The notes under the pieces were generated by a model that did not search any database, had not been told where the DNA came from, and worked only from the letters and a program-made list of their open reading frames with translations. A stretch of DNA of 61,332 nucleotides, counting the filler. It is 6 parts of 6 records of this genome, joined end to end, with 100 filler letters (N's around TTAATTAATTAA, not from the genome) between each part and the next. Parts side by side here need not be neighbours in the genome. Positions count along the whole stretch, not along the records: positions 37,834 to 61,332 come from SRR31156797_2696; 5 more parts are not named here. One strand, given 5' to 3'. Shown here piece after piece: positions 1 through 61,332 of the stretch. The first letter of the stretch is position 1. Each line of letters opens with the position of its first letter. A program made the translations under genes and the position numbers.

Positions 1-389
1 AAAAATACTTCCATAATCAGGTAGATGAGACCCGTGACAATGACCGAAAAAAGGGCGATATTTATTAATTTCCTTTCACCGAACAAGAGCAACAATGAGA
101 ATATTAAAAACAATATAGCGGGGTAGTAGCCAACAGTCCTGATAACTATGATGGACCCCAATATCAGGACAAAATAGATCAGAAACAAAGGATCCAGCAG
201 ACTGGCCTCAGCCTCTTTCTTAACGTTCTTTGATGTCATTGCGACCAGGATTCCCAGCACAACCAGGCAGACAGACAAAATACGGGGCAAGACGGCGCTC
301 GCATAGGAATCGACCTGATAAGGGGTGATGAAAAAAACGCCCAGGCCCAACACAGCAACGGCGAAACCTGAAATCCGATTTTGCGTCAT
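1..389 (-). CDS. Tripartite tricarboxylate transporter TctB-family small membrane protein (3' end runs off the window)
   Basis: Not in the ORF track. Manual translation from ATG at 389 (GGAG upstream) gives MTQNRISGFAVAVLGLGVFFITPYQVDSYASAVLPRILSVCLVVLGILV...IRTVGYYPAILFLIFSLLLLFGERKLINIALFSVIVTGLIYLIMEVF, with four hydrophobic segments and the PR, GY and GER patterns typical of TctB. Confidence 0.7.
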   Translation of the reverse strand, partial: MTQNRISGFAVAVLGLGVFFITPYQVDSYASAVLPRILSVCLVVLGILVAMTSKNVKKEAEASLLDPLFLIYFVLILGSIIVIRTVGYYPAILFLIFSLLLLFGERKLINIALFSVIVTGLIYLIMEVF

Positions 390-490
390 GATCTATTGCT
401 CCAATTATTTGATATTTGGAGGAAACACCCCGACTTCGATCCAAGGGGCCTTATTTTGACTTAAAATTGCACCGTCTTTTCATCCAGGTC

Positions 491-2092
491 TTATCTGACC
501 AGATACGGTATTCTCACTTCCAGTGCTTCATGCGGACACTCCAGTTCGCAGGGTAGACAGTACCAGCAAGTTTCATTTTTTTCGAAGGCTCTGCCACAAT
601 TCAAACAGCGATTTGCTTCTCGGGTTGCTTGTTCCCTATCAAGTACAATCTCGATTTCTTCTGTATTGGATCGGTATTTGGCATCAACCTTTTTCAGTGA
701 ACATCGCTTGAAGCCTTGGGCTGCATTTGGCCCTGCTTCATACTCCTTTATCCAACCTTTCCTTGCCCATTGATCGCGCTCCCAGGTGAGCGATTCTCCC
801 TCAAGATAGCGACTTAGCGACTCGGCCGCTCTGTTCCCTGAAGCCAAGGCATGAGCGACTGTATTTGTATCATTGACAGTATCGCCGCATATAAAAACGT
901 CTTGATGATTGTTAACCTGTAAAGTCACAGGATCTGCTTTAAAGGTTCCGGTTTGTGAATCAATCATAGTTGATGGGAAAGCAGAAGTTTTAAGGGATTG
1001 CCCCACCGCAAGAATCACTTGATCGACAACAATTTGATGGCATTCACTGTTGTCAATCGTGTGAACCAATGTCGTATCTGAGGCAAAGCGCAAGGCGGAG
1101 CGACATAATTCCAATTCCTTACGACCATCATCCAATTTCTTGATCGAAGCAGGCACTAGATTTTCCCTGAAGATTACCCCCTCTTCCACAGCTTCCCGGA
1201 TACTTTTTTGAAAGGCTCTGAGGTATTGAAGTGTTTTACGGTAGATAACTTCAACCTGTTCGACACCCAGCCGCTTGTAAACTAGCGCCGTATCCACTGC
1301 CGTATTTCCGCCGCCGATGATGGCGACTCGTTTACCAGTCGGAATGTTCTGACCCGCGTTTAATTGTTTCAATACATTCAATCCACTCAAACTATGTTCC
1401 ACGCCTGGAAAACTTAGCGAGGCCGGGCCTCCACCTCCGACAGCCAGAATGCAGGCATCGAATTGATCCGTTAATTGATGGTAAGCCAGGTCAGCTCCAA
1501 TTCGAGTCGATGTTTGAAATTTGATACCGCTTTTTTCCAAAACTTGGATCAAAGCATCGATTTCCCTAGCTGGCAACCTCGACTCCGGAGTACCATACCG
1601 GAGCAAACCGCCCGGTTTTTCATCAGCCTCGAAGACTGTGACATGATGCCCATGTTTTCGGATTTGCCAGGCAGCCATCAAGCCAGCCGGCCCCGAACCA
1701 ATTACAACAACCTTTTTCCCTGATTCTGGAGCAATGGTTTCCGTCAAATCAGCTTCGGTAATAAAACCATCTGACAAATAGCGTTTTAAAGCGCGGATTT
1801 GCACAGCGCCATCGATTTTCCCTCGTTCACAAACGCTTTCACAAGGGGCATCACAAACTCGCCCCAGAATTGACGCAAAAGGCAAATACTCTTTAATTTC
1901 GTTTTTCGCTTCTTCATATTTGCCTTCAGCAATCAGCCGAATATACCCCTGGCAGTTCATATTCAGCGGGCAAGCTTGCCTGCAGGGGGCGATGGAAAGG
2001 CGCAGGTTGTCCATTATGCAGCGATCCACACAGATCCCACAGGCTACGCATGTATGTCGGTTCACGCGGACGCTGTTGTCATCAATTCTCAC
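491..2092 (-). CDS. Fe-S/FAD NAD(P)H-dependent oxidoreductase: GltD/SudA-like core flanked by ferredoxin halves
   Basis: N-terminal CVACGICVDRC; GltD Fe-S motifs PCRQACP and LGRVCDAPCESVC; FAD motif VIGSGPAG; NAD(P) motif IIGGGNTAVD; EANRCLNC; C-terminal CWYCLPCELECP...IPYLVR. Confidence 0.85.
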   Translation of the reverse strand: MRIDDNSVRVNRHTCVACGICVDRCIMDNLRLSIAPCRQACPLNMNCQGYIRLIAEGKYEEAKNEIKEYLPFASILGRVCDAPCESVCERGKIDGAVQIRALKRYLSDGFITEADLTETIAPESGKKVVVIGSGPAGLMAAWQIRKHGHHVTVFEADEKPGGLLRYGTPESRLPAREIDALIQVLEKSGIKFQTSTRIGADLAYHQLTDQFDACILAVGGGGPASLSFPGVEHSLSGLNVLKQLNAGQNIPTGKRVAIIGGGNTAVDTALVYKRLGVEQVEVIYRKTLQYLRAFQKSIREAVEEGVIFRENLVPASIKKLDDGRKELELCRSALRFASDTTLVHTIDNSECHQIVVDQVILAVGQSLKTSAFPSTMIDSQTGTFKADPVTLQVNNHQDVFICGDTVNDTNTVAHALASGNRAAESLSRYLEGESLTWERDQWARKGWIKEYEAGPNAAQGFKRCSLKKVDAKYRSNTEEIEIVLDREQATREANRCLNCGRAFEKNETCWYCLPCELECPHEALEVRIPYLVR

Positions 2093-3758
2093 GGTTCATC
2101 ACCTTGTTGTCCAAATTAAGTATAGGTGCTGTTGAACTTGTCAACCCTTCGCACTCGTTGCCGGAATGGATGAGAACATGCTTCAGCCAATTCTCCTCGT
2201 CCCGTTGCGGATAGTCTACCCGTAAATGTGCTCCTCCCCATCGACTTTCTTTTCGGGTCATAGAAGCTAAAACGGAACAGTCTGCGCAACGGATAATATG
2301 CTCGGCCTCGTATATCCTCGCCAGGTCATGTCCATTTTCCACTTTCACATCCTCTTCAAGTTCCTTTTTGAATACCGGTGACCACTCCAACCAGCGCTTC
2401 AACTTATATTCGTTTTTTGGTGAGGGGGCATAATCACCAATCAATCTTCTGACCTTATACTCGAACTCCTTAACATCAATGTTTCTATCTATATTTTCAG
2501 CCCTTGCATTTCGCTTGGCCTCGATTTCCGCAATACGACGTTCATCGACCCGGGCCTCCTTTGCGCCGTTCACATATTCTACTGCATTCTCCGCAGCCAC
2601 TTCTCCGAATACAAAGGCTCCGCTCAGATGCTGGTGGGGAACACAGGCTACATCACCAGCGGCATAGAGACCCGGAACACCCGTCTCCGCTTTTTCGTTG
2701 ACACGAATACCAGACATTCCGTGACCACCACACAGCTGGACCTCGGTGGGCCATAGCTCAATGTCATGAGTTCGAAAATCGACATTTCGATTCTTGAAAA
2801 ATCGCTCTTGAACGGGACGCTCGCAAGTAAACAAAATGTTTTCAATCTCTTTAATGGTCTTTTCCGGCAAATGCTGAAGGCTGATGCGCAGCGGCGTTCG
2901 TCCTCCCAATACGGCGTCACCCATCTCTTTTGGTTTATCGATCGCACCTTCCATGAGCACGTTATCAAAACTATCCAGCACGCGACCGCCCCTGGTGACG
3001 GTAATAGCCAGCAAGGGCATGCTGGCATCCTTGATCAGGGGAACAACGACACAGTGCTCCATTCCTGTAAGCTTGGCGCCGGCATCCAATCCCATGATAA
3101 ATCCATCTCCGGAATTGCCCGGATAGTCAAAGCTGCCGTATAAATAGCCACTGTTCGGCAGATTAAACCGAGCTTGACCGCCGGCACAGAGGATAACCGA
3201 CTTAGCCGTTGTTACAATAATCTCCCCGGTGCGGGTGTTCAATCCTACGGCGCCGGCGATCCGGTCTCCATCTTTAAGCAGATGGATTGTCATTACGCGA
3301 TTGATTACCTTTGCCCCTGTCTCGCCAACTTTTTTCACCAAAATCAGTTTCAGATCCGGTTCATCCATGGCAGTCTGGAATCGCCCTTTCACATGATACT
3401 GCAGAGTGCGATAGTTCCCGTCTTCTCCCCTGAGAAATCGAACTCCCCATCGTTCGAGCTTTTTCAGCAGCCCATAGGAACGTTCGGCCATCACATAGCT
3501 GGGCCTGGCATCCAGAATTCCCTGGCTGCCCTCGGTCACCGCTTCAAGATACTCCACGGGTGTGCCAAGATCGGGAATACAAACAATGTTAAGGGCATCC
3601 ATGCCACGGGCAATGGAACCACTGTATTTAAAATCTCCTTTCTCCCAAATCGTGATATCGGCCTTGGGTGAAAGCTCGTGAGCCCTGATTGCCGCCATAC
3701 AACCGGCACTCCCCCCACCGACAATCAGGATATCTGTTCTCATTCGTCTGATGCTCAT
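2082..3758 (-). CDS. FAD flavoprotein of the SdhA/FrdA/AprA superfamily (AprA/AsfA-like subgroup)
   Basis: IVGGGSAG FAD motif, SGSIARGMDALN (no covalent-FAD His of SdhA), LCGGHGMSGIRVNE, GLYAAGD, RKESRWG..HLRVDYP. Confidence 0.85.
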   Translation of the reverse strand: MSIRRMRTDILIVGGGSAGCMAAIRAHELSPKADITIWEKGDFKYSGSIARGMDALNIVCIPDLGTPVEYLEAVTEGSQGILDARPSYVMAERSYGLLKKLERWGVRFLRGEDGNYRTLQYHVKGRFQTAMDEPDLKLILVKKVGETGAKVINRVMTIHLLKDGDRIAGAVGLNTRTGEIIVTTAKSVILCAGGQARFNLPNSGYLYGSFDYPGNSGDGFIMGLDAGAKLTGMEHCVVVPLIKDASMPLLAITVTRGGRVLDSFDNVLMEGAIDKPKEMGDAVLGGRTPLRISLQHLPEKTIKEIENILFTCERPVQERFFKNRNVDFRTHDIELWPTEVQLCGGHGMSGIRVNEKAETGVPGLYAAGDVACVPHQHLSGAFVFGEVAAENAVEYVNGAKEARVDERRIAEIEAKRNARAENIDRNIDVKEFEYKVRRLIGDYAPSPKNEYKLKRWLEWSPVFKKELEEDVKVENGHDLARIYEAEHIIRCADCSVLASMTRKESRWGGAHLRVDYPQRDEENWLKHVLIHSGNECEGLTSSTAPILNLDNKVMNREN

Positions 3759-3801
3759 ATGTAAACCCTTTTAATAGTGTGATTTATGACCTATCCGGTT
3801 C

Positions 3802-4992
3802 CTAAAGGTCTTTAAACTGTTCCGCTATCCTGTGGAATGCCTCTTTGATCATTGAACGTGGTGAAGACAAACAGATTCGCTCAAACCCGGCCCCCTGATC
3901 GGGGTCAAACAGAAGACCACTTTCCAGAACTACGTTCGCATCTACGTAAATCCTCTTTCTGATTTCTTCGGCTGATATGCCATAGCCCCGAAAATCCATC
4001 CAGAAAATATAAGTTCCTTCAGGGTGGGCAAACTTCACCTGGGGCATCTCCTGCTTCAGAAAATCCATCACCCAATCAATTGTACCGTCAAGGTATGTTT
4101 TCAATCCTTCAAGCCAATCTTCACATTCGTTGTATGCGGCAATAACAGCATTAGCCGTAAAGGGGGAGGGCATTATCATCCCCAGCTCTTTTTGAAAAAT
4201 TTTGCGCAGTTCAGGGTTTGAAACAACAATATTGGTAGCATGGAGACCCGCTGTATTGAAAGTCTTGTTGATGGCTGTACAGGTTAGTATGTGATCAATA
4301 TCATCAGCGACCTTCATCATGGGTGTAAAGATCTGATCCTGACGAATCAGGTCGCCATGGATCTCGTCTGCCAAGATTACCACATTATTTTCTTTACAAA
4401 TTCGCGAAAGCGCTTTCAATTCAGTATTGCTGAATATCCGACCGGAAGGATTGTGCGGATTACAGAGAATAAACAACCTGTTTTTAGGATTTTGTGCTAC
4501 TTTTTCAAAATCTTCAAGATCCGGTTCATAATAGCCTTCATCATTGACCTTCATCTGATTATTGGCTACCACCCGACCGTTTTCTTCAATGGAGATGGTG
4601 ATGGGATAGTAGAGAGGCCGCTGGATGATAACTCCGTCCCCCGGATCGGTGAAAGCCCGTATAGCCACGCCAAACGAATGTATCGTTCCCGGACAGAAGA
4701 GAATCTCCTCGGCTTTGATATCCCAATCATGCCGCCGCTTGAACCAGTTTATAACTGATTCATAGTAGGCAGGAAGAGGCATGGAGTAACCATAGATCCG
4801 CTGATCTGCGGTCCTGTGCATTGCTTCCACAATAGCCGGGGGGACAGCAATGTCCATATCGGCGACAAACAGGGGAAGGGTATCATCGTCAAACCGTTCG
4901 GCATATCCCATAAATTTCAGTATATCGCCGTGATCCCACTTAATGGAACCCGTCCCTTTGCGGTTTATAATTTCATCAAAATCATACTTCAT
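3802..4992 (-). CDS. patB: PatB/MalY family PLP-dependent C-S lyase (cystathionine beta-lyase-like)
   Basis: MKYDFDEIINRKGTGSIKWD, LFVADMD, LCNPHNPSGR, DEIHGD, NKTFNTAGL, EGTYIFWMDF. The start was moved to the ATG at 4992, which matches the family N-terminus. Confidence 0.9.
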   Translation of the reverse strand: MKYDFDEIINRKGTGSIKWDHGDILKFMGYAERFDDDTLPLFVADMDIAVPPAIVEAMHRTADQRIYGYSMPLPAYYESVINWFKRRHDWDIKAEEILFCPGTIHSFGVAIRAFTDPGDGVIIQRPLYYPITISIEENGRVVANNQMKVNDEGYYEPDLEDFEKVAQNPKNRLFILCNPHNPSGRIFSNTELKALSRICKENNVVILADEIHGDLIRQDQIFTPMMKVADDIDHILTCTAINKTFNTAGLHATNIVVSNPELRKIFQKELGMIMPSPFTANAVIAAYNECEDWLEGLKTYLDGTIDWVMDFLKQEMPQVKFAHPEGTYIFWMDFRGYGISAEEIRKRIYVDANVVLESGLLFDPDQGAGFERICLSSPRSMIKEAFHRIAEQFKDL

Positions 4993-5326
4993 CCAGATAT
5001 CCTTATTCGTACAATACCACTTATTGACCACTTAAAGATTCTTGACAAAGTTTTTACTACCAAAGCTCATTGCAGTTGTTTTGTTAGGGAGACGATATCA
5101 TTTTTTTGAATTCGCCAGATGCGCCTGTTATGGACAGCCGGCCTGAAATAGAATATGTCCCCTCTTGCTGTAAAAAGTTGTGAACCGGGATCTATGTCAT
5201 CAGGCTTTTTTCTTTAGCATTTTTATATTCATTCAAATGCTAACCGGGCAACTACACTGATACTGGTAGTGTCAGCTTCAACACGCTGTCTTTGGAAAAC
5301 TGTTAGATATGAATTTTCTTGTTGGC

Positions 5327-5360
5327 TTATTGGTATAACCCAATAAATAGGAGTTGTCAA
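5327..5360 (-). promoter_or_regulatory. Sigma70-type promoter with an overlapping palindromic operator
   Basis: On the minus strand TTGACA (5355-5360), 17 bp spacer, TATACC (5332-5337). The palindrome TTATTGG-tataac-CCAATAA (5327-5346) covers the -10. Confidence 0.5.
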
Positions 5361-5377
5361 GCACTATTTTCAAAATG

Positions 5378-5797
5378 TGTCAATGACAAATAGAAATGAC
5401 CGATTTAGGTAGCACATCATTTGACCGATTGCTCCTACCTTACCCGAAGCCTTTGCGCTTGCAAGCGACATCCCAAAAAATGTCGCGTAGCAAGCGCTTT
5501 AATACCCGCCGGTTCCATTCAGGCTGCTCTCCCTTTGATTCTTTTAGTTGTTAATTCACCGTTAGAATCGTATTTGGCCAACTTTCTCGGGCCATGAAAC
5601 ACACCCAGGGAGCCGTCCGGATATTCATGAACCCGGACCTTGACCTTTACATAGTGATAGCGGTGTTTGTCTTCCGGGATTTGCAGATGAAGGTTTTTAT
5701 ACCTGACAGTATTGTCATTGCCGACTGTACGCTCCTCCTGAACGCTCAGGATGTCTTGCAGCCCCTTACCGACAAAGGGGATGAAGGCGCTGCCTTG
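5378..5797 (-). mobile_element. Right end of an ISNCY (IS1202-like) insertion sequence; transposase C-terminus at 5519-5797, cut by the contig edge
   Basis: Minus frame reads ...SAFIPFVGKGLQDILSVQEERTVGNDNTVRYKNLHLQIPEDKHRYHYVKVKVRVHEYPDGSLGVFHGPRKLAKYDSNG...*. The end begins TGTCAA at 5378 and has internal repeats AAATGACCG/TTTGACCG; hairpin at 5455-5497. Confidence 0.75.
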
Positions 5798-5897
5798 NNN
5801 NNNNNNNNNNNNNNNNNNNNNNNNNNNNNNNNNNNNNNNNNTTAATTAATTAANNNNNNNNNNNNNNNNNNNNNNNNNNNNNNNNNNNNNNNNNNNN
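5798..5897. other. Artificial contig spacer
   Basis: N-run, TTAATTAATTAA (stops in all frames), N-run. Confidence 0.97.
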
Positions 5898-6086
5898 CGT
5901 TTTGTCGTCTTAATAAAATAAACCGATTATCCTGTAAGCCCTGATCTCCGGATCTTTCCACTTGCAATTCGCTAGCTGATTATATATGCATCAATAGACG
6001 ATTCGGAAAAACAGATTCAACCGGGCCGGATCTGATTCATTCGGCAAATGTGGTCCGGGTTCAGTCATTCGACGGAGATTGGCGTT

Positions 6087-7112
6087 ATGGCAATATGGCT
6101 TGTCAGGGCCGGCAGAAGCGGTGAATATGAGAATAAATTCCTTTCGGACGATAAAATCTATCTGACCAAAGAAAACATTTCACAAGATCTGTCACAATTA
6201 AAAAACAGGCAAGATTTATTTAACCTGCTGGATGAAGCCAAACCGGATAATAAAAAAGCGACTATCCGGAACTGGGTGAGCCAGGTATGGCCCTTTGTTC
6301 GGGATATGGCTAAAGGCGACTGGATAGCTGTGCCCAGCAAGAAAAAGGCCGTCATCCACTTCGGCAAACTCACCGGGGATTATATCAATGATCCCGGTGC
6401 CGTCGACCCGTATTTCCATTACAGGACCGTAGACTGGTTTGCCCCGGATATCCCGCGGTCTGCCTTTGACCAGGACCTGCTTTATTCCATGGGGGCATTT
6501 TTGACCATCTGCCGGATCAGCCGCAACGATGCCGAAAACCGCATCAAAGAGATGGCCGCAAACAATTGGAAATCAAAACCGCCCCGGATCCCGGACAATG
6601 GTAACGGCCCCGACCAAACCCCGGCCATGTATAATTTTGAAGAATTGGCCAGGGATCAGATCGCCGCATTCATAGAACGAAAATTCAAAGGCCACGGCAT
6701 GGCCCGCCTGGTGGATGCCATACTCCGGACCCAGGGCTACACCACTTTCATGAGCCCGGAAGGCCCGGACAAAGGCATTGATATCCTGGCAGCACCCGAT
6801 GCCCTGGGATTCGGGTCCCCGCGGATCTGCGTCCAGGTCAAAAGCACGGCCGCCCCCCTGGACCGGCCGACCCTGGACCAGCTCATCGGCACCATGCAGA
6901 ATGTCAGGGCGGACAAAGGCCTGCTGGTCTCCTGGGGCGGGTTTAAATCCTCCGTTGACCGTGAAGTCCCGGCCCAGTTTTTCAGGGTCCGGCTCTGGGA
7001 CCGCAACGAAATCATTGAGCAGCTCCTCCGCCATTATGACAAACTGGATGAGGACATCCGCGCTGAGATCCCGCTCAAGCGGATGTGGTCCCTTGCCATT
7101 GAGGAGGAATGA
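6087..7112 (+). CDS. Mrr-family (type IV-like) restriction endonuclease
   Basis: MAIWLVRAG N-terminal domain; C-terminal Mrr_cat motif GPDKGIDILA...ICVQVKS...GLLVSWGGF. Start placed at ATG 6087, downstream of GGAG. Confidence 0.85.
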   Translation: MAIWLVRAGRSGEYENKFLSDDKIYLTKENISQDLSQLKNRQDLFNLLDEAKPDNKKATIRNWVSQVWPFVRDMAKGDWIAVPSKKKAVIHFGKLTGDYINDPGAVDPYFHYRTVDWFAPDIPRSAFDQDLLYSMGAFLTICRISRNDAENRIKEMAANNWKSKPPRIPDNGNGPDQTPAMYNFEELARDQIAAFIERKFKGHGMARLVDAILRTQGYTTFMSPEGPDKGIDILAAPDALGFGSPRICVQVKSTAAPLDRPTLDQLIGTMQNVRADKGLLVSWGGFKSSVDREVPAQFFRVRLWDRNEIIEQLLRHYDKLDEDIRAEIPLKRMWSLAIEEE

Positions 7113-7284
7113 AAGAAGATTGATAAGCGGATAGGGCAAATACCTTTTTCATATTGCCGGAACCTCCGGCGGCCTTAAAATCCTGAGCCAAAGACGGGAT
7201 ACCCCTTTACAGGGAATATTGATACTGCTACCTATGGTTTCGAATTGATGAAACTGAAATTATTTAATAGTGGAAAAAAGATAA

Positions 7285-9609
7285 ATGTCCCAAACAACAA
7301 ACAACATGGCCGCGTATATCTGGTCTTTGGCCGACCTGTTACGGGGTGATTTTAAACAGAGCCAGTATGGCCGTATAATCCTTCCCTTTACCCTTTTACG
7401 CCGTTTGGAAGGGGTATTGGAGCAAAGCAAAGCCGCTGTTCTGTCCAAACATAAAGAAATCCAAAATATGAATTTGCCCGAAGAGGCAGAGGAAAAAATG
7501 CTGCTGAGGGCAACCAACGGCCTGGCCTTTTTTAATATCTCTCAAATGGATCTGTCCAGGCTGGGGGAATCGGACATAAAGGACAATCTGGAATCCTATA
7601 TCCAGGGGTTTTCCAAGGATGCCAGGGAGATCTTTGAATATTTTAATTTCAGTGAATTTATCGGCCAGCTCAACGATGCCAACCTCTTATACATGGTGGT
7701 GCAAAAGGTCCGGAAAACAGACCTGAGCCCCAAGGCGGTTTCAAACCATGAAATGGGCCTGGTGTTTGAAGAGTTGATCCGAAGATTTGCCGAATCCTCC
7801 AATGAAACCGCAGGGGAGCACTTTACCCCGAGGGATATCGTACGGCTGACCACCTCCCTTGTTTTTATGGAAGATGACGATGCCCTGACAAAACCCGGTA
7901 TTATCCGGACCATTTATGATCCCACCGCCGGGACCGGCGGATTCCTTTCCTCCGGGATGGAATATGTCCATGAATTAAATCCCCAGGCCGTCATGCGGGC
8001 ATTCGGCCAGGAGTTAAACCCGGAAAGCTATGCCATCTGCAAAGGGGATATGCTGATCAAGGGCCAGGATATCACCAACATCAAATTGGGCAACACCCTG
8101 TCCCAGGATCAGCTTTACAGGGATAAATTCGATTATATGCTGTCAAATCCGCCCTTTGGTGTGGACTGGAAAAAAATTGAGGCTGTTGTCAAGGATGAGA
8201 ACACGTTGCAGGGCTATGACGGCCGGTTCGGGCCGGGCCTGCCCCGGGTGTCCGACGGCTCCCTCTTGTTTTTGCTGCATTTGATCAGCAAATTACGGGA
8301 CGCCTCGGAAGGGGGGGCAAGGATCGGCATTATTCTGAACGGATCTCCTCTGTTCACCGGTGGTGCAGGATCCGGGGAATCCGAGATCCGCAGGTATATT
8401 CTGGAAGCCGATCTTTTGGAAACCATTGTGGCCCTGCCCACGGACATGTTCTACAATACCGGTATTGCCACCTATGTCTGGATTTTATCCAATAAAAAAT
8501 CCAAGGAACGTTCGGGCAAGGTTCAGCTGATAAACGGGGTGAATCTTTATGGAAAGATGCGCAAGTCCCTGGGCTCCAAACGCAAGGTCATGGATGACAA
8601 AGACATTGCCGCCATCACCCGCTGCTATGGTAACTTTGAGGCCATTGATGCCCAAAAACTGGATAAACCCCCGGAAGAAAAAAGCAATCGCGGCCGGCAA
8701 TCTGAAAACCCGGTAAAGCAAACCCCTAAAACTTTCGGCAGCAAAATTTTTAATTACCATGAATTCGGCTACCGGAGGATCACCATTGAACGCCCCCTGC
8801 GTGAATCCTTCCAATTCAGCGATGAACGGATCGCAGAGCTGCGCTTTGCCCCCAGGCCCTTAAATGAACCAATGAAATGGATATTTTCAGAATATGGCCA
8901 TGCCTGGTCTGATTCGGATGATTGTGAATTTTACGGCATTTTGACCGGCCATGAAGAAAATATCCGCAAAACCATTAAAACGAAGTTTCCCAAGCTCAAA
9001 GAAAAACAGATCAAAACCCTGATGGATAAAAAGCTCTGGCTCACCCAGAAAACTATCATGCTCAAGGCAAAGGATCTCCGGCAGTCCATCGGCAAAGAGC
9101 AGTTTGATGACATGAACCTCTATCCCGGTTATATCAAGGCAACAGGGGTGCAGCTGGACGTCAAAGAGAAAAAACAGATCATTGCCGCCGTAAGCTGGAA
9201 AAACCCCGATGCACAAAAGGTCATTAAAAAGGTGAATAAAAAATCCGGCTCAAAGACAGTCCCCAACCCTGTCTACGGGGTGTTTGAAGTCGATGGAAAA
9301 CTCATTGAATACAAGCCCGACACAGAACTTAGGGATTATGAAAATGTCGCCCTTGATCCCTCCCGCCCGGTGAATGAGGTAAATGAAGCCTATTTTGCCA
9401 AAGAGGTCCTGCCCCACGTGCCCGAAGCCTGGATTGACCCGGGCAAAACAGATGCTAAGGACGGGGAAATCGGCATTGTGGGATATGAGATCCCCTTTAA
9501 CCGGCATTTTTATGTATACCAGCCCCCCCGGGATCTGGCGGAGATTGACGCGGATCTGGATAAGGTGAGCGCTGAGATTATGGCCTTGCTTGGTGAGGTG
9601 CGGTCTTGA
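7285..9609 (+). CDS. hsdM: Type I R-M methyltransferase subunit
   Basis: [40 protein letters not shown] (N6-adenine MTase), [11 protein letters not shown]. Confidence 0.95.
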
Positions 9610-10976
9610 TAGGTGGTGGATATCAGGCTTATCCTGAGTATCGGGATTCCGGGGTTGAGTGGATTCAAGAAATCCCTGAGCATTGGGATGGGGCTAAACT
9701 ACGTTGGATTGGGAGAATATACTCAGGAGGCACGCCTTCAAAAAAAATAGAAGGATACTGGAAAAATGGTACTATTCCGTGGTTGAATTCCGGGGCAGTC
9801 AATCAAAATAAAATAGGTGTCGCAAGTACGTATATAACTGAGATAGCACTAAAAAATAGTAGTGCGAAATGGATACCTGAAGGTGCACTTCTGGTAGCTC
9901 TAGCCGGGCAAGGAAAAACAAAGGGAATGGTAGCCCAACTTGCAATGAAAGCAACTTGTAACCAATCAATGGCTGCCATTTGCCCAACCATCAAAATAAA
10001 TGAAAGATATTTATATTGGTGGTTAAAATCAAATTATCAGAATATTAGAAATATGGCTGGAGGAGACCTTCGTGATGGATTAAATTTAGACCTTCTTGGT
10101 GATATAGGTTGCCCTTTACCAACCGATGTAGAAAAGCAAAAAATATCTGATTTTCTAGACCACGAAACCCAAAAAATAGACACCCTCATAGAAAAACAAC
10201 AACAGCTCATCAAACTGCTCAAAGAAAAACGGCAGGCCGTGATCAGCCATGCGGTTACCAAAGGGTTGAATCCTGATGTTCCCATGAAGGATTCCGGGGT
10301 TGAGTGGTTGGGGGATGTGCCTGAGCACTGGGATGTTGTTCGGTCAAAAGTTCTATTTAAAGAACGGCTCGGACGATCAATAGCAGGTAGCGAAGAACTT
10401 CTTACAGTTTCACATATCACAGGTGTAACAAAGAGGTCTGAAAAAGATGTAAATATGATTATGGCCGACTCATTGGTAGGCTATAAAATATGTGAAAAAA
10501 ATGATCTGGTAATCAATACTATGTGGGCCTGGATGGGAGCAATGGGATGTTCTTTTCAAAATGGAATTGTAAGCCCATCTTATAACATTTATCAAATACT
10601 CGACCAACAGAGATTAAATGCTCGCTTCATTGACCTTTTGGTTAGAACACCTGAATTCATATCAATTGCTACATCTCATTCAAAAGGGATATGGTCATCA
10701 CGACTTCGCTTATACCCTGAACCATTTTTTAATATTAAGTTTGCAATTCCCCCTTACAGAGAGCAGATTGATATAAAAAATCATATTGAATTTCAGACAG
10801 GGCTTTTTAGCAAAATTATTGATAAGTGTAAAAATTCTATCGGTTTATTGATGGAACGAAGAACAGCCCTAATCTCAGCAGCAGTAACCGGCAAAATAGA
10901 CGTCCGCAATTGGCAGCCACCGAAACAATCCAATCAATCAGATCAGGCTCCGGCAACCAAGGAAAATCCCTCATGA
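9606..10976 (+). CDS. hsdS: Type I R-M specificity subunit with two TRDs
   Basis: Conserved repeats [16 protein letters not shown] and [34 protein letters not shown]-terminal [13 protein letters not shown]. Confidence 0.95.
9644..10307 (+). repeat. 19-bp direct repeat GGATTCCGGGGTTGAGTGG at the start of each hsdS TRD
   Basis: Identical copies at 9644-9662 and 10289-10307. Confidence 0.85.
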
Positions 10977-13900
10977 ACTTCTACGGCGGTGATAAGGCAA
11001 AGGAATTCGTTTTTCAAAACGATATGATCGAGCAGCTGCTGGCCAATGGATGGCTGCTGGGAAACCCTGCAAATTACAACCGGGAACTGGCGCTTTATCC
11101 CCAAGATTTGCTGGGCTTTGTCCGGGATACCCAGGATAAGCAATGGGAAAAATTCTGCAAATTATATCCCAAGAATCCTGAACAAAAACTCCTGGAACGG
11201 GTGGCCTCCCAGCTCAATAAGGCAGATCCCAACGCAGCGGATTCCCGGATGCGCACCTTCGGCACCCTGGGGGTATTGCGCCATGAGCTTCGGGACCGGG
11301 GGACCCGGTTTAATCTATGCCAGTTTAAGCCGGAACATGGTTTAAATCCCCATACCCTGGTGCGGTATCAGAAAAACCGGCTGCGGGTGGTCCCGGAACT
11401 GGTGTACAGCCCCTGGGCCACCCAGGCGCATCTTGAAGAAACCGGGAAAAAGGCCAGGCGCTGGCGCATCGATCTGGTATTGTTTGTCAATGGGATCCCC
11501 GTGGCCACCCTGGAATTGAAATCGGAATTCAAACAGGTCGTGCACAATGCCATCAAACAATATAAAACCACCCGGCTGCCCGTGGATCCCGTCACCCGAA
11601 AGCCCGAGCCCCTGTTAACATTCAAGCGGGGGGCCCTGGTTCATTTTGCCGTGAGTCAGTATGAGGTATTCATGACCACCCGCCTTGCAGGGGGGGATAC
11701 CTTTTTTCTGCCCTTTAATAAAGGGACTATGGACGGCGGGGCGGGCAATGATGCGCCCGAAGATGTGAACCGGTATGCCACGGATTATCTGTGGAATGAG
11801 GTGTTGCTGCCGGAAAATCTATTGAACATTCTTGCCCGGTATGTGCATCTGCAGATTGAGGAAAAAGAGGACTGGGAAGGGCGTAAATTCAAGAAAGAAA
11901 CCATGATCTTTCCCCGTTACCATCAATGGGATGTGGTGAACAAACTGATCACGGCGGCCCGCAGGGAAGGGCCGGGGCATAAATATCTGATCCAGCACAG
12001 TGCAGGCTCAGGCAAGTCCAATTCCATTGCCTGGACCGCCCACCAATTATCCTCCCTCTATGACTCTTCCGGCAACAAGCAGTTCAACTCGGTGATTGTG
12101 ATTACCGACAGGACCGTGCTGGATGATCAGTTACAGGATACCATCTATCAGTTTGAGCATGTGCACGGGGTGGTGGGGCGGATCAATAAAAAGATAGGGG
12201 AGGGGTCAAAGTCCGAAAAACTGGCCGCTGCCCTGGAAAGCTCCCAGCCCATTATCATTGTAACGATTCAGACCTTTCCCCATGTGCTGCAGGCCATTGA
12301 AAATAATATCAGCTTAAAAGAACGACGCTATGCCGTCATCGCCGATGAAGCCCATTCTTCCCAGACCGGAACCACGGCCCGCAAGTTAAAAGAGGTGTTG
12401 ATGATCGACACCCCTTCAGGCGGGGATGAACCGCTTTCAACCGATGAGATTTTAGATGCGGTTGTGGAGTCCCGCCGGGGCTCACGCAATCTAAGCTACT
12501 TTGCCTTTACGGCAACACCGAAAACAAAAACCCTTGAACTTTTCGGCCGCCTGCCCGATCCCGGCCAGCCACCCTCTAAAAAGAATAAACCCGAGGCCTA
12601 CCATGTATACAGTATGCGCCAGGCCATTGAAGAGGGGTTTATCCTGGATGTATTAAAAAATTATACCAACTATAAGGTGGCCTATAACCTTGCCCTTAAA
12701 ATCCAGGGGGCCGACCAGGAAGTGGAGAGTAAAAAAGCCAAGGTAAAGCTCAACCAATGGGTACGGCTCCATGATTATAATATTTCCCAAAAGGTACAGG
12801 TGATTGTCGAGCATTTTAAGGACCGGGTCATGGGGCTGCTGGGCAACCAGGCCAAGGCCATGGTGGTGACAAGCTCCCGGAAAGAAGCGGTCCGGTATAA
12901 ATTGGGCTTTGACAATTATATCATTGAAAAAGGGTATCAAAATATCCGGGCCATGGTGGCCTTTTCCGGTGAGGTGGAATTTAAGGAGAATGATCCCAAT
13001 TCAGAGGGGCTGTTGGGAGAAAAGTTCATTGAAACCAATATGAACCCGGACCTTAAGGGCCGTGATATGCGAAAGGCCTTTGATTCAGGTGATTACCAGG
13101 TGATGATTGTTGCCAATAAATTCCAGACCGGTTTTGACCAGCCCAAGTTATGCGCCATGTATGTGGACAAAAAACTGGGGGGTGTGGAATGTGTGCAGAC
13201 CCTGTCCCGCATGAACCGGACCTATCCGGGCAAGGCTGACAGCGGTACCTTTATCCTGGATTTCTTCAATGATCCGGAAGATATTTTAAAATCCTTTAAA
13301 CCCTATTATCAAACAGCCGAGCTTGCCAATGTCTCTGATCCGGATCTGATTTTTGACCTGTTTGATAAATTGCGGGGTGCAGGTATCTTTTTATGGCATG
13401 AGGTCGAGCAGTTTTGCGAGGCGTTTTTTCAAAAGAGTAAGAGTAATGCCGCGATTGCCAATATTTGCAAGCCGGCTCTGGACCGGTGGAAAATCCGGTA
13501 TACATCTGCCATTGATGCCTATAAACAGGCCAGAGAATTGTTTGAACGGACTAAAAAAACAGCCGATGCCGTGCTTGTTGCCAATGCGGAAAACAGCTTT
13601 AAAGAGTGCAAAAAAGAAAAAGACCGTCTGGAAATATTCAAAAAGGATTTAGCCACATTTGTGCGCTTTTATGAATTCATGTCCCAGATTGTCGATTATG
13701 ATGACAAGGATTTGGAAAAACTGAGTTTATACGCCCGGAATCTGCGCCCCATGCTGCGTGAAGCCTTAATTAACGAGGATGATATCGATCTGAACAATGT
13801 GGTATTAAGTCATTATAGATTATCAGCCATTCGCCGGCAGGATCTGAAAATCAATGAGGATGCAGAAGGGTATCAGCTGGAACCGGGTGAAGGGCTGGGT

Positions 13901-14236
13901 TCCGCAAAGGCAAGAGAGGGTAAAGAAGAGTTCCTTTCACAGATTATCAGCCGGTTAAATGAGCTGTTTATCACGGATCAGCTGACCCAAAAAGACCTGG
14001 TAAACTATGCGTATACCATCAGAGATAAAGTCCGGGAAAATGAATCGGTGATGATACAGATTGCCAACAACACCACGGATCAGGCCATGCTGGGTGATTT
14101 TCCCAAAGCCATAGATGATGCCGTGATGGACAGCAGTACGGCCCATCAAAATCAAATGATGCAACTCTTGTCCGATCCGTCTAAGGCCAAAGGCTTTGCC
14201 AGGGTTGTTTTTGATTTATTGAAGCATGTGGCCTGA
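10973..14236 (+). CDS. hsdR: Type I R-M restriction subunit
   Basis: IDLVLFVNGIPVATLELK nuclease motif, QHSAGSGKS Walker A, DEAH box, FTATPK, TGFDQP. The ATG at 10973 overlaps the hsdS stop (ATGA) and is preferred to the TTG at 10910. Confidence 0.95.
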   Translation: MNFYGGDKAKEFVFQNDMIEQLLANGWLLGNPANYNRELALYPQDLLGFVRDTQDKQWEKFCKLYPKNPEQKLLERVASQLNKADPNAADSRMRTFGTLGVLRHELRDRGTRFNLCQFKPEHGLNPHTLVRYQKNRLRVVPELVYSPWATQAHLEETGKKARRWRIDLVLFVNGIPVATLELKSEFKQVVHNAIKQYKTTRLPVDPVTRKPEPLLTFKRGALVHFAVSQYEVFMTTRLAGGDTFFLPFNKGTMDGGAGNDAPEDVNRYATDYLWNEVLLPENLLNILARYVHLQIEEKEDWEGRKFKKETMIFPRYHQWDVVNKLITAARREGPGHKYLIQHSAGSGKSNSIAWTAHQLSSLYDSSGNKQFNSVIVITDRTVLDDQLQDTIYQFEHVHGVVGRINKKIGEGSKSEKLAAALESSQPIIIVTIQTFPHVLQAIENNISLKERRYAVIADEAHSSQTGTTARKLKEVLMIDTPSGGDEPLSTDEILDAVVESRRGSRNLSYFAFTATPKTKTLELFGRLPDPGQPPSKKNKPEAYHVYSMRQAIEEGFILDVLKNYTNYKVAYNLALKIQGADQEVESKKAKVKLNQWVRLHDYNISQKVQVIVEHFKDRVMGLLGNQAKAMVVTSSRKEAVRYKLGFDNYIIEKGYQNIRAMVAFSGEVEFKENDPNSEGLLGEKFIETNMNPDLKGRDMRKAFDSGDYQVMIVANKFQTGFDQPKLCAMYVDKKLGGVECVQTLSRMNRTYPGKADSGTFILDFFNDPEDILKSFKPYYQTAELANVSDPDLIFDLFDKLRGAGIFLWHEVEQFCEAFFQKSKSNAAIANICKPALDRWKIRYTSAIDAYKQARELFERTKKTADAVLVANAENSFKECKKEKDRLEIFKKDLATFVRFYEFMSQIVDYDDKDLEKLSLYARNLRPMLREALINEDDIDLNNVVLSHYRLSAIRRQDLKINEDAEGYQLEPGEGLGSAKAREGKEEFLSQIISRLNELFITDQLTQKDLVNYAYTIRDKVRENESVMIQIANNTTDQAMLGDFPKAIDDAVMDSSTAHQNQMMQLLSDPSKAKGFARVVFDLLKHVA

Positions 14237-14346
14237 CCTATTGGAAAGGCCTGGTTTTTTACCTGGGATACCGCCATCCGGACCTGGCCGAAATATACTT
14301 ATCTTGACTTTGTACCTGAGAATATGAAAGAAAGCATGATGACGCC

Positions 14347-14446
14347 NNNNNNNNNNNNNNNNNNNNNNNNNNNNNNNNNNNNNNNNNNNNTTAATTAATT
14401 AANNNNNNNNNNNNNNNNNNNNNNNNNNNNNNNNNNNNNNNNNNNN
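14347..14446. other. Artificial contig spacer
   Basis: N-run, TTAATTAATTAA, N-run. Confidence 0.97.
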
Positions 14447-14447
14447 T

Positions 14448-15197
14448 TATAAATGGAATATGGGCTGGATGAACGACACTTTGGACTACTTTGAGGAAGA
14501 TTTTGAATCACGGAAATATAATCATGAGAAGCTGACATTCTCATCAGTTTATTTAAGAGATGAAAAGTATACTCTCCCTCTGTCACATGACGAAGTTGTT
14601 CATGGCAAGAAACAATTGCTTGATAAACTGCCTGGAGACAACTGGAGGAAATTCGCAGGACTGAGGACTCTCCTAGCTTATCAGATGTTTTTCCCTGGGA
14701 AAAAGCTACTATTTATGGGTTCAGAATTTGCTCAGCGTATAGAGTGGAGATACTACGAACCGCTTGAATGGTTCATGCTCAAATATCCAATCCATGACAG
14801 CTTTCATGAGTATTCAAGAAAATTAAATGAAATATATTTAAGCGAACCGGCCCTCTTTGAAATGGATAATGATATCTATGGATTTGAATGGATAGATGGT
14901 GATAACAGAGAACAGGGCGTTGTATCCTTCATAAGAAGAGCAAAGGATGGAACCGAAATAGTAGTTGTACTAAATATGTCCGTATATGAATATCACAACT
15001 TTAGATTAGGTGTACAAAAAGAAGGTAAATACACGGAAATACTGTCATCAAATTTATCAATCTACGATGGGACAGACAATCATAATCCGTGGGAAATTGA
15101 ATCTGAAAATATCGGCTGCCATAATAGAGAAAAGTCCATAGTTATATATGTACCTCCTCTTTCAGCAACAGCCTTTAAAATTTTATTAGGAGAATGA
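14448..15197 (+). CDS. glgB: 1,4-alpha-glucan branching enzyme (5'-truncated)
   Basis: YKWNMGWMND, LPLSHDEVVHGK, PGKKLLFMG, GFEWID; frame open to the contig edge. Confidence 0.93.
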   Translation, partial: YKWNMGWMNDTLDYFEEDFESRKYNHEKLTFSSVYLRDEKYTLPLSHDEVVHGKKQLLDKLPGDNWRKFAGLRTLLAYQMFFPGKKLLFMGSEFAQRIEWRYYEPLEWFMLKYPIHDSFHEYSRKLNEIYLSEPALFEMDNDIYGFEWIDGDNREQGVVSFIRRAKDGTEIVVVLNMSVYEYHNFRLGVQKEGKYTEILSSNLSIYDGTDNHNPWEIESENIGCHNREKSIVIYVPPLSATAFKILLGE

Positions 15198-17611
15198 ATA
15201 TGTACAAGGATATCGTAGAATTCAAAGAGAAATATTTGCAGCTATGCAACGAAACCTTCGCTGACAGTCCTGACATCCTAGAACCGATGGAACAATATCT
15301 TGCTCTTGCTACACTATTATCAGAAGAAATCAGAAGCAAATGGGCATCTTCAAGAGACACTCACAGAGACGGTAAAAAAGTATATTATTTTTCCAGCGAA
15401 TTTTTAATTGGTCATCTATTAACTCAGAACTTACAAGCATTACAGTGTATGGATACTGTTCGAGAGGGACTTGACAGTTTTGGTATTTCACTAGATGAGC
15501 TTCTGGAAATTGAATTTGATGCAGGACTTGGTAATGGTGGTCTCGGAAGACTGGCTGCATGTTTCATGGACTCTATGACTCATCTTGGAATTGCAGGAAG
15601 GGGTAACTGCATTCGTTACAAGCACGGGTTCTTCAGACAAGTAATAGAAAATTTTGAGCAAAAAGAAATCGCTGAAAACTGGCTGGACAATGGTTATCCT
15701 TGGGAAACAAAGAGACCTGGCAGGTCCGAAATTGTACGCTTTGGCGGCAAAGTAAATGTTGAATTCAAAGACGGCAGGCTTCAATTTAACCATGTAGACT
15801 ACTGGGAAGTAAAGGCTGTGCCTTATGAAATATCTATTCTTTCAAATGATAGCTTAAATCATGTAAACTCATTAAGATTATGGGACGCTAAGGCTATGAA
15901 CGGCTTTGACTTTAAAACATATGACAGCGGAGAGTATCACAAAGCTGTATGGTGCAAAATAGAAGCAGAGAACTTAACTCAGATTCTCTATCCAAATGAT
16001 AACTCAGAAAAGGGTAAGAAACTACGCCTGATGCAGGAATACTTCTTTGTAAGTGCAGGAGTTATGGCAATTATTAACGAATTTGATAAGCATAATAATG
16101 GTATAGAAAATATTGAAAATATGGTAAAAATCCATATTAACGACACTCACCCTGCTCTATGTATTCCTGAGCTATTAAGAATCTTCATAGATAAGTATGA
16201 TATGATTTGGGAGGACGCATGGAAAAAAACGCAGAAAATGGTTTCCTACACCAATCATACTATCCTACCGGAGGCACTAGAAACCTGGCACATTGGCATG
16301 ATGCGTGAAGTACAGCCAAGAATCTGTATGATTATTGAGGAAATAAACAGACGCTTTACAAACGAGCTGATGGATGACTGGAGCATAGACAATAGGATTA
16401 TCGACAGTGTATCAATTATTAGAAATGGATGGATTCAGATGGCAGGTATGTCTGTACTTGGTTCACACTCTGTAAACGGTGTTGCTGAACTGCATACTGA
16501 AATACTAAAATCAAGTGTTATGAAACCATATTATGATTTATTTCCGGATAGGTTCAACAACAAAACAAACGGTATTTCTCACAGGATATTCCTGATTAAT
16601 AATAATGACAAGCTGGCAAAACTATTTGATGAGCATATTGGTAACGGATGGAGAGATGATACCTATCAGTTAAAGAAATTACTGGAATTCAAAGAAGATA
16701 AGGAATTCATCGACAAGTTTAAAGCAATAAAATATGAGAACAAAATAACTCTGGCAAATATCATAAAGAACAGAACTGGCTACGATGTAGACCCTGATTC
16801 AATATTTGACATTCAGGTAAAAAGAATACATGCATACAAGCGTCAGCTGCTAAATATACTTGGTATTATGTACAGATGTCTATCTGACAGGGAGTATTTC
16901 AACAACATGCATCCGCATACATTTATATTTGCTGGAAAAGCTGCTCCGGCATATAAATATGCGAAATCTATTATCAGACTTTGCTTAAGGCTTGCTGAAA
17001 GGGTGAACAACGATACATATTTATCAAAGAAAATTAAGGTAATATTCCTGCCAAACTTCAATGTTTCGCTTGCCAGCTATATATATCCTGCAGCAGATAT
17101 TAGTCAGCAGATATCAACAGCAGGTATGGAAGCATCAGGCACAGGTAATATGAAGTTTATGATGAACGGAGCTGTAACGCTTGGAACTCTTGACGGAGCA
17201 AATGTAGAAATCAGTGAATTAGTAGGAGAAAATAATATTGTAATCTTTGGTATGAATGTTGATGAAGTCAAAAAAGCCAGAGAACATGGATACAATTCAA
17301 TGGAATTCTTAGCAGGTCACAATAAATTAAGAGAAATTGTAAACTACTTAAATACCGGCTTCTTTATGGGAGACATGGGACAATTTGAGGATATATTCGA
17401 TTCTTTAACATCAGAGGGCGATTACTTCATGGTATTAAAGGATTTTGACAGCTATATCAAGGCATGCAAAAAATGTGAAGAAATATACTCAAAAGACGAT
17501 GATTTCGCAAAAATGCAGATACATAATATTGCAATGAGCGGTCATTTCTCATCTGATAGGACTATCAGAGAATATTCAAATGAAATTTGGGGCATTAACC
17601 CAACGAAATAA
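15194..17611 (+). CDS. glgP: Glycogen/maltodextrin phosphorylase
   Basis: GLGNGGLGRLAACF, INDTHP, KRIHAYKRQ, EASGTGNMKF PLP site. Confidence 0.95.
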   Translation: MNMYKDIVEFKEKYLQLCNETFADSPDILEPMEQYLALATLLSEEIRSKWASSRDTHRDGKKVYYFSSEFLIGHLLTQNLQALQCMDTVREGLDSFGISLDELLEIEFDAGLGNGGLGRLAACFMDSMTHLGIAGRGNCIRYKHGFFRQVIENFEQKEIAENWLDNGYPWETKRPGRSEIVRFGGKVNVEFKDGRLQFNHVDYWEVKAVPYEISILSNDSLNHVNSLRLWDAKAMNGFDFKTYDSGEYHKAVWCKIEAENLTQILYPNDNSEKGKKLRLMQEYFFVSAGVMAIINEFDKHNNGIENIENMVKIHINDTHPALCIPELLRIFIDKYDMIWEDAWKKTQKMVSYTNHTILPEALETWHIGMMREVQPRICMIIEEINRRFTNELMDDWSIDNRIIDSVSIIRNGWIQMAGMSVLGSHSVNGVAELHTEILKSSVMKPYYDLFPDRFNNKTNGISHRIFLINNNDKLAKLFDEHIGNGWRDDTYQLKKLLEFKEDKEFIDKFKAIKYENKITLANIIKNRTGYDVDPDSIFDIQVKRIHAYKRQLLNILGIMYRCLSDREYFNNMHPHTFIFAGKAAPAYKYAKSIIRLCLRLAERVNNDTYLSKKIKVIFLPNFNVSLASYIYPAADISQQISTAGMEASGTGNMKFMMNGAVTLGTLDGANVEISELVGENNIVIFGMNVDEVKKAREHGYNSMEFLAGHNKLREIVNYLNTGFFMGDMGQFEDIFDSLTSEGDYFMVLKDFDSYIKACKKCEEIYSKDDDFAKMQIHNIAMSGHFSSDRTIREYSNEIWGINPTK

Positions 17612-17632
17612 CACAACAATAGGGGGGCAATC

Positions 17633-18784
17633 ATGAAGAAATATGAAACTGTTGCTATGCTGCTAGCAGGGGGCAAAGGAAGCAGACTGGGCGGACTGAC
17701 ATATGATTTGGCAAAGCCTGCGGTTTCATTTGGCGGTAAATACAGGATTATTGATTTTCCGCTTAGTAACTGCAGATATTCGGATATAAATGTAGTTGGG
17801 GTACTAACCCAGTACCGTCCGCTGCTGCTGAATTCTTATATCAGTACAGGAGCACCTTGGGCTCTTGATTCACTTGACGGAGGAGTAAGTATACTGCCGC
17901 CATATATGGACAGAGACGGTGGCACATGGTATCTAGGCACAGCTGATGCAGTTTATCAGAATATTGAATTTGTAGATCAATATGACCCTGAGAATGTGGT
18001 TATTCTATCTGGTGACCACATTTACAAAATGGATTATCAGGAGTTAATAGATTTCAATGACAATAAAAACGCAGATGCGACAATTGCCGTCAGAAATGTC
18101 CCCTTGAAAGAAGCAAGTCGTTTTGGTATCTTAAATACTGATAAAACAAACTTAATAACAAGTTTTGAGGAAAAGCCTGCAAACCCAAAAGGAACAAAGG
18201 CTTCCATGGGTGTATATATGTTTAAGTGGGAAGTTCTACGCAATGCATTGATTGAAGATGCAGCAGATGAAAACTCCAGCCATGACTTTGGTAAAAATAT
18301 TATTCCAAAGTTACTAGGCGAAAGCAAGAAACTATATGCATTTGAGTTTGACGATTATTGGAAAGATATCGGAACTGTTGACAGCTATTATGAAGCAAGT
18401 ATGGAATTATTGATGGATCCACCACCATTCGATCTAAGTGACAGTGAATTCCCTATTTATTCAAATAATTCAAATACAATACCTCAGATAATTGGAGAAT
18501 CAGCAGAAATCTCCAATTCATTGATATGTGACGGATGCGTAATTGAAGGAAAAGTAGAGAATTCAATTATTTCAAAAAATGTTTTCATTGGTAAAGGAGC
18601 GTGTGTAAAAGATTCAATTATTATGCACAGTGCAACCATCCAGTCAGGTGTCAGTGTAATAAATGCTGTAGTATCTGAAGGAATGAATGTTTCCACAGGA
18701 GTTTTAAAAGGCAATATCAATAAAATTGATAAGGGTATCAGCCTTTTATATCAGCCAAAAACATTAAGTCTGTCTAAGGGGTAA
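17633..18784 (+). CDS. glgC: Glucose-1-phosphate adenylyltransferase
   Basis: [44 protein letters not shown]. Confidence 0.95.
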
Positions 18785-18788
18785 ACAA

Positions 18789-19892
18789 ATGAAAAATACT
18801 TTAGGAATAATAATAAACAATCCATCAAGAAATCTTGCAGCCTTAACCGCCCATAGAAATCCACTGACAATGCCATTCTTTGCCAGATATCGTCTGATAG
18901 ACTTTGCACTGTCCAACCTAGTAAACAGCAATGTAAACAAAATAGGAATAATTGCCAGTGATAAATACAGATCACTACTGGATCATGTAGGAACAGGTCA
19001 GGAATGGGGACTGTCTAGGAAAAGCAACAGCTTTATGATACTTCAGGGAACTAGAAAAATAGGCAGCGTAAACTCCCGTGATATTAATATCATGGACTTT
19101 GAAAAAAATGGAATGGTCTTCAAAAGAAATAAAGAAGATAATATTCTGATTGTTTCACCAAATCTGGTATGCCGTATTGATTATTCTGATGTAGTTGCTC
19201 TCCATACTTCAAGCGGTGCTGATGTAACTCTGGTCTGTACAGAGGTAAATGATACACTTAATGAAGATAATCAATTATATGTAAGTACTGACGACGATAA
19301 AGTTACTGAATTCACTTTGGGTAAAAACCACAGAAGCACTCATATGTATGCAGGGAAGATTATAATCAAACGTGAATTAATGATGAAACTAATAGATTTG
19401 GCACCAGAAGTGGGAGAATATGAACTGCTTACTCTCTTGATAGAAATATTTAATACATTAGATGTCAGGTGCTATACGTATGATGGCTATTTAAGAAAAA
19501 TCGATTCAGTGAATGATTATTTCAATACAAGTATGGAGCTGCTAAACACTGATATTTCTTGTGAATTATTCAGCAACGATGAGACTATATATACAAAAAT
19601 AAAGGACAATCACCCCACTCTGTACAAGACCAGCAGTGATGTAAAATCATCATGCATAGCAAGCGGAAGCATAATTCATGGTACTGTCTACAAATCAATC
19701 CTTTTCAGACATGTAGTGCAGGAAAGAAATTCGCAGATTAAAAACAGTATATTGATGGAGGGCTGTCATGTGGGAGAAGGTACAGTTCTAGAATATGTTA
19801 TTGCTGACAGAAACGTTACTATCGGCAAAAATGTAGTTCTCAAAGGAACCGAAGACTCTCCTGTAGTCTTGAAAAAGGAGTTAATTATATGA
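18789..19892 (+). CDS. glgD: ADP-glucose pyrophosphorylase accessory subunit
   Basis: GlgC paralogue lacking the catalytic GG loop (RYRLIDFALSN, RSLLDHVGTGQEWGL), directly after glgC as in Bacillota. Confidence 0.9.
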   Translation: MKNTLGIIINNPSRNLAALTAHRNPLTMPFFARYRLIDFALSNLVNSNVNKIGIIASDKYRSLLDHVGTGQEWGLSRKSNSFMILQGTRKIGSVNSRDINIMDFEKNGMVFKRNKEDNILIVSPNLVCRIDYSDVVALHTSSGADVTLVCTEVNDTLNEDNQLYVSTDDDKVTEFTLGKNHRSTHMYAGKIIIKRELMMKLIDLAPEVGEYELLTLLIEIFNTLDVRCYTYDGYLRKIDSVNDYFNTSMELLNTDISCELFSNDETIYTKIKDNHPTLYKTSSDVKSSCIASGSIIHGTVYKSILFRHVVQERNSQIKNSILMEGCHVGEGTVLEYVIADRNVTIGKNVVLKGTEDSPVVLKKELII

Positions 19893-21391
19893 TTGACGGA
19901 AAGCTGAATGTTCTTTTTGCAGCTTCTGAATGTACTCCATTAGCAAAAACCGGAGGATTGGCAGACGTTGTTGGAGCTCTGCCAGCTGCTCTTTTGAAGC
20001 ATTCGGTAAATTCAAGCATTATAATGCCATATTACGGAACGCTGCCGGATGATGTACGAGAATGTACTGAATTGATAACCAGCTTTCATGTGCAAATCAG
20101 CTGGAAAAAGCAATACGCAGGACTGTTAAAAGCAAACTACGAAAATAAAACTTACTACTTCATAGACAATGAAGAGTATTTTAAAAGAGATCAATTATAT
20201 AGCTACTATGATGACGGAGAAAGATTCATTTTCTTCTCATTAGCTGTATTAAAAGCATTAGAATATATTAAAGGAGTAGATATTATCCACTGTCATGACT
20301 GGCAGACTGGATTGATACCTGCTGCTTTAAAGCAATTATACACTGATAAAGAAGAATACAAGAATATCAAAACTGTTTTCACAATTCACAATCTAAGGCA
20401 TCAGGGTAAACTGAACATGACAGATTTCATTGACATGGTAGGTCTTAGCGGATATGAAGACTCGCTGTATCAAATAGAGCATGAAGGCATGGCAAACCTG
20501 ATGAAAACCGCTCTTAGTTTCTCCAACGCTGTAACTACCGTCAGTCCAACATATGCAAAAGAAATCGAATATCCCTATTTCGGTGAAAGCCTAGAAGGTG
20601 TGATTAAAGCCATTGGCAATAAAATACATGGTATTATTAATGGTATTGATAAAGAACTATTTAACCCAACTACTGACAATAAAATATACAATACATACAA
20701 TGATCTTGATGGAAAGAAGCTCAATAAATCAGCTTTCTACAAAGAGTTTGACATGCCAGAAAACGACAATATGCTAATAGGTATTGTAACTAGGCTAGAC
20801 AGCCAAAAAGGTCTGGATTTGATCACTTATGCAATGGATAAATTAATGGCATTGCCTGTTAACTTTATACTCTTGGGAACTGGTGAGACACACTATGAAA
20901 ATACCTTCGCTGGCATTGAAGTAAAATACAAAGACAGAGCACGATGCTTCATTATGTACAGTGATGAATTAGCTAGAAAAATATATGCAGCTTCTGATGT
21001 ATTTTTAATGCCTTCTATGTTTGAGCCATGTGGATTAGGTCAATTGATTTCTATGCGATATGGTACTATTCCTATAGTAAGAGAAACCGGAGGACTGGTC
21101 GATACAGTAATTCCATATAATGCTGTCACAGAAGAAGGAACAGGCTTCACATTTTCCAATTTCAATGGTGATGAACTACTTGAAGCAGTTAAACGTGCCA
21201 ACAATCTGTATATAGATAATAGAATTGCATTTGACAAAATGGCAATGACTGGTATGTATCTGGACTTTAGCTGGGACAAATCCTCCAAAAAATATAAAGA
21301 GCTTTATGAATCCGTACAGGATGAGCCTGAGCCAGATGAACTTGATAAACCAGAGAGTATTATGCCTCCAAGTGAGCCGATAATCAGTTGA
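19889..21391 (+). CDS. glgA: Glycogen synthase
   Basis: KTGGLADV, HCHDWQ, TIHNL, PSMFEPCGL. Confidence 0.95.
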   Translation: MIDGKLNVLFAASECTPLAKTGGLADVVGALPAALLKHSVNSSIIMPYYGTLPDDVRECTELITSFHVQISWKKQYAGLLKANYENKTYYFIDNEEYFKRDQLYSYYDDGERFIFFSLAVLKALEYIKGVDIIHCHDWQTGLIPAALKQLYTDKEEYKNIKTVFTIHNLRHQGKLNMTDFIDMVGLSGYEDSLYQIEHEGMANLMKTALSFSNAVTTVSPTYAKEIEYPYFGESLEGVIKAIGNKIHGIINGIDKELFNPTTDNKIYNTYNDLDGKKLNKSAFYKEFDMPENDNMLIGIVTRLDSQKGLDLITYAMDKLMALPVNFILLGTGETHYENTFAGIEVKYKDRARCFIMYSDELARKIYAASDVFLMPSMFEPCGLGQLISMRYGTIPIVRETGGLVDTVIPYNAVTEEGTGFTFSNFNGDELLEAVKRANNLYIDNRIAFDKMAMTGMYLDFSWDKSSKKYKELYESVQDEPEPDELDKPESIMPPSEPIIS

Positions 21392-23157
21392 TTATTCTCT
21401 ATTATCGCATTATGTGTGAATTCATTTGTCCAGTTATCATCCCATTGAATACTGATTGATTCGCTGCTAGAATTTATATAAACCTCATATGAAGCACTGT
21501 CAGTTATGATAGTGTAGCTTAATAAGCCCGCAACTTCCTGCATTTTCACAAACGAGCTGCCGATATTAACACTCTTACGAATTTCAGCTAGGTTTTTTAT
21601 TAGATTTTTAACTTCTTCATTTTTACTGTCCCAATTATATGTACCTCTATTGTATGGGTCTTTATACCCTTCCAAGCAGATTTCATCTCCGTAATATATG
21701 CATGGATTACCCGGCAATGTAAATAAGATAAAATAATACAATAATAATTTCTTTAGAGCTATATTGTAGCTTTCCTCTGGCAATACATATCTTCTTTGCT
21801 GCCAAGTATTCATCTCACTTTGCTCAGGTGGATTGCCCAGCAATGTAAATATCCTAGTTGAATCGTGCGTTCCCGTCATATTCATTAGCGATTTGAAAAC
21901 ATCCTGAGGATAGTTCTCCTGTAGATTCATATAATTATCAGCAAAGACCTTAGCATCTATATGCCCGTTTAGCAATGATATCAAATCGTCTCTTAATGGA
22001 TAGTTTGAGACAGAATTAAGGCTGTTATTAATTATATAATTCCTGTGGTTGTCATAGCTTATCTTATTGCTGGCATCTTCCCAGACCTCACCCAACAATA
22101 TAGCCTCTGGGTTTACCCTTGTTATAGTTTCCTTTAGCTTCAGTATAAATTCATCAGGCAGTTCATCTGCAACGTCCAGCCTCCAACCTGCTATACCCAG
22201 TTTCATCCACTTGATTACTGCTCCATACTCTTCATTCAGGAGATGGTCTAGAAATGATGGCTCCAATTCATTTACACATGGCAGAGAAGTAATTCCCCAC
22301 CAGCAGTCATAATCGTCTGGATATGATTTAAAATCATACCATAAATAGTACTCCGATTTCTTATCTCTATATGCTCCGCCGTCACCGTAATTACCATATT
22401 TATTAAAATATATGCTGTCATCCCCAGTATGAGAAAATACTCCATCAAGTATTATCTTCATATCTCTGTTCCCAGCTTCATCCACCAGACGTTTCAATGT
22501 GTTTTCATTACCATACATCATATCTATTTTTGTATAATCAGCAGTATCATATTTATGGTTTGATGAGCTTTCAAAAATTGGATTTAGATATATGATGTCT
22601 ACCCCAAGGGATTTGAGATAATCTAGTTTTGCAACTACTCCCTCTAAATTGCCGCCAAAAAAGTCCCAAAGTACTATTTCACCTTTTTCGTTTCTTATAT
22701 AAACAGGCTTTTCATCCCATGAAGTATGCATAAGGATATTATTTCTAATAGTTACTTCATCGCTTTGTGCCCTGTAAAATCTATCTGTGTAGATTTGATA
22801 CATTACTTTACCCTTAAACCAATCAGGGCTAATATCATTATTATAAACAGTAAGCTGATATGCGCTGCCATTTTGAATAGCTTCACTACCTCTTTCACCT
22901 TTACCATAGTATATTGATTGACCAGAATATTTTGCTTCAAAAGTGTAAAAAATCAAACCATATTTAATATTTGGAGTAATAGCAATTGTAAATCCATCAT
23001 CATTCTTTGCCATTGTGTATGTTTGGTTAAAGCCATGAATATATACTTCATCAGCATCAGATATTACTCTAAAAGATATCTCAGTTCCTGTCTTGACAGC
23101 ACCAAAGGGTTTCTTATATTCTTCTTGCCATGAGTTATAGTAAAAATGCATAAACAC
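21304..23157 (-). CDS. GH13 neopullulanase/amylopullulanase-like glycosidase
   Basis: YQIYTDRF, NHKYDTADY, LDGVFSH, GWRLDVADE, GEVWE, GTHDS catalytic regions. Confidence 0.9.
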   Translation of the reverse strand: MFMHFYYNSWQEEYKKPFGAVKTGTEISFRVISDADEVYIHGFNQTYTMAKNDDGFTIAITPNIKYGLIFYTFEAKYSGQSIYYGKGERGSEAIQNGSAYQLTVYNNDISPDWFKGKVMYQIYTDRFYRAQSDEVTIRNNILMHTSWDEKPVYIRNEKGEIVLWDFFGGNLEGVVAKLDYLKSLGVDIIYLNPIFESSSNHKYDTADYTKIDMMYGNENTLKRLVDEAGNRDMKIILDGVFSHTGDDSIYFNKYGNYGDGGAYRDKKSEYYLWYDFKSYPDDYDCWWGITSLPCVNELEPSFLDHLLNEEYGAVIKWMKLGIAGWRLDVADELPDEFILKLKETITRVNPEAILLGEVWEDASNKISYDNHRNYIINNSLNSVSNYPLRDDLISLLNGHIDAKVFADNYMNLQENYPQDVFKSLMNMTGTHDSTRIFTLLGNPPEQSEMNTWQQRRYVLPEESYNIALKKLLLYYFILFTLPGNPCIYYGDEICLEGYKDPYNRGTYNWDSKNEEVKNLIKNLAEIRKSVNIGSSFVKMQEVAGLLSYTIITDSASYEVYINSSSESISIQWDDNWTNEFTHNAIIENNQLIIGSLGGIILSGLSSSSGSGSSCTDS

Positions 23158-23443
23158 TCCTTGTAACTAAATTCCATATACTTACTACTGCATTCTACCA
23201 TATTTTCTCATGCTTATGCTATAGAAAAAAGCACTATATTAAGCACCTTACAGAGTGTCGATGAAATAAAATACGCTTGAAAATATAAATAATTAATCGA
23301 CTCCTCTTGCAATTAGCAAATCTCAATTTATCACTAACTTTAATCGACTTTTTATTAGCAGTAGGTTGGTCATATCACTGCGTGATATTGCTCACCCAAG
23401 CGACCAGGAAAATGGTATTATTTCTCCTATTGCGAAGCATATA

Positions 23444-23543
23444 NNNNNNNNNNNNNNNNNNNNNNNNNNNNNNNNNNNNNNNNNNNNTTAATTAATTAAN
23501 NNNNNNNNNNNNNNNNNNNNNNNNNNNNNNNNNNNNNNNNNNN
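23444..23543. other. Artificial contig spacer
   Basis: N-run, TTAATTAATTAA, N-run. Confidence 0.97.
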
Positions 23544-24012
23544 ATTTCAGCGCAAAAATAATAAAGATGTTTGGAGTTTAAAGTTTAATGTTTAAAGAAA
23601 AGTAGGTAGGTTAGATAAAATATGAATGTCATCTTTGTATTCTGCAACATAGAAAGATGACATCCATTGCCCGAATATAAAAAACGATGACATCTCTTGA
23701 AAAAGATGTTATCCTTTTATGCTCGTTTGAAATTACCCCTTTGGAACTTTCTCTCCCGGTTTCTGACAAAATTCCTTTTTCTGAAATGTAGTCATTGGTG
23801 TATTTTGGTTCTTTATATATTGTTAGTATTACTTTAAGAGCTCTAAACAAACCTATATTCGAAGATTTTGGTCTTAGATACATTAAAAAAGATAGTATTA
23901 AATGTTGCACCTAATTGGTAGGTAATATAATGGTAATTCAAACTTTGCTTTTTTTATCTCTAGAAAGAAAATAAGGAGTATAAATATTGTATTTAGCGTG
24001 TAAAGTATCATT

Positions 24013-26028
24013 TCAATTTTTTAATGGATCAAATTCGTAAATATAGTTACCGTCTTTATTCTCCTTACTAATATCTCCATAATAAATTTTATTGTCTTTT
24101 GTGTATCCAAAACTACCCTCTGAGGTTTTAAATTCAGTGGATTCTCTTTGTATCCAGTTATTTAAAACCGGATCATACTCCCAAAAATCATCATATAATA
24201 AGAATCCCTTATTATTTATTTCGAAAGTAAATACGTCAGTTGTTTTATAAGGCCAGAATCTACCGCGAAAACGTTTTTTTTCTACTAATTGGTTTAACTC
24301 TATATTGTATTCATAAAATTGACCGGAACTGGAATAATATTGTTGAGGATATATATACAATTTATTATCTAAAACGAAGTGAAATAGAGGAGGATATTTA
24401 TTAAAATCATGAAGATAATCCCATGCATCATTTTCAAGGTTATATCTAAATACTTTTGCATTTTCGTAAGAATTATAATTGCTCATAGCATAAACATCAT
24501 CATTAACAATCCCGACCCAAAAAAAGTGCTTACCATCAATTAAGTCATTCATTCTTATCCATGAATTATTACTTATATTATATTTATACATACATTGTCT
24601 GGGATTATCTATAAAATCCAAAATAGCATAGATGGAGTTTTCTATTAAAAACATATAAGAAAAGGCATGATTAATTTGCTTTCCTTCGGCCTCATGTAAT
24701 GGTGCAAGTTCAGTCCATTGTTCACTATTTATATCATATTTCCAGAAGTCATTGAAATGTTTTTTTAAAGTATTGCTATATCCTAACCCATAGTAAACAA
24801 CATTTTTTAAATGAACAGATAAAGATAAACTTCTTGATTTTTCCTCTATTTTAGCAAATCTCGACCATGATTTTATTATCTGGAAGGGCATTTCGTAATT
24901 AACCGTTTTATTTCCAAGTTTAATTGAAATAAACCTTGATGAAGAACTATCATTTGAATATGGAACTATTGCTTTAACAGAACTATTTGTGTTGTCATAT
25001 GAAATGGCAGACTCATCATTGAAATAGATTTCAGGTATAAAGCCATTCGGATTTAATAAGTTACCTTCAATATTAATCCTGTTGCCAATTGACCCTTTTA
25101 GTGGGCTAATACTTGTTATGGATTGGCGAAGGACATTAAATGTATTATTACCGGAATTCATTTTTCCTCCAACATCGATAATAATTGATGTCTCTCCATA
25201 AAAATCGGTTGTTGGTGTTAATAAGGTAATCAAACTATCTGAATGATTTTGAATAATTCCAAATTTATCGCCAATTCGAACACTTGTTGAGTTACTTTCA
25301 CCCAAAAAATTACCATTTAAAACAAGTAATGTATTATCAAACCCTTGTAATGGAGAATAACTGTTTAGAACTGGAGACTTGACAGTGAAATGAGCTTCAG
25401 AACTTATTATTTGGTTTTGTGATGTTAACTCGATAGGGTAAGTTCCTGTCTGAACATTATTCGGAATTCTCCCATATATAAGATTTTGGGTTATACTATC
25501 AATAACTATTCCTGATTTACCAATTTTTAAATCATTTAAATTTTTGTTTAAATTGAAATTTTCGCCATATATTTTAATTGAATTTCCATCTGTCCCTTCT
25601 TTTGGACTAAAATCTACTATTTCCGGCTTTAAGGGAATACATCCATTACTAGTAAAATGTATTTTATTCCCATAAATCAACGTTCCTTTGTGTTTGGCAT
25701 ATGCTCTAACAAAATATTTTTGTCCCTTTATCAAGTTACTTCTAAGTGTATAAGAAAAACTTTTCTCTATCTCGTTGTCTAATATAATTATCCTAAATGA
25801 ATTCAAGGTTGGATTCATATCTTTACTAAATACAAATCCGGCTTCTTTAACCGATTCAAAATCATTAGCATTTAAAAATTCAGCTCGAAAAGTTACACCT
25901 TCCTTATTTATATTATTTGCTTCATGCGTGAGTAAAAACGGATGTTCTTTTGAATGTATTTCTGAATCTTTTTTGCAGCCAAGAAAAAATAACAGTATTG
26001 GTAATATATAGCTTAAAATATTTTTCAT
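24013..26028 (-). CDS. Lipoprotein with an Ig/FN3-like domain, three IPT/TIG repeats and a Kelch beta-propeller
   Basis: Lipobox FLG-C then KKDSE; YFVRAYA...YGN; repeats FSPKEG...IYGENF, YSPLQG...LNGNF, ISPLKG...IEGNL; Kelch-like FWKYDINSEQW and FWEYDPVLNNW. Confidence 0.8.
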   Translation of the reverse strand: MKNILSYILPILLFFLGCKKDSEIHSKEHPFLLTHEANNINKEGVTFRAEFLNANDFESVKEAGFVFSKDMNPTLNSFRIIILDNEIEKSFSYTLRSNLIKGQKYFVRAYAKHKGTLIYGNKIHFTSNGCIPLKPEIVDFSPKEGTDGNSIKIYGENFNLNKNLNDLKIGKSGIVIDSITQNLIYGRIPNNVQTGTYPIELTSQNQIISSEAHFTVKSPVLNSYSPLQGFDNTLLVLNGNFLGESNSTSVRIGDKFGIIQNHSDSLITLLTPTTDFYGETSIIIDVGGKMNSGNNTFNVLRQSITSISPLKGSIGNRINIEGNLLNPNGFIPEIYFNDESAISYDNTNSSVKAIVPYSNDSSSSRFISIKLGNKTVNYEMPFQIIKSWSRFAKIEEKSRSLSLSVHLKNVVYYGLGYSNTLKKHFNDFWKYDINSEQWTELAPLHEAEGKQINHAFSYMFLIENSIYAILDFIDNPRQCMYKYNISNNSWIRMNDLIDGKHFFWVGIVNDDVYAMSNYNSYENAKVFRYNLENDAWDYLHDFNKYPPLFHFVLDNKLYIYPQQYYSSSGQFYEYNIELNQLVEKKRFRGRFWPYKTTDVFTFEINNKGFLLYDDFWEYDPVLNNWIQRESTEFKTSEGSFGYTKDNKIYYGDISKENKDGNYIYEFDPLKN

Positions 26029-26030
26029 AG

Positions 26031-27170
26031 CTAAAAGTTTAATCCTACCATAATTAAAAGTTCGGAATTGTTAAAATTCGTAGAATTTCGCTTTGAATAA
26101 AGTTGGTTGTAACGAAACTCTATAAACAGCGATTTTTTATAATTGATTTCAAATTCAATGCCTGTGCCGAATGCATAGCCGAATAGCATATCAGAAAACA
26201 ATGATGATTTTTTTGTGTCGTTAATTTCAACCACATTGCTGTTGGTTGTTGTTTCTAAAAGCCAATTTTCGTTTTTTAAATTGTAAGCTCCAATTCCTCC
26301 AGCATTTAAAAATGGTCTTATTGTATTTGTGGGGAAAGTATACCTAAATAGAAAAGGTGATTTAATACTTGAAACATTTGCTATAAAATCAATATCTTTA
26401 TTATCAAACATTTTATTGTATGAATAGTTTTGCTGAGAATAATAAAATTCAATATGCCATGAAAAGTCACTGACTAAAATCGGGGCATCGATAAAAATTC
26501 CGTAAGTAAAACTACTTTCATATTTATATTCCAATTGTTTTAAATGACTAATATTTTTATCAGTTGGAGGTGTAAGTTTTACCAATTCATTTCCTCCAAC
26601 CACTCCAAACTTAAATCTTGGAAATGGCTTTAATTCGCAAGCGTTGTATCTCTCAACAATTCTTGTTAATGATGTTCTATTATACTTGGAAACTTTTGTA
26701 GCATCCAGAATATTTGTACAATCTTGTGTTAAATCCTGCAAAGTGTTTTTGTAATAATTGTTATCAGATTTTTCTCCTTTTGGTATTTCTGTAATAACGG
26801 TACTGTCTTTTTCCAGAAAGAATGTTTTAATTCCTTTTCCTTTAAAATAATAAAGCTTTGATTTGCCGTCCACCATCAATTCTAAAAATACTTTTTTGAT
26901 GCTACCATCAATATTTATACTTTTCGAAATGTATGCTTTGCCGTTTTTAAAACCATATTCATATACTTCGTTCGGATTAAACCGTATAAGTTCGTTGCCA
27001 TTTTTTACTTGGCAGAATTGAGCATTGGTTATTTCACCACCGTCAACTAATTTTGCGCCAACTATTGATGTACTATCCGTAATATAATAACCGGATTGAC
27101 CAAAAGTAAGAATAGAAAGTGAAAGATTAAAGAGTGCAAGAAAACAGATTTTATTAAAAGAATTATTCAT
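26031..27170 (-). CDS. Outer-membrane beta-barrel protein (PorT/OMP_b-brl-like) with an N-terminal soluble domain
   Basis: Signal peptide; N-domain with VFLELMVDGKSKLY; amphipathic C-terminal strands (PFLFRYTFP, RPFLNAG); ends in VGLNF. Confidence 0.75.
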   Translation of the reverse strand: MNNSFNKICFLALFNLSLSILTFGQSGYYITDSTSIVGAKLVDGGEITNAQFCQVKNGNELIRFNPNEVYEYGFKNGKAYISKSINIDGSIKKVFLELMVDGKSKLYYFKGKGIKTFFLEKDSTVITEIPKGEKSDNNYYKNTLQDLTQDCTNILDATKVSKYNRTSLTRIVERYNACELKPFPRFKFGVVGGNELVKLTPPTDKNISHLKQLEYKYESSFTYGIFIDAPILVSDFSWHIEFYYSQQNYSYNKMFDNKDIDFIANVSSIKSPFLFRYTFPTNTIRPFLNAGGIGAYNLKNENWLLETTTNSNVVEINDTKKSSLFSDMLFGYAFGTGIEFEINYKKSLFIEFRYNQLYSKRNSTNFNNSELLIMVGLNF

Positions 27171-27176
27171 ATCAAA

Positions 27177-28997
27177 CTATTTTGTGGGCTCAAACTCCCA
27201 CAAATCATTCTTTTTATTTCCAAAGCAAAAATATGCTTTTTGATTAACAACTATTGCAGTAGCACCAGCTCTTCCTCCATTTGGAAAGTTTGCTACTTCT
27301 CGCCAGCTATCAGTATCAGGATTATATTCCCATAAATCGTTAAGAAGGTTGTCGGAATAGGAATTAAAATTATTGTTTTCACAACCCGTGCCGACATAAC
27401 CTTTGCCATTTATTGAAAAACCAATTGCATAAGCTCTTTTTTTGCCAGGAAGGCTTTTTATAGAAGTCCATGAGTCCTGAACTGGGTCGTAGCACCAAAA
27501 TTTATTTATAGGGCCTTCATTCGTTAGTCCCGTTCCAATAAAAATTTTACCATTTATTTCAAACCCCGTCATAGCATGCCAATAATTGTAATTTAAGGAT
27601 TTATCTAATGATCCTAATTTTTCCCATTTGTTTTCAATCTGATCAAATTTAAAAAAAGGCAATTCCGGATATTGTGTGCTTATAAAACCACCTATTACAT
27701 AGCCAGATGTTCCAATTCCAATACCAAATTGAGAACTAATTTTATAATAATCGTTAGAAACTATTAAATTCCTGAAGTCGGGAAATTGATTTATTGAATT
27801 TGTTTCTGGATTATAAGAATAGGAATTTAAAAAATCATTTTGATTTCCTGATAAATCCCCTGCTCCCCAATATGCAATATTGTTTATTTCAAAAGAAAAT
27901 GGATACGCTCTCATTCCTTCTTCCGTTTCAACCATCTTTTTCCATAAATCGGTTAGTGGTGAATATTTCCAAATTGTATTTTTACTTCCCATTATTTGGT
28001 TTGGTACATAAAAGTATGCTTCATTATTAAAATTAAAACCACAATTTGCTACTAAAAAGGAGGATTCGTCCGGACTGTCTTTTTTTCTTTTCCAAGGAGA
28101 AATAAAATTTAAATCTTTTTCATAAAAGACATTTTTATTGTTTATAGTACCGCTAATTTTATTTACTCCTGGAGTAATATTGGCAGGAACTTTAAAAGTT
28201 ATAGTGTTATCTAGAATAGTGATAATACTGTTCTCAATTTTAACTTCTCCAATAAAAAGGTTATTTACCCTTTGTATTTTACTATTAAATGTTATTTCGA
28301 TAATTGATTCTGCAATGTCAAAATAATCAGAATTAGTTTTTATAATTTCAAGAGAATCTAATTTGAATTCTCCGACGGTATATTCGTCATCAAACATTTT
28401 TATACTGAGAAGTACATTTCCTGAGTTTGTATAAGTTTCAGGTGTTTTTACTGTTAGTCTATTTTTAGATGCCTTAACGACTGTTCCTGCGAATTCGCCA
28501 AAAAGGATCTGATAATTCGAATTTATACTTGTAAAGTAATCACCGTCAATTCTTATTAGTTCACCTTCAAATCCATTTTTTGGATTGTAATCGGATATAA
28601 TCGGAGGAAAGTTTCTTTCATTTATAAATTTTTGAACGTTTCCAAGAATATGATAGTCTTCGGTTTGAACGTATCCGCAAAATGAAATTTCTTTATTTTT
28701 GGGTAAGGCATAATTTATATATGTGGAGAAATTTTTTTCATTTATATTTTCCATAAAAATTGTGTCTTTATTTGAAATAAAATCAGCCGTTTTCCCCCAA
28801 ACAAATCCGAGCTTTAAGATATTGGAATTATTGTTGTTTTCTACATTAGCTTCGAAAAGTACTCCTTCTTCATTGCTGCTTTTTGCTTCGTATGTGCGAA
28901 TACTCGGAAAATCTTTTTCAAGAAAATCACTTTTTTTGCAGCTGGAAATGAATAAAATAGTCAATATTAGAAATGAATATATTGCGGTTGGTTTCAT
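27177..28997 (-). CDS. Lipoprotein with IPT/TIG repeats and a Kelch beta-propeller
   Basis: Lipobox ISS-C then KKSD; YNPKNG...IDGDYF; Kelch blades FSINGKGYVGTG, DLWEYNPDTDSW, FWCYDPVQDSW. Confidence 0.82.
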   Translation of the reverse strand: MKPTAIYSFLILTILFISSCKKSDFLEKDFPSIRTYEAKSSNEEGVLFEANVENNNNSNILKLGFVWGKTADFISNKDTIFMENINEKNFSTYINYALPKNKEISFCGYVQTEDYHILGNVQKFINERNFPPIISDYNPKNGFEGELIRIDGDYFTSINSNYQILFGEFAGTVVKASKNRLTVKTPETYTNSGNVLLSIKMFDDEYTVGEFKLDSLEIIKTNSDYFDIAESIIEITFNSKIQRVNNLFIGEVKIENSIITILDNTITFKVPANITPGVNKISGTINNKNVFYEKDLNFISPWKRKKDSPDESSFLVANCGFNFNNEAYFYVPNQIMGSKNTIWKYSPLTDLWKKMVETEEGMRAYPFSFEINNIAYWGAGDLSGNQNDFLNSYSYNPETNSINQFPDFRNLIVSNDYYKISSQFGIGIGTSGYVIGGFISTQYPELPFFKFDQIENKWEKLGSLDKSLNYNYWHAMTGFEINGKIFIGTGLTNEGPINKFWCYDPVQDSWTSIKSLPGKKRAYAIGFSINGKGYVGTGCENNNFNSYSDNLLNDLWEYNPDTDSWREVANFPNGGRAGATAIVVNQKAYFCFGNKKNDLWEFEPTK

Positions 28998-29008
28998 AAA
29001 GATTTAAT

Positions 29009-30170
29009 TTATTTAGGAGCTAAAAAAATGCCAAAACTTAAGTTGTAAGCCTGAATCAGATTTTTTACTTCGACCTCTCTTTTAACAAGATTACATAGTT
29101 TAAAGTTGGCAAATATGGTTTGTTTTCCAGGAAGAATATAATTACAACCAATTTGAAAATGAAGACCATTAACTATTGAGGCCATTGGAGAATCATAGGT
29201 TTCAAATGTGTAGATAACTCCGAGGCTTTTACTTTCTCTAAGGAATCTTTGATTTTTGGAAATAAAAATGTTTGATGTTGCCCCAACAGCTACTGTTGGT
29301 CTTAATCTGCCTTTAGGAAAAGTATATTTTATTGATGCAGATGATTGAAGGTTAAGAAGATTTATAAAAGCTTCGTGGTATTCTGCAATGGATCCTGAGT
29401 CTTGTATGTAGCTTCCGTAATATTCTGATTTGCTTGTGCTTAGTTCAATGTCGAGCGATAGTTTCTCATTCATCCTTGGCAGAGAAGCATTCAGTAAAAC
29501 TCCTAAAAAGGGATAATAGTTTTGGTTAAAATTATAATTTGAAAACTTAAGTTTATCAAAATGAAATAGTGTTGTGCTTACTCCAACAATTGGAGCAAAC
29601 CTTAGTTTTAATAGAGGAATTGGTTTTTCATAAACAATACATTGCTCATCATCGCAAACGTAATTGTGATAATCTTTAATTATGTTTATTAACGATTTGT
29701 GGCTGAGCTCAGATTTGTTTAAATCATCTTGTATCTCATTGCAATCAGTCATCGTAGCTTTTAATTGCCCAATGTAACGCAAAGATTGTTTTTGAAAAAG
29801 TCCTTGATCCTTTATGTAGACTTCTTTTATATCATTCTTTAATTCTAATAATTTTCCGTTTTGATCTTCTATAAAATATTTGGCTGTATTTGGGAGTATA
29901 TAGAAATATAAATTAGTAATCCCATTTACCAGAAATTCAAGAAAAACATGTTTCTCTGTATTATCGATTTCAATTTTTCTCGATATATAAAATTTACTAT
30001 CAATAAATCTATATGCTTTTATTTGTGAAGGTTCAAAGTGTATAGTCTCCGAACTGATGTTTTTTTTGTATTCACAAAATTTTGAATTTCTAATTTCACC
30101 TCTGTAATCAATCAATCCGTAAATAGTATCGTTTTCCCATGTAATATAATATCCCGGGCGAAAATCGGTT
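29009..30170 (-). CDS. Outer-membrane beta-barrel protein, paralogue of 26031-27170 (5'-truncated)
   Basis: Frame open to the contig edge (TDFRPGYYITWENDTIYGLIDYRG...); VFLEFLVNGITNLY, IKYTFPKGRLRP; ends in SFGIFLAPK. Confidence 0.75.
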
Positions 30171-30270
30171 NNNNNNNNNNNNNNNNNNNNNNNNNNNNNN
30201 NNNNNNNNNNNNNNTTAATTAATTAANNNNNNNNNNNNNNNNNNNNNNNNNNNNNNNNNNNNNNNNNNNN
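30171..30270. other. Artificial contig spacer
   Basis: N-run, TTAATTAATTAA, N-run. Confidence 0.97.
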
Positions 30271-30562
30271 CAGCTTACGCAAAAGCTGCGTAAGTTTTAA
30301 CAAACTTATAGGACTCGCCTTAGGGCTTGAGACCTCGGAGGCTCACACTACTGATTCTATCTAAGTAGATTTAGTGGGTTCACCCAAGATAGATTATCAT
30401 CTTAGAGTTGATTTGGCTAATTTGAGACACTTTTAAATCTTAGCTTCGCAATTGTTTTGCGGGTTGAGCTGTTGTGAAGTGAAATTTTTCAACCCTTCTA
30501 AGCATGTAGACGCTGGTAGTAGCTGTTTTAAGACTCCGGTTCAATTCCGGACATCTCCACCA
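30271..30562 (+). ncRNA. ssrA: tmRNA, 3' portion (5'-truncated)
   Basis: Begins with the end of the tag frame GCT TAC GCA AAA GCT GCG TAA (AYAKAA*, the Campylobacterota-type tag ending). Ends with a T-arm and acceptor CCGGTTCAATTCCGGACATCTCCACCA. Confidence 0.92.
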
Positions 30563-30599
30563 AATAAATATCTAACTGTAATTTTTATTCCTTTTATTA

Positions 30600-30867
30600 A
30601 AACACTAAATTATAATACTTTAATTCCAGCTCTAAGAAGAATGGGATACACGAAAGATGAATTTGTACCTCATAGTTTTAGAAGTATGTTTTCAACTATT
30701 GCATATGAAAATATAAGTGAACATGGTTACTCAAATGAAGTTATTGAAGCCCTACTTGCACATAAAGAAAAAATAAAATTAAAGATGCATATAATAGAGC
30801 TTCATATAAAGAAAGTATGAGAAAATTAATAGAATGGTATGTAATTTATTTAAATAAGATTAAATGA
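30600..30867 (+). pseudogene. C-terminal remnant of a P4-like tyrosine integrase, frameshifted
   Basis: ALRRMGYTKDEFVPHSFRSMFST...IEALLAH, then a frameshift in an A-run near 30767-30772 into NKIKDAYNRASYKESMRKLIEWY (HxxR, H and catalytic Y motifs). No N-terminal domains. Confidence 0.85.
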
Positions 30868-30887
30868 CTTATGCAAAATTTTACTTA

Positions 30888-33212
30888 TTATAAATTCCAC
30901 ATTTTAAATCGTTCATTAATTTTTTCAATATAGTTTTCCATAAATGCCCAATCAATATTTCCATCTTTTAAAATAGGTAAACGAATAGATTCTTCTTTTA
31001 ATTTTTTACCAGAAAGCATTGTATTAAAATTGTATTTAGATAATTTTTTTTGAAGAACTGTACAAATAAATAATGCATTTTTTTCATTTAACATATCACT
31101 ATATAATATTTTGATAGCTGAGCCTGCTCCTCCACGACCAACAAAGTCTTTATCTTGATAAAAAGAAAAACCTCCAATTGCAGATACAGTAATACATTTC
31201 CCTTTATCTAAAGTTTCATTTGTTTTCACATACTTTTCTATGCCATTATTAAAAGCACCAGATGCTACAAATGGTATATCTCCTTCTTCTAAATAGTCAG
31301 TTAACTTTCTAGCCTTGGGTTGAAGTAGTTTAAAAATTCCATCTTTGCCACAAATTGAGAATTTTTCCCACTCAACAGAATCAATACTTAAATTATCATT
31401 ACTAGATAATACATTTGTCTTTATAGTATCAATAAATTCTTTACTAATGTTATTTGTATTATTGTATAAGATAAAGTCAATTATTTTTGTTTTAAATTCA
31501 TTAGGTTCTATATTAGCCTTAAAAAGTTTATAATTTAAAACAATTTTTTTAAAATCATGCTCATTTATTTCAAATAATTCTTCCTCTGATTGATAACTTA
31601 AGTTTTCATTTGGATTAAGCCATTGAATACTACTATTTCCAGTTTGTGTATAAATTACATCAACCCAATACTTTTCAATCTCTTCCCATTTATTTCGTAT
31701 ATCTTGTCTTCCTTGATTTTTGATAGTTTCAAGTCCATCATTTAATATAGCACAAGCAAATATTTTTTTATCTGATTGAGGAATTCCACTTTTAAAAATA
31801 AATATACTTGTAGTTACCCCACTAAATATTTCATCAGGTAATTTAATAATTTTTATTAAAGAGTGTTTTTGAAGTATTTTTTTTGATTTACTAATATTAG
31901 CTTCAAGTTTATTGTCAGGCATAATAAAAGCACAAGTAATATCTCTATCAACACTATCTAGTACATTTGAAACTATATCTAAGCATCCATATTTATTCTC
32001 AAAGGGTGGATTCATCAATACTTTTGTAATCTTTTTACTTTTAATCCACTTTTTCGCTTCATTACTACGAGCATCTAATTGTTCAAGATTAGTTTTACCG
32101 TCTTTATGAATAAGCATATTTGCACAAGCTAAAGCATATATTTCTCTATCTAATTCTATACCAAAGAGTTGATTTCTTTTAATCTCTTTTGCTTTATTTG
32201 TTGAATTACCACCTACTTCTTTTATCATATTACACATTGCTTTAACAAGAAAGGCACCACTTCCACAAGCAGCATCAAGGATAAAATCATCACTATTGAC
32301 TTCTATAATTTTATACATTAAACTTGTAATGTGATCAGGCGTAAAAACTTGTCCACTTTCACTTTTACCTTTATATCTATTAAACTCATTGAAGAAGATT
32401 GCCATAACATCTTCACCATTCCAAAAATCACTATTAATATTATCACTTATATCACACACTGCTTCTATAAAGTCATCTATTGCATCTTGATTTTCATTAA
32501 TATTCATTTTAATTGAGGAGTAAGATTCAAGCAAAATATCTAGTTTAAAATTTTGTCTTCTTGCTTCTTCAAAACTTTTTGCTAAAGTTGTATGAATAGA
32601 AGTATGAAATGTAGTATAATTCATTCCCTTAATTAGTACAGAGCCATACCTTTTCGCTACTAATGCACACGCTGTAAATATCATTCGATGGTACAAGTTT
32701 TTTATTCCAAAGTTAAAATGAAGATTATTATTTATTCTTGCTGTAATATTATAAATTCTTTGTGTATCAATTTTATTTTCACTAAATAAGCTTAAGTAGT
32801 ACTCTTTATTTTTAAGTTCAGTTTCATTTTTAAAAAAAGTACCATTTTTAAAAATTTTAACTTCATATCCATTATATAAGATACCTATATGTTTTTTATA
32901 TTTTTTTCCTACAATTAACAAGTTTTTTAACAATTCATCAATATGAGATTTTTTAAGCTTAGACCTTTCACTTTTTGTTTCTAATATTATTGCTGGAAAA
33001 CTATTTTCATTTGGTAAATACCATCCATCTGGTCTATCTTTTATGCCTTTAAAACCTAATTGATTAAAAGGTGTAATTTGCCCAACTCCACTTATTGCAG
33101 TATCAGTATTTTCAAAACCTAATATTTCTCCTGCAATATCTCTTACTTCATCTTCAGTCATTTCTATATTTTTTTTTCTAATCTTTTCTATCTTTGTTTG
33201 AATTTTTATCAT
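30888..33212 (-). CDS. Fused restriction-modification-specificity enzyme (BcgI-like type IIB/IIG)
   Basis: N-terminal PD..ExK nuclease (RPDGWYLP...IILETK); N6-MTase motifs GQVFTP, LDAACGSGAF and VLMNPPF; C-terminal TRD (WEKFSI...GDIPFVASGAFNNGI...ITVS...IDWAFMENYI). Confidence 0.8.
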   Translation of the reverse strand: MIKIQTKIEKIRKKNIEMTEDEVRDIAGEILGFENTDTAISGVGQITPFNQLGFKGIKDRPDGWYLPNENSFPAIILETKSERSKLKKSHIDELLKNLLIVGKKYKKHIGILYNGYEVKIFKNGTFFKNETELKNKEYYLSLFSENKIDTQRIYNITARINNNLHFNFGIKNLYHRMIFTACALVAKRYGSVLIKGMNYTTFHTSIHTTLAKSFEEARRQNFKLDILLESYSSIKMNINENQDAIDDFIEAVCDISDNINSDFWNGEDVMAIFFNEFNRYKGKSESGQVFTPDHITSLMYKIIEVNSDDFILDAACGSGAFLVKAMCNMIKEVGGNSTNKAKEIKRNQLFGIELDREIYALACANMLIHKDGKTNLEQLDARSNEAKKWIKSKKITKVLMNPPFENKYGCLDIVSNVLDSVDRDITCAFIMPDNKLEANISKSKKILQKHSLIKIIKLPDEIFSGVTTSIFIFKSGIPQSDKKIFACAILNDGLETIKNQGRQDIRNKWEEIEKYWVDVIYTQTGNSSIQWLNPNENLSYQSEEELFEINEHDFKKIVLNYKLFKANIEPNEFKTKIIDFILYNNTNNISKEFIDTIKTNVLSSNDNLSIDSVEWEKFSICGKDGIFKLLQPKARKLTDYLEEGDIPFVASGAFNNGIEKYVKTNETLDKGKCITVSAIGGFSFYQDKDFVGRGGAGSAIKILYSDMLNEKNALFICTVLQKKLSKYNFNTMLSGKKLKEESIRLPILKDGNIDWAFMENYIEKINERFKMWNL

Positions 33213-33701
33213 TATATCTCTTTTAATATTTTATTTATTACTTTCTAAATTCTTTACTTTCTCGTTGATTTTTTGTATTTCAATAAACATATCTTTTAGA
33301 ACTTTTCCTAAGTCCTCAAAATCATCAGCACAATTTTTAGATTCTTCTTCTTTTAATAATCCTAACTCAATAATCTTTATTAGTTTAGGTTTGTTTTTTT
33401 CAACTTTAACTTCACCAGCACCTTATCTCTTTTCATTTCTTATGAATATAATTAATCTATATAAAGTTTCATTTATAAACCAATCATTTCAACTATCAGA
33501 GACTAAAAAATAAGTTTAATTATAACCCGTATATTAAGGAGCCAATAATAAAATTTATTTAATGCCTTTTAATTAAAATAACTAATTCTAGCAAAAGAGT
33601 ACTAATAATCATCTATAAAATTATAAAAGCTTGTATTTTCAATCATTTAAAAGGAAACAAATAAAATACCGTAAATTATTGATTGATTAATATAACTCCC
33701 T

Positions 33702-34007
33702 TTAACTCAACAATTTTCTTTCAAACCATTTTACTTTATCCTCAAAGTTTTTTATACTAGTTGACATATCATTTAATGAGTTCATTAGGCTAACTTTATT
33801 TATCTTCTCATCTTCTATATTTACTTCTATACCACTACTAATAGTAGAAATAATACAAAGTTCACTTCTTAACTCTTTTATTAAGTTTTTTGTCAACTCT
33901 TCTTTATGAGAACTTATCTCATAAACTTTTTGTCTTAAATATCTTATTTGTCTAAAAAGTTCTACTATAAGAACTAAGGCTATCAGCATAATTACAATTT
34001 CTAACAT
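33702..34007 (-). CDS. Hypothetical protein with an N-terminal TM helix and coiled coil
   Basis: 101-aa ORF with AAGG upstream and a hydrophobic N-terminus. Confidence 0.6.
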   Translation of the reverse strand: MLEIVIMLIALVLIVELFRQIRYLRQKVYEISSHKEELTKNLIKELRSELCIISTISSGIEVNIEDEKINKVSLMNSLNDMSTSIKNFEDKVKWFERKLLS

Positions 34008-34102
34008 ATGTATACCTTTTAAAAAGTATTTAACTTTATATATAAAGTTACTACTAAAATCCTAACGATATATAATTTAAAAACTTCTTATGTAGAGGCA
34101 AG

Positions 34103-34357
34103 ATGAAAGAAATAAAAAATTTAGATGAAGATTATATTCAAAATTTATATATCAAAATTGGTCAAAATGTTAAAAGAATAAGAAAAGAAAAAAAAGTTTC
34201 TCAACTAAGCCTTGCTCATGCTATCGGTCATAAATCAGTAACTGTTATTTCATGTTGTGAGATTTGTCACAAGAATTATCACTTTAATATTGAACATCTT
34301 GCAAAAATTGCTTATGTTTTAGAAGTAGATATAAATGAGTTTTTTAAAGATATTTAA
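34103..34357 (+). CDS. XRE-family HTH regulator
   Basis: IGQNVKRIRKEKKVSQLSLA...NIEHLAKIAYVLEVDINEFF. Confidence 0.85.
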   Translation: MKEIKNLDEDYIQNLYIKIGQNVKRIRKEKKVSQLSLAHAIGHKSVTVISCCEICHKNYHFNIEHLAKIAYVLEVDINEFFKDI

Positions 34358-34665
34358 ATCTTTAAAAACCCAGCTTTAGAAAGCACGCTTAACTCTTCAT
34401 TTATATTAAATATTTTTGAATTGATATTATCATATCCAAAAGATTGTAGTCTCTTTGTATGTTTGTCTAAATATCTATTTGCATCTTCAAGATTATTAAA
34501 TACATAAATACCTCCTGCTTCTTTAGTCTCTTCATTTTCAGTCCAGATTTTAAACTCTAAGCCCTCTTCTGTAGCAATATCTTTTGCTAGGTCAGCCATA
34601 GTTTCGCTCATTTCTTTGCCAAAAGGTCCATTATGAGGAAAATCGATTTGTAATAAATATTTCAT
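34354..34665 (-). CDS. ydhR: YdhR-family putative monooxygenase
   Basis: LLQIDFPHNGPFG, KIWTENEETKEAGGIY, HTKRL. Confidence 0.85.
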   Translation of the reverse strand: MKYLLQIDFPHNGPFGKEMSETMADLAKDIATEEGLEFKIWTENEETKEAGGIYVFNNLEDANRYLDKHTKRLQSFGYDNINSKIFNINEELSVLSKAGFLKI

Positions 34666-34713
34666 TTGTAATTCCTAAACTTTTTCGATATAATAACCAA
34701 AAATAATAAATTT

Positions 34714-34730
34714 TGTCAACTAGGTTTACA
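34714..34730. promoter_or_regulatory. Probable MarR operator between ydhR and marR
   Basis: Imperfect palindrome TGTCAAC-tag-GTTTACA abutting the marR ATG at 34731. Confidence 0.5.
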
Positions 34731-35156
34731 ATGTCAATATGCTTTTTATCACTTGAAACAAGTAAAGTCTTTAATCAACTTATTCTAAAACACTTAGAAG
34801 AAGTAGGATATGAGAGTATTTCTATGTCAAGCTTACTTATCTTTCCATACTTGCAAAAAAGTGATAAACAGTCAATATCAACTCTTGCAAAGGAGCTTAA
34901 CCAATCAAGACAAGCTACCCACAAAAGTATAAAAAAGCTTGAAGAGTTAGACTACATAAAACTAGTACAAGAGAAAAACAAAAAAGAGATAAATATCTCT
35001 TTGACAAAAAAAGGAAATGCTTTATTAGAAGAAGCAAATAGTTTTATAGAAAAACTACAATCACAGCTGACAAAAATAGTTGGGAAAAAAGAGTTAGAGC
35101 AATTTATTGAAAATCAGAATATTATTTTTGATTATTTAAATTCAAAGTTAGACTAA
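34731..35156 (+). CDS. MarR-family regulator, divergent from ydhR
   Basis: SISTLAKELNQSRQATHKSIKKLEELDYI...ISLTKKG. Confidence 0.85.
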   Translation: MSICFLSLETSKVFNQLILKHLEEVGYESISMSSLLIFPYLQKSDKQSISTLAKELNQSRQATHKSIKKLEELDYIKLVQEKNKKEINISLTKKGNALLEEANSFIEKLQSQLTKIVGKKELEQFIENQNIIFDYLNSKLD

Positions 35157-35224
35157 AACACCATGTGTTTAAGAGTATCTTAATCTGAAAAAACATATAT
35201 TACATTTAGTGTGTAGGAGTAAAA

Positions 35225-36127
35225 TTGATTATGAAAATTAAAAAGCTAATTGATTCATTAGACTTAATATATTATGAATATGATCCAAAAACAAATATAA
35301 TCAAACCAGACAATAAATACTGCAATCAACACACCCAAAGAGAATTTACAAAAATCACATTTTATTTATCAAAAAAACACATTCAATTTGATGTTTTACC
35401 TGATAAAGCTATCATAGTAAACGGGAAAAATTCAATCATGTCAAGAATAAAAAGAGCATATAACTCTATCGCTGAAGATATTAAAAATAGTAGAAAAAAC
35501 ATTTTCGTACTTAGCAACAAAAAAGTAAAGTGGGCTAAAAACATCCCTCTATTTGAAATCAAATTTATTAAAAAAGATATAAACTTAGAAAAGTATGATG
35601 CTTTAATCTTCACTTCTAAAAATGCAATTGAGTCTATAAACTCATTTAACAAATCATGGAAAAAGATTCCTGCATATGTGATTTCACCACAAAGTGCAAA
35701 GCTTGTTAGAAATCTAAACGGTAGATTAGAGTTTGTAGGAAAAGAAAAACACGGTGATAAGTTCGCCGAAGAGATAGCAGAAGATTTAAAAGATAAAAAG
35801 GTTTTATACCTAAGAGGTGAGAAAACTGTTTCAAGACTTGTTGATATTTTAAGAGAACAAGGTATCAACTGTGATGAAGAGTCTATTTATGAAAACAATT
35901 TTAAAAAGATAGATAAGAAAGTAAACTTTCCAAAAGGTTCAAAGATAATCTTCTCTTCACCTTCAACTATTGAGTACTTTTTCAAAAACTTTGAATGGGA
36001 TAATAGTTTTTATGCTATTTCTATTGGACAGACAACTGCAAAGCACTTTCCAAAAAATATAAAACCACTTATTGCAGATGATACTTCAATAGAAGCTTGT
36101 GTGCAAAAAGCCATCGAAGTTGAATAA
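35225..36127 (+). CDS. hemD: Uroporphyrinogen-III synthase with an N-terminal extension of about 90 aa
   Basis: YDALIFTSKNAI, VLYLRG, IIFSSPSTI, ISIGQTTA. Confidence 0.8.
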   Translation: MIMKIKKLIDSLDLIYYEYDPKTNIIKPDNKYCNQHTQREFTKITFYLSKKHIQFDVLPDKAIIVNGKNSIMSRIKRAYNSIAEDIKNSRKNIFVLSNKKVKWAKNIPLFEIKFIKKDINLEKYDALIFTSKNAIESINSFNKSWKKIPAYVISPQSAKLVRNLNGRLEFVGKEKHGDKFAEEIAEDLKDKKVLYLRGEKTVSRLVDILREQGINCDEESIYENNFKKIDKKVNFPKGSKIIFSSPSTIEYFFKNFEWDNSFYAISIGQTTAKHFPKNIKPLIADDTSIEACVQKAIEVE

Positions 36128-37019
36128 TCCAGTTCTACAAGGTCACTTCTATATACTTTTAGCCACTGTTTTAATTGGTGGCTCTTTTATAGCTGTTGAA
36201 AACCTAGCAGGACTTATTGACCCTTTTTCACTTATTTTACTTAGATTTTTAGTGTCAGCTATCATCTTAGCTCCTTTTGTTTTAGTAAGTAAAAAAAATA
36301 GAGCTATGATAATACCTAGTTTAGGAAGAGGAGCTATCTTAAGCTCTTTTTATGCAGGCTTCTTTGTCTTGCAACTTATTGCACTAGAGACAACAACTGC
36401 TTTAAATACAGGGGCTTTATACACCCTAACTCCTTTACTAACAGCACTTCTTAGTATCTTTTTCTTTAAAGACAAAATTAGTCTAAGACAATATCTTATT
36501 TTCTTTGTAGCTGCTATTAGTACTTGTGGTGTTATTTTTAAAGGTAGTTTAGATTTACTTCTATCTTTTTCTTTAAACAATGGTGACCTTGTATTTTTTG
36601 CAAGTATGTTTTTGATGGCATTTTATTCAATCTTTTTAAAGACACTTCAAAGGGATGAAAAACCTATAGTAATGGTATTTTCTATTTTACTTGGTGGTTC
36701 ATTTTGGATGGCTATTATTTTACTAATATTTGACATACCTTTAAACTGGCACTTAGTAAAAGGAGAGTTTGCTATAAATATTGCTTACTTAATAGTTATG
36801 ACAACACTATTTACTCTATACCTTTACCAAAAAGCAACAACAGTTTTAAACCCAAAAATTATCATGTCATATACTTATATCAACCCTGCAGTGGTTGCTA
36901 TTTTAGTATCAGTTTTAAGTGATGTAAATCTTGGGTTTAAAGTTTGGTTCTTTATTGTGATTTCTTGTATGGTAACTGTGCTACTTCAATATATACTTCA
37001 TAAAGAGAAGAAAATCTAA
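36099..37019 (+). CDS. DMT/EamA family transporter
   Basis: About ten hydrophobic segments, LLRF, TTTALNTGALYTLTPL, YTYINP. Confidence 0.88.
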   Translation: MCKKPSKLNNPVLQGHFYILLATVLIGGSFIAVENLAGLIDPFSLILLRFLVSAIILAPFVLVSKKNRAMIIPSLGRGAILSSFYAGFFVLQLIALETTTALNTGALYTLTPLLTALLSIFFFKDKISLRQYLIFFVAAISTCGVIFKGSLDLLLSFSLNNGDLVFFASMFLMAFYSIFLKTLQRDEKPIVMVFSILLGGSFWMAIILLIFDIPLNWHLVKGEFAINIAYLIVMTTLFTLYLYQKATTVLNPKIIMSYTYINPAVVAILVSVLSDVNLGFKVWFFIVISCMVTVLLQYILHKEKKI

Positions 37020-37733
37020 GCTTCCTCTTCAAACTTTTGAACTAGCTTTTGTTTTCCAAACTCTACTCCTGGTTGGTTATAAACATTTATCATAAGCATT
37101 TGTCCAACACTTGAAGTTAGAAGTTCATAGTAAGCTATAAGTATCCCTATATTTTGAGCTGAGATTCTATCTAAAACTATCATATCAGCAGGAATCTCAT
37201 TTTCTAAGATTGTCTCATAGGTTGCATTGCACTCTTCATTTAGTAGTTCGTTAAAAGAGTGGTTGTTTATGTAGTCTGTTTTTTCTAAGTATTTTAGTTT
37301 TATATCTGGGATTTTGGCTCTTTTTTTAAAGTCCTCTACTTTTATAACTGTTACTGTTTTATCTTTTGGACCTTGTAAAATAAGCTGTAAAAAAGAGTGT
37401 TGGTCAACTGAACCTACAAGATGTACAGGTGTTAGCCCTACACTATTTCCTAGCATATCATGCTTACCTAAAGACTCACCCCAAAGTTGAACATACCATT
37501 GATTGAAATAAGTAAATAAAGAGGAGTAAGAAAATAAAACATTGATAGGATACTTCTTTGCAAGTTTAGAGTAAAAGTAGGCTTTTTTTAGTATTTTCTT
37601 CTCTTTAAATTCAAAGAAAGAGTTTATCAAACCTTTTGCTCCATCTAAAAGCTCTTTTACATCAATTCCAACTAAAGCTAAAGGCACAATTCCAACAGCA
37701 GATAAAACAGAAAATCTTCCACCTACATTTTTA
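37016..37733 (-). CDS. pgi: Glucose-6-phosphate isomerase (5'-truncated)
   Basis: NVGGRFSVLSAVG, QLWGESLGK, VDQHSFLQL, NQPGVEFGK. Confidence 0.93.
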
Positions 37734-37833
37734 NNNNNNNNNNNNNNNNNNNNNNNNNNNNNNNNNNNNNNNNNNNNTTAATTAATTAANNNNNNNNNNN
37801 NNNNNNNNNNNNNNNNNNNNNNNNNNNNNNNNN
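37734..37833. other. Artificial contig spacer
   Basis: N-run, TTAATTAATTAA, N-run. Confidence 0.97.
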
Positions 37834-38472
37834 AAAAACTTTATGCCAATGATGATGATTTAATCCAGCGTAGTGAAAGAATAAATTTTCAGCTGATATT
37901 CCTAGAAGCTCTGACTCTGATGAAGTATGACCAATTGGGACATTACAAAGTCCGACAACTTTTTCAAACTTTCCATACTTCATAACTGCTTCAGTGACCA
38001 TTCCTGATGGATTGGTAAAGTTTACAAGCCATGCATTAGGACAAAGTTCTTTCATGTCATTAACAATATCTAAGATAACCGGAACAGTTCTAAATGCTTT
38101 AAACATACCACCTGCTCCATTTGTTTCTTGTCCTATAACTCCATGACTTAGGGGAATTCTTTCATCTTTTATCCTTGCATCAAGTAATCCAACTCTAAAT
38201 TGAGTAGATACAAAGTCAGCATTTTTTAGAGCTTTTTTTCTATCAAGGGTCAAATAAATTTTCCAGTCAAGTCCAGCTTCTTTAACCATTCTTTTAGCTA
38301 AACTTCCAACAATTTCTAATTTCTCCTTTCCTTCTTCGATATCAACAAGCCAAATTTCATCAATAGGAAGTTCATCTTTTCTCTTTATATACCCTTCTAT
38401 TAATTCCGGTGTATAACTAGATCCTCCCCCAATAGTAACAATCTTAATTTTTTCTTTTCTTAGTAGATTCAA
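37834..38472 (-). CDS. celF: GH4 6-phospho-beta-glucosidase (3'-truncated)
   Basis: KIVTIGGGSSYTPEL, QFRVG, GQETNGAGG, NFTNPSG, GLCNVP; TTG start with GAAGGAGG upstream. Confidence 0.9.
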
Positions 38473-38496
38473 ATTAATTTCCTCCTTCAGTTATAA

Positions 38497-38564
38497 AAAA
38501 GACTTTTAAAAAGACTTTTAATAAGTTATAATAAAAATATAGCTGATAATTATTTAAAAGTCAA
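38497..38564 (-). promoter_or_regulatory. celF promoter with a tandem direct-repeat site
   Basis: Minus strand TTGACT (38559-38564), 17 bp, TATATT (38536-38541). Perfect tandem AAAAGACTTTTA x2 at 38497-38520. Confidence 0.6.
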
Positions 38565-38619
38565 GAAGTTTGAGAAAATTAATAGATGTAATACATGAAT
38601 TAAGTAAAAAAAAACTGTA

Positions 38620-38646
38620 AAGACTCCTTAAAAATAAAGGAGTCTT
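38620..38646. terminator. Hairpin downstream of the Rep_3-like gene
   Basis: AAGACTCCTT-7 nt-AAGGAGTCTT with a T-rich tract following on the minus strand. Confidence 0.6.
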
Positions 38647-38673
38647 AATGAAAAAAGAGAAAGAAGATATTTA

Positions 38674-39834
38674 TCAATATTTTGAAAGGTATATTTCAAT
38701 AATACTATTTTTTGCTCTATGAAATGTAACGTTAATATTGGCTTTATCATTTTCTAGAAAAGAAGATTCACCATCTTTTAAGAGATAAATTTTTTTATCA
38801 AAAGTTATCGATGACATATGTTCTTCTATTAAATGTTCTAAATTCATTTTATATAGAATTTTATTTAACTCCTCTTGAAGTTGATAAGCTTTTCTTACTT
38901 TGATTTCGAAAACATGATGATTTTTATTTTTTAAATTTTTCAGATATATGTTTTCTTTCAAAGCTTTGATGGCAAATTCATCGAAATTGTCAGAATAATT
39001 TGTTTTAGCAAATAGAATATTTTTTTTAACATAATCAAAATTGTGTTTTTTTAAATTATCTAATATTGCTTCATAAACGACATTAAAATCAATAATTGAA
39101 TCTTTAATTAAATTGATAATATCATTTGTAGAATTTTTCAAAATTTTCAAATTTTTATTAATATATTGAAATTTTATACCTGAAACTTTTGAAGACTTAA
39201 AGCAACCACATTTTTTCTTAAAGTATGTGATTTTGTATTTTGAAAAACAGTTTAAATCATTAATTATGGGAGTTATGACTTTTCTTTCAAAATCATAGAA
39301 TCTATCGTATGAATTTTCAACTTCTAACATTTTTTTTAGTTCATCTAAAGAAAACTCTATAGAACCTTCATCTTTTTTTGTTGCTAAAAGCTTCAAATAT
39401 ATTATTAGAGATAAAGAATACTTAAAATCAAAAATAGTTTTTAAGTTCACTTTGTTAAAAAAATTATTTTTATCAAAGGATAAAAGGACTTCTTTAGATA
39501 AGATGAATATTATTTTATTTTTTTGAATAAAGTATGAGTTTAGAATATTAAAAGCACCTTGATAAAGATTATTTTCATCATCTTTAAAAGAATAATAGAT
39601 TTTTAAGTTTAAAAATTTATCAAGATATTTAATTAATTCTTCATTACTGCTTAAGCAGAGAAGTTTTAGTAAGTTTTTTTCTTCTATCTCAAGAAAATAT
39701 TCTTTTTGTTTTGAATAATTTTCAAATAGATATCTAAAAAACAGTTTTTCGTTTTTACTAATTTTTTTTTTAGATGTAATAATGAAATCTCTAAAATTAT
39801 TTTCATAATCTGAATAATTTAAATTGAAAATCAA
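38674..39834 (-). CDS. Rep_3/RepB-like winged-helix protein in a chromosomal context
   Basis: FDFKYSLSLIIYLKL, IEFSLDELKKMLEVENSYDRFYDFERKVITPIINDLN...KITYFKKK...KVSGIKF (WH2 signature of Rep_3 initiators), plus a C-terminal extension of about 160 aa. Confidence 0.8.
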   Translation of the reverse strand: MIFNLNYSDYENNFRDFIITSKKKISKNEKLFFRYLFENYSKQKEYFLEIEEKNLLKLLCLSSNEELIKYLDKFLNLKIYYSFKDDENNLYQGAFNILNSYFIQKNKIIFILSKEVLLSFDKNNFFNKVNLKTIFDFKYSLSLIIYLKLLATKKDEGSIEFSLDELKKMLEVENSYDRFYDFERKVITPIINDLNCFSKYKITYFKKKCGCFKSSKVSGIKFQYINKNLKILKNSTNDIINLIKDSIIDFNVVYEAILDNLKKHNFDYVKKNILFAKTNYSDNFDEFAIKALKENIYLKNLKNKNHHVFEIKVRKAYQLQEELNKILYKMNLEHLIEEHMSSITFDKKIYLLKDGESSFLENDKANINVTFHRAKNSIIEIYLSKY

Positions 39835-40070
39835 AATGTATCCCCCTTAAAATTTGCTAATATTAATTATATTAAACTAAAATTGCAAAAAAATCATAAA
39901 AAATTAAAAAAAATTTTTTTTTTTATAGATACTGTATCATATACAAGACGAAAATTGAAAGCTTTATTTTTTCGTCTAGTGCTGTTGTGTTATTAAAAAC
40001 AGGAGTAAAAATATCAACAAAGAAAACAAACGCATCAATCGAACGACAACAGAACAAAAAAAACGGAAAT

Positions 40071-40099
40071 TTGACACAAATGATTCTAAAATGTATACT
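40071..40099 (+). promoter_or_regulatory. Sigma70 promoter of the PTS operon
   Basis: TTGACA (40071-40076), 17 bp, TATACT (40094-40099). Confidence 0.7.
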
Positions 40100-40186
40100 T
40101 GTGATGTTATAAGCTGAACGAATAAAAAAAGTTTTAATTTGCTTTAGCTTAAAAAATAAAATAATTTGAAGAAGGAGTGGTAATTT

Positions 40187-40495
40187 ATGAAGAAAATTTT
40201 ATTATGTTGTGCAGCAGGGATGTCTACAAGTTTGTTGGTAACTAAAATGCAACAATATGCAGAAAAAAGTGGTATTGAGAGTAAAATATGGGCGGTTTCT
40301 GTAGATGAGCTAGAAAGAAATGTAGAGGAAGGAGTGGATGTTGTTCTGCTAGGGCCACAGATTAGATATAAAATAAACTCAGTGAAAAATATTTGCAATG
40401 TTAAAAATATTCCGGCAGATATAATCAACTCTGTTGACTATGGCTCTATGAATGGAAAAAAAGTTGTTAACTTTGCATTAAAATTGATGAAATAA
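40187..40495 (+). CDS. PTS cellobiose/lactose-family EIIB
   Basis: ILLCCAAGMSTSLLV, LLGPQIRY. Confidence 0.93.
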   Translation: MKKILLCCAAGMSTSLLVTKMQQYAEKSGIESKIWAVSVDELERNVEEGVDVVLLGPQIRYKINSVKNICNVKNIPADIINSVDYGSMNGKKVVNFALKLMK

Positions 40496-40533
40496 AAACA
40501 ATAAAAATCAAATATATGAATGGAGGAGTAATG

Positions 40534-40833
40534 ATGGATTTAGAGTCAGTTGCAATGGAGTTAGTAGGTAATTCTGGAGAGAGTAGAAGTTGTTCGTTTG
40601 AAGCTTTGGCTTTAGCTAAAGAGGGAGATTTTGAAAATGCAAATTTGAAATTAAAAGAAGCAGCTGAAAAGATGCATAAAGCTCACGGTATGCAGTTTGA
40701 TTTAATTTCAAAAGAGGCAGATGGAGAGAAGTTGGAGATAGGATTACTAATGGTTCACGCACAGGATCACCTAATGACATCGATTTTGGCAAAAGAGTTA
40801 ATCGAAGAAATGATTGAACTTTATAAAAGATAA
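40534..40833 (+). CDS. PTS cellobiose/lactose-family EIIA
   Basis: AHGMQ, LLMVHAQDHLM. Confidence 0.93.
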   Translation: MDLESVAMELVGNSGESRSCSFEALALAKEGDFENANLKLKEAAEKMHKAHGMQFDLISKEADGEKLEIGLLMVHAQDHLMTSILAKELIEEMIELYKR

Positions 40834-40881
40834 GGGTTAAAACTAAATGACAAATTACGGTAAAAATGAAAGGAGAAAAAA

Positions 40882-42240
40882 ATGAGTAAAAACAAAGGCG
40901 TTTTGGCAAAGATAACTGTTTTTTTAGAGAAATATTTAATGCCAATAGCGGGAAAATTGGCTGATCAAAAACATCTATCAGCTATGAGAGATGGTATGTT
41001 AATGGCTTTACCTCTATTAATAGTTGGGTCGGTATTTTTAATACTAGGTTTCATACCAATTCCAGGATATTCAGATATGATGACAAAAATATTTGGGGAG
41101 CAATGGTTATCAAAAATAACATTGCCTGTAGGATCCACTTTCAATTTGATGGCTATTTTTGCCAATATAGGAGTTGCATATAAACTTTGTGAAAAATATA
41201 AAGTTGAACCTTTATTAGGTTCATTAATTTCATTTGCAGCCTTTATTTTAGTATCACCGAATACAGTAAAATTTGGAGACCAAATTATTGGAGGAGTAAT
41301 TCCTACGGGTCTAATGGGAGGTCAAGGCCTATTCGTAGCAATGATGGTTGCATTGATCTCAGCTGAGATTTATAGATTTTTAATTCAAAAAGATGTAACA
41401 ATAAAACTTCCCCCGAGTGTTCCTCCGACAGTTGGAAAATCATTTGCAGCGTTAATTCCTGGTGGTGTTGTAATAACGGTTGCATGGTTAGTTAATATTG
41501 GGATTGCAGCAAGCTCATTTGAAAATATACATTATGTAGTTCAAAAACTTTTAGTTGGACCTTTATCCGCTTTAGGTGGGTCATACCTTGGATTTGTAGT
41601 TATAGCTTTGTTAGTAAATATGCTATGGATGTGTGGAATTCATGGAGCTAACATAGTCGGAGGAATCGTAGCTCCATTGCTTTATACACTAATGGATGAG
41701 AATATTGCTGCTTATCAAGCTGGACTTGAGGTACCAAATATTATTTCTCAAAATATGTGGGATATTTTCTTAGCAATAGGAGGTTCCGGAGGAACTTTAG
41801 GTTTTGTTATTTTAATGTTATTATTTGCGAAAAGTGCACATTTAAAAGAACTTGGAAAGCTTTCTATTGGTCCTGGGTTATTTAATATCAATGAGCCAGT
41901 TATATTTGGAACTCCTATTGTTATGAATCCGGTATTGATGATACCATTTTTATTAAGTCCCGTTGTTTCAATTAGTTTAGCATACTGGACAATGAAATTT
42001 GGAATAGTAGCAAAACTTCCAGGAATAGCAGCTCCTTGGACGAGTCCTCCGGGAATAGGAGGCTTTATTGCAAGTGGAGGGCATATCTCTACAGCATTAT
42101 TGCAATTTGCAATAGTATTTATTCAGATGTTAATCTATTATCCTTTCTTTAAAGTTTTAGATGCAGAGAAGGTTGCAGAAGAAAAGGCATATGAAGAAGA
42201 AAATGAAGAAGAATTTGAATTAGCAGACAATCCTGCATAA
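40882..42240 (+). CDS. PTS cellobiose-family EIIC
   Basis: GIHGAN, GGSGGT, FNINEPVIFGTPIVMNP, YYPFFK. Confidence 0.93.
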   Translation: MSKNKGVLAKITVFLEKYLMPIAGKLADQKHLSAMRDGMLMALPLLIVGSVFLILGFIPIPGYSDMMTKIFGEQWLSKITLPVGSTFNLMAIFANIGVAYKLCEKYKVEPLLGSLISFAAFILVSPNTVKFGDQIIGGVIPTGLMGGQGLFVAMMVALISAEIYRFLIQKDVTIKLPPSVPPTVGKSFAALIPGGVVITVAWLVNIGIAASSFENIHYVVQKLLVGPLSALGGSYLGFVVIALLVNMLWMCGIHGANIVGGIVAPLLYTLMDENIAAYQAGLEVPNIISQNMWDIFLAIGGSGGTLGFVILMLLFAKSAHLKELGKLSIGPGLFNINEPVIFGTPIVMNPVLMIPFLLSPVVSISLAYWTMKFGIVAKLPGIAAPWTSPPGIGGFIASGGHISTALLQFAIVFIQMLIYYPFFKVLDAEKVAEEKAYEEENEEEFELADNPA

Positions 42241-42295
42241 CATTAATTAACTGGAGAGGTGAAAGACTATAAAAAGAAATTTTTTAGTATACAAA

Positions 42296-43447
42296 ATGGT
42301 TTATTTCGCACTTTTCTTTTCAATGGCTTCTTATTATCCTCTTTTGGGAAAATACTATAAAGAATTAAGTTTTAGTGGTACTGAAATAGGTTTCCTATTC
42401 AGTACCGCGACCTTTGCAACTATGGTTTTTCAACCTATTTGGGGAATTATATGTGATAAAAGAGGAAAATGCAAGAATAGCTTTTTATTAATGCAACTGT
42501 CTGTGATTTTTATTGCACTAGCTATACCATTTATAAGAAATTATTGGATTCTACTGATAGCGATTGCTATGCACTTTTCTTTTCAATGTGGTCTTTTTCC
42601 TATATTAGATACAATTATATACAAAGATATTCATGACTTTGGTGAAATTAGGTTATGGGGATCACTGGGATTTTCTTTAATGGTTCTATTTTCAGGCAAA
42701 CTTTCAGAAATAATTGGTATAAATAATATGTTTTTTATATATTCTTTTACAACTATGATATCCTTAATAATTTCATTGAGAATTAATGAAGTTGAAATTG
42801 AGCAAAAAGAAAGTAATAAACTAGCTGTCTCTAAAGTATTAAAAGAACTATGTAGAAAAAATTATATTATTTTTTTATTTAGTGGCTTTCTTCTGATGGG
42901 GACTTTTATGACTGGTGGAGCATATTATTCTATACTTTTTGCAGAAAATGGCGGAAACATGACTGTCTTTGGAATTAGTTATTTTTTCATTGCAATTTCA
43001 GAAATTCCTTTTTTAAAATTTAGTAAGGCATTTATAAGAAAATATGGAACTGAAAGAGTTATTCTTTTTTCTGGTATTATCTTGCTTATGCGTTTTACTA
43101 TATACGCTATGTCAAAATCGTATATTACGTTACTAATATCATCTGTATTCATGGGGAGCTTTATTGGTTTAATATTACCTGCTATTGCAGATTATCTGAA
43201 AAATAAAATTAAAGATACTAATCGAGCGACAGCAGTAACCCTGTTTACTTCTATTAGTACAGGATTGGGACCTATGCTATTTCAGTTTTCTGGAGGAATC
43301 ATATATGAAAAATTAAGTTTATCAATACTATATTTCTTTTTATGTTGTGTAGTGATTATTGGAATAATTTCAACCATTTTTTTAATTGAAAGTAGTGAGC
43401 AGAAACATCATATACAAATTATTAAGGAGAAAAATGAGATTTATTAA
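42296..43447 (+). CDS. MFS transporter (LacY/MalA-like oligosaccharide:H+ symporter type)
   Basis: QPIWGIICD, FGEIRLWGSLGF, SEIPF; about 12 TM segments. Confidence 0.85.
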   Translation: MVYFALFFSMASYYPLLGKYYKELSFSGTEIGFLFSTATFATMVFQPIWGIICDKRGKCKNSFLLMQLSVIFIALAIPFIRNYWILLIAIAMHFSFQCGLFPILDTIIYKDIHDFGEIRLWGSLGFSLMVLFSGKLSEIIGINNMFFIYSFTTMISLIISLRINEVEIEQKESNKLAVSKVLKELCRKNYIIFLFSGFLLMGTFMTGGAYYSILFAENGGNMTVFGISYFFIAISEIPFLKFSKAFIRKYGTERVILFSGIILLMRFTIYAMSKSYITLLISSVFMGSFIGLILPAIADYLKNKIKDTNRATAVTLFTSISTGLGPMLFQFSGGIIYEKLSLSILYFFLCCVVIIGIISTIFLIESSEQKHHIQIIKEKNEIY

Positions 43448-43802
43448 AATTACAATTTGCTATTTCATAGCGGGATTTACAATAACGTTTTTTTGGGGAT
43501 TCTTTATTGAAAAATTTGGAAGCTTTGGTGGATGGGTTGCCGCTGTAACTCTGATTACTCCTATATGGTATCTAAATCATTATAAAAATATGGTTAAAAA
43601 TATGACTAATGCAGTATTTATAGATATGGGGCTTTCTATCGCGATAGCGAATATTACGGTATCGTATATAAAGAATCCAAAGATAAATTTTTTTTGTACC
43701 TTAGAACGCTCGCTCTTAACACTTTTATTTTTAGGGATTGGTTCTGTATTAGGAGGTTATTTTGCTTTTTATTTTGATAAGACTAGGGTTAGAAAAAAAT
43801 GA
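43434..43802 (+). CDS. Lin0368-like small membrane protein (putative glycerol transporter subunit family)
   Basis: GSFGGWVAA...PIWYLNHY...FIDMGL; ATG 43434 with AAGGAG upstream. Confidence 0.65.
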   Translation: MRFIKITICYFIAGFTITFFWGFFIEKFGSFGGWVAAVTLITPIWYLNHYKNMVKNMTNAVFIDMGLSIAIANITVSYIKNPKINFFCTLERSLLTLLFLGIGSVLGGYFAFYFDKTRVRKK

Positions 43803-44146
43803 TGAATTTTCAACATGCTTTATCAACACTTTTAGGAGGGTTATTTTTTGCTTTTTTTCTTCAGACGATTTGGGGAAGATTAGTAAATAAATTTGGAAGT
43901 ATCGGTGGTGTTCTTGCTGCTATGTTTATTCCCGGGACAATGTGGATTCTTAATCATGGAATTAATAATCAATTAATATTTCAATTTGGAAGTATTTGGA
44001 TTGATATGTCATGGGCTGCAGTAATTGGAGCAATAACTTTTACAAAATTATCGGGAAAAAGTATAAAAGAAGCTATTCCCAACATATTATCTGCTATTTT
44101 AGGGGGGATTTTGGCAGGTATATTTATTTGTTTCTTAGAGAAATAA
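43799..44146 (+). CDS. Second Lin0368-like small membrane protein
   Basis: WGRLVNKFGSIGG...GTMWILNHG...WIDMSWAA; overlaps its partner gene. Confidence 0.65.
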   Translation: MMNFQHALSTLLGGLFFAFFLQTIWGRLVNKFGSIGGVLAAMFIPGTMWILNHGINNQLIFQFGSIWIDMSWAAVIGAITFTKLSGKSIKEAIPNILSAILGGILAGIFICFLEK

Positions 44147-44168
44147 AAAAATCAAGGAGGAAATTATT

Positions 44169-45020
44169 TTGAAAAAAAGATTAATTTTTTTAATTATATT
44201 AATTTTTTCAGTAAACATTTTAGGAAAAAATATAGTTACTTATCCAAATATTCACGGATTAGGAAAAAAATCATTTGGGTATGAAGTTTTAAAATTGGCT
44301 TTAGGCAAAGTAGACAGTTCATACGAGGTTGTTCTTATGAAGCAAGAAATGAACTCAGAAAGAGCAAAGTCTTTTATTGAATCAGGAGTTGCATCTGTTT
44401 CAGATGGAGGATTAAATACTGATGATTCAGAAATTGAATATATTTATAAACCTATTGATATGGGATTGCTCGGTTGGAGAATATTTATAATTAATAAGGA
44501 GTTGCAAAGTGAGTTTCATAAAATAAAAACATTAAAAGAGTTGAGAAGCAAATCAGCTGGTCAGGGAGAAAAATGGACTGATAGATATATAATTGAAAAA
44601 TCTGGAATAAAAGTTATTACATCAACAAAAATTGAATTTCTTGTTAATATGGTTAATGCAAAAAGATTTGACTTCTTTCCTCTTGGTGCAAATGAAGCTC
44701 ATGGATTTTTACATAAATTTGGTGAAAATAAGCCGAATTTAGTTATTGAAGATAGTTTAGCTTTAGTTTATCCATTTGGAAGATTTTTCTTTGTAAAAAA
44801 AGGTAATAAAAAATTGAAAGATGATATTAGTTTAGGCTTAGACAGAGCTTTTGAAGATGGCAGTTTTCAAAATTTACTATTTAACCATCCTTTTTTTAAA
44901 GAAGGGCTTGAAAAGTCAGAGTTGAAAAATAGAACTATTATAAGAATAAACAATCCTTTTTTACCTGAAGAGTTTTATAGTATAGACCCAAAGTGGTGGT
45001 ATAAAGTTAGTAATTTATAG
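44169..45020 (+). CDS. Orphan periplasmic substrate-binding-fold protein
   Basis: Signal peptide; PIDMGLLGWRIFII, AGQGEKWTD, RFDFFPLG, GLDRAFEDGSF, INNPFLP. Confidence 0.7.
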   Translation: MKKRLIFLIILIFSVNILGKNIVTYPNIHGLGKKSFGYEVLKLALGKVDSSYEVVLMKQEMNSERAKSFIESGVASVSDGGLNTDDSEIEYIYKPIDMGLLGWRIFIINKELQSEFHKIKTLKELRSKSAGQGEKWTDRYIIEKSGIKVITSTKIEFLVNMVNAKRFDFFPLGANEAHGFLHKFGENKPNLVIEDSLALVYPFGRFFFVKKGNKKLKDDISLGLDRAFEDGSFQNLLFNHPFFKEGLEKSELKNRTIIRINNPFLPEEFYSIDPKWWYKVSNL

Positions 45021-45038
45021 AAAAACGGAGGAAATAAC

Positions 45039-45281
45039 ATGATGGTTGGAACGATAGCGGCATGTCTTACTACCTTTTCATTTTTACCTCAGGTAGTTAA
45101 AGTAGTAAAAACAAAAGAAACAAAATCAATATCTTTTCTTATGTATTTAATGAGCAGTATAGGGATCTTTTTATGGACATTTCATGGATATATAATTAAA
45201 GATTCTGCATTATTTTATGCTAATGCTATTACATTTTGTATGGCATTAATTATATTAATTTATAAGATTAAATATAGATAG
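45039..45281 (+). CDS. SemiSWEET sugar transporter
   Basis: LTTFSFLPQ PQ-loop, TKSIS, LW..HG, AN; three TM helices. Confidence 0.9.
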   Translation: MMVGTIAACLTTFSFLPQVVKVVKTKETKSISFLMYLMSSIGIFLWTFHGYIIKDSALFYANAITFCMALIILIYKIKYR

Positions 45282-45310
45282 TAATTTTAATTATAAAAAT
45301 AAAAATTTAA

Positions 45311-46747
<1,437 letters not shown>

Positions 46748-46751
46748 AATC

Positions 46752-47030
46752 ATGAAATGTGTAATTTATAGATTTGGATACTTAGGTAGAAATCGTGAAA
46801 TAATTGTTGAAGCAACTTCAAAATGTTTAAATATTCGTTTGTTAAATAACTTTGAGTTATTTATGTATCAAAATAATATTTTTGAAGAATTTTCTGGTAA
46901 AGTTTATAGTAGTTTTCCAGCAATAATTAGAACAAAAGAGTCGGGAGAGTGTAATGTCGTTATTGATTCTAAAGGCTTAAATAAAGAACTTCAAGGTTTG
47001 TTAGCAATAAAAGCTAAGTTAATTGAATAA
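46752..47030 (+). CDS. DUF1883-like small protein
   Basis: Pattern YRFGYL...IIVEA...NIRLLNN...Y...FSG...PAII...SGECNVVID resembles DUF1883. Confidence 0.55.
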   Translation: MKCVIYRFGYLGRNREIIVEATSKCLNIRLLNNFELFMYQNNIFEEFSGKVYSSFPAIIRTKESGECNVVIDSKGLNKELQGLLAIKAKLIE

Positions 47031-47223
47031 AATATATAGAAAATAAATGTTTCAAGAAAGTAAAAAAAGTCTACTTTTTATGTATGTATTGTATAGAGGG
47101 CTAATATCTTTAAATGTTCAATTTTTTGAAACTCTGTTTAGCTTGAAGCTTAATTTCAATACTAAACATATTGATAAAAGTTTAAAGATTATTTTCAGAT
47201 AAATTTGATTTTTTAGTGTAAAA

Positions 47224-47254
47224 AACTACTTTCTATAGCTTATAGAAAGTAGTT
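47224..47254. terminator. Bidirectional terminator between convergent units
   Basis: AACTACTTTCTATA-gct-TATAGAAAGTAGTT, a perfect 14-bp stem. Confidence 0.7.
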
Positions 47255-47297
47255 AAAATATTTAATATTAAAAGTTATTCACACAGAGTTAAAAAAC

Positions 47298-47513
47298 TTA
47301 TTGTTTATTGTAAAGAGTTAAAAAGTCACAAAAATCTTTAAATTTAAAGCTTTTTTGATTTTTAATATTATGATGAATTTTTAAAAAAAAGCAAACAGGA
47401 ATTTCATTATTTTTTAGATTATGTGAAATACATGGATCACACCCCAAATTATGATTGCTAGGATGAAGTTTGCAATTAAAATCTTTACAGCTACAAAAAT
47501 GTTTTGTTTTCAT
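47298..47513 (-). CDS. Small Cys/His-rich protein (DUF6485-like) under riboswitch control
   Basis: CSCKDFNCKLHPSNHNLGCDPCISHNLKNNEIPVCFF; AAGGAG SD; directly downstream of the ykkC riboswitch terminator. Confidence 0.75.
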   Translation of the reverse strand: MKTKHFCSCKDFNCKLHPSNHNLGCDPCISHNLKNNEIPVCFFLKIHHNIKNQKSFKFKDFCDFLTLYNKQ

Positions 47514-47546
47514 AGAAATCTCCTTTTATTTAATTTATAAAATAAT

Positions 47547-47582
47547 AAAAAGCCTGAGAGACATAATATCTCCCAGGCTTTT
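47547..47582 (-). terminator. Riboswitch expression-platform terminator
   Basis: Minus strand AAAAGCCTGGGAGA-tattatg-TCTCTCAGGCTTTT followed by a U-rich tract; the 5' arm is the 3' end of the aptamer. Confidence 0.85.
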
Positions 47583-47664
47583 ATCCTTCCGTGTACGCAG
47601 ATTTCTGCGCGTTTTCTCTTGGACCAAGACCAACACTATGCTGCGGAACCCTAGAAAACTTTTT
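47568..47664 (-). ncRNA. ykkC-yxkD (guanidine-I) riboswitch aptamer
   Basis: Minus strand AAAAGTTTTCTAGGGTTCCGC...TGGTCCAAGAGAAAAC GCGCAG-aaat-CTGCGT ACACGGAAGGATAAAAGCCTGGGAGA matches the ykkC consensus (CUAGGGUUCCG, GGUCCRAG, ACACGGxxGGAxAAAAGCCYGGGAG). Confidence 0.92.
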
Positions 47665-47674
47665 ATTATGACGT

Positions 47675-47703
47675 ATTATATATGGATTTTGTTTAATTGT
47701 AAA
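47675..47703 (-). promoter_or_regulatory. Sigma70 promoter of the riboswitch transcript
   Basis: TTTACA (47698-47703), 17 bp, TATAAT (47675-47680), about 10 nt upstream of the aptamer. Confidence 0.75.
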
Positions 47704-47759
47704 GTTTAAAATTTGTAACTACTCAGGCACAAAAAAATAGAAGATAATTTCTATCTTCC

Positions 47760-48210
47760 AATTTAAGGTAATTTAGATTTCTTACTTTTAGAAATTAAAG
47801 TATCATCAATACTTAAAAATATAGGTTCATTAGAAGAAAGTTAATTTTCAACTAACTTATTAGAGCTTAATTTTAATCTTTTATCAACTAATTCATCTTC
47901 ATCCCAAGGAGAGTTTGTTAAAAACCTAGACAAATTGCTCCTGTTTGTAGTGTTTAAAAAGTTTCTATTTAAGTTAGCAATATTCGTTTTACCTTCTAAA
48001 TTAATTAATCCAGAAATGAGATTCAATAAATGTTTTATTTGAGGTTTAGAAAAATTTAAGTTCAAATCAGAAATATAGTTGATTAAATCTTCAAAATGTT
48101 TTACAGATAGTCATTTAGTATCACCTTTTAGTTGTTAGATTTTGTCGGAAATAAATTTTACAACATTTTAAGCGTGATGCCTATTTTTTTGAAAAAACTC
48201 ACAAGTACAG
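47760..48210 (-). pseudogene. IS701-like DDE transposase remnant (N-terminal part only)
   Basis: FSKPQIKHLLNLISG...RSNLSRFLTNSPWDED...*LSSNEPIFLSIDDTLISK with an in-frame stop, a frameshift just after the ATG at 48114 and truncation after the first catalytic Asp. Possible end CTGTACTTGTGAG at 48198-48210. Confidence 0.75.
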
Positions 48211-48224
48211 TAAATTAAAATAAA

Positions 48225-48320
48225 TTGACAAAAAAATAAAACTATGGTACAAATAGAGTACAACGTACGCGAGAACGGAGCTGTATTTTTTATTTTAGTT
48301 TGAACCGTTCGCGTGAACGG
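48225..48320 (+). promoter_or_regulatory. Promoter and two LacI-type operators of the alpha-galactoside ABC operon
   Basis: TTGACA (48225-48230), 17 bp, TACAAA with extended TG; ACGTACGCGAGAACGG (48263-48278) and CCGTTCGCGTGAACGG (48305-48320). Confidence 0.7.
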
Positions 48321-48343
48321 AAAAATATTAGGAGGTTTTATTT

Positions 48344-49597
48344 ATGAAACAGAAGTTAGTGTTATCATTAGTTTTATTAATTTTATCGTTTAGTGTAGTA
48401 GAAGCAGGTATTTTTTCTAGTGTCTTTAAAAAGAAAAAAGAAAAAAGTGAAAAAGTTTTGTCTTTTATGATTTGGGACAGAAATCAAGAACCTGGCATGA
48501 AGGCTATTTCAGAAGCGTTTACAAAGAAGAATCCTGATATAAAAGTAAAAGTGCAGGTTACAGGATGGGATGAGTATTGGACGAAGCTTGAAGCTGCTGC
48601 AACAGGAGGAGCTCTTCCTGATATATTCTGGATGCATTCAACTCAATTTTATAAATACGCAAGCAATGGAATATTACTAGAAACAAAAGATGCTTTAGGA
48701 GAAGATGCATATAAAAATTTTCCAAAAGATTTAATTAACTTATACGTTTTAGATGGAAAAAATTATGCTGTTCCAAAAGATTTTGATACAATAGGTGTTT
48801 TCTATAATAAAGAAATTTTTGATAATGCAGGACTTGATTACCCTGATGGCTCTTGGGATTGGAAGGAATATGTAGAAATTGCAAGGAAGCTTACTAAAGA
48901 CGGTATTTATGGTACTGCAGCTCCTTTGGATGCTCAACAAGGCTATTGGAATGCAATTTATCAGAATAACGGATATGTTATAAAGAATAAGCGGTCAGGA
49001 TATGACCTACAAGAAAGCCAGGAAGCATTACAGTGGTGGGTAAATTTAAGTTTAAAAGAAAAAGTTTCACCTACTCAACTTCAATTCTCTGAAACGGGAC
49101 CATTTGAACTATTTATGTCAAATAAAATTGCTATGATTATGCTTGGTTCATGGATGGTTCCAGGTATCGCACAGAATGATGAGATGGCTTCAAAAGTAAA
49201 TGTAACGTATTTACCAAAAGGAAAAAAGAAAGCATCAATTTACAACGGATTAGGTTATTCTGCAGCAGCAAATACAAAACATCCTGATGAAGTAATTAAA
49301 TTCTTAAAATTTTGTGCTACAAAAGAAGCTAATGAAATACAGTCAAAATATGCGGCAGCTATTCCAGCTTATTCAGGAACACAAGATGCATGGGTAGAAC
49401 ATAATAAAAATATGAATTTACACATTTTTGTAGATCAAATGAAATATGGGGTAATTTTTCCAAATTCTAAAAAAGCAACAGAATGGAGAGCTTATGAAAA
49501 TGAACTATTTGCGCCTGTAATGGCAGGGAATGAGACTGTAGAAAAAGCTACTTCAATTTATGCAGAAAGAATGAATACAATTTTGGCCACAGAATAA
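48344..49597 (+). CDS. Sugar ABC transporter substrate-binding protein
   Basis: WDEYWTKL, LPDIFWM, YNKEIFD..G..YP..WDW; CUT1-type SBP. Confidence 0.9.
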   Translation: MKQKLVLSLVLLILSFSVVEAGIFSSVFKKKKEKSEKVLSFMIWDRNQEPGMKAISEAFTKKNPDIKVKVQVTGWDEYWTKLEAAATGGALPDIFWMHSTQFYKYASNGILLETKDALGEDAYKNFPKDLINLYVLDGKNYAVPKDFDTIGVFYNKEIFDNAGLDYPDGSWDWKEYVEIARKLTKDGIYGTAAPLDAQQGYWNAIYQNNGYVIKNKRSGYDLQESQEALQWWVNLSLKEKVSPTQLQFSETGPFELFMSNKIAMIMLGSWMVPGIAQNDEMASKVNVTYLPKGKKKASIYNGLGYSAAANTKHPDEVIKFLKFCATKEANEIQSKYAAAIPAYSGTQDAWVEHNKNMNLHIFVDQMKYGVIFPNSKKATEWRAYENELFAPVMAGNETVEKATSIYAERMNTILATE

Positions 49598-49613
49598 TTT
49601 TTATAAAAAATCC

Positions 49614-49652
49614 TTTCAGTCATGAACTGCTTGCAGCAGTTTGTGGCTGAAA
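49614..49652 (+). terminator. Intercistronic stem-loop after the SBP gene
   Basis: TTTCAGTCATGAACTGC-ttgca-GCAGTTTGTGGCTGAAA; no strong U-tract, so it may be a transcript stabiliser. Confidence 0.55.
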
Positions 49653-49755
49653 CTAAAAAAAATCTTAACTAAAAAAAGTAATATAGAATATTTTTAACTT
49701 TATTATAGAGAAGTATAATTAGTTGAGAATATTCTAAATAAATAAGGAGTGTAGA

Positions 49756-50685
49756 ATGATGATTAAAGCATTAGAAAGGAAAAAAATAGAAATTAAAAGA
49801 AAATCAAAAAAAACGAGTGATTGGTCTTGGGGATATTTTATGGTTGCTCCTACAATGATAGGTCTTTTTATTTTAAATATTTTCCCTATTTTTCAAACAA
49901 TATATTTGAGTTTTACAAAGTCAGGTGCTTTTGGCAAATCAACATTTGTAGGTTTGTCAAATTATGAAAAGATACTAAGTGATAAATTGATACTAAAAGC
50001 TTTTTTTAATACATTTGTTTATACACTTATAACAGTTCCGTTAGGAATTTTCTTGTCTCTTGTAGTTGCTGTATTATTAAATACTAAAATAAAAGGAAAA
50101 ACTTTATATAGAACTTTATTTTTTCTTCCTGTTGTATCAGCACCAGCAGCTGTAGCGATGGTTTGGAAGTGGATATATAACTCAGAATATGGATTAATTA
50201 ATTATTTTTTATCATTTATTGGAATATCAGGACCAAGATGGCTTACAGATCCCAAAGTCGCAATTATTGCAATTGCATTCGTTGGAATTTGGTCAACAAT
50301 AGGTTATAACATGATAATTTTGCTTGCCGGATTACAAGAAATACCAACATCGTTATATGAAGCAGCTGAAATAGATGGAGCAGGACCTGTTAAGAAATTT
50401 TTTAATGTAACTTTACCACTTGTTACTCCAACACTTTTTTTTGTTGTAGTAACAACTCTTATTGGATCGCTACAGGTATTTGATATTATTTATATGATGA
50501 TTAATAGGGGAAATCCAGTTTTACCACATGTTCAATCTGTAGTTGCACTATTTTTTAGATACGCATTTGAAATGAACATGAAAGGATATGGTTCCGCAAT
50601 AATAATATTACTATTTTTATTGATTTTAGTAGTGACATATATTCAATTGAAATTACAAAAAAAATGGGTTCATTATAATGAATAA
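49756..50685 (+). CDS. Sugar ABC permease
   Basis: LYEAAEIDGAG EAA motif. Confidence 0.92.
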   Translation: MMIKALERKKIEIKRKSKKTSDWSWGYFMVAPTMIGLFILNIFPIFQTIYLSFTKSGAFGKSTFVGLSNYEKILSDKLILKAFFNTFVYTLITVPLGIFLSLVVAVLLNTKIKGKTLYRTLFFLPVVSAPAAVAMVWKWIYNSEYGLINYFLSFIGISGPRWLTDPKVAIIAIAFVGIWSTIGYNMIILLAGLQEIPTSLYEAAEIDGAGPVKKFFNVTLPLVTPTLFFVVVTTLIGSLQVFDIIYMMINRGNPVLPHVQSVVALFFRYAFEMNMKGYGSAIIILLFLLILVVTYIQLKLQKKWVHYNE

Positions 50686-50733
50686 ATCTATTAAACTTAA
50701 ATATAACTTTATAAATAAAGAGAGGAAAAAAAT

Positions 50734-51564
50734 ATGAAACAATCACAAAAAGCAAAAATGGAAACTTTTTCTATTCATCTTTTATTAATTATTGGATCTT
50801 TAATAATGATAATACCATTTTTTTGGATGTTGATTACATCGTTTAAGACGATTAGCGAATCAGTACAAATACCACCAACATTTTATCCTAATAACTTTAT
50901 AACAGATAATTATAAAAATGTATTAAATTTACTACCTTTTGTAACATTTTATTTTAATACTTTTATAATGATTTTAATTAGGGTTTTAACATCGGGATTA
51001 TTTTCTGCAATGGCGGCATATGCTTTTGCTAGAATTAAATTTCCCGGAAGAGACTTTTTATTTATGTTTGTTTTGATACAAATGATGGTACCTGGACAGA
51101 TATTTATTATTCCACAATACCTTATGGTGCAAAAATTAGGTTGGTTAAATAGCGTACCAGCTCTTATTTTTCCTGGAGTTGTAAGTGCATTTGGAACATT
51201 TTTATTAAGACAATTTTTCATGGGAATACCAAAGGAAATAGAGGAGGCGGCAACACTTGATGGTGCAAATAGATTACAAATATTTTGGCATATTATGCTT
51301 CCTTTAGCTAAATCAGGATTGATATCGCTTAGTATTTTCACTGCACTTTTTGCATGGAAAGATTTAATGTGGCCACTTATTGTAAATATGGATTTGGCAA
51401 AAATGACATTATCAGCAGGGCTAGCTTCTTTGATTGGTCAATTTACTACAGACTATCCAGTGTTAATGGCTGGTTCAGTAATAGCAATTATTCCAATGAT
51501 TATTGTATTTGTATTATTTCAAAAACAATTTATAAGCGGAATTGCTGTAACAGGAGGAAAATAA
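50734..51564 (+). CDS. Sugar ABC permease
   Basis: IEEAATLDGA EAA motif. Confidence 0.92.
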   Translation: MKQSQKAKMETFSIHLLLIIGSLIMIIPFFWMLITSFKTISESVQIPPTFYPNNFITDNYKNVLNLLPFVTFYFNTFIMILIRVLTSGLFSAMAAYAFARIKFPGRDFLFMFVLIQMMVPGQIFIIPQYLMVQKLGWLNSVPALIFPGVVSAFGTFLLRQFFMGIPKEIEEAATLDGANRLQIFWHIMLPLAKSGLISLSIFTALFAWKDLMWPLIVNMDLAKMTLSAGLASLIGQFTTDYPVLMAGSVIAIIPMIIVFVLFQKQFISGIAVTGGK

Positions 51565-51613
51565 AAGCACAAATTAGAAAAATTCTAATATAAAAACATA
51601 AAAGGAGGACATC

Positions 51614-52948
51614 ATGGTAAAAATTACTTTTCTTGGAGCAGGGAGTACTATATTTGCAAAAAATGTATTAGGAGACTGCTTAACAACAGAAATACTTCGG
51701 GATTCAGAAATAGTACTATATGATATTGATGATGAAAGGCTTGAAGAATCCAAATTAATGCTTGATAATATTAACCAAAATATGAATAATGGAAGAGCTA
51801 AAATAAAAACTTATTTAGGAGTTAAAAATCGAAAAAAAGCTCTAAAGGATTCAAAATATGTAATAAATGCTATTCAAGTTGGAGGATATGAACCGAGTAC
51901 TGTGATAGATTTTGAAATACCAAAAAAATATGGATTGAAGCAAACAATTGGAGACACACTTGGTATAGGAGGAATATTTAGAGCACTTAGGACAATTCCT
52001 GTACTGTATGATATTGCAAATGATATGAAAGAAGTGTGTCCTGAAGCTTGGTTTTTAAATTATACAAATCCTATGGCAATATTAACGGGAGCCTTGCTTG
52101 CAAAAGGTATAAAAACAGTTGGTCTTTGTCACTCAGTACAGGTTTGTGCAGAGGAACTGTTGACGGGAGTAGGGTTAAAATACGAGGAAAAAGATCTGCA
52201 ATGGAAGATCGCAGGTATAAATCATCAAGCTTGGCTTCTTGAAATAACTAATAGAGAAAAAGATATTTATCCTGAAATTAAAGAAATTGCTGAGAAAAAA
52301 AATAAAAAAGCTAGAAATGGTGAAATTGAGAAACATGGTGATATGATAAGATTTGAAATCATGAAACAATTTGGATTTTATACAACGGAGTCATCAGAGC
52401 ATAATGCTGAATATATGCCATACTTCATAAAAGATAAATACCCTAATTTAATTGATGAGTTTAATATTCCAATTGATGAATACCCTAGAAGATGTGTTAA
52501 GCAAATAGAAGATTGGAAAAAACAGAAAAAAAATATTGTGGAAAACAATAACTTAACCCATGAAAGAACTCATGAATATGGTTCATATATTATTGAGGCA
52601 ATGGAAAGTGGAATACCTCATCAAATAAATGGAAATGTACTTAATAATAACCTTATAACAAATCTTCCTTCGAATAGTGTTGTTGAAGTGTCGTGCTTAG
52701 TAGATAAAAATGGAATTCAACCTACATACTACGGAGAACTTCCAGAGCAATGTGCTGCATTAAATAGAACAAATATCAATGTACAACTTTTGACAATTAA
52801 AGCTGCAGAAACATTAAAGAAAAGTTATATTTATCAAGCTGCAATGCTTGATCCACATACTTCAAGTGAACTTAGTATAGATGATATTGTTAATCTATGT
52901 GACGAGCTAATTGAAGCTCATGGAGATATGCTTCCTGAATATAATTAA
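51614..52948 (+). CDS. melA: GH4 alpha-galactosidase/alpha-glucosidase
   Basis: KITFLGAGSTIF, QTIGDTLGIGG, NYTNPMA, GLCHSVQ, TESSEHNAEY. Confidence 0.88.
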   Translation: MVKITFLGAGSTIFAKNVLGDCLTTEILRDSEIVLYDIDDERLEESKLMLDNINQNMNNGRAKIKTYLGVKNRKKALKDSKYVINAIQVGGYEPSTVIDFEIPKKYGLKQTIGDTLGIGGIFRALRTIPVLYDIANDMKEVCPEAWFLNYTNPMAILTGALLAKGIKTVGLCHSVQVCAEELLTGVGLKYEEKDLQWKIAGINHQAWLLEITNREKDIYPEIKEIAEKKNKKARNGEIEKHGDMIRFEIMKQFGFYTTESSEHNAEYMPYFIKDKYPNLIDEFNIPIDEYPRRCVKQIEDWKKQKKNIVENNNLTHERTHEYGSYIIEAMESGIPHQINGNVLNNNLITNLPSNSVVEVSCLVDKNGIQPTYYGELPEQCAALNRTNINVQLLTIKAAETLKKSYIYQAAMLDPHTSSELSIDDIVNLCDELIEAHGDMLPEYN

Positions 52949-53045
52949 GCATTATGACAACTTTATTTCACATAATATTGACACTTTAGCTAAGAGTATG
53001 CTATTTTATAAAATAAAGACCAATATATAAAGAGAGGTTCTAATT

Positions 53046-54104
53046 ATGAATAGTGAAGATATAGCTAAACTGGCGGGGGTTTCTAGAGGGACTGTTTCAA
53101 GAGTTCTAAACAATAAGCCCGATGTTGCAGAAAAAACGCGAAAAAAAATTAAAAGAATAATAGATGAATATGGATATACTCCAAACTCATCAGCTCAAAA
53201 GTTAGCGGGTAAAAAACTAAAAATACTAGGTTTTTTTATGGCTGATTTTAATCCAAGTAGAGATAAGAATATTCTTAAACTTTGGTCACATGAAACGCCA
53301 CACTTTATAAGGTTTGTTACAAGTTTAATAGGAGAGGCTAAACAATTTGATTATAAAACAATGTTGGATATTGTAGTATCAAATGAAGAGTGTAATAACT
53401 TTGAATCATATTTTAGTAGTGGTAGCGTTTCAGGAGGGATATTTATGGGGTTTGAGAAAGATAACAAGCAAATTCAAACTTTAATAGAAAAGGGGTATAA
53501 TGTTGCTTTAGTTGATCAAAAGAATATTCATTCAAATGATAGAAATCTCATACTTGCAAATGCAGATGATGAAAAGGGGGGGTTTTTAGCAACAGAATAC
53601 TTAATAAAGAATGGTCACACAAAAATAGCACATTTTCACGGATACACAAAAATTGTTTCTGCTGAATTAAGAATAAACGGATATAAGAAGGCTTTAAAGC
53701 AATATGGAATACAAGAAAACCCTGATTATTTAATAGATGGACATTATGATGAATACTATACTTATCTTGCAACAAAAAAATTTTTAAAAGAGCATAAAAA
53801 TAATTTGCCTACAGCAATTTTTTTTGCAAATGATATAATGACTGTTGGAGGAATAAAAGCAATACGAGAAGCGGGGTTAAAAATAAAAAAAGATATATCA
53901 ATTATTGGGTATGATAACTATCAATTTGCAGATAGCTTTGATATGAATTTTTCTTCAGTTGATGTTGATTTAAAAGAAATGGCAAAATTCTCTATTAATA
54001 ATCTGATTAAATGCATTAATAACGAAAGACATAGTAAGCAGTTTATTGCGAATGTTAAAGTTATTGAAAGAGATAGTGTAAAAAATTTAAATGAGAAAAA
54101 TTGA
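53046..54104 (+). CDS. LacI-family regulator
   Basis: DIAKLAGVSRGTVSRVLN, YTPN, FFANDIM, IIGYDN. Confidence 0.93.
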   Translation: MNSEDIAKLAGVSRGTVSRVLNNKPDVAEKTRKKIKRIIDEYGYTPNSSAQKLAGKKLKILGFFMADFNPSRDKNILKLWSHETPHFIRFVTSLIGEAKQFDYKTMLDIVVSNEECNNFESYFSSGSVSGGIFMGFEKDNKQIQTLIEKGYNVALVDQKNIHSNDRNLILANADDEKGGFLATEYLIKNGHTKIAHFHGYTKIVSAELRINGYKKALKQYGIQENPDYLIDGHYDEYYTYLATKKFLKEHKNNLPTAIFFANDIMTVGGIKAIREAGLKIKKDISIIGYDNYQFADSFDMNFSSVDVDLKEMAKFSINNLIKCINNERHSKQFIANVKVIERDSVKNLNEKN

Positions 54105-54136
54105 TATTAGCCTCTTAATTTATTAAGAGGCTAATA
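54105..54136 (+). terminator. Hairpin after the LacI gene
   Basis: TATTAGCCTCTTAAT-tt-ATTAAGAGGCTAATA. Confidence 0.65.
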
Positions 54137-54148
54137 AATTAAAGATGT

Positions 54149-54164
54149 TCGTACTCGCGAACGA
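54149..54164. promoter_or_regulatory. Third LacI-type operator, next to the GH36 RBS
   Basis: TCGTACTCGCGAACGA matches the CGTWC-N4-GAACG motif at 48263 and 48305. Confidence 0.65.
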
Positions 54165-54174
54165 GAGGAAGAAT

Positions 54175-56448
54175 ATGAATATAATTTATAATGAAATAAC
54201 AAAAGAATTTCACTTATATAATAAAAATATAAGTTATATAATGAAAATATTAAAGAATAATCATGTTGGTCAGATTTATTTTGGAAAAAAAATTAAGCAT
54301 AGAAATGATTTTTCAAATATGAATCAAACTTGGTCAGGAAGAGTTGATATGAGCGCTAATGTGTTTGAAAATGATGAAACATTTTCTTTAGATGTCTCTT
54401 TACAAGAATACCCTTCATATGGGACAAGTGACTTTAGGCAACCAGCTATTCAACTAATGCAAGAAAATGGAAGTAGAATTTCTGATTTTCAATTTAGAGG
54501 ATATAAGATTATAAAAGGTAAACCTGAATTAGAAGGACTTCCAAGTACATATACTGAGTTTGATGATGAAGCAGAAACTCTAAAAATATATTTAGAGGAT
54601 ACGGTATTAAATGCTGAATTAATACTTTCATATACTATTTTTAAAGATTATAATGCAATTACAAAAAACGTAAAAATAGTGAATAAGGGTAATCAAAAGC
54701 TAAAAATATTAAGAGCTTTGAGTCTTTGTCAGGATTTTTCTGATTGTGATTTTGAAATGATGCATTTATCAGGAAATTGGATTAGAGAAAGAGATGTAAA
54801 GTTTAGAAAATTAGAACATGGTGTACAGGAAATATATAGTGCGAGAGGGGCAAGTAGCCACCATCATAATCCTTTTATTGGATTAAAAAGGCCAGAAACA
54901 ACAGAGCAATTAGGTGAGATATATGGATTTAGTTTTGTGTATAGTGGAAATTTTATTGCACAGGTAGAAGTGGATCATTTTGACGTTTCAAGAGTACTTA
55001 TGGGGATAAATCCTTTTGATTTCTCATGGAACTTGGGAAAAGAAGAAAGTTTTCAGACTCCAGAAGTTGTAGCAGTTTATTCCAATAAAGGAATAAACGG
55101 TATGAGTAGTACATATCATGAATTATATAAAAATAGATTGTGCCGTGGGGAATGGAGAGATAAAGATCGACCAGTGCTAATAAATAATTGGGAAGCAACA
55201 TACTTTGATTTTGATGAAGGAAAAATTATTGAAATAGCAAAGTCCGCAAAAGAATTGGATATAGAGTTATTTGTTCTTGATGATGGATGGTTCGGAAAGA
55301 GAGATGACGACTATAGTGGTTTAGGAGATTGGTATACAAATGTCAATAAGCTACCGAATGGAATAGAAGGATTAGCAAATAAAATTAATGATATTGGAAT
55401 GCAGTTTGGATTATGGTTTGAACCTGAGATGGTTAATGAAGATAGTGACTTATTTAGAAAGCATCCTGAGTGGATTATTCAAGTTCCAGATAGAAAAAAT
55501 TCATTAGGAAGAAATCAATTTGTACTTGATTTTTCACGAGAAGATGTAAGGTATCATATACATAATATGTTGGCAAAGATTTTAAAAAAGGCACCAATTT
55601 CATATGTAAAATGGGATATGAATAGAAATATGACTGAAATTGGATCAGCGAAATTAAATCCTGAAAAACAACAAGAAACAGCTCATAGATATATACTAGG
55701 TCTTTATGAAATGCTTGAAAGTTTGAATAATGAATTTCCTCATGTTTTATTTGAATCTTGTGCTAGTGGAGGAGGAAGATTTGATCCAGGAATGTTGTAT
55801 TATATGCCTCAAACTTGGACGAGTGATAACTCAGATGCGGTTGAGAGATTAAAAATTCAATATGGAACATCAATGGTTTACCCATTGAGTACTATGGGAG
55901 CTCATGTATCTGCTGTACCAAATCATCAAGTTGGAAGAGTTACAAGTTTAGATATGAGGGCAAGTGTTGCTTTATTTGGAGCCTTTGGATATGAATTAGA
56001 TGTAAAAACAATGTCAGTAGAAGAAAAAAAAATAGTTAAAAATCAAATTAAATTTTATAAAAATAATAGAAAACTTCTTAGAACAGGAGATTTTTACAGA
56101 ATATTAAGTCCTTTTGAAAATAATGAAACAGCTTGGATAATAGTTTCAAAAGATAAATCTGAGGCAATACTTGCTTATTACCATGTATTAGGAAAACCAA
56201 ATCCTGGATTTAAAACATTGAAACTAATAGGACTTGACGAAGCAAAGGAATATACAGTAATTGAAAATATTATAGAAAATGAAGAACCTGAACCTAGAAC
56301 ATATTTTGGTGATGAATTAATTTATTCTGGATATAAATTTAAACATGATATTTTTGAGGAAAAGCAACAAAAAAAATCTGAGGAATTTTTAAGGCGAAAA
56401 GGTGACTTTAAAGCAAAATTGATAAAATTTAGTTTAGTAAATAATTAG
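54175..56448 (+). CDS. GH36 alpha-galactosidase
   Basis: NNWEATYF, FVLDDGWFG, YVKWDMNR, SCASGGGRFD, WTSDNSD. ATG 54175 (GAGG upstream) is preferred to 54145. Confidence 0.93.
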   Translation: MNIIYNEITKEFHLYNKNISYIMKILKNNHVGQIYFGKKIKHRNDFSNMNQTWSGRVDMSANVFENDETFSLDVSLQEYPSYGTSDFRQPAIQLMQENGSRISDFQFRGYKIIKGKPELEGLPSTYTEFDDEAETLKIYLEDTVLNAELILSYTIFKDYNAITKNVKIVNKGNQKLKILRALSLCQDFSDCDFEMMHLSGNWIRERDVKFRKLEHGVQEIYSARGASSHHHNPFIGLKRPETTEQLGEIYGFSFVYSGNFIAQVEVDHFDVSRVLMGINPFDFSWNLGKEESFQTPEVVAVYSNKGINGMSSTYHELYKNRLCRGEWRDKDRPVLINNWEATYFDFDEGKIIEIAKSAKELDIELFVLDDGWFGKRDDDYSGLGDWYTNVNKLPNGIEGLANKINDIGMQFGLWFEPEMVNEDSDLFRKHPEWIIQVPDRKNSLGRNQFVLDFSREDVRYHIHNMLAKILKKAPISYVKWDMNRNMTEIGSAKLNPEKQQETAHRYILGLYEMLESLNNEFPHVLFESCASGGGRFDPGMLYYMPQTWTSDNSDAVERLKIQYGTSMVYPLSTMGAHVSAVPNHQVGRVTSLDMRASVALFGAFGYELDVKTMSVEEKKIVKNQIKFYKNNRKLLRTGDFYRILSPFENNETAWIIVSKDKSEAILAYYHVLGKPNPGFKTLKLIGLDEAKEYTVIENIIENEEPEPRTYFGDELIYSGYKFKHDIFEEKQQKKSEEFLRRKGDFKAKLIKFSLVNN

Positions 56449-56463
56449 CGATTTGGAGGTAAA

Positions 56464-56712
56464 TTGATACAAATAATAGGATATTGTGCTGCGGTACTAA
56501 CAACGTTATCGTTTTTACCGCAAGCAATCAAAACAATTAAAGATCAAGATACAAAAGGAATCTCTTTATTAATGTATTTAATGTTTACATCGGGTGTTTT
56601 TTTATGGCTAGTATATGGAGCTATAAAATTGGATATTCCACTAATCGTTGCTAATATTATTACATTTGGTTTTGCATTAATAATATTAATGATGAAAATA
56701 AGATATAAATGA
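56464..56712 (+). CDS. SemiSWEET sugar transporter (second copy)
   Basis: LTTLSFLPQ, TKGIS, LWLVYG, IVAN; GGAGG SD. Confidence 0.9.
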   Translation: MIQIIGYCAAVLTTLSFLPQAIKTIKDQDTKGISLLMYLMFTSGVFLWLVYGAIKLDIPLIVANIITFGFALIILMMKIRYK

Positions 56713-56728
56713 CTTGAGGAGTTGATTA

Positions 56729-58429
56729 ATGAAGATAAGAAATAAGATGGGAATTTGGTGTTTTATTTCGTTTATGTCCTTAATATACTTTGGGATTTTT
56801 AGTATTAATCAGAACAAAAAGCTAAGTGATGAAGTGACTGAATTAGTTAATAAAAGAATCCCAGAAATTATACTACTTGAAGAGTTAGCAATTTCATCTT
56901 CTGAATTTAGGAGATTACAAACAAATTATATTTTTGCAGAGAATGAAATTAACCGAATTAATACACGTAAAAAATTAAAAGAAAAAGTTTCAAAGTTAAA
57001 GCAAAATATAGAGAATTTGAAATTATATACAAAGAACAATAACGTAACTTCTTATAAAAAATTATTAGAATCTTTAGAATTATACTTAAAATTTTATGAG
57101 GAAGTAATGAGTTTACCCTTTAACTCACTTACTAAGAAAGAAATGATAGAGAAATTTGATGAATTAAATTTTAAATATGATATGTTTAATAAAGATTTGT
57201 TTAATTATATAATTAAGGCAAAACATAAAAGTAAAGAAGCTATTACTAGAAGTGAGAAAATATTTATGGATTCTCGTTTTGAAACTATTTTAATAATAAC
57301 ATCAATTTTAATAATAACACTTTTATTCAATTTATTAATTATAAGAAGTATAACTTTGCCAATTAATAAGGCGATTCTTGTATTAAAAGAATTGTCTGAA
57401 GGAGAAGGAGACTTAACTAAAAAATTAAGCTTTAAATCTAAAGATGAAATAGGAGTAATGATTAATTATATTAATATGTTTACTGAAAATCTTGCTTTGA
57501 TAGTATGTAGTATAAAGAAAAATACAATGAAACTTTCGAGTAATAAAAATATACTTAATAGTATAATTGTTGAAGGAGAAGATCAAGTAAAAAATATAAA
57601 GTATCAAAATCTAGAAATAGTAGAAAGTCTTGAAAGTACAAGTGCTGCTACTGAGGAACTAACTTCATCAAATTCTGAAATATTTAGTTCAACAGATAAT
57701 TTAGATGAAAAAATCAACGAGAATAAAAATTATATAAACAACATGGAAAAAGAAACAAAGACTCTTTCGAAAAAGACAGAGGAGTTTTATGAGAAAAAAA
57801 ATATAGCATATTCAAAAAAGCAAGATGAAATTTTATTAGCATTAAAATCCAAAGAAGTGGTTGATGATATTTGGAAAATGGCAGAAGGTATAAATGATAT
57901 TGCAGATCAAACAAATTTATTATCACTAAATGCAGCAATTGAAGCTGCTAGGGCAGGTCAACATGGAAAAGGTTTTGCTGTTGTTGCAGAGGAAATAAGA
58001 AAATTAGCACATAAAACCGGCACAACTGCTCAAAATATTCAAAAGATAGTAGAAAATGTCAAAAAATCTTTTGATGATCTGGCAAGCACTTCAGAAGAGA
58101 CTATTAATTTTACAAAAGTTAATATGGCAGAAGATCATAACAACATGTTAAATATTTCAAACTCTCATATTTTAGATACAAAAAATATTGGAGAAATCAT
58201 TAGCAATATATCATATGAAACGAGTTATATTAAAGTGTCTTTAGGTGAGAATAACAATGCACTATTATCAGTGAATGATAATGTAAGCGAGATATTAATT
58301 AATTCGCATAATATTAGTGAAAAAATAGAATGTATAAATGCCAAATTTAATGAAATAGTAAAATTGTCTGATGAAGAGAGTAGTAATATTGAAGATCTAA
58401 GAGTTTTAGTTTCAAAATTTATAGTATAA
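56729..58429 (+). CDS. Methyl-accepting chemotaxis protein (4HB-like sensor, HAMP, MCP signal domain)
   Basis: Two TM segments, GDLT...[46 protein letters not shown]. Confidence 0.93.
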
Positions 58430-58463
58430 ACAGTAATCACATTATCATATAAAATCCTTTGGT

Positions 58464-58503
58464 AAAAGAGGAGCTTTCACTGGTTATGGAAGCTTCTCTT
58501 TTT
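58464..58503. terminator. Bidirectional terminator
   Basis: AAAAGAGGAGCTTTCA...TGGAAGCTTCTCTTTT between convergent genes. Confidence 0.65.
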
Positions 58504-58525
58504 ACTAAATATAAGAATTTTTTTA

Positions 58526-59299
58526 TTAGTTTTTTATATCTTTATTGTATTCTCCATTTTGAAATTCTTCTAACATTTGATCAAGCTTTCCGCTTTCTTG
58601 TAATTTTTTCAGACCGGAATTAAATTTTTCTAAAAAATATGTTCCCTTTTTTATATTTCTTGAGATTAGAAGATGTAGGTTTAAAGTAGACACAGATTTT
58701 GGATGATGAGTTATTAAATTTTGTTCCGCTTTAGTAAAATTATTTTTTAGTTGGGAATATCCGACGTTTAAATCATTAGGAAAAAGATCTAATCTATCTA
58801 AAATTAATTTATTAAAAGATTGTTCGTCAGTTCTTGTAGTTTCAAGTTGAAGTTTTTCAATTTCGGCAATTTGCTTAAACCCTCCGTAGTCATATCCAAC
58901 TGTCATACCAATTTTATATTTTTTTAAATCATTTAATTCTTTCCAATCAAAATTTAAGTCTTTTCTATGAAAAAAAACTATTTTTGTTTTTATTTTAGGC
59001 AAAGGATCAGAAACTAAAAAACTATTTCTCTTCTCCTCGGATACCCACCATACTGCAGAAGCATCCCATTGAGCGATTCTTACTTCTTCATAAGCTCTAG
59101 ACCAAAGAAAAAATCCCCATTCGACATCAATATTTTCTAATTTAAAAGCTTCAGATACAATATGAGATGCAATACCATAATGTTTTAATGATTTTGATAG
59201 ATATGGCTCCCATTCTCCGTTTGTAATCCGTATTGTTTCAGCGCTAATAAATATATAAAACATAAAAAATATAATCAGAATTTTAGAAATATTATTCAT
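58526..59299 (-). CDS. Orphan SBP_bac_3-like periplasmic binding protein
   Basis: GEWEPY, WSRAY, IGMTVGYDY, FNSGLKKLQESG. Confidence 0.8.
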   Translation of the reverse strand: MNNISKILIIFFMFYIFISAETIRITNGEWEPYLSKSLKHYGIASHIVSEAFKLENIDVEWGFFLWSRAYEEVRIAQWDASAVWWVSEEKRNSFLVSDPLPKIKTKIVFFHRKDLNFDWKELNDLKKYKIGMTVGYDYGGFKQIAEIEKLQLETTRTDEQSFNKLILDRLDLFPNDLNVGYSQLKNNFTKAEQNLITHHPKSVSTLNLHLLISRNIKKGTYFLEKFNSGLKKLQESGKLDQMLEEFQNGEYNKDIKN

Positions 59300-59519
59300 T
59301 TTACTCCACCTTCTATTTTATCCTTTTAATTCATTATACATCATAGAGTTTCGCAAAACAATTTTTAGGATTTAAGTAAATTAAAATCATTAATTTATAT
59401 TCTAAAAAATAGTTATATCAATTCACTTATGATATTAATCTGTATGAAGTCCATTTTCCATTTAAATATCTATAACTAAACAAAAGGGCTTTTATAATCC
59501 AGTCAATAAACATAGCAAG

Positions 59520-59851
59520 TCAAGCGCCAAGTATTCTCAAATTGTGAAATTATACTAAGCACGATGATTCTACCTAAAAAAAATAGTCTACTTTCTACTC
59601 CGTAAGGAACTCCGATCTTTAGAATTTTTTTATCATTTTAAATTCAATTTTTTTATCCATTTTTTATTTATTCAAGCTTAAAGTAATTATAATAAAAGCA
59701 GCTACAATACTTCATATTAGTACTGGTATAGCAACACCCTCTATTCCCACTCTTATTTTTTTGTATTTTGGAAATTAACCTAATTCGTTCGTAATAACGT
59801 AAAATATTTTTTTGATAAATCAAATTTTTTACTAATTTCAGATATTCTCAT
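59520..59851 (-). pseudogene. Decayed MerR-family N-terminus joined to an internal MATE transporter fragment
   Basis: MRISEISKKFDLS(fs)KNILRYYERIRLISKIQKNKSG (MerR HTH), followed in other frames by GIEGVAIPVLI*SIVAAFIII and MIKKILKIGVPYGVES...LGRIIVLSIISQF (MATE-like). Confidence 0.6.
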
Positions 59852-60010
59852 AAAAAACACCTATTAAAAAAGACTACATTATATAAATTTACTCTAAGTT
59901 AATATAAAATTAAAATTAATTAGTAAAAATTATAGATGAAGGCGAGTGGTTTTATTTGACATTTGTGTGTAACGTATATATACTATAAAAAAATACACAG
60001 GAGATTGATT

Positions 60011-60571
60011 ATGAACGTAGAAAAGTTTATGAATTTTATGTCAATTGCAGAAAAATTAAAGTGCAATTTAAGACATTCTTGGACATCGACAAATAGGCAA
60101 GAGAGTGTTGCAGAACATAGTTGGAGATTATGTATGATGGCCTATTTATTAAAAGAAGAGCTTAAGGAATTTGATATGGAGAAAGTTATGCTTATGTGCT
60201 TGGTTCATGATTTGGGAGAAGCAATTACAGGAGATATTCCTGCATTTTATAAAAGTGAGGATGATGAAGAAAGAGAAAAAGAGGGAGTTGCTCAAGTACT
60301 TAGTTTACTAGATGGGAATACTAAAATAGAGTTAGAAAATCTCTTTGTTGAAATGGAAAAGTTAACTACTAAAGAGTCAAGAATTTTTAAGGCTTTAGAT
60401 AAATTAGAGGTTGTCATCCAGCACAATGAAGCTCCTCTTGATTCATGGGTTGAGTTAGAGTATGGTCTTAATCAAACATACGGTGAAACTGAGGCAGATG
60501 AATTTGATATTTTAAAAAAAATAAGAAAAATAGCAAAAGAAGTAAGCCGAGAAAAAATTTCAAACGAGTAA
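60011..60571 (+). CDS. HD-domain phosphohydrolase (YfbR/HDDC2-like)
   Basis: LKCNLRHSW, ESVAEHSWR, LVHDLGEAITGD, DKLE; ATG 60011 with AGGAG upstream. Confidence 0.88.
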   Translation: MNVEKFMNFMSIAEKLKCNLRHSWTSTNRQESVAEHSWRLCMMAYLLKEELKEFDMEKVMLMCLVHDLGEAITGDIPAFYKSEDDEEREKEGVAQVLSLLDGNTKIELENLFVEMEKLTTKESRIFKALDKLEVVIQHNEAPLDSWVELEYGLNQTYGETEADEFDILKKIRKIAKEVSREKISNE

Positions 60572-60691
60572 ATTTTAAAATGCTATAGACAGTTAAAAAA
60601 GTTGCTAAAAGTGCAAATGAAAATATTAAGGATGGCTTTATAGATTTAACTTTATAAGTTTATCTTATTTTATGAAGGGGTGGAGTGAAAA

Positions 60692-60722
60692 ACAGCTTTC
60701 TAAAAATATATTAGAAAGCTGT
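60692..60722. terminator. Terminator between the convergent HD and transketolase genes
   Basis: ACAGCTTTCTAA-7 nt-TTAGAAAGCTGT. Confidence 0.65.
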
Positions 60723-60752
60723 CGTTAAAAATGTTAAGTTATTTAATTGAAA

Positions 60753-61332
60753 TTATTTATTTAATGCACTCATCCATACTTTAACTTTTTTAACAATGTG
60801 AGGTGCTGTTAATTCGAATTTCTCAAGAAGTTCTTCTCCTTTTCCTGATTCTCCGAATCTGTCATATACTCCCACTCTTATTACTCTTGTAGGGCACTCT
60901 TCAGATACTGCTTCTGCTATTGCTCCTCCAAGACCACCAATTACACTGTGCTCTTCTGCTGTTAAGATAAATTTAGTCTCTTTTGCAGCTTTGATAACAG
61001 CTTCTTTATCAAGTGGTTTAATTGAACCGAAGTTAAGTACTCTTACCGAGATTCCCTCTTTTGCTAACTCTTCTGCTGCTTCTACAGCTTCTGCTACTAA
61101 CATTCCTGTTGCACAGATTGTTACATCTGTTCCTTCTTTTAATGTTACAGCTTTTCCTATTTCAAACTTATAATCTTCTCCAAATAATACTGAAGTGTTA
61201 AGTCTACCTAATCTTACATAAGCAGGACCATCCATTTCAGCTACTGCATTAATCATCTGCTTAGTTTCCTCTGCATCTGCAGGGCAAAGTACTGTCATTC
61301 CAGGAATAGTTCTCATAAGAGCTAAATCTTCG
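60753..61332 (-). CDS. Transketolase C-terminal subunit (5' end beyond the window)
   Basis: EDLALMRTIPGM...PAD, GPAYVRLGR, SIKPLD, EEHSVIGGLG, DRFGESG. Confidence 0.9.
   Translation of the reverse strand, partial: EDLALMRTIPGMTVLCPADAEETKQMINAVAEMDGPAYVRLGRLNTSVLFGEDYKFEIGKAVTLKEGTDVTICATGMLVAEAVEAAEELAKEGISVRVLNFGSIKPLDKEAVIKAAKETKFILTAEEHSVIGGLGGAIAEAVSEECPTRVIRVGVYDRFGESGKGEELLEKFELTAPHIVKKVKVWMSALNK

Follow-up and report, generated by a model that had tools for sequence, protein, structure and literature searches.

Guanidine riboswitches are described, in the accessible text of two papers, as signposts to exporters, carboxylases and hydrolases (PMC12186494, PMC7266159). Why, then, should one of them stand in front of a lone gene for a small, Cys-rich protein? 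This question is raised by a locus in the window analysed here, a stretch of DNA of 61,332 bases, where the first-pass annotation had recognized a riboswitch of the guanidine-sensing subtype, a complete expression unit and a 71-aa protein that it could not place. We examined the RNA, the protein, its relatives and their gene neighbourhoods to determine what the riboswitch is likely to control and for what purpose.

The RNA belongs to the guanidine-sensing subtype

The aptamer is located on the minus strand at 47568..47665 and matches the Rfam family RF00442 (Guanidine-I, ykkC subtype 1) with 83.6 bits against a gathering score of 63 (E 1.9e-13), covering model positions 1-107 of 107. RF00442 was the sole Rfam family above threshold anywhere in the window, and a permissive Rfam scan of 47450-47750 gave the runner-up family at most 20.2 bits. 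For comparison we used 33 further aptamers from a Clostridiaceae sample, one Ruminiclostridium genome and two plasmid records; the sample comprised 148 genomes, 40 of which carried at least one Guanidine-I match over the cut-off, with 53 such matches altogether. The window aptamer is 73-84% identical to these 33 sequences and scored 106.2 bits against R1, a covariance model made from 34 aptamers with that of the window included. Alignment of the same 34 sequences yielded 43 columns that are invariant throughout and that span ACGG, the AG of CCRAGAG and GGGAG. In helices P1/P1a/P2 and P3, 98.1% of the alignment cells were paired and slid registers performed far worse; 11 of the 25 aptamer pairs change on both sides, in a structure derived from the same 34-sequence alignment, which favours it.

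According to the available portions of Battaglia et al. 2017 (PMC5340920), the bulged AG, the GG in GGGAG and the G at the floor of ACGG belong to the guanidinium pocket, and in subtype 2 the positions equivalent to G67 and A38 are occupied by pyrimidines. The pocket in the window reads ...CCAAGAG...ACACGGAAGGAUAAAAGCCUGGGAG and keeps the subtype-1 purines at the ACGG floor G, the AG bulge and GGGAG, its residues having been matched to the numbering of that paper by motif rather than by residue-numbered alignment. Judged by family score and subtype motifs, the aptamer is of the guanidine-sensing subtype, in agreement with the first-pass annotation, and is an ordinary representative of an established RNA class. 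When megablast was run against plasmids, the riboswitch stretch was the only part of the unit to be matched, with hits at 76-80% identity to megaplasmids of Clostridium butyricum, C. estertheticum and C. felsineum; in the alignment, the homology to Clostridium plasmid sequences covers the aptamer and the terminator and ends past the T tract.

A single-gene cassette with an overlapping terminator

Next, we inspected the elements around the aptamer, all of which lie on the minus strand. Upstream, a promoter-like site at 47675..47703 combines TTTACA (-35), a 17-nt spacer and TATAAT (-10), with 11 of 12 matches, and is the best of eight such sites in this AT-rich region; eight sites against 7.7 expected from shuffles represent no enrichment, and TTTACA-17-TATAAT at 47703-47675 is a plausible promoter. 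Downstream, the intrinsic terminator of the expression platform (47538..47582) comprises a stem of 16 pairs (47582-47548) and then a T run, with a predicted fold of -23.2 kcal/mol (z -6.45). Its 5' arm is the aptamer 3' strand AAAAGCCUGGGAG, and because the terminator overlaps the aptamer 3' arm in this way, the predicted regulatory logic is that of an ON switch. Terminator-like sites are scarce in shuffled sequence (0.2 expected, two found in the region), and the aptamer-plus-terminator layout is also present in the Clostridium homologues.

The Shine-Dalgarno sequence AAGGAGA (47519..47525, with GGAG at 47523-47520) is placed six bases 5' of the ATG at 47513, which opens a 71-aa reading frame ending at 47298 (47298..47513). 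The 54 nt between the aptamer end and the start codon are inside the range of the Clostridial Guanidine-I comparison loci. The unit is closed by a second intrinsic terminator (47218..47254), a 14-pair AT-rich hairpin (approximately 47254-47224) followed by a U run, for which the minus-strand fold of 47205-47300 gave -19.7 kcal/mol (z -3.63); a pattern scan had overlooked it because the stem is poor in G-C pairs. The series of promoter, aptamer, overlapping terminator, Shine-Dalgarno sequence with reading frame and downstream terminator that had been described at first pass was thus found again in full, its promoter as a plausible element only, and with the aptamer/terminator overlap, one gene and a closing terminator it makes up the complete monocistronic ON-switch unit that had been claimed.

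Without ligand, the aptamer 3' strand would pair into the terminator and transcription would stop before the gene. With guanidinium bound, the same strand would be engaged in helix P3 and in the pocket, so that the terminator would be blocked and mRNA for the 71-aa protein would be made. We infer this response, in which guanidinium binding prevents termination and turns the gene on, from the established behaviour of the riboswitch class as given in the accessible text of PMC12186494 and PMC5340920.

Next to the cassette, the opposite strand carries sugar-utilisation genes. Across the window we detected no homologue of SMR, ACT_7, TIGR04076 or radical-SAM proteins and no other guanidine-type gene. 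The region around the cassette is plastic: a transposase remnant of 440 nt (47771-48210) lies 68 nt upstream of the promoter-like site, and a Rep_3 initiator together with truncated PGI and GH4 genes lies 8-10 kb from the cassette. In RNA data, matches came from two metatranscriptome runs of a single study and cover only the 47771-48210 remnant, at approximately 97% identity and in another context, and carry no information on the riboswitch or the reading frame.

The downstream gene encodes a DUF6485 protein

The protein, treated as unplaced in the first-pass annotation, is a member of a catalogued family. It matches Pfam DUF6485 (PF20095) with 88.3 bits against a cut-off of 24 (E 4.7e-25), residues 1-66 aligning to profile positions 1-66 of 70, and a family HMM built from our own alignment scored it at 91.6 bits. 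DUF6485 was its only Pfam match at E up to 10, and the best NCBIfam match (E 0.049) was irrelevant; with DUF6485 as the only assignment from either collection, the cargo lies outside the characterised guanidine genes (Gdx/SugE, carboxylase pathway, GdmH), as had been supposed. A word-indexed homologue search with the 71-aa sequence returned no matches and an exhaustive phmmer search was needed, which, among 1.84 billion cluster representatives, gave 130 matches at E <=1e-3 and 19 at E <=1e-10, each match standing for a cluster at 50% identity and the best being 51% identical. The ESM Atlas likewise returned DUF6485 clusters only. A homologue is present in Fusobacterium sp. (WP_320612840.1), and a truncated relative (P0049) is 76% identical. 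At the DNA level, matches at about 71% to Cetobacterium somerae chromids and a weak Rep match were the only hints of affinity; PF20095 was not found in two Cetobacterium chromids.

Seven positions, C7, C9, C14, P18, C25, C28 and C41, are invariant in the 45 aligned sequences, and at least 90% of them share P39, F42 and F61. The window protein keeps all six invariant Cys residues, in the pattern C-x-C-x4-C ... C-x2-C ... P-x-C-F, together with H17 and H22, the two common His residues; the motifs CxC-x4-C-x2-H, C-x2-C and PxCFF that had been read from the translated sequence are all in place. The six invariant Cys and two common His residues suggest that the protein binds metal. AlphaFold2, supplied with the 45-sequence alignment, predicted three short helices with pLDDT 91.6 and pTM 0.76. 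With this model, Foldseek retrieved nothing from the PDB at E up to 10, a profile run against PDB sequences likewise found no relative, and VIA-align against 48,161 chains gave a best Z of 2.4, where the absence of a match does not exclude a zinc ribbon, rubredoxin, ferredoxin or Zn2Cys6 protein. Taken by profile match and residue conservation, the 71-aa protein is an ordinary member of the catalogued but unstudied DUF6485 family.

The riboswitch link recurs in the nearest relative

To see how often DUF6485 genes follow a guanidine riboswitch, we collected 160 related loci, consisting of the best 80 of 257 relatives in species-representative genomes (L001-L080) and the best 80 of 314 metagenomic relatives (L115-L194); both scans used one peptide pattern, and the set accordingly represents relatives bearing that pattern. 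In L001-L060, a scan with all of Rfam revealed no riboswitch of any class, and the R1 covariance model no Guanidine-I aptamer. In L061-L080 and L115-L194, R1 detected exactly one Guanidine-I aptamer, in L115. The riboswitch is consequently present in 1 of the 160 related loci and absent from 159, or present in 2 of 161 when the window is counted.

The first-pass annotation had considered that homologues might never be riboswitch-associated, in which case the original target gene would have been lost. The one positive locus speaks against this, as the L115 protein is the best match to the window protein among the 160 (57% identity, 40/71 residues) and is encoded in a Guanidine-I transcript. The L115 aptamer (929-1022; 88.8 bits against RF00442) is preceded by a promoter region and overlapped by a terminator. 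It is followed by a gene for a 129-aa, CASTOR1-like protein with ACT_7 plus A9CJY8-like_N domains (1084-1473), which stands between the riboswitch and DUF6485, and then, after 27 nt, by the DUF6485 gene (1501-1719) and a terminator; no terminator was found between the ACT_7 and DUF6485 genes. The unit is flanked by era, rpmB and mutS2. Approached from the opposite side, a search with the family HMM revealed no DUF6485 ORF in 34 Clostridial Guanidine-I loci (L081-L114). The idea that homologues of the ORF follow guanidine riboswitches is thus borne out by L115 and fails for the other 159 relatives and for these 34 loci.

The window protein and the L115 protein were sisters in a 49-row tree (SH-aLRT 84.8), the rows of which had been hand-picked to represent clades; in a poorly resolved 161-row tree they occupied neighbouring branches without forming a supported clade. 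The riboswitch link of the two loci may therefore have a single origin. With 53 Guanidine-I elements in 148 genomes, the Clostridiaceae sample averages approximately 0.36 per genome, from which a given gene would, by rough reckoning, follow one about once in ten thousand cases, and so even one shared origin among 161 loci would be unexpected by chance. As far as the sampled loci indicate, the link between riboswitch and DUF6485 is rare but not unique, and is confined to a small branch of the family.

Some relatives are coupled to putative Gdx-type genes and to ACT_7 genes

We then surveyed the neighbours of the related genes, using Pfam annotation for L001-L041 and a seed-based jackhmmer screen for the other loci. 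In 23 of the 160 loci an SMR gene directly follows DUF6485 on the same strand with gaps of a few bases (an SMR gene 2.6 kb from DUF6485 in L045 was left out of this number). All 23 fall within one clade of 37 rows in the 161-row tree (SH-aLRT 98) and, because they form one clade, count as approximately one evolutionary event; nine of them come from species-representative genomes, mostly gut or rumen MAGs of the Gastranaerophilales type. The SMR protein of L048 has 6wk5/6wk9 as its best PDB match, with 104.7 bits compared to 55.8 for EmrE, and 6WK9 is named Gdx-Clo in the accessible text of an SMR review (PMC9574504). The NCBIfam SugE model is the best match for the SMR genes after DUF6485, at 101-103 bits, below its cut-off of 126. 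These genes are predicted to encode Gdx-type guanidinium exporters. SMR genes are also common under the riboswitch itself, lying directly downstream of the aptamer in 20 of the 31 genome-sample Guanidine-I loci (L084-L114). No riboswitch was detectable in the SMR-linked DUF6485 operons, and in 14 loci whose DUF6485 gene is linked to Gdx or ACT, no riboswitch of other classes was revealed upstream even when E values up to 0.1 were admitted.

ACT_7 genes adjoin DUF6485 in two loci, L115 and L126, in opposite gene orders. Of the 31 Guanidine-I loci from the Clostridiaceae sample, 3 have an ACT_7 gene in first position, as does the plasmid locus of C. estertheticum. Among solved structures, these proteins are related to Atu0741 (1zhv, 75 bits) and to CASTOR1, a sensor of arginine (60.5 bits). 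A gene of the TIGR04076 family precedes DUF6485 in 19 loci, and the operon order TIGR04076-DUF6485-Gdx occurs. Guanidine-degrading enzymes were not found beside DUF6485 in the loci examined.

The 160 loci contain 19 tRNA genes, of which 13 are tRNA-Arg(CCU), each located within 400 nt of DUF6485. Ten of these lie just upstream on the same strand and belong to one clade, and three (L015, L026 and L127) are on the opposite strand. This adjacency may reflect conserved synteny or an integration hot spot, and we regard it as a lead.

Most DUF6485 neighbours are unrelated to guanidine and include AKR-ferredoxin fusions, MutY, patatin, MFS proteins, a Mur-ligase-like gene and nitroreductases. Redox or Fe-S functions recur in this group, with AKR proteins carrying 4Fe-4S domains in five loci, MutY in two, nitroreductases, a radical SAM/ferredoxin protein, and Crp with a hybrid-cluster protein. 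A role for DUF6485 as partner of a guanidine-controlled radical SAM protein was considered and dropped, a radical SAM neighbour being present in one of the 160 loci (L028). The 230-aa radical SAM, B3_4 and ACT proteins of the Clostridium plasmid riboswitch units gave no tblastn match in L001-L080.

Proposed role and alternative explanations

Together, these data allow us to propose why the riboswitch precedes this gene. It is probable that one DUF6485 branch was co-opted for the response to guanidine, and we lean towards reading the locus as a guanidine-inducible monocistronic cassette whose product serves as an accessory or protective factor in guanidine tolerance and not as a catabolic enzyme. 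The proposal builds on aptamer identity, terminator overlap, family membership and recurring guanidine-linked neighbours, all of which are established at the level of sequence. The product would be a cytosolic and probably metal-binding protein, and its context suggests an action in tolerance or signalling rather than catabolism: because, in the loci examined, genes for Gdx and for a CASTOR1-like ACT protein stand beside the relatives and genes for guanidine-degrading enzymes in no case, an accessory role appears the better fit.

The alternative that survives best, although we think it unlikely, is that the gene is passenger cargo, a responsive riboswitch having lost its original target, Gdx or ACT_7, by rearrangement, and DUF6485 having no part in guanidine biology. 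The transposase remnant next to the promoter-like site, the Rep_3 initiator and the truncated genes nearby would provide the setting, the lack of a riboswitch at 159 of 160 relatives and of a DUF6485 ORF in the 34 Guanidine-I loci fits such an accident, and deletion of ACT_7 from a unit such as that of L115, where it stands between riboswitch and DUF6485, would yield the layout of the window. The junction in the window is nevertheless clean, running from the terminator through 35 nt and a good Shine-Dalgarno sequence to the ATG with no gene remnant, and the gene retains every invariant residue. The nearest relative, moreover, is itself part of a Guanidine-I transcript with no terminator separating it from ACT_7, and a separate clade couples DUF6485 to Gdx where no riboswitch is involved.

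We consider it improbable that the cassette reflects general stress protection. On this view DUF6485 would be a small protein in wide use, of redox or metal type (Zn or Fe-S), with no particular connection to guanidine, and a few lineages would have brought it under guanidine control because extra copies protect against the damage that guanidinium, a chaotrope, does to metalloproteins. This would suit a family as wide as the 130 clusters found by phmmer, whose neighbours differ greatly from locus to locus and frequently have redox or Fe-S functions, but it leaves unexplained the tight coupling to Gdx in 23 loci, the repeated adjacency of ACT_7 and the concentration of tRNA-Arg(CCU) around DUF6485. 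Last, the variant ligand entertained at first pass, under which the RNA would be related to ykkC but respond to ppGpp, PRPP, a nucleoside diphosphate or some other compound, is very hard to reconcile with the data, for although ykkC-type aptamers have diverged to other ligands (PMC7266159, accessible text) and the cargo is unusual, the cargo is the only feature in its favour, the Guanidine-I score is 20 bits above threshold, the positions that differ in subtype 2 read ACGG and AG as in 33 of 33 comparison aptamers, and the genes behind the closest aptamers (82-84% identity) are typical of guanidine units, namely SMR, ACT_7, B3_4 or radical SAM.

The reading of DUF6485 as a recruited tolerance factor can be carried further, in a form that we put forward as speculation and judge doubtful. 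DUF6485 might be a dedicated component of guanidino-compound (guanidine/arginine) homeostasis, a metal-dependent adaptor or sensor that works with ACT_7 and Gdx proteins and is linked to tRNA-Arg(CCU). If this were the case, the tRNA-Arg(CCU) placement would be a link to arginine decoding or arginine-analogue stress and not mere synteny, and the cassette in the window would be the minimal form of the module, read out directly by a guanidine riboswitch.

Relation to known guanidine systems

The cassette resembles the Guanidine-I-gdx units of Bacillota, such as ykkC-ykkCD of B. subtilis and the SMR units of Clostridium, in its aptamer family and in the overlap between terminator and aptamer 3' arm, and differs from them in that its cargo, instead of a membrane exporter, is a soluble DUF6485 protein of 71 aa that is rich in Cys. 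The Clostridial Guanidine-I units, to which the nucleotide identities of 73-84% refer, are likewise short mono- or bicistronic cassettes. In the Synechocystis gdmH operon, as described in the accessible text of PMC12186494, a Guanidine-I riboswitch governs a Ni-dependent guanidine hydrolase and two Ni-delivery accessory proteins. That transcript, with its small metal-handling helpers, is a precedent for a metallochaperone, one of the possible roles that the first-pass annotation had offered along with a sensor or an enzyme subunit; by comparison, neither the unit nor the whole window contains a hydrolase or an importer, and there is no enzyme in the unit.

Compared with other members of DUF6485, which appear in NCBI records as 'DUF6485 family protein', the window protein is a full-length match of similar length with all invariant Cys residues. 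The other members occupy many unrelated contexts, and among the 161 loci only those of the window and L115 are led by a riboswitch. Our literature search returned no paper naming DUF6485 or PF20095 and, in the main text accessible to it, no description of a riboswitch-DUF6485 pairing or of the Gdx and ACT_7 links. The RNA class and the protein family are already known; the novelty lies in finding the two together, in the window and again in the nearest relative, and in neighbourhoods that converge on Gdx and ACT_7. The riboswitch-led copy in the window, the L115 copy and the Gdx coupling in gut Melainabacteria-type genomes together provide the first concrete functional lead for the widespread DUF6485 family, and that lead is guanidine.

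The ACT_7/A9CJY8-like proteins under Guanidine-I control, relatives of Atu0741 and CASTOR1, are recurrent first genes of Clostridial units and neighbours of DUF6485 in L115 and L126; they belong to a different family from DUF6485 and are absent from the window. The main text of the guanidine literature searched, as far as it was accessible, contains no mention of ACT_7/CASTOR1-like cargo or of B3_4 plus radical-SAM cargo. In the Clostridial loci, both the pair of B3_4 and radical-SAM proteins and the ACT_7/CASTOR1-like proteins were observed as recurrent guanidine cargo.

Neighbours of DUF6485 in related loci

Across the DUF6485-relative loci compared, which are the best 80 of 257 from species-representative genomes (L001–L080) and the best 80 of 314 from metagenomes, three genes form a conserved string in gut or rumen Gastranaerophilales-type MAGs (L036, L044, L048, L050, L051, L057 and others): DUF6485 follows a gene for a TIGR04076-family Cys-rich protein and precedes one for a Gdx-like SMR. 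Upstream of some copies lie genes for a Crp-family regulator and a hybrid-cluster protein. A riboswitch was looked for in the loci with this string, and none was present. In a metagenome contig (L126:399–1059) DUF6485 is followed by a gene for an ACT_7 protein (CASTOR1-like), reversing the order found in L115, the locus of the window protein's nearest relative among these loci; a search of L126 for a riboswitch found none.

A tRNA-Arg(CCU) gene lies <400 nt from DUF6485 in 13 of these loci, both in species-representative genomes (L002–L005, L009, L013, L015, L026) and in metagenomes (L118, L119, L121, L123, L127). It is on the same strand and immediately upstream in 10 of the 13, and on the opposite strand in the other three. 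No other tRNA species was counted <400 nt from DUF6485.

Other cargo of Guanidine-I riboswitches

The first gene behind the Guanidine-I riboswitch encodes an ACT_7 + A9CJY8-like_N protein (~128 aa) in several genomes (L082, L092, L095, L102, L115). The relatives of these riboswitch-led ACT_7 proteins that have been solved are Atu0741 and CASTOR1, an arginine sensor. Half-size EamA-family membrane proteins (142–149 aa) occupy the first position in L101, L110 and L114 and may be another exporter type. Clostridial Guanidine-I units also frequently encode one or both of two further proteins, a B3_4-domain protein (~235 aa) and a radical SAM protein of 230 aa that is uncharacterised (L081, L083, L099, L100, L103, L104, L107, L109, L110, L111, L113), with or without an SMR gene. 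No mention of either protein was found in the portions of the guanidine literature searched.

Genomic setting of the unit

Directly upstream of the riboswitch's promoter-like site lies a transposase remnant (DDE_5 N-terminal; window 47771–48210). This 440-nt remnant recurs at ~97% identity in metatranscriptome contigs from one study, where the flanks differ on both sides. A gene for a Rep_3-type replication initiator (38674–39834, −) is adjoined by two truncated genes, one for phosphoglucose isomerase (223 aa) and one for a GH4 glycosidase (228 aa). The region that they span (37016–39834) resembles a plasmid or chromid, and its genes seem to be decaying. The only relatives of the initiator found were weak matches, to a Cetobacterium somerae chromid and a Thiothrix plasmid.

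Base composition changes sharply within window positions 1–24000. The GC content is 44–50% over 1–15 kb, where FAD oxidoreductases, an aminotransferase, Mrr and type I restriction–modification hsdM/S/R (7285–14236) are encoded, 33–38% across the glycogen genes (15–24 kb) and 25–31% in the remainder. This step could mean that the DNA includes an island of foreign origin or that the assembly is chimeric. Elsewhere in the window, two tandem DUF6905 genes (43386–44146) lie amid sugar-transport genes, upstream of a GH1 glucosidase gene, and an 80-aa SemiSWEET-like PQ-loop protein is encoded at 45039–45281.
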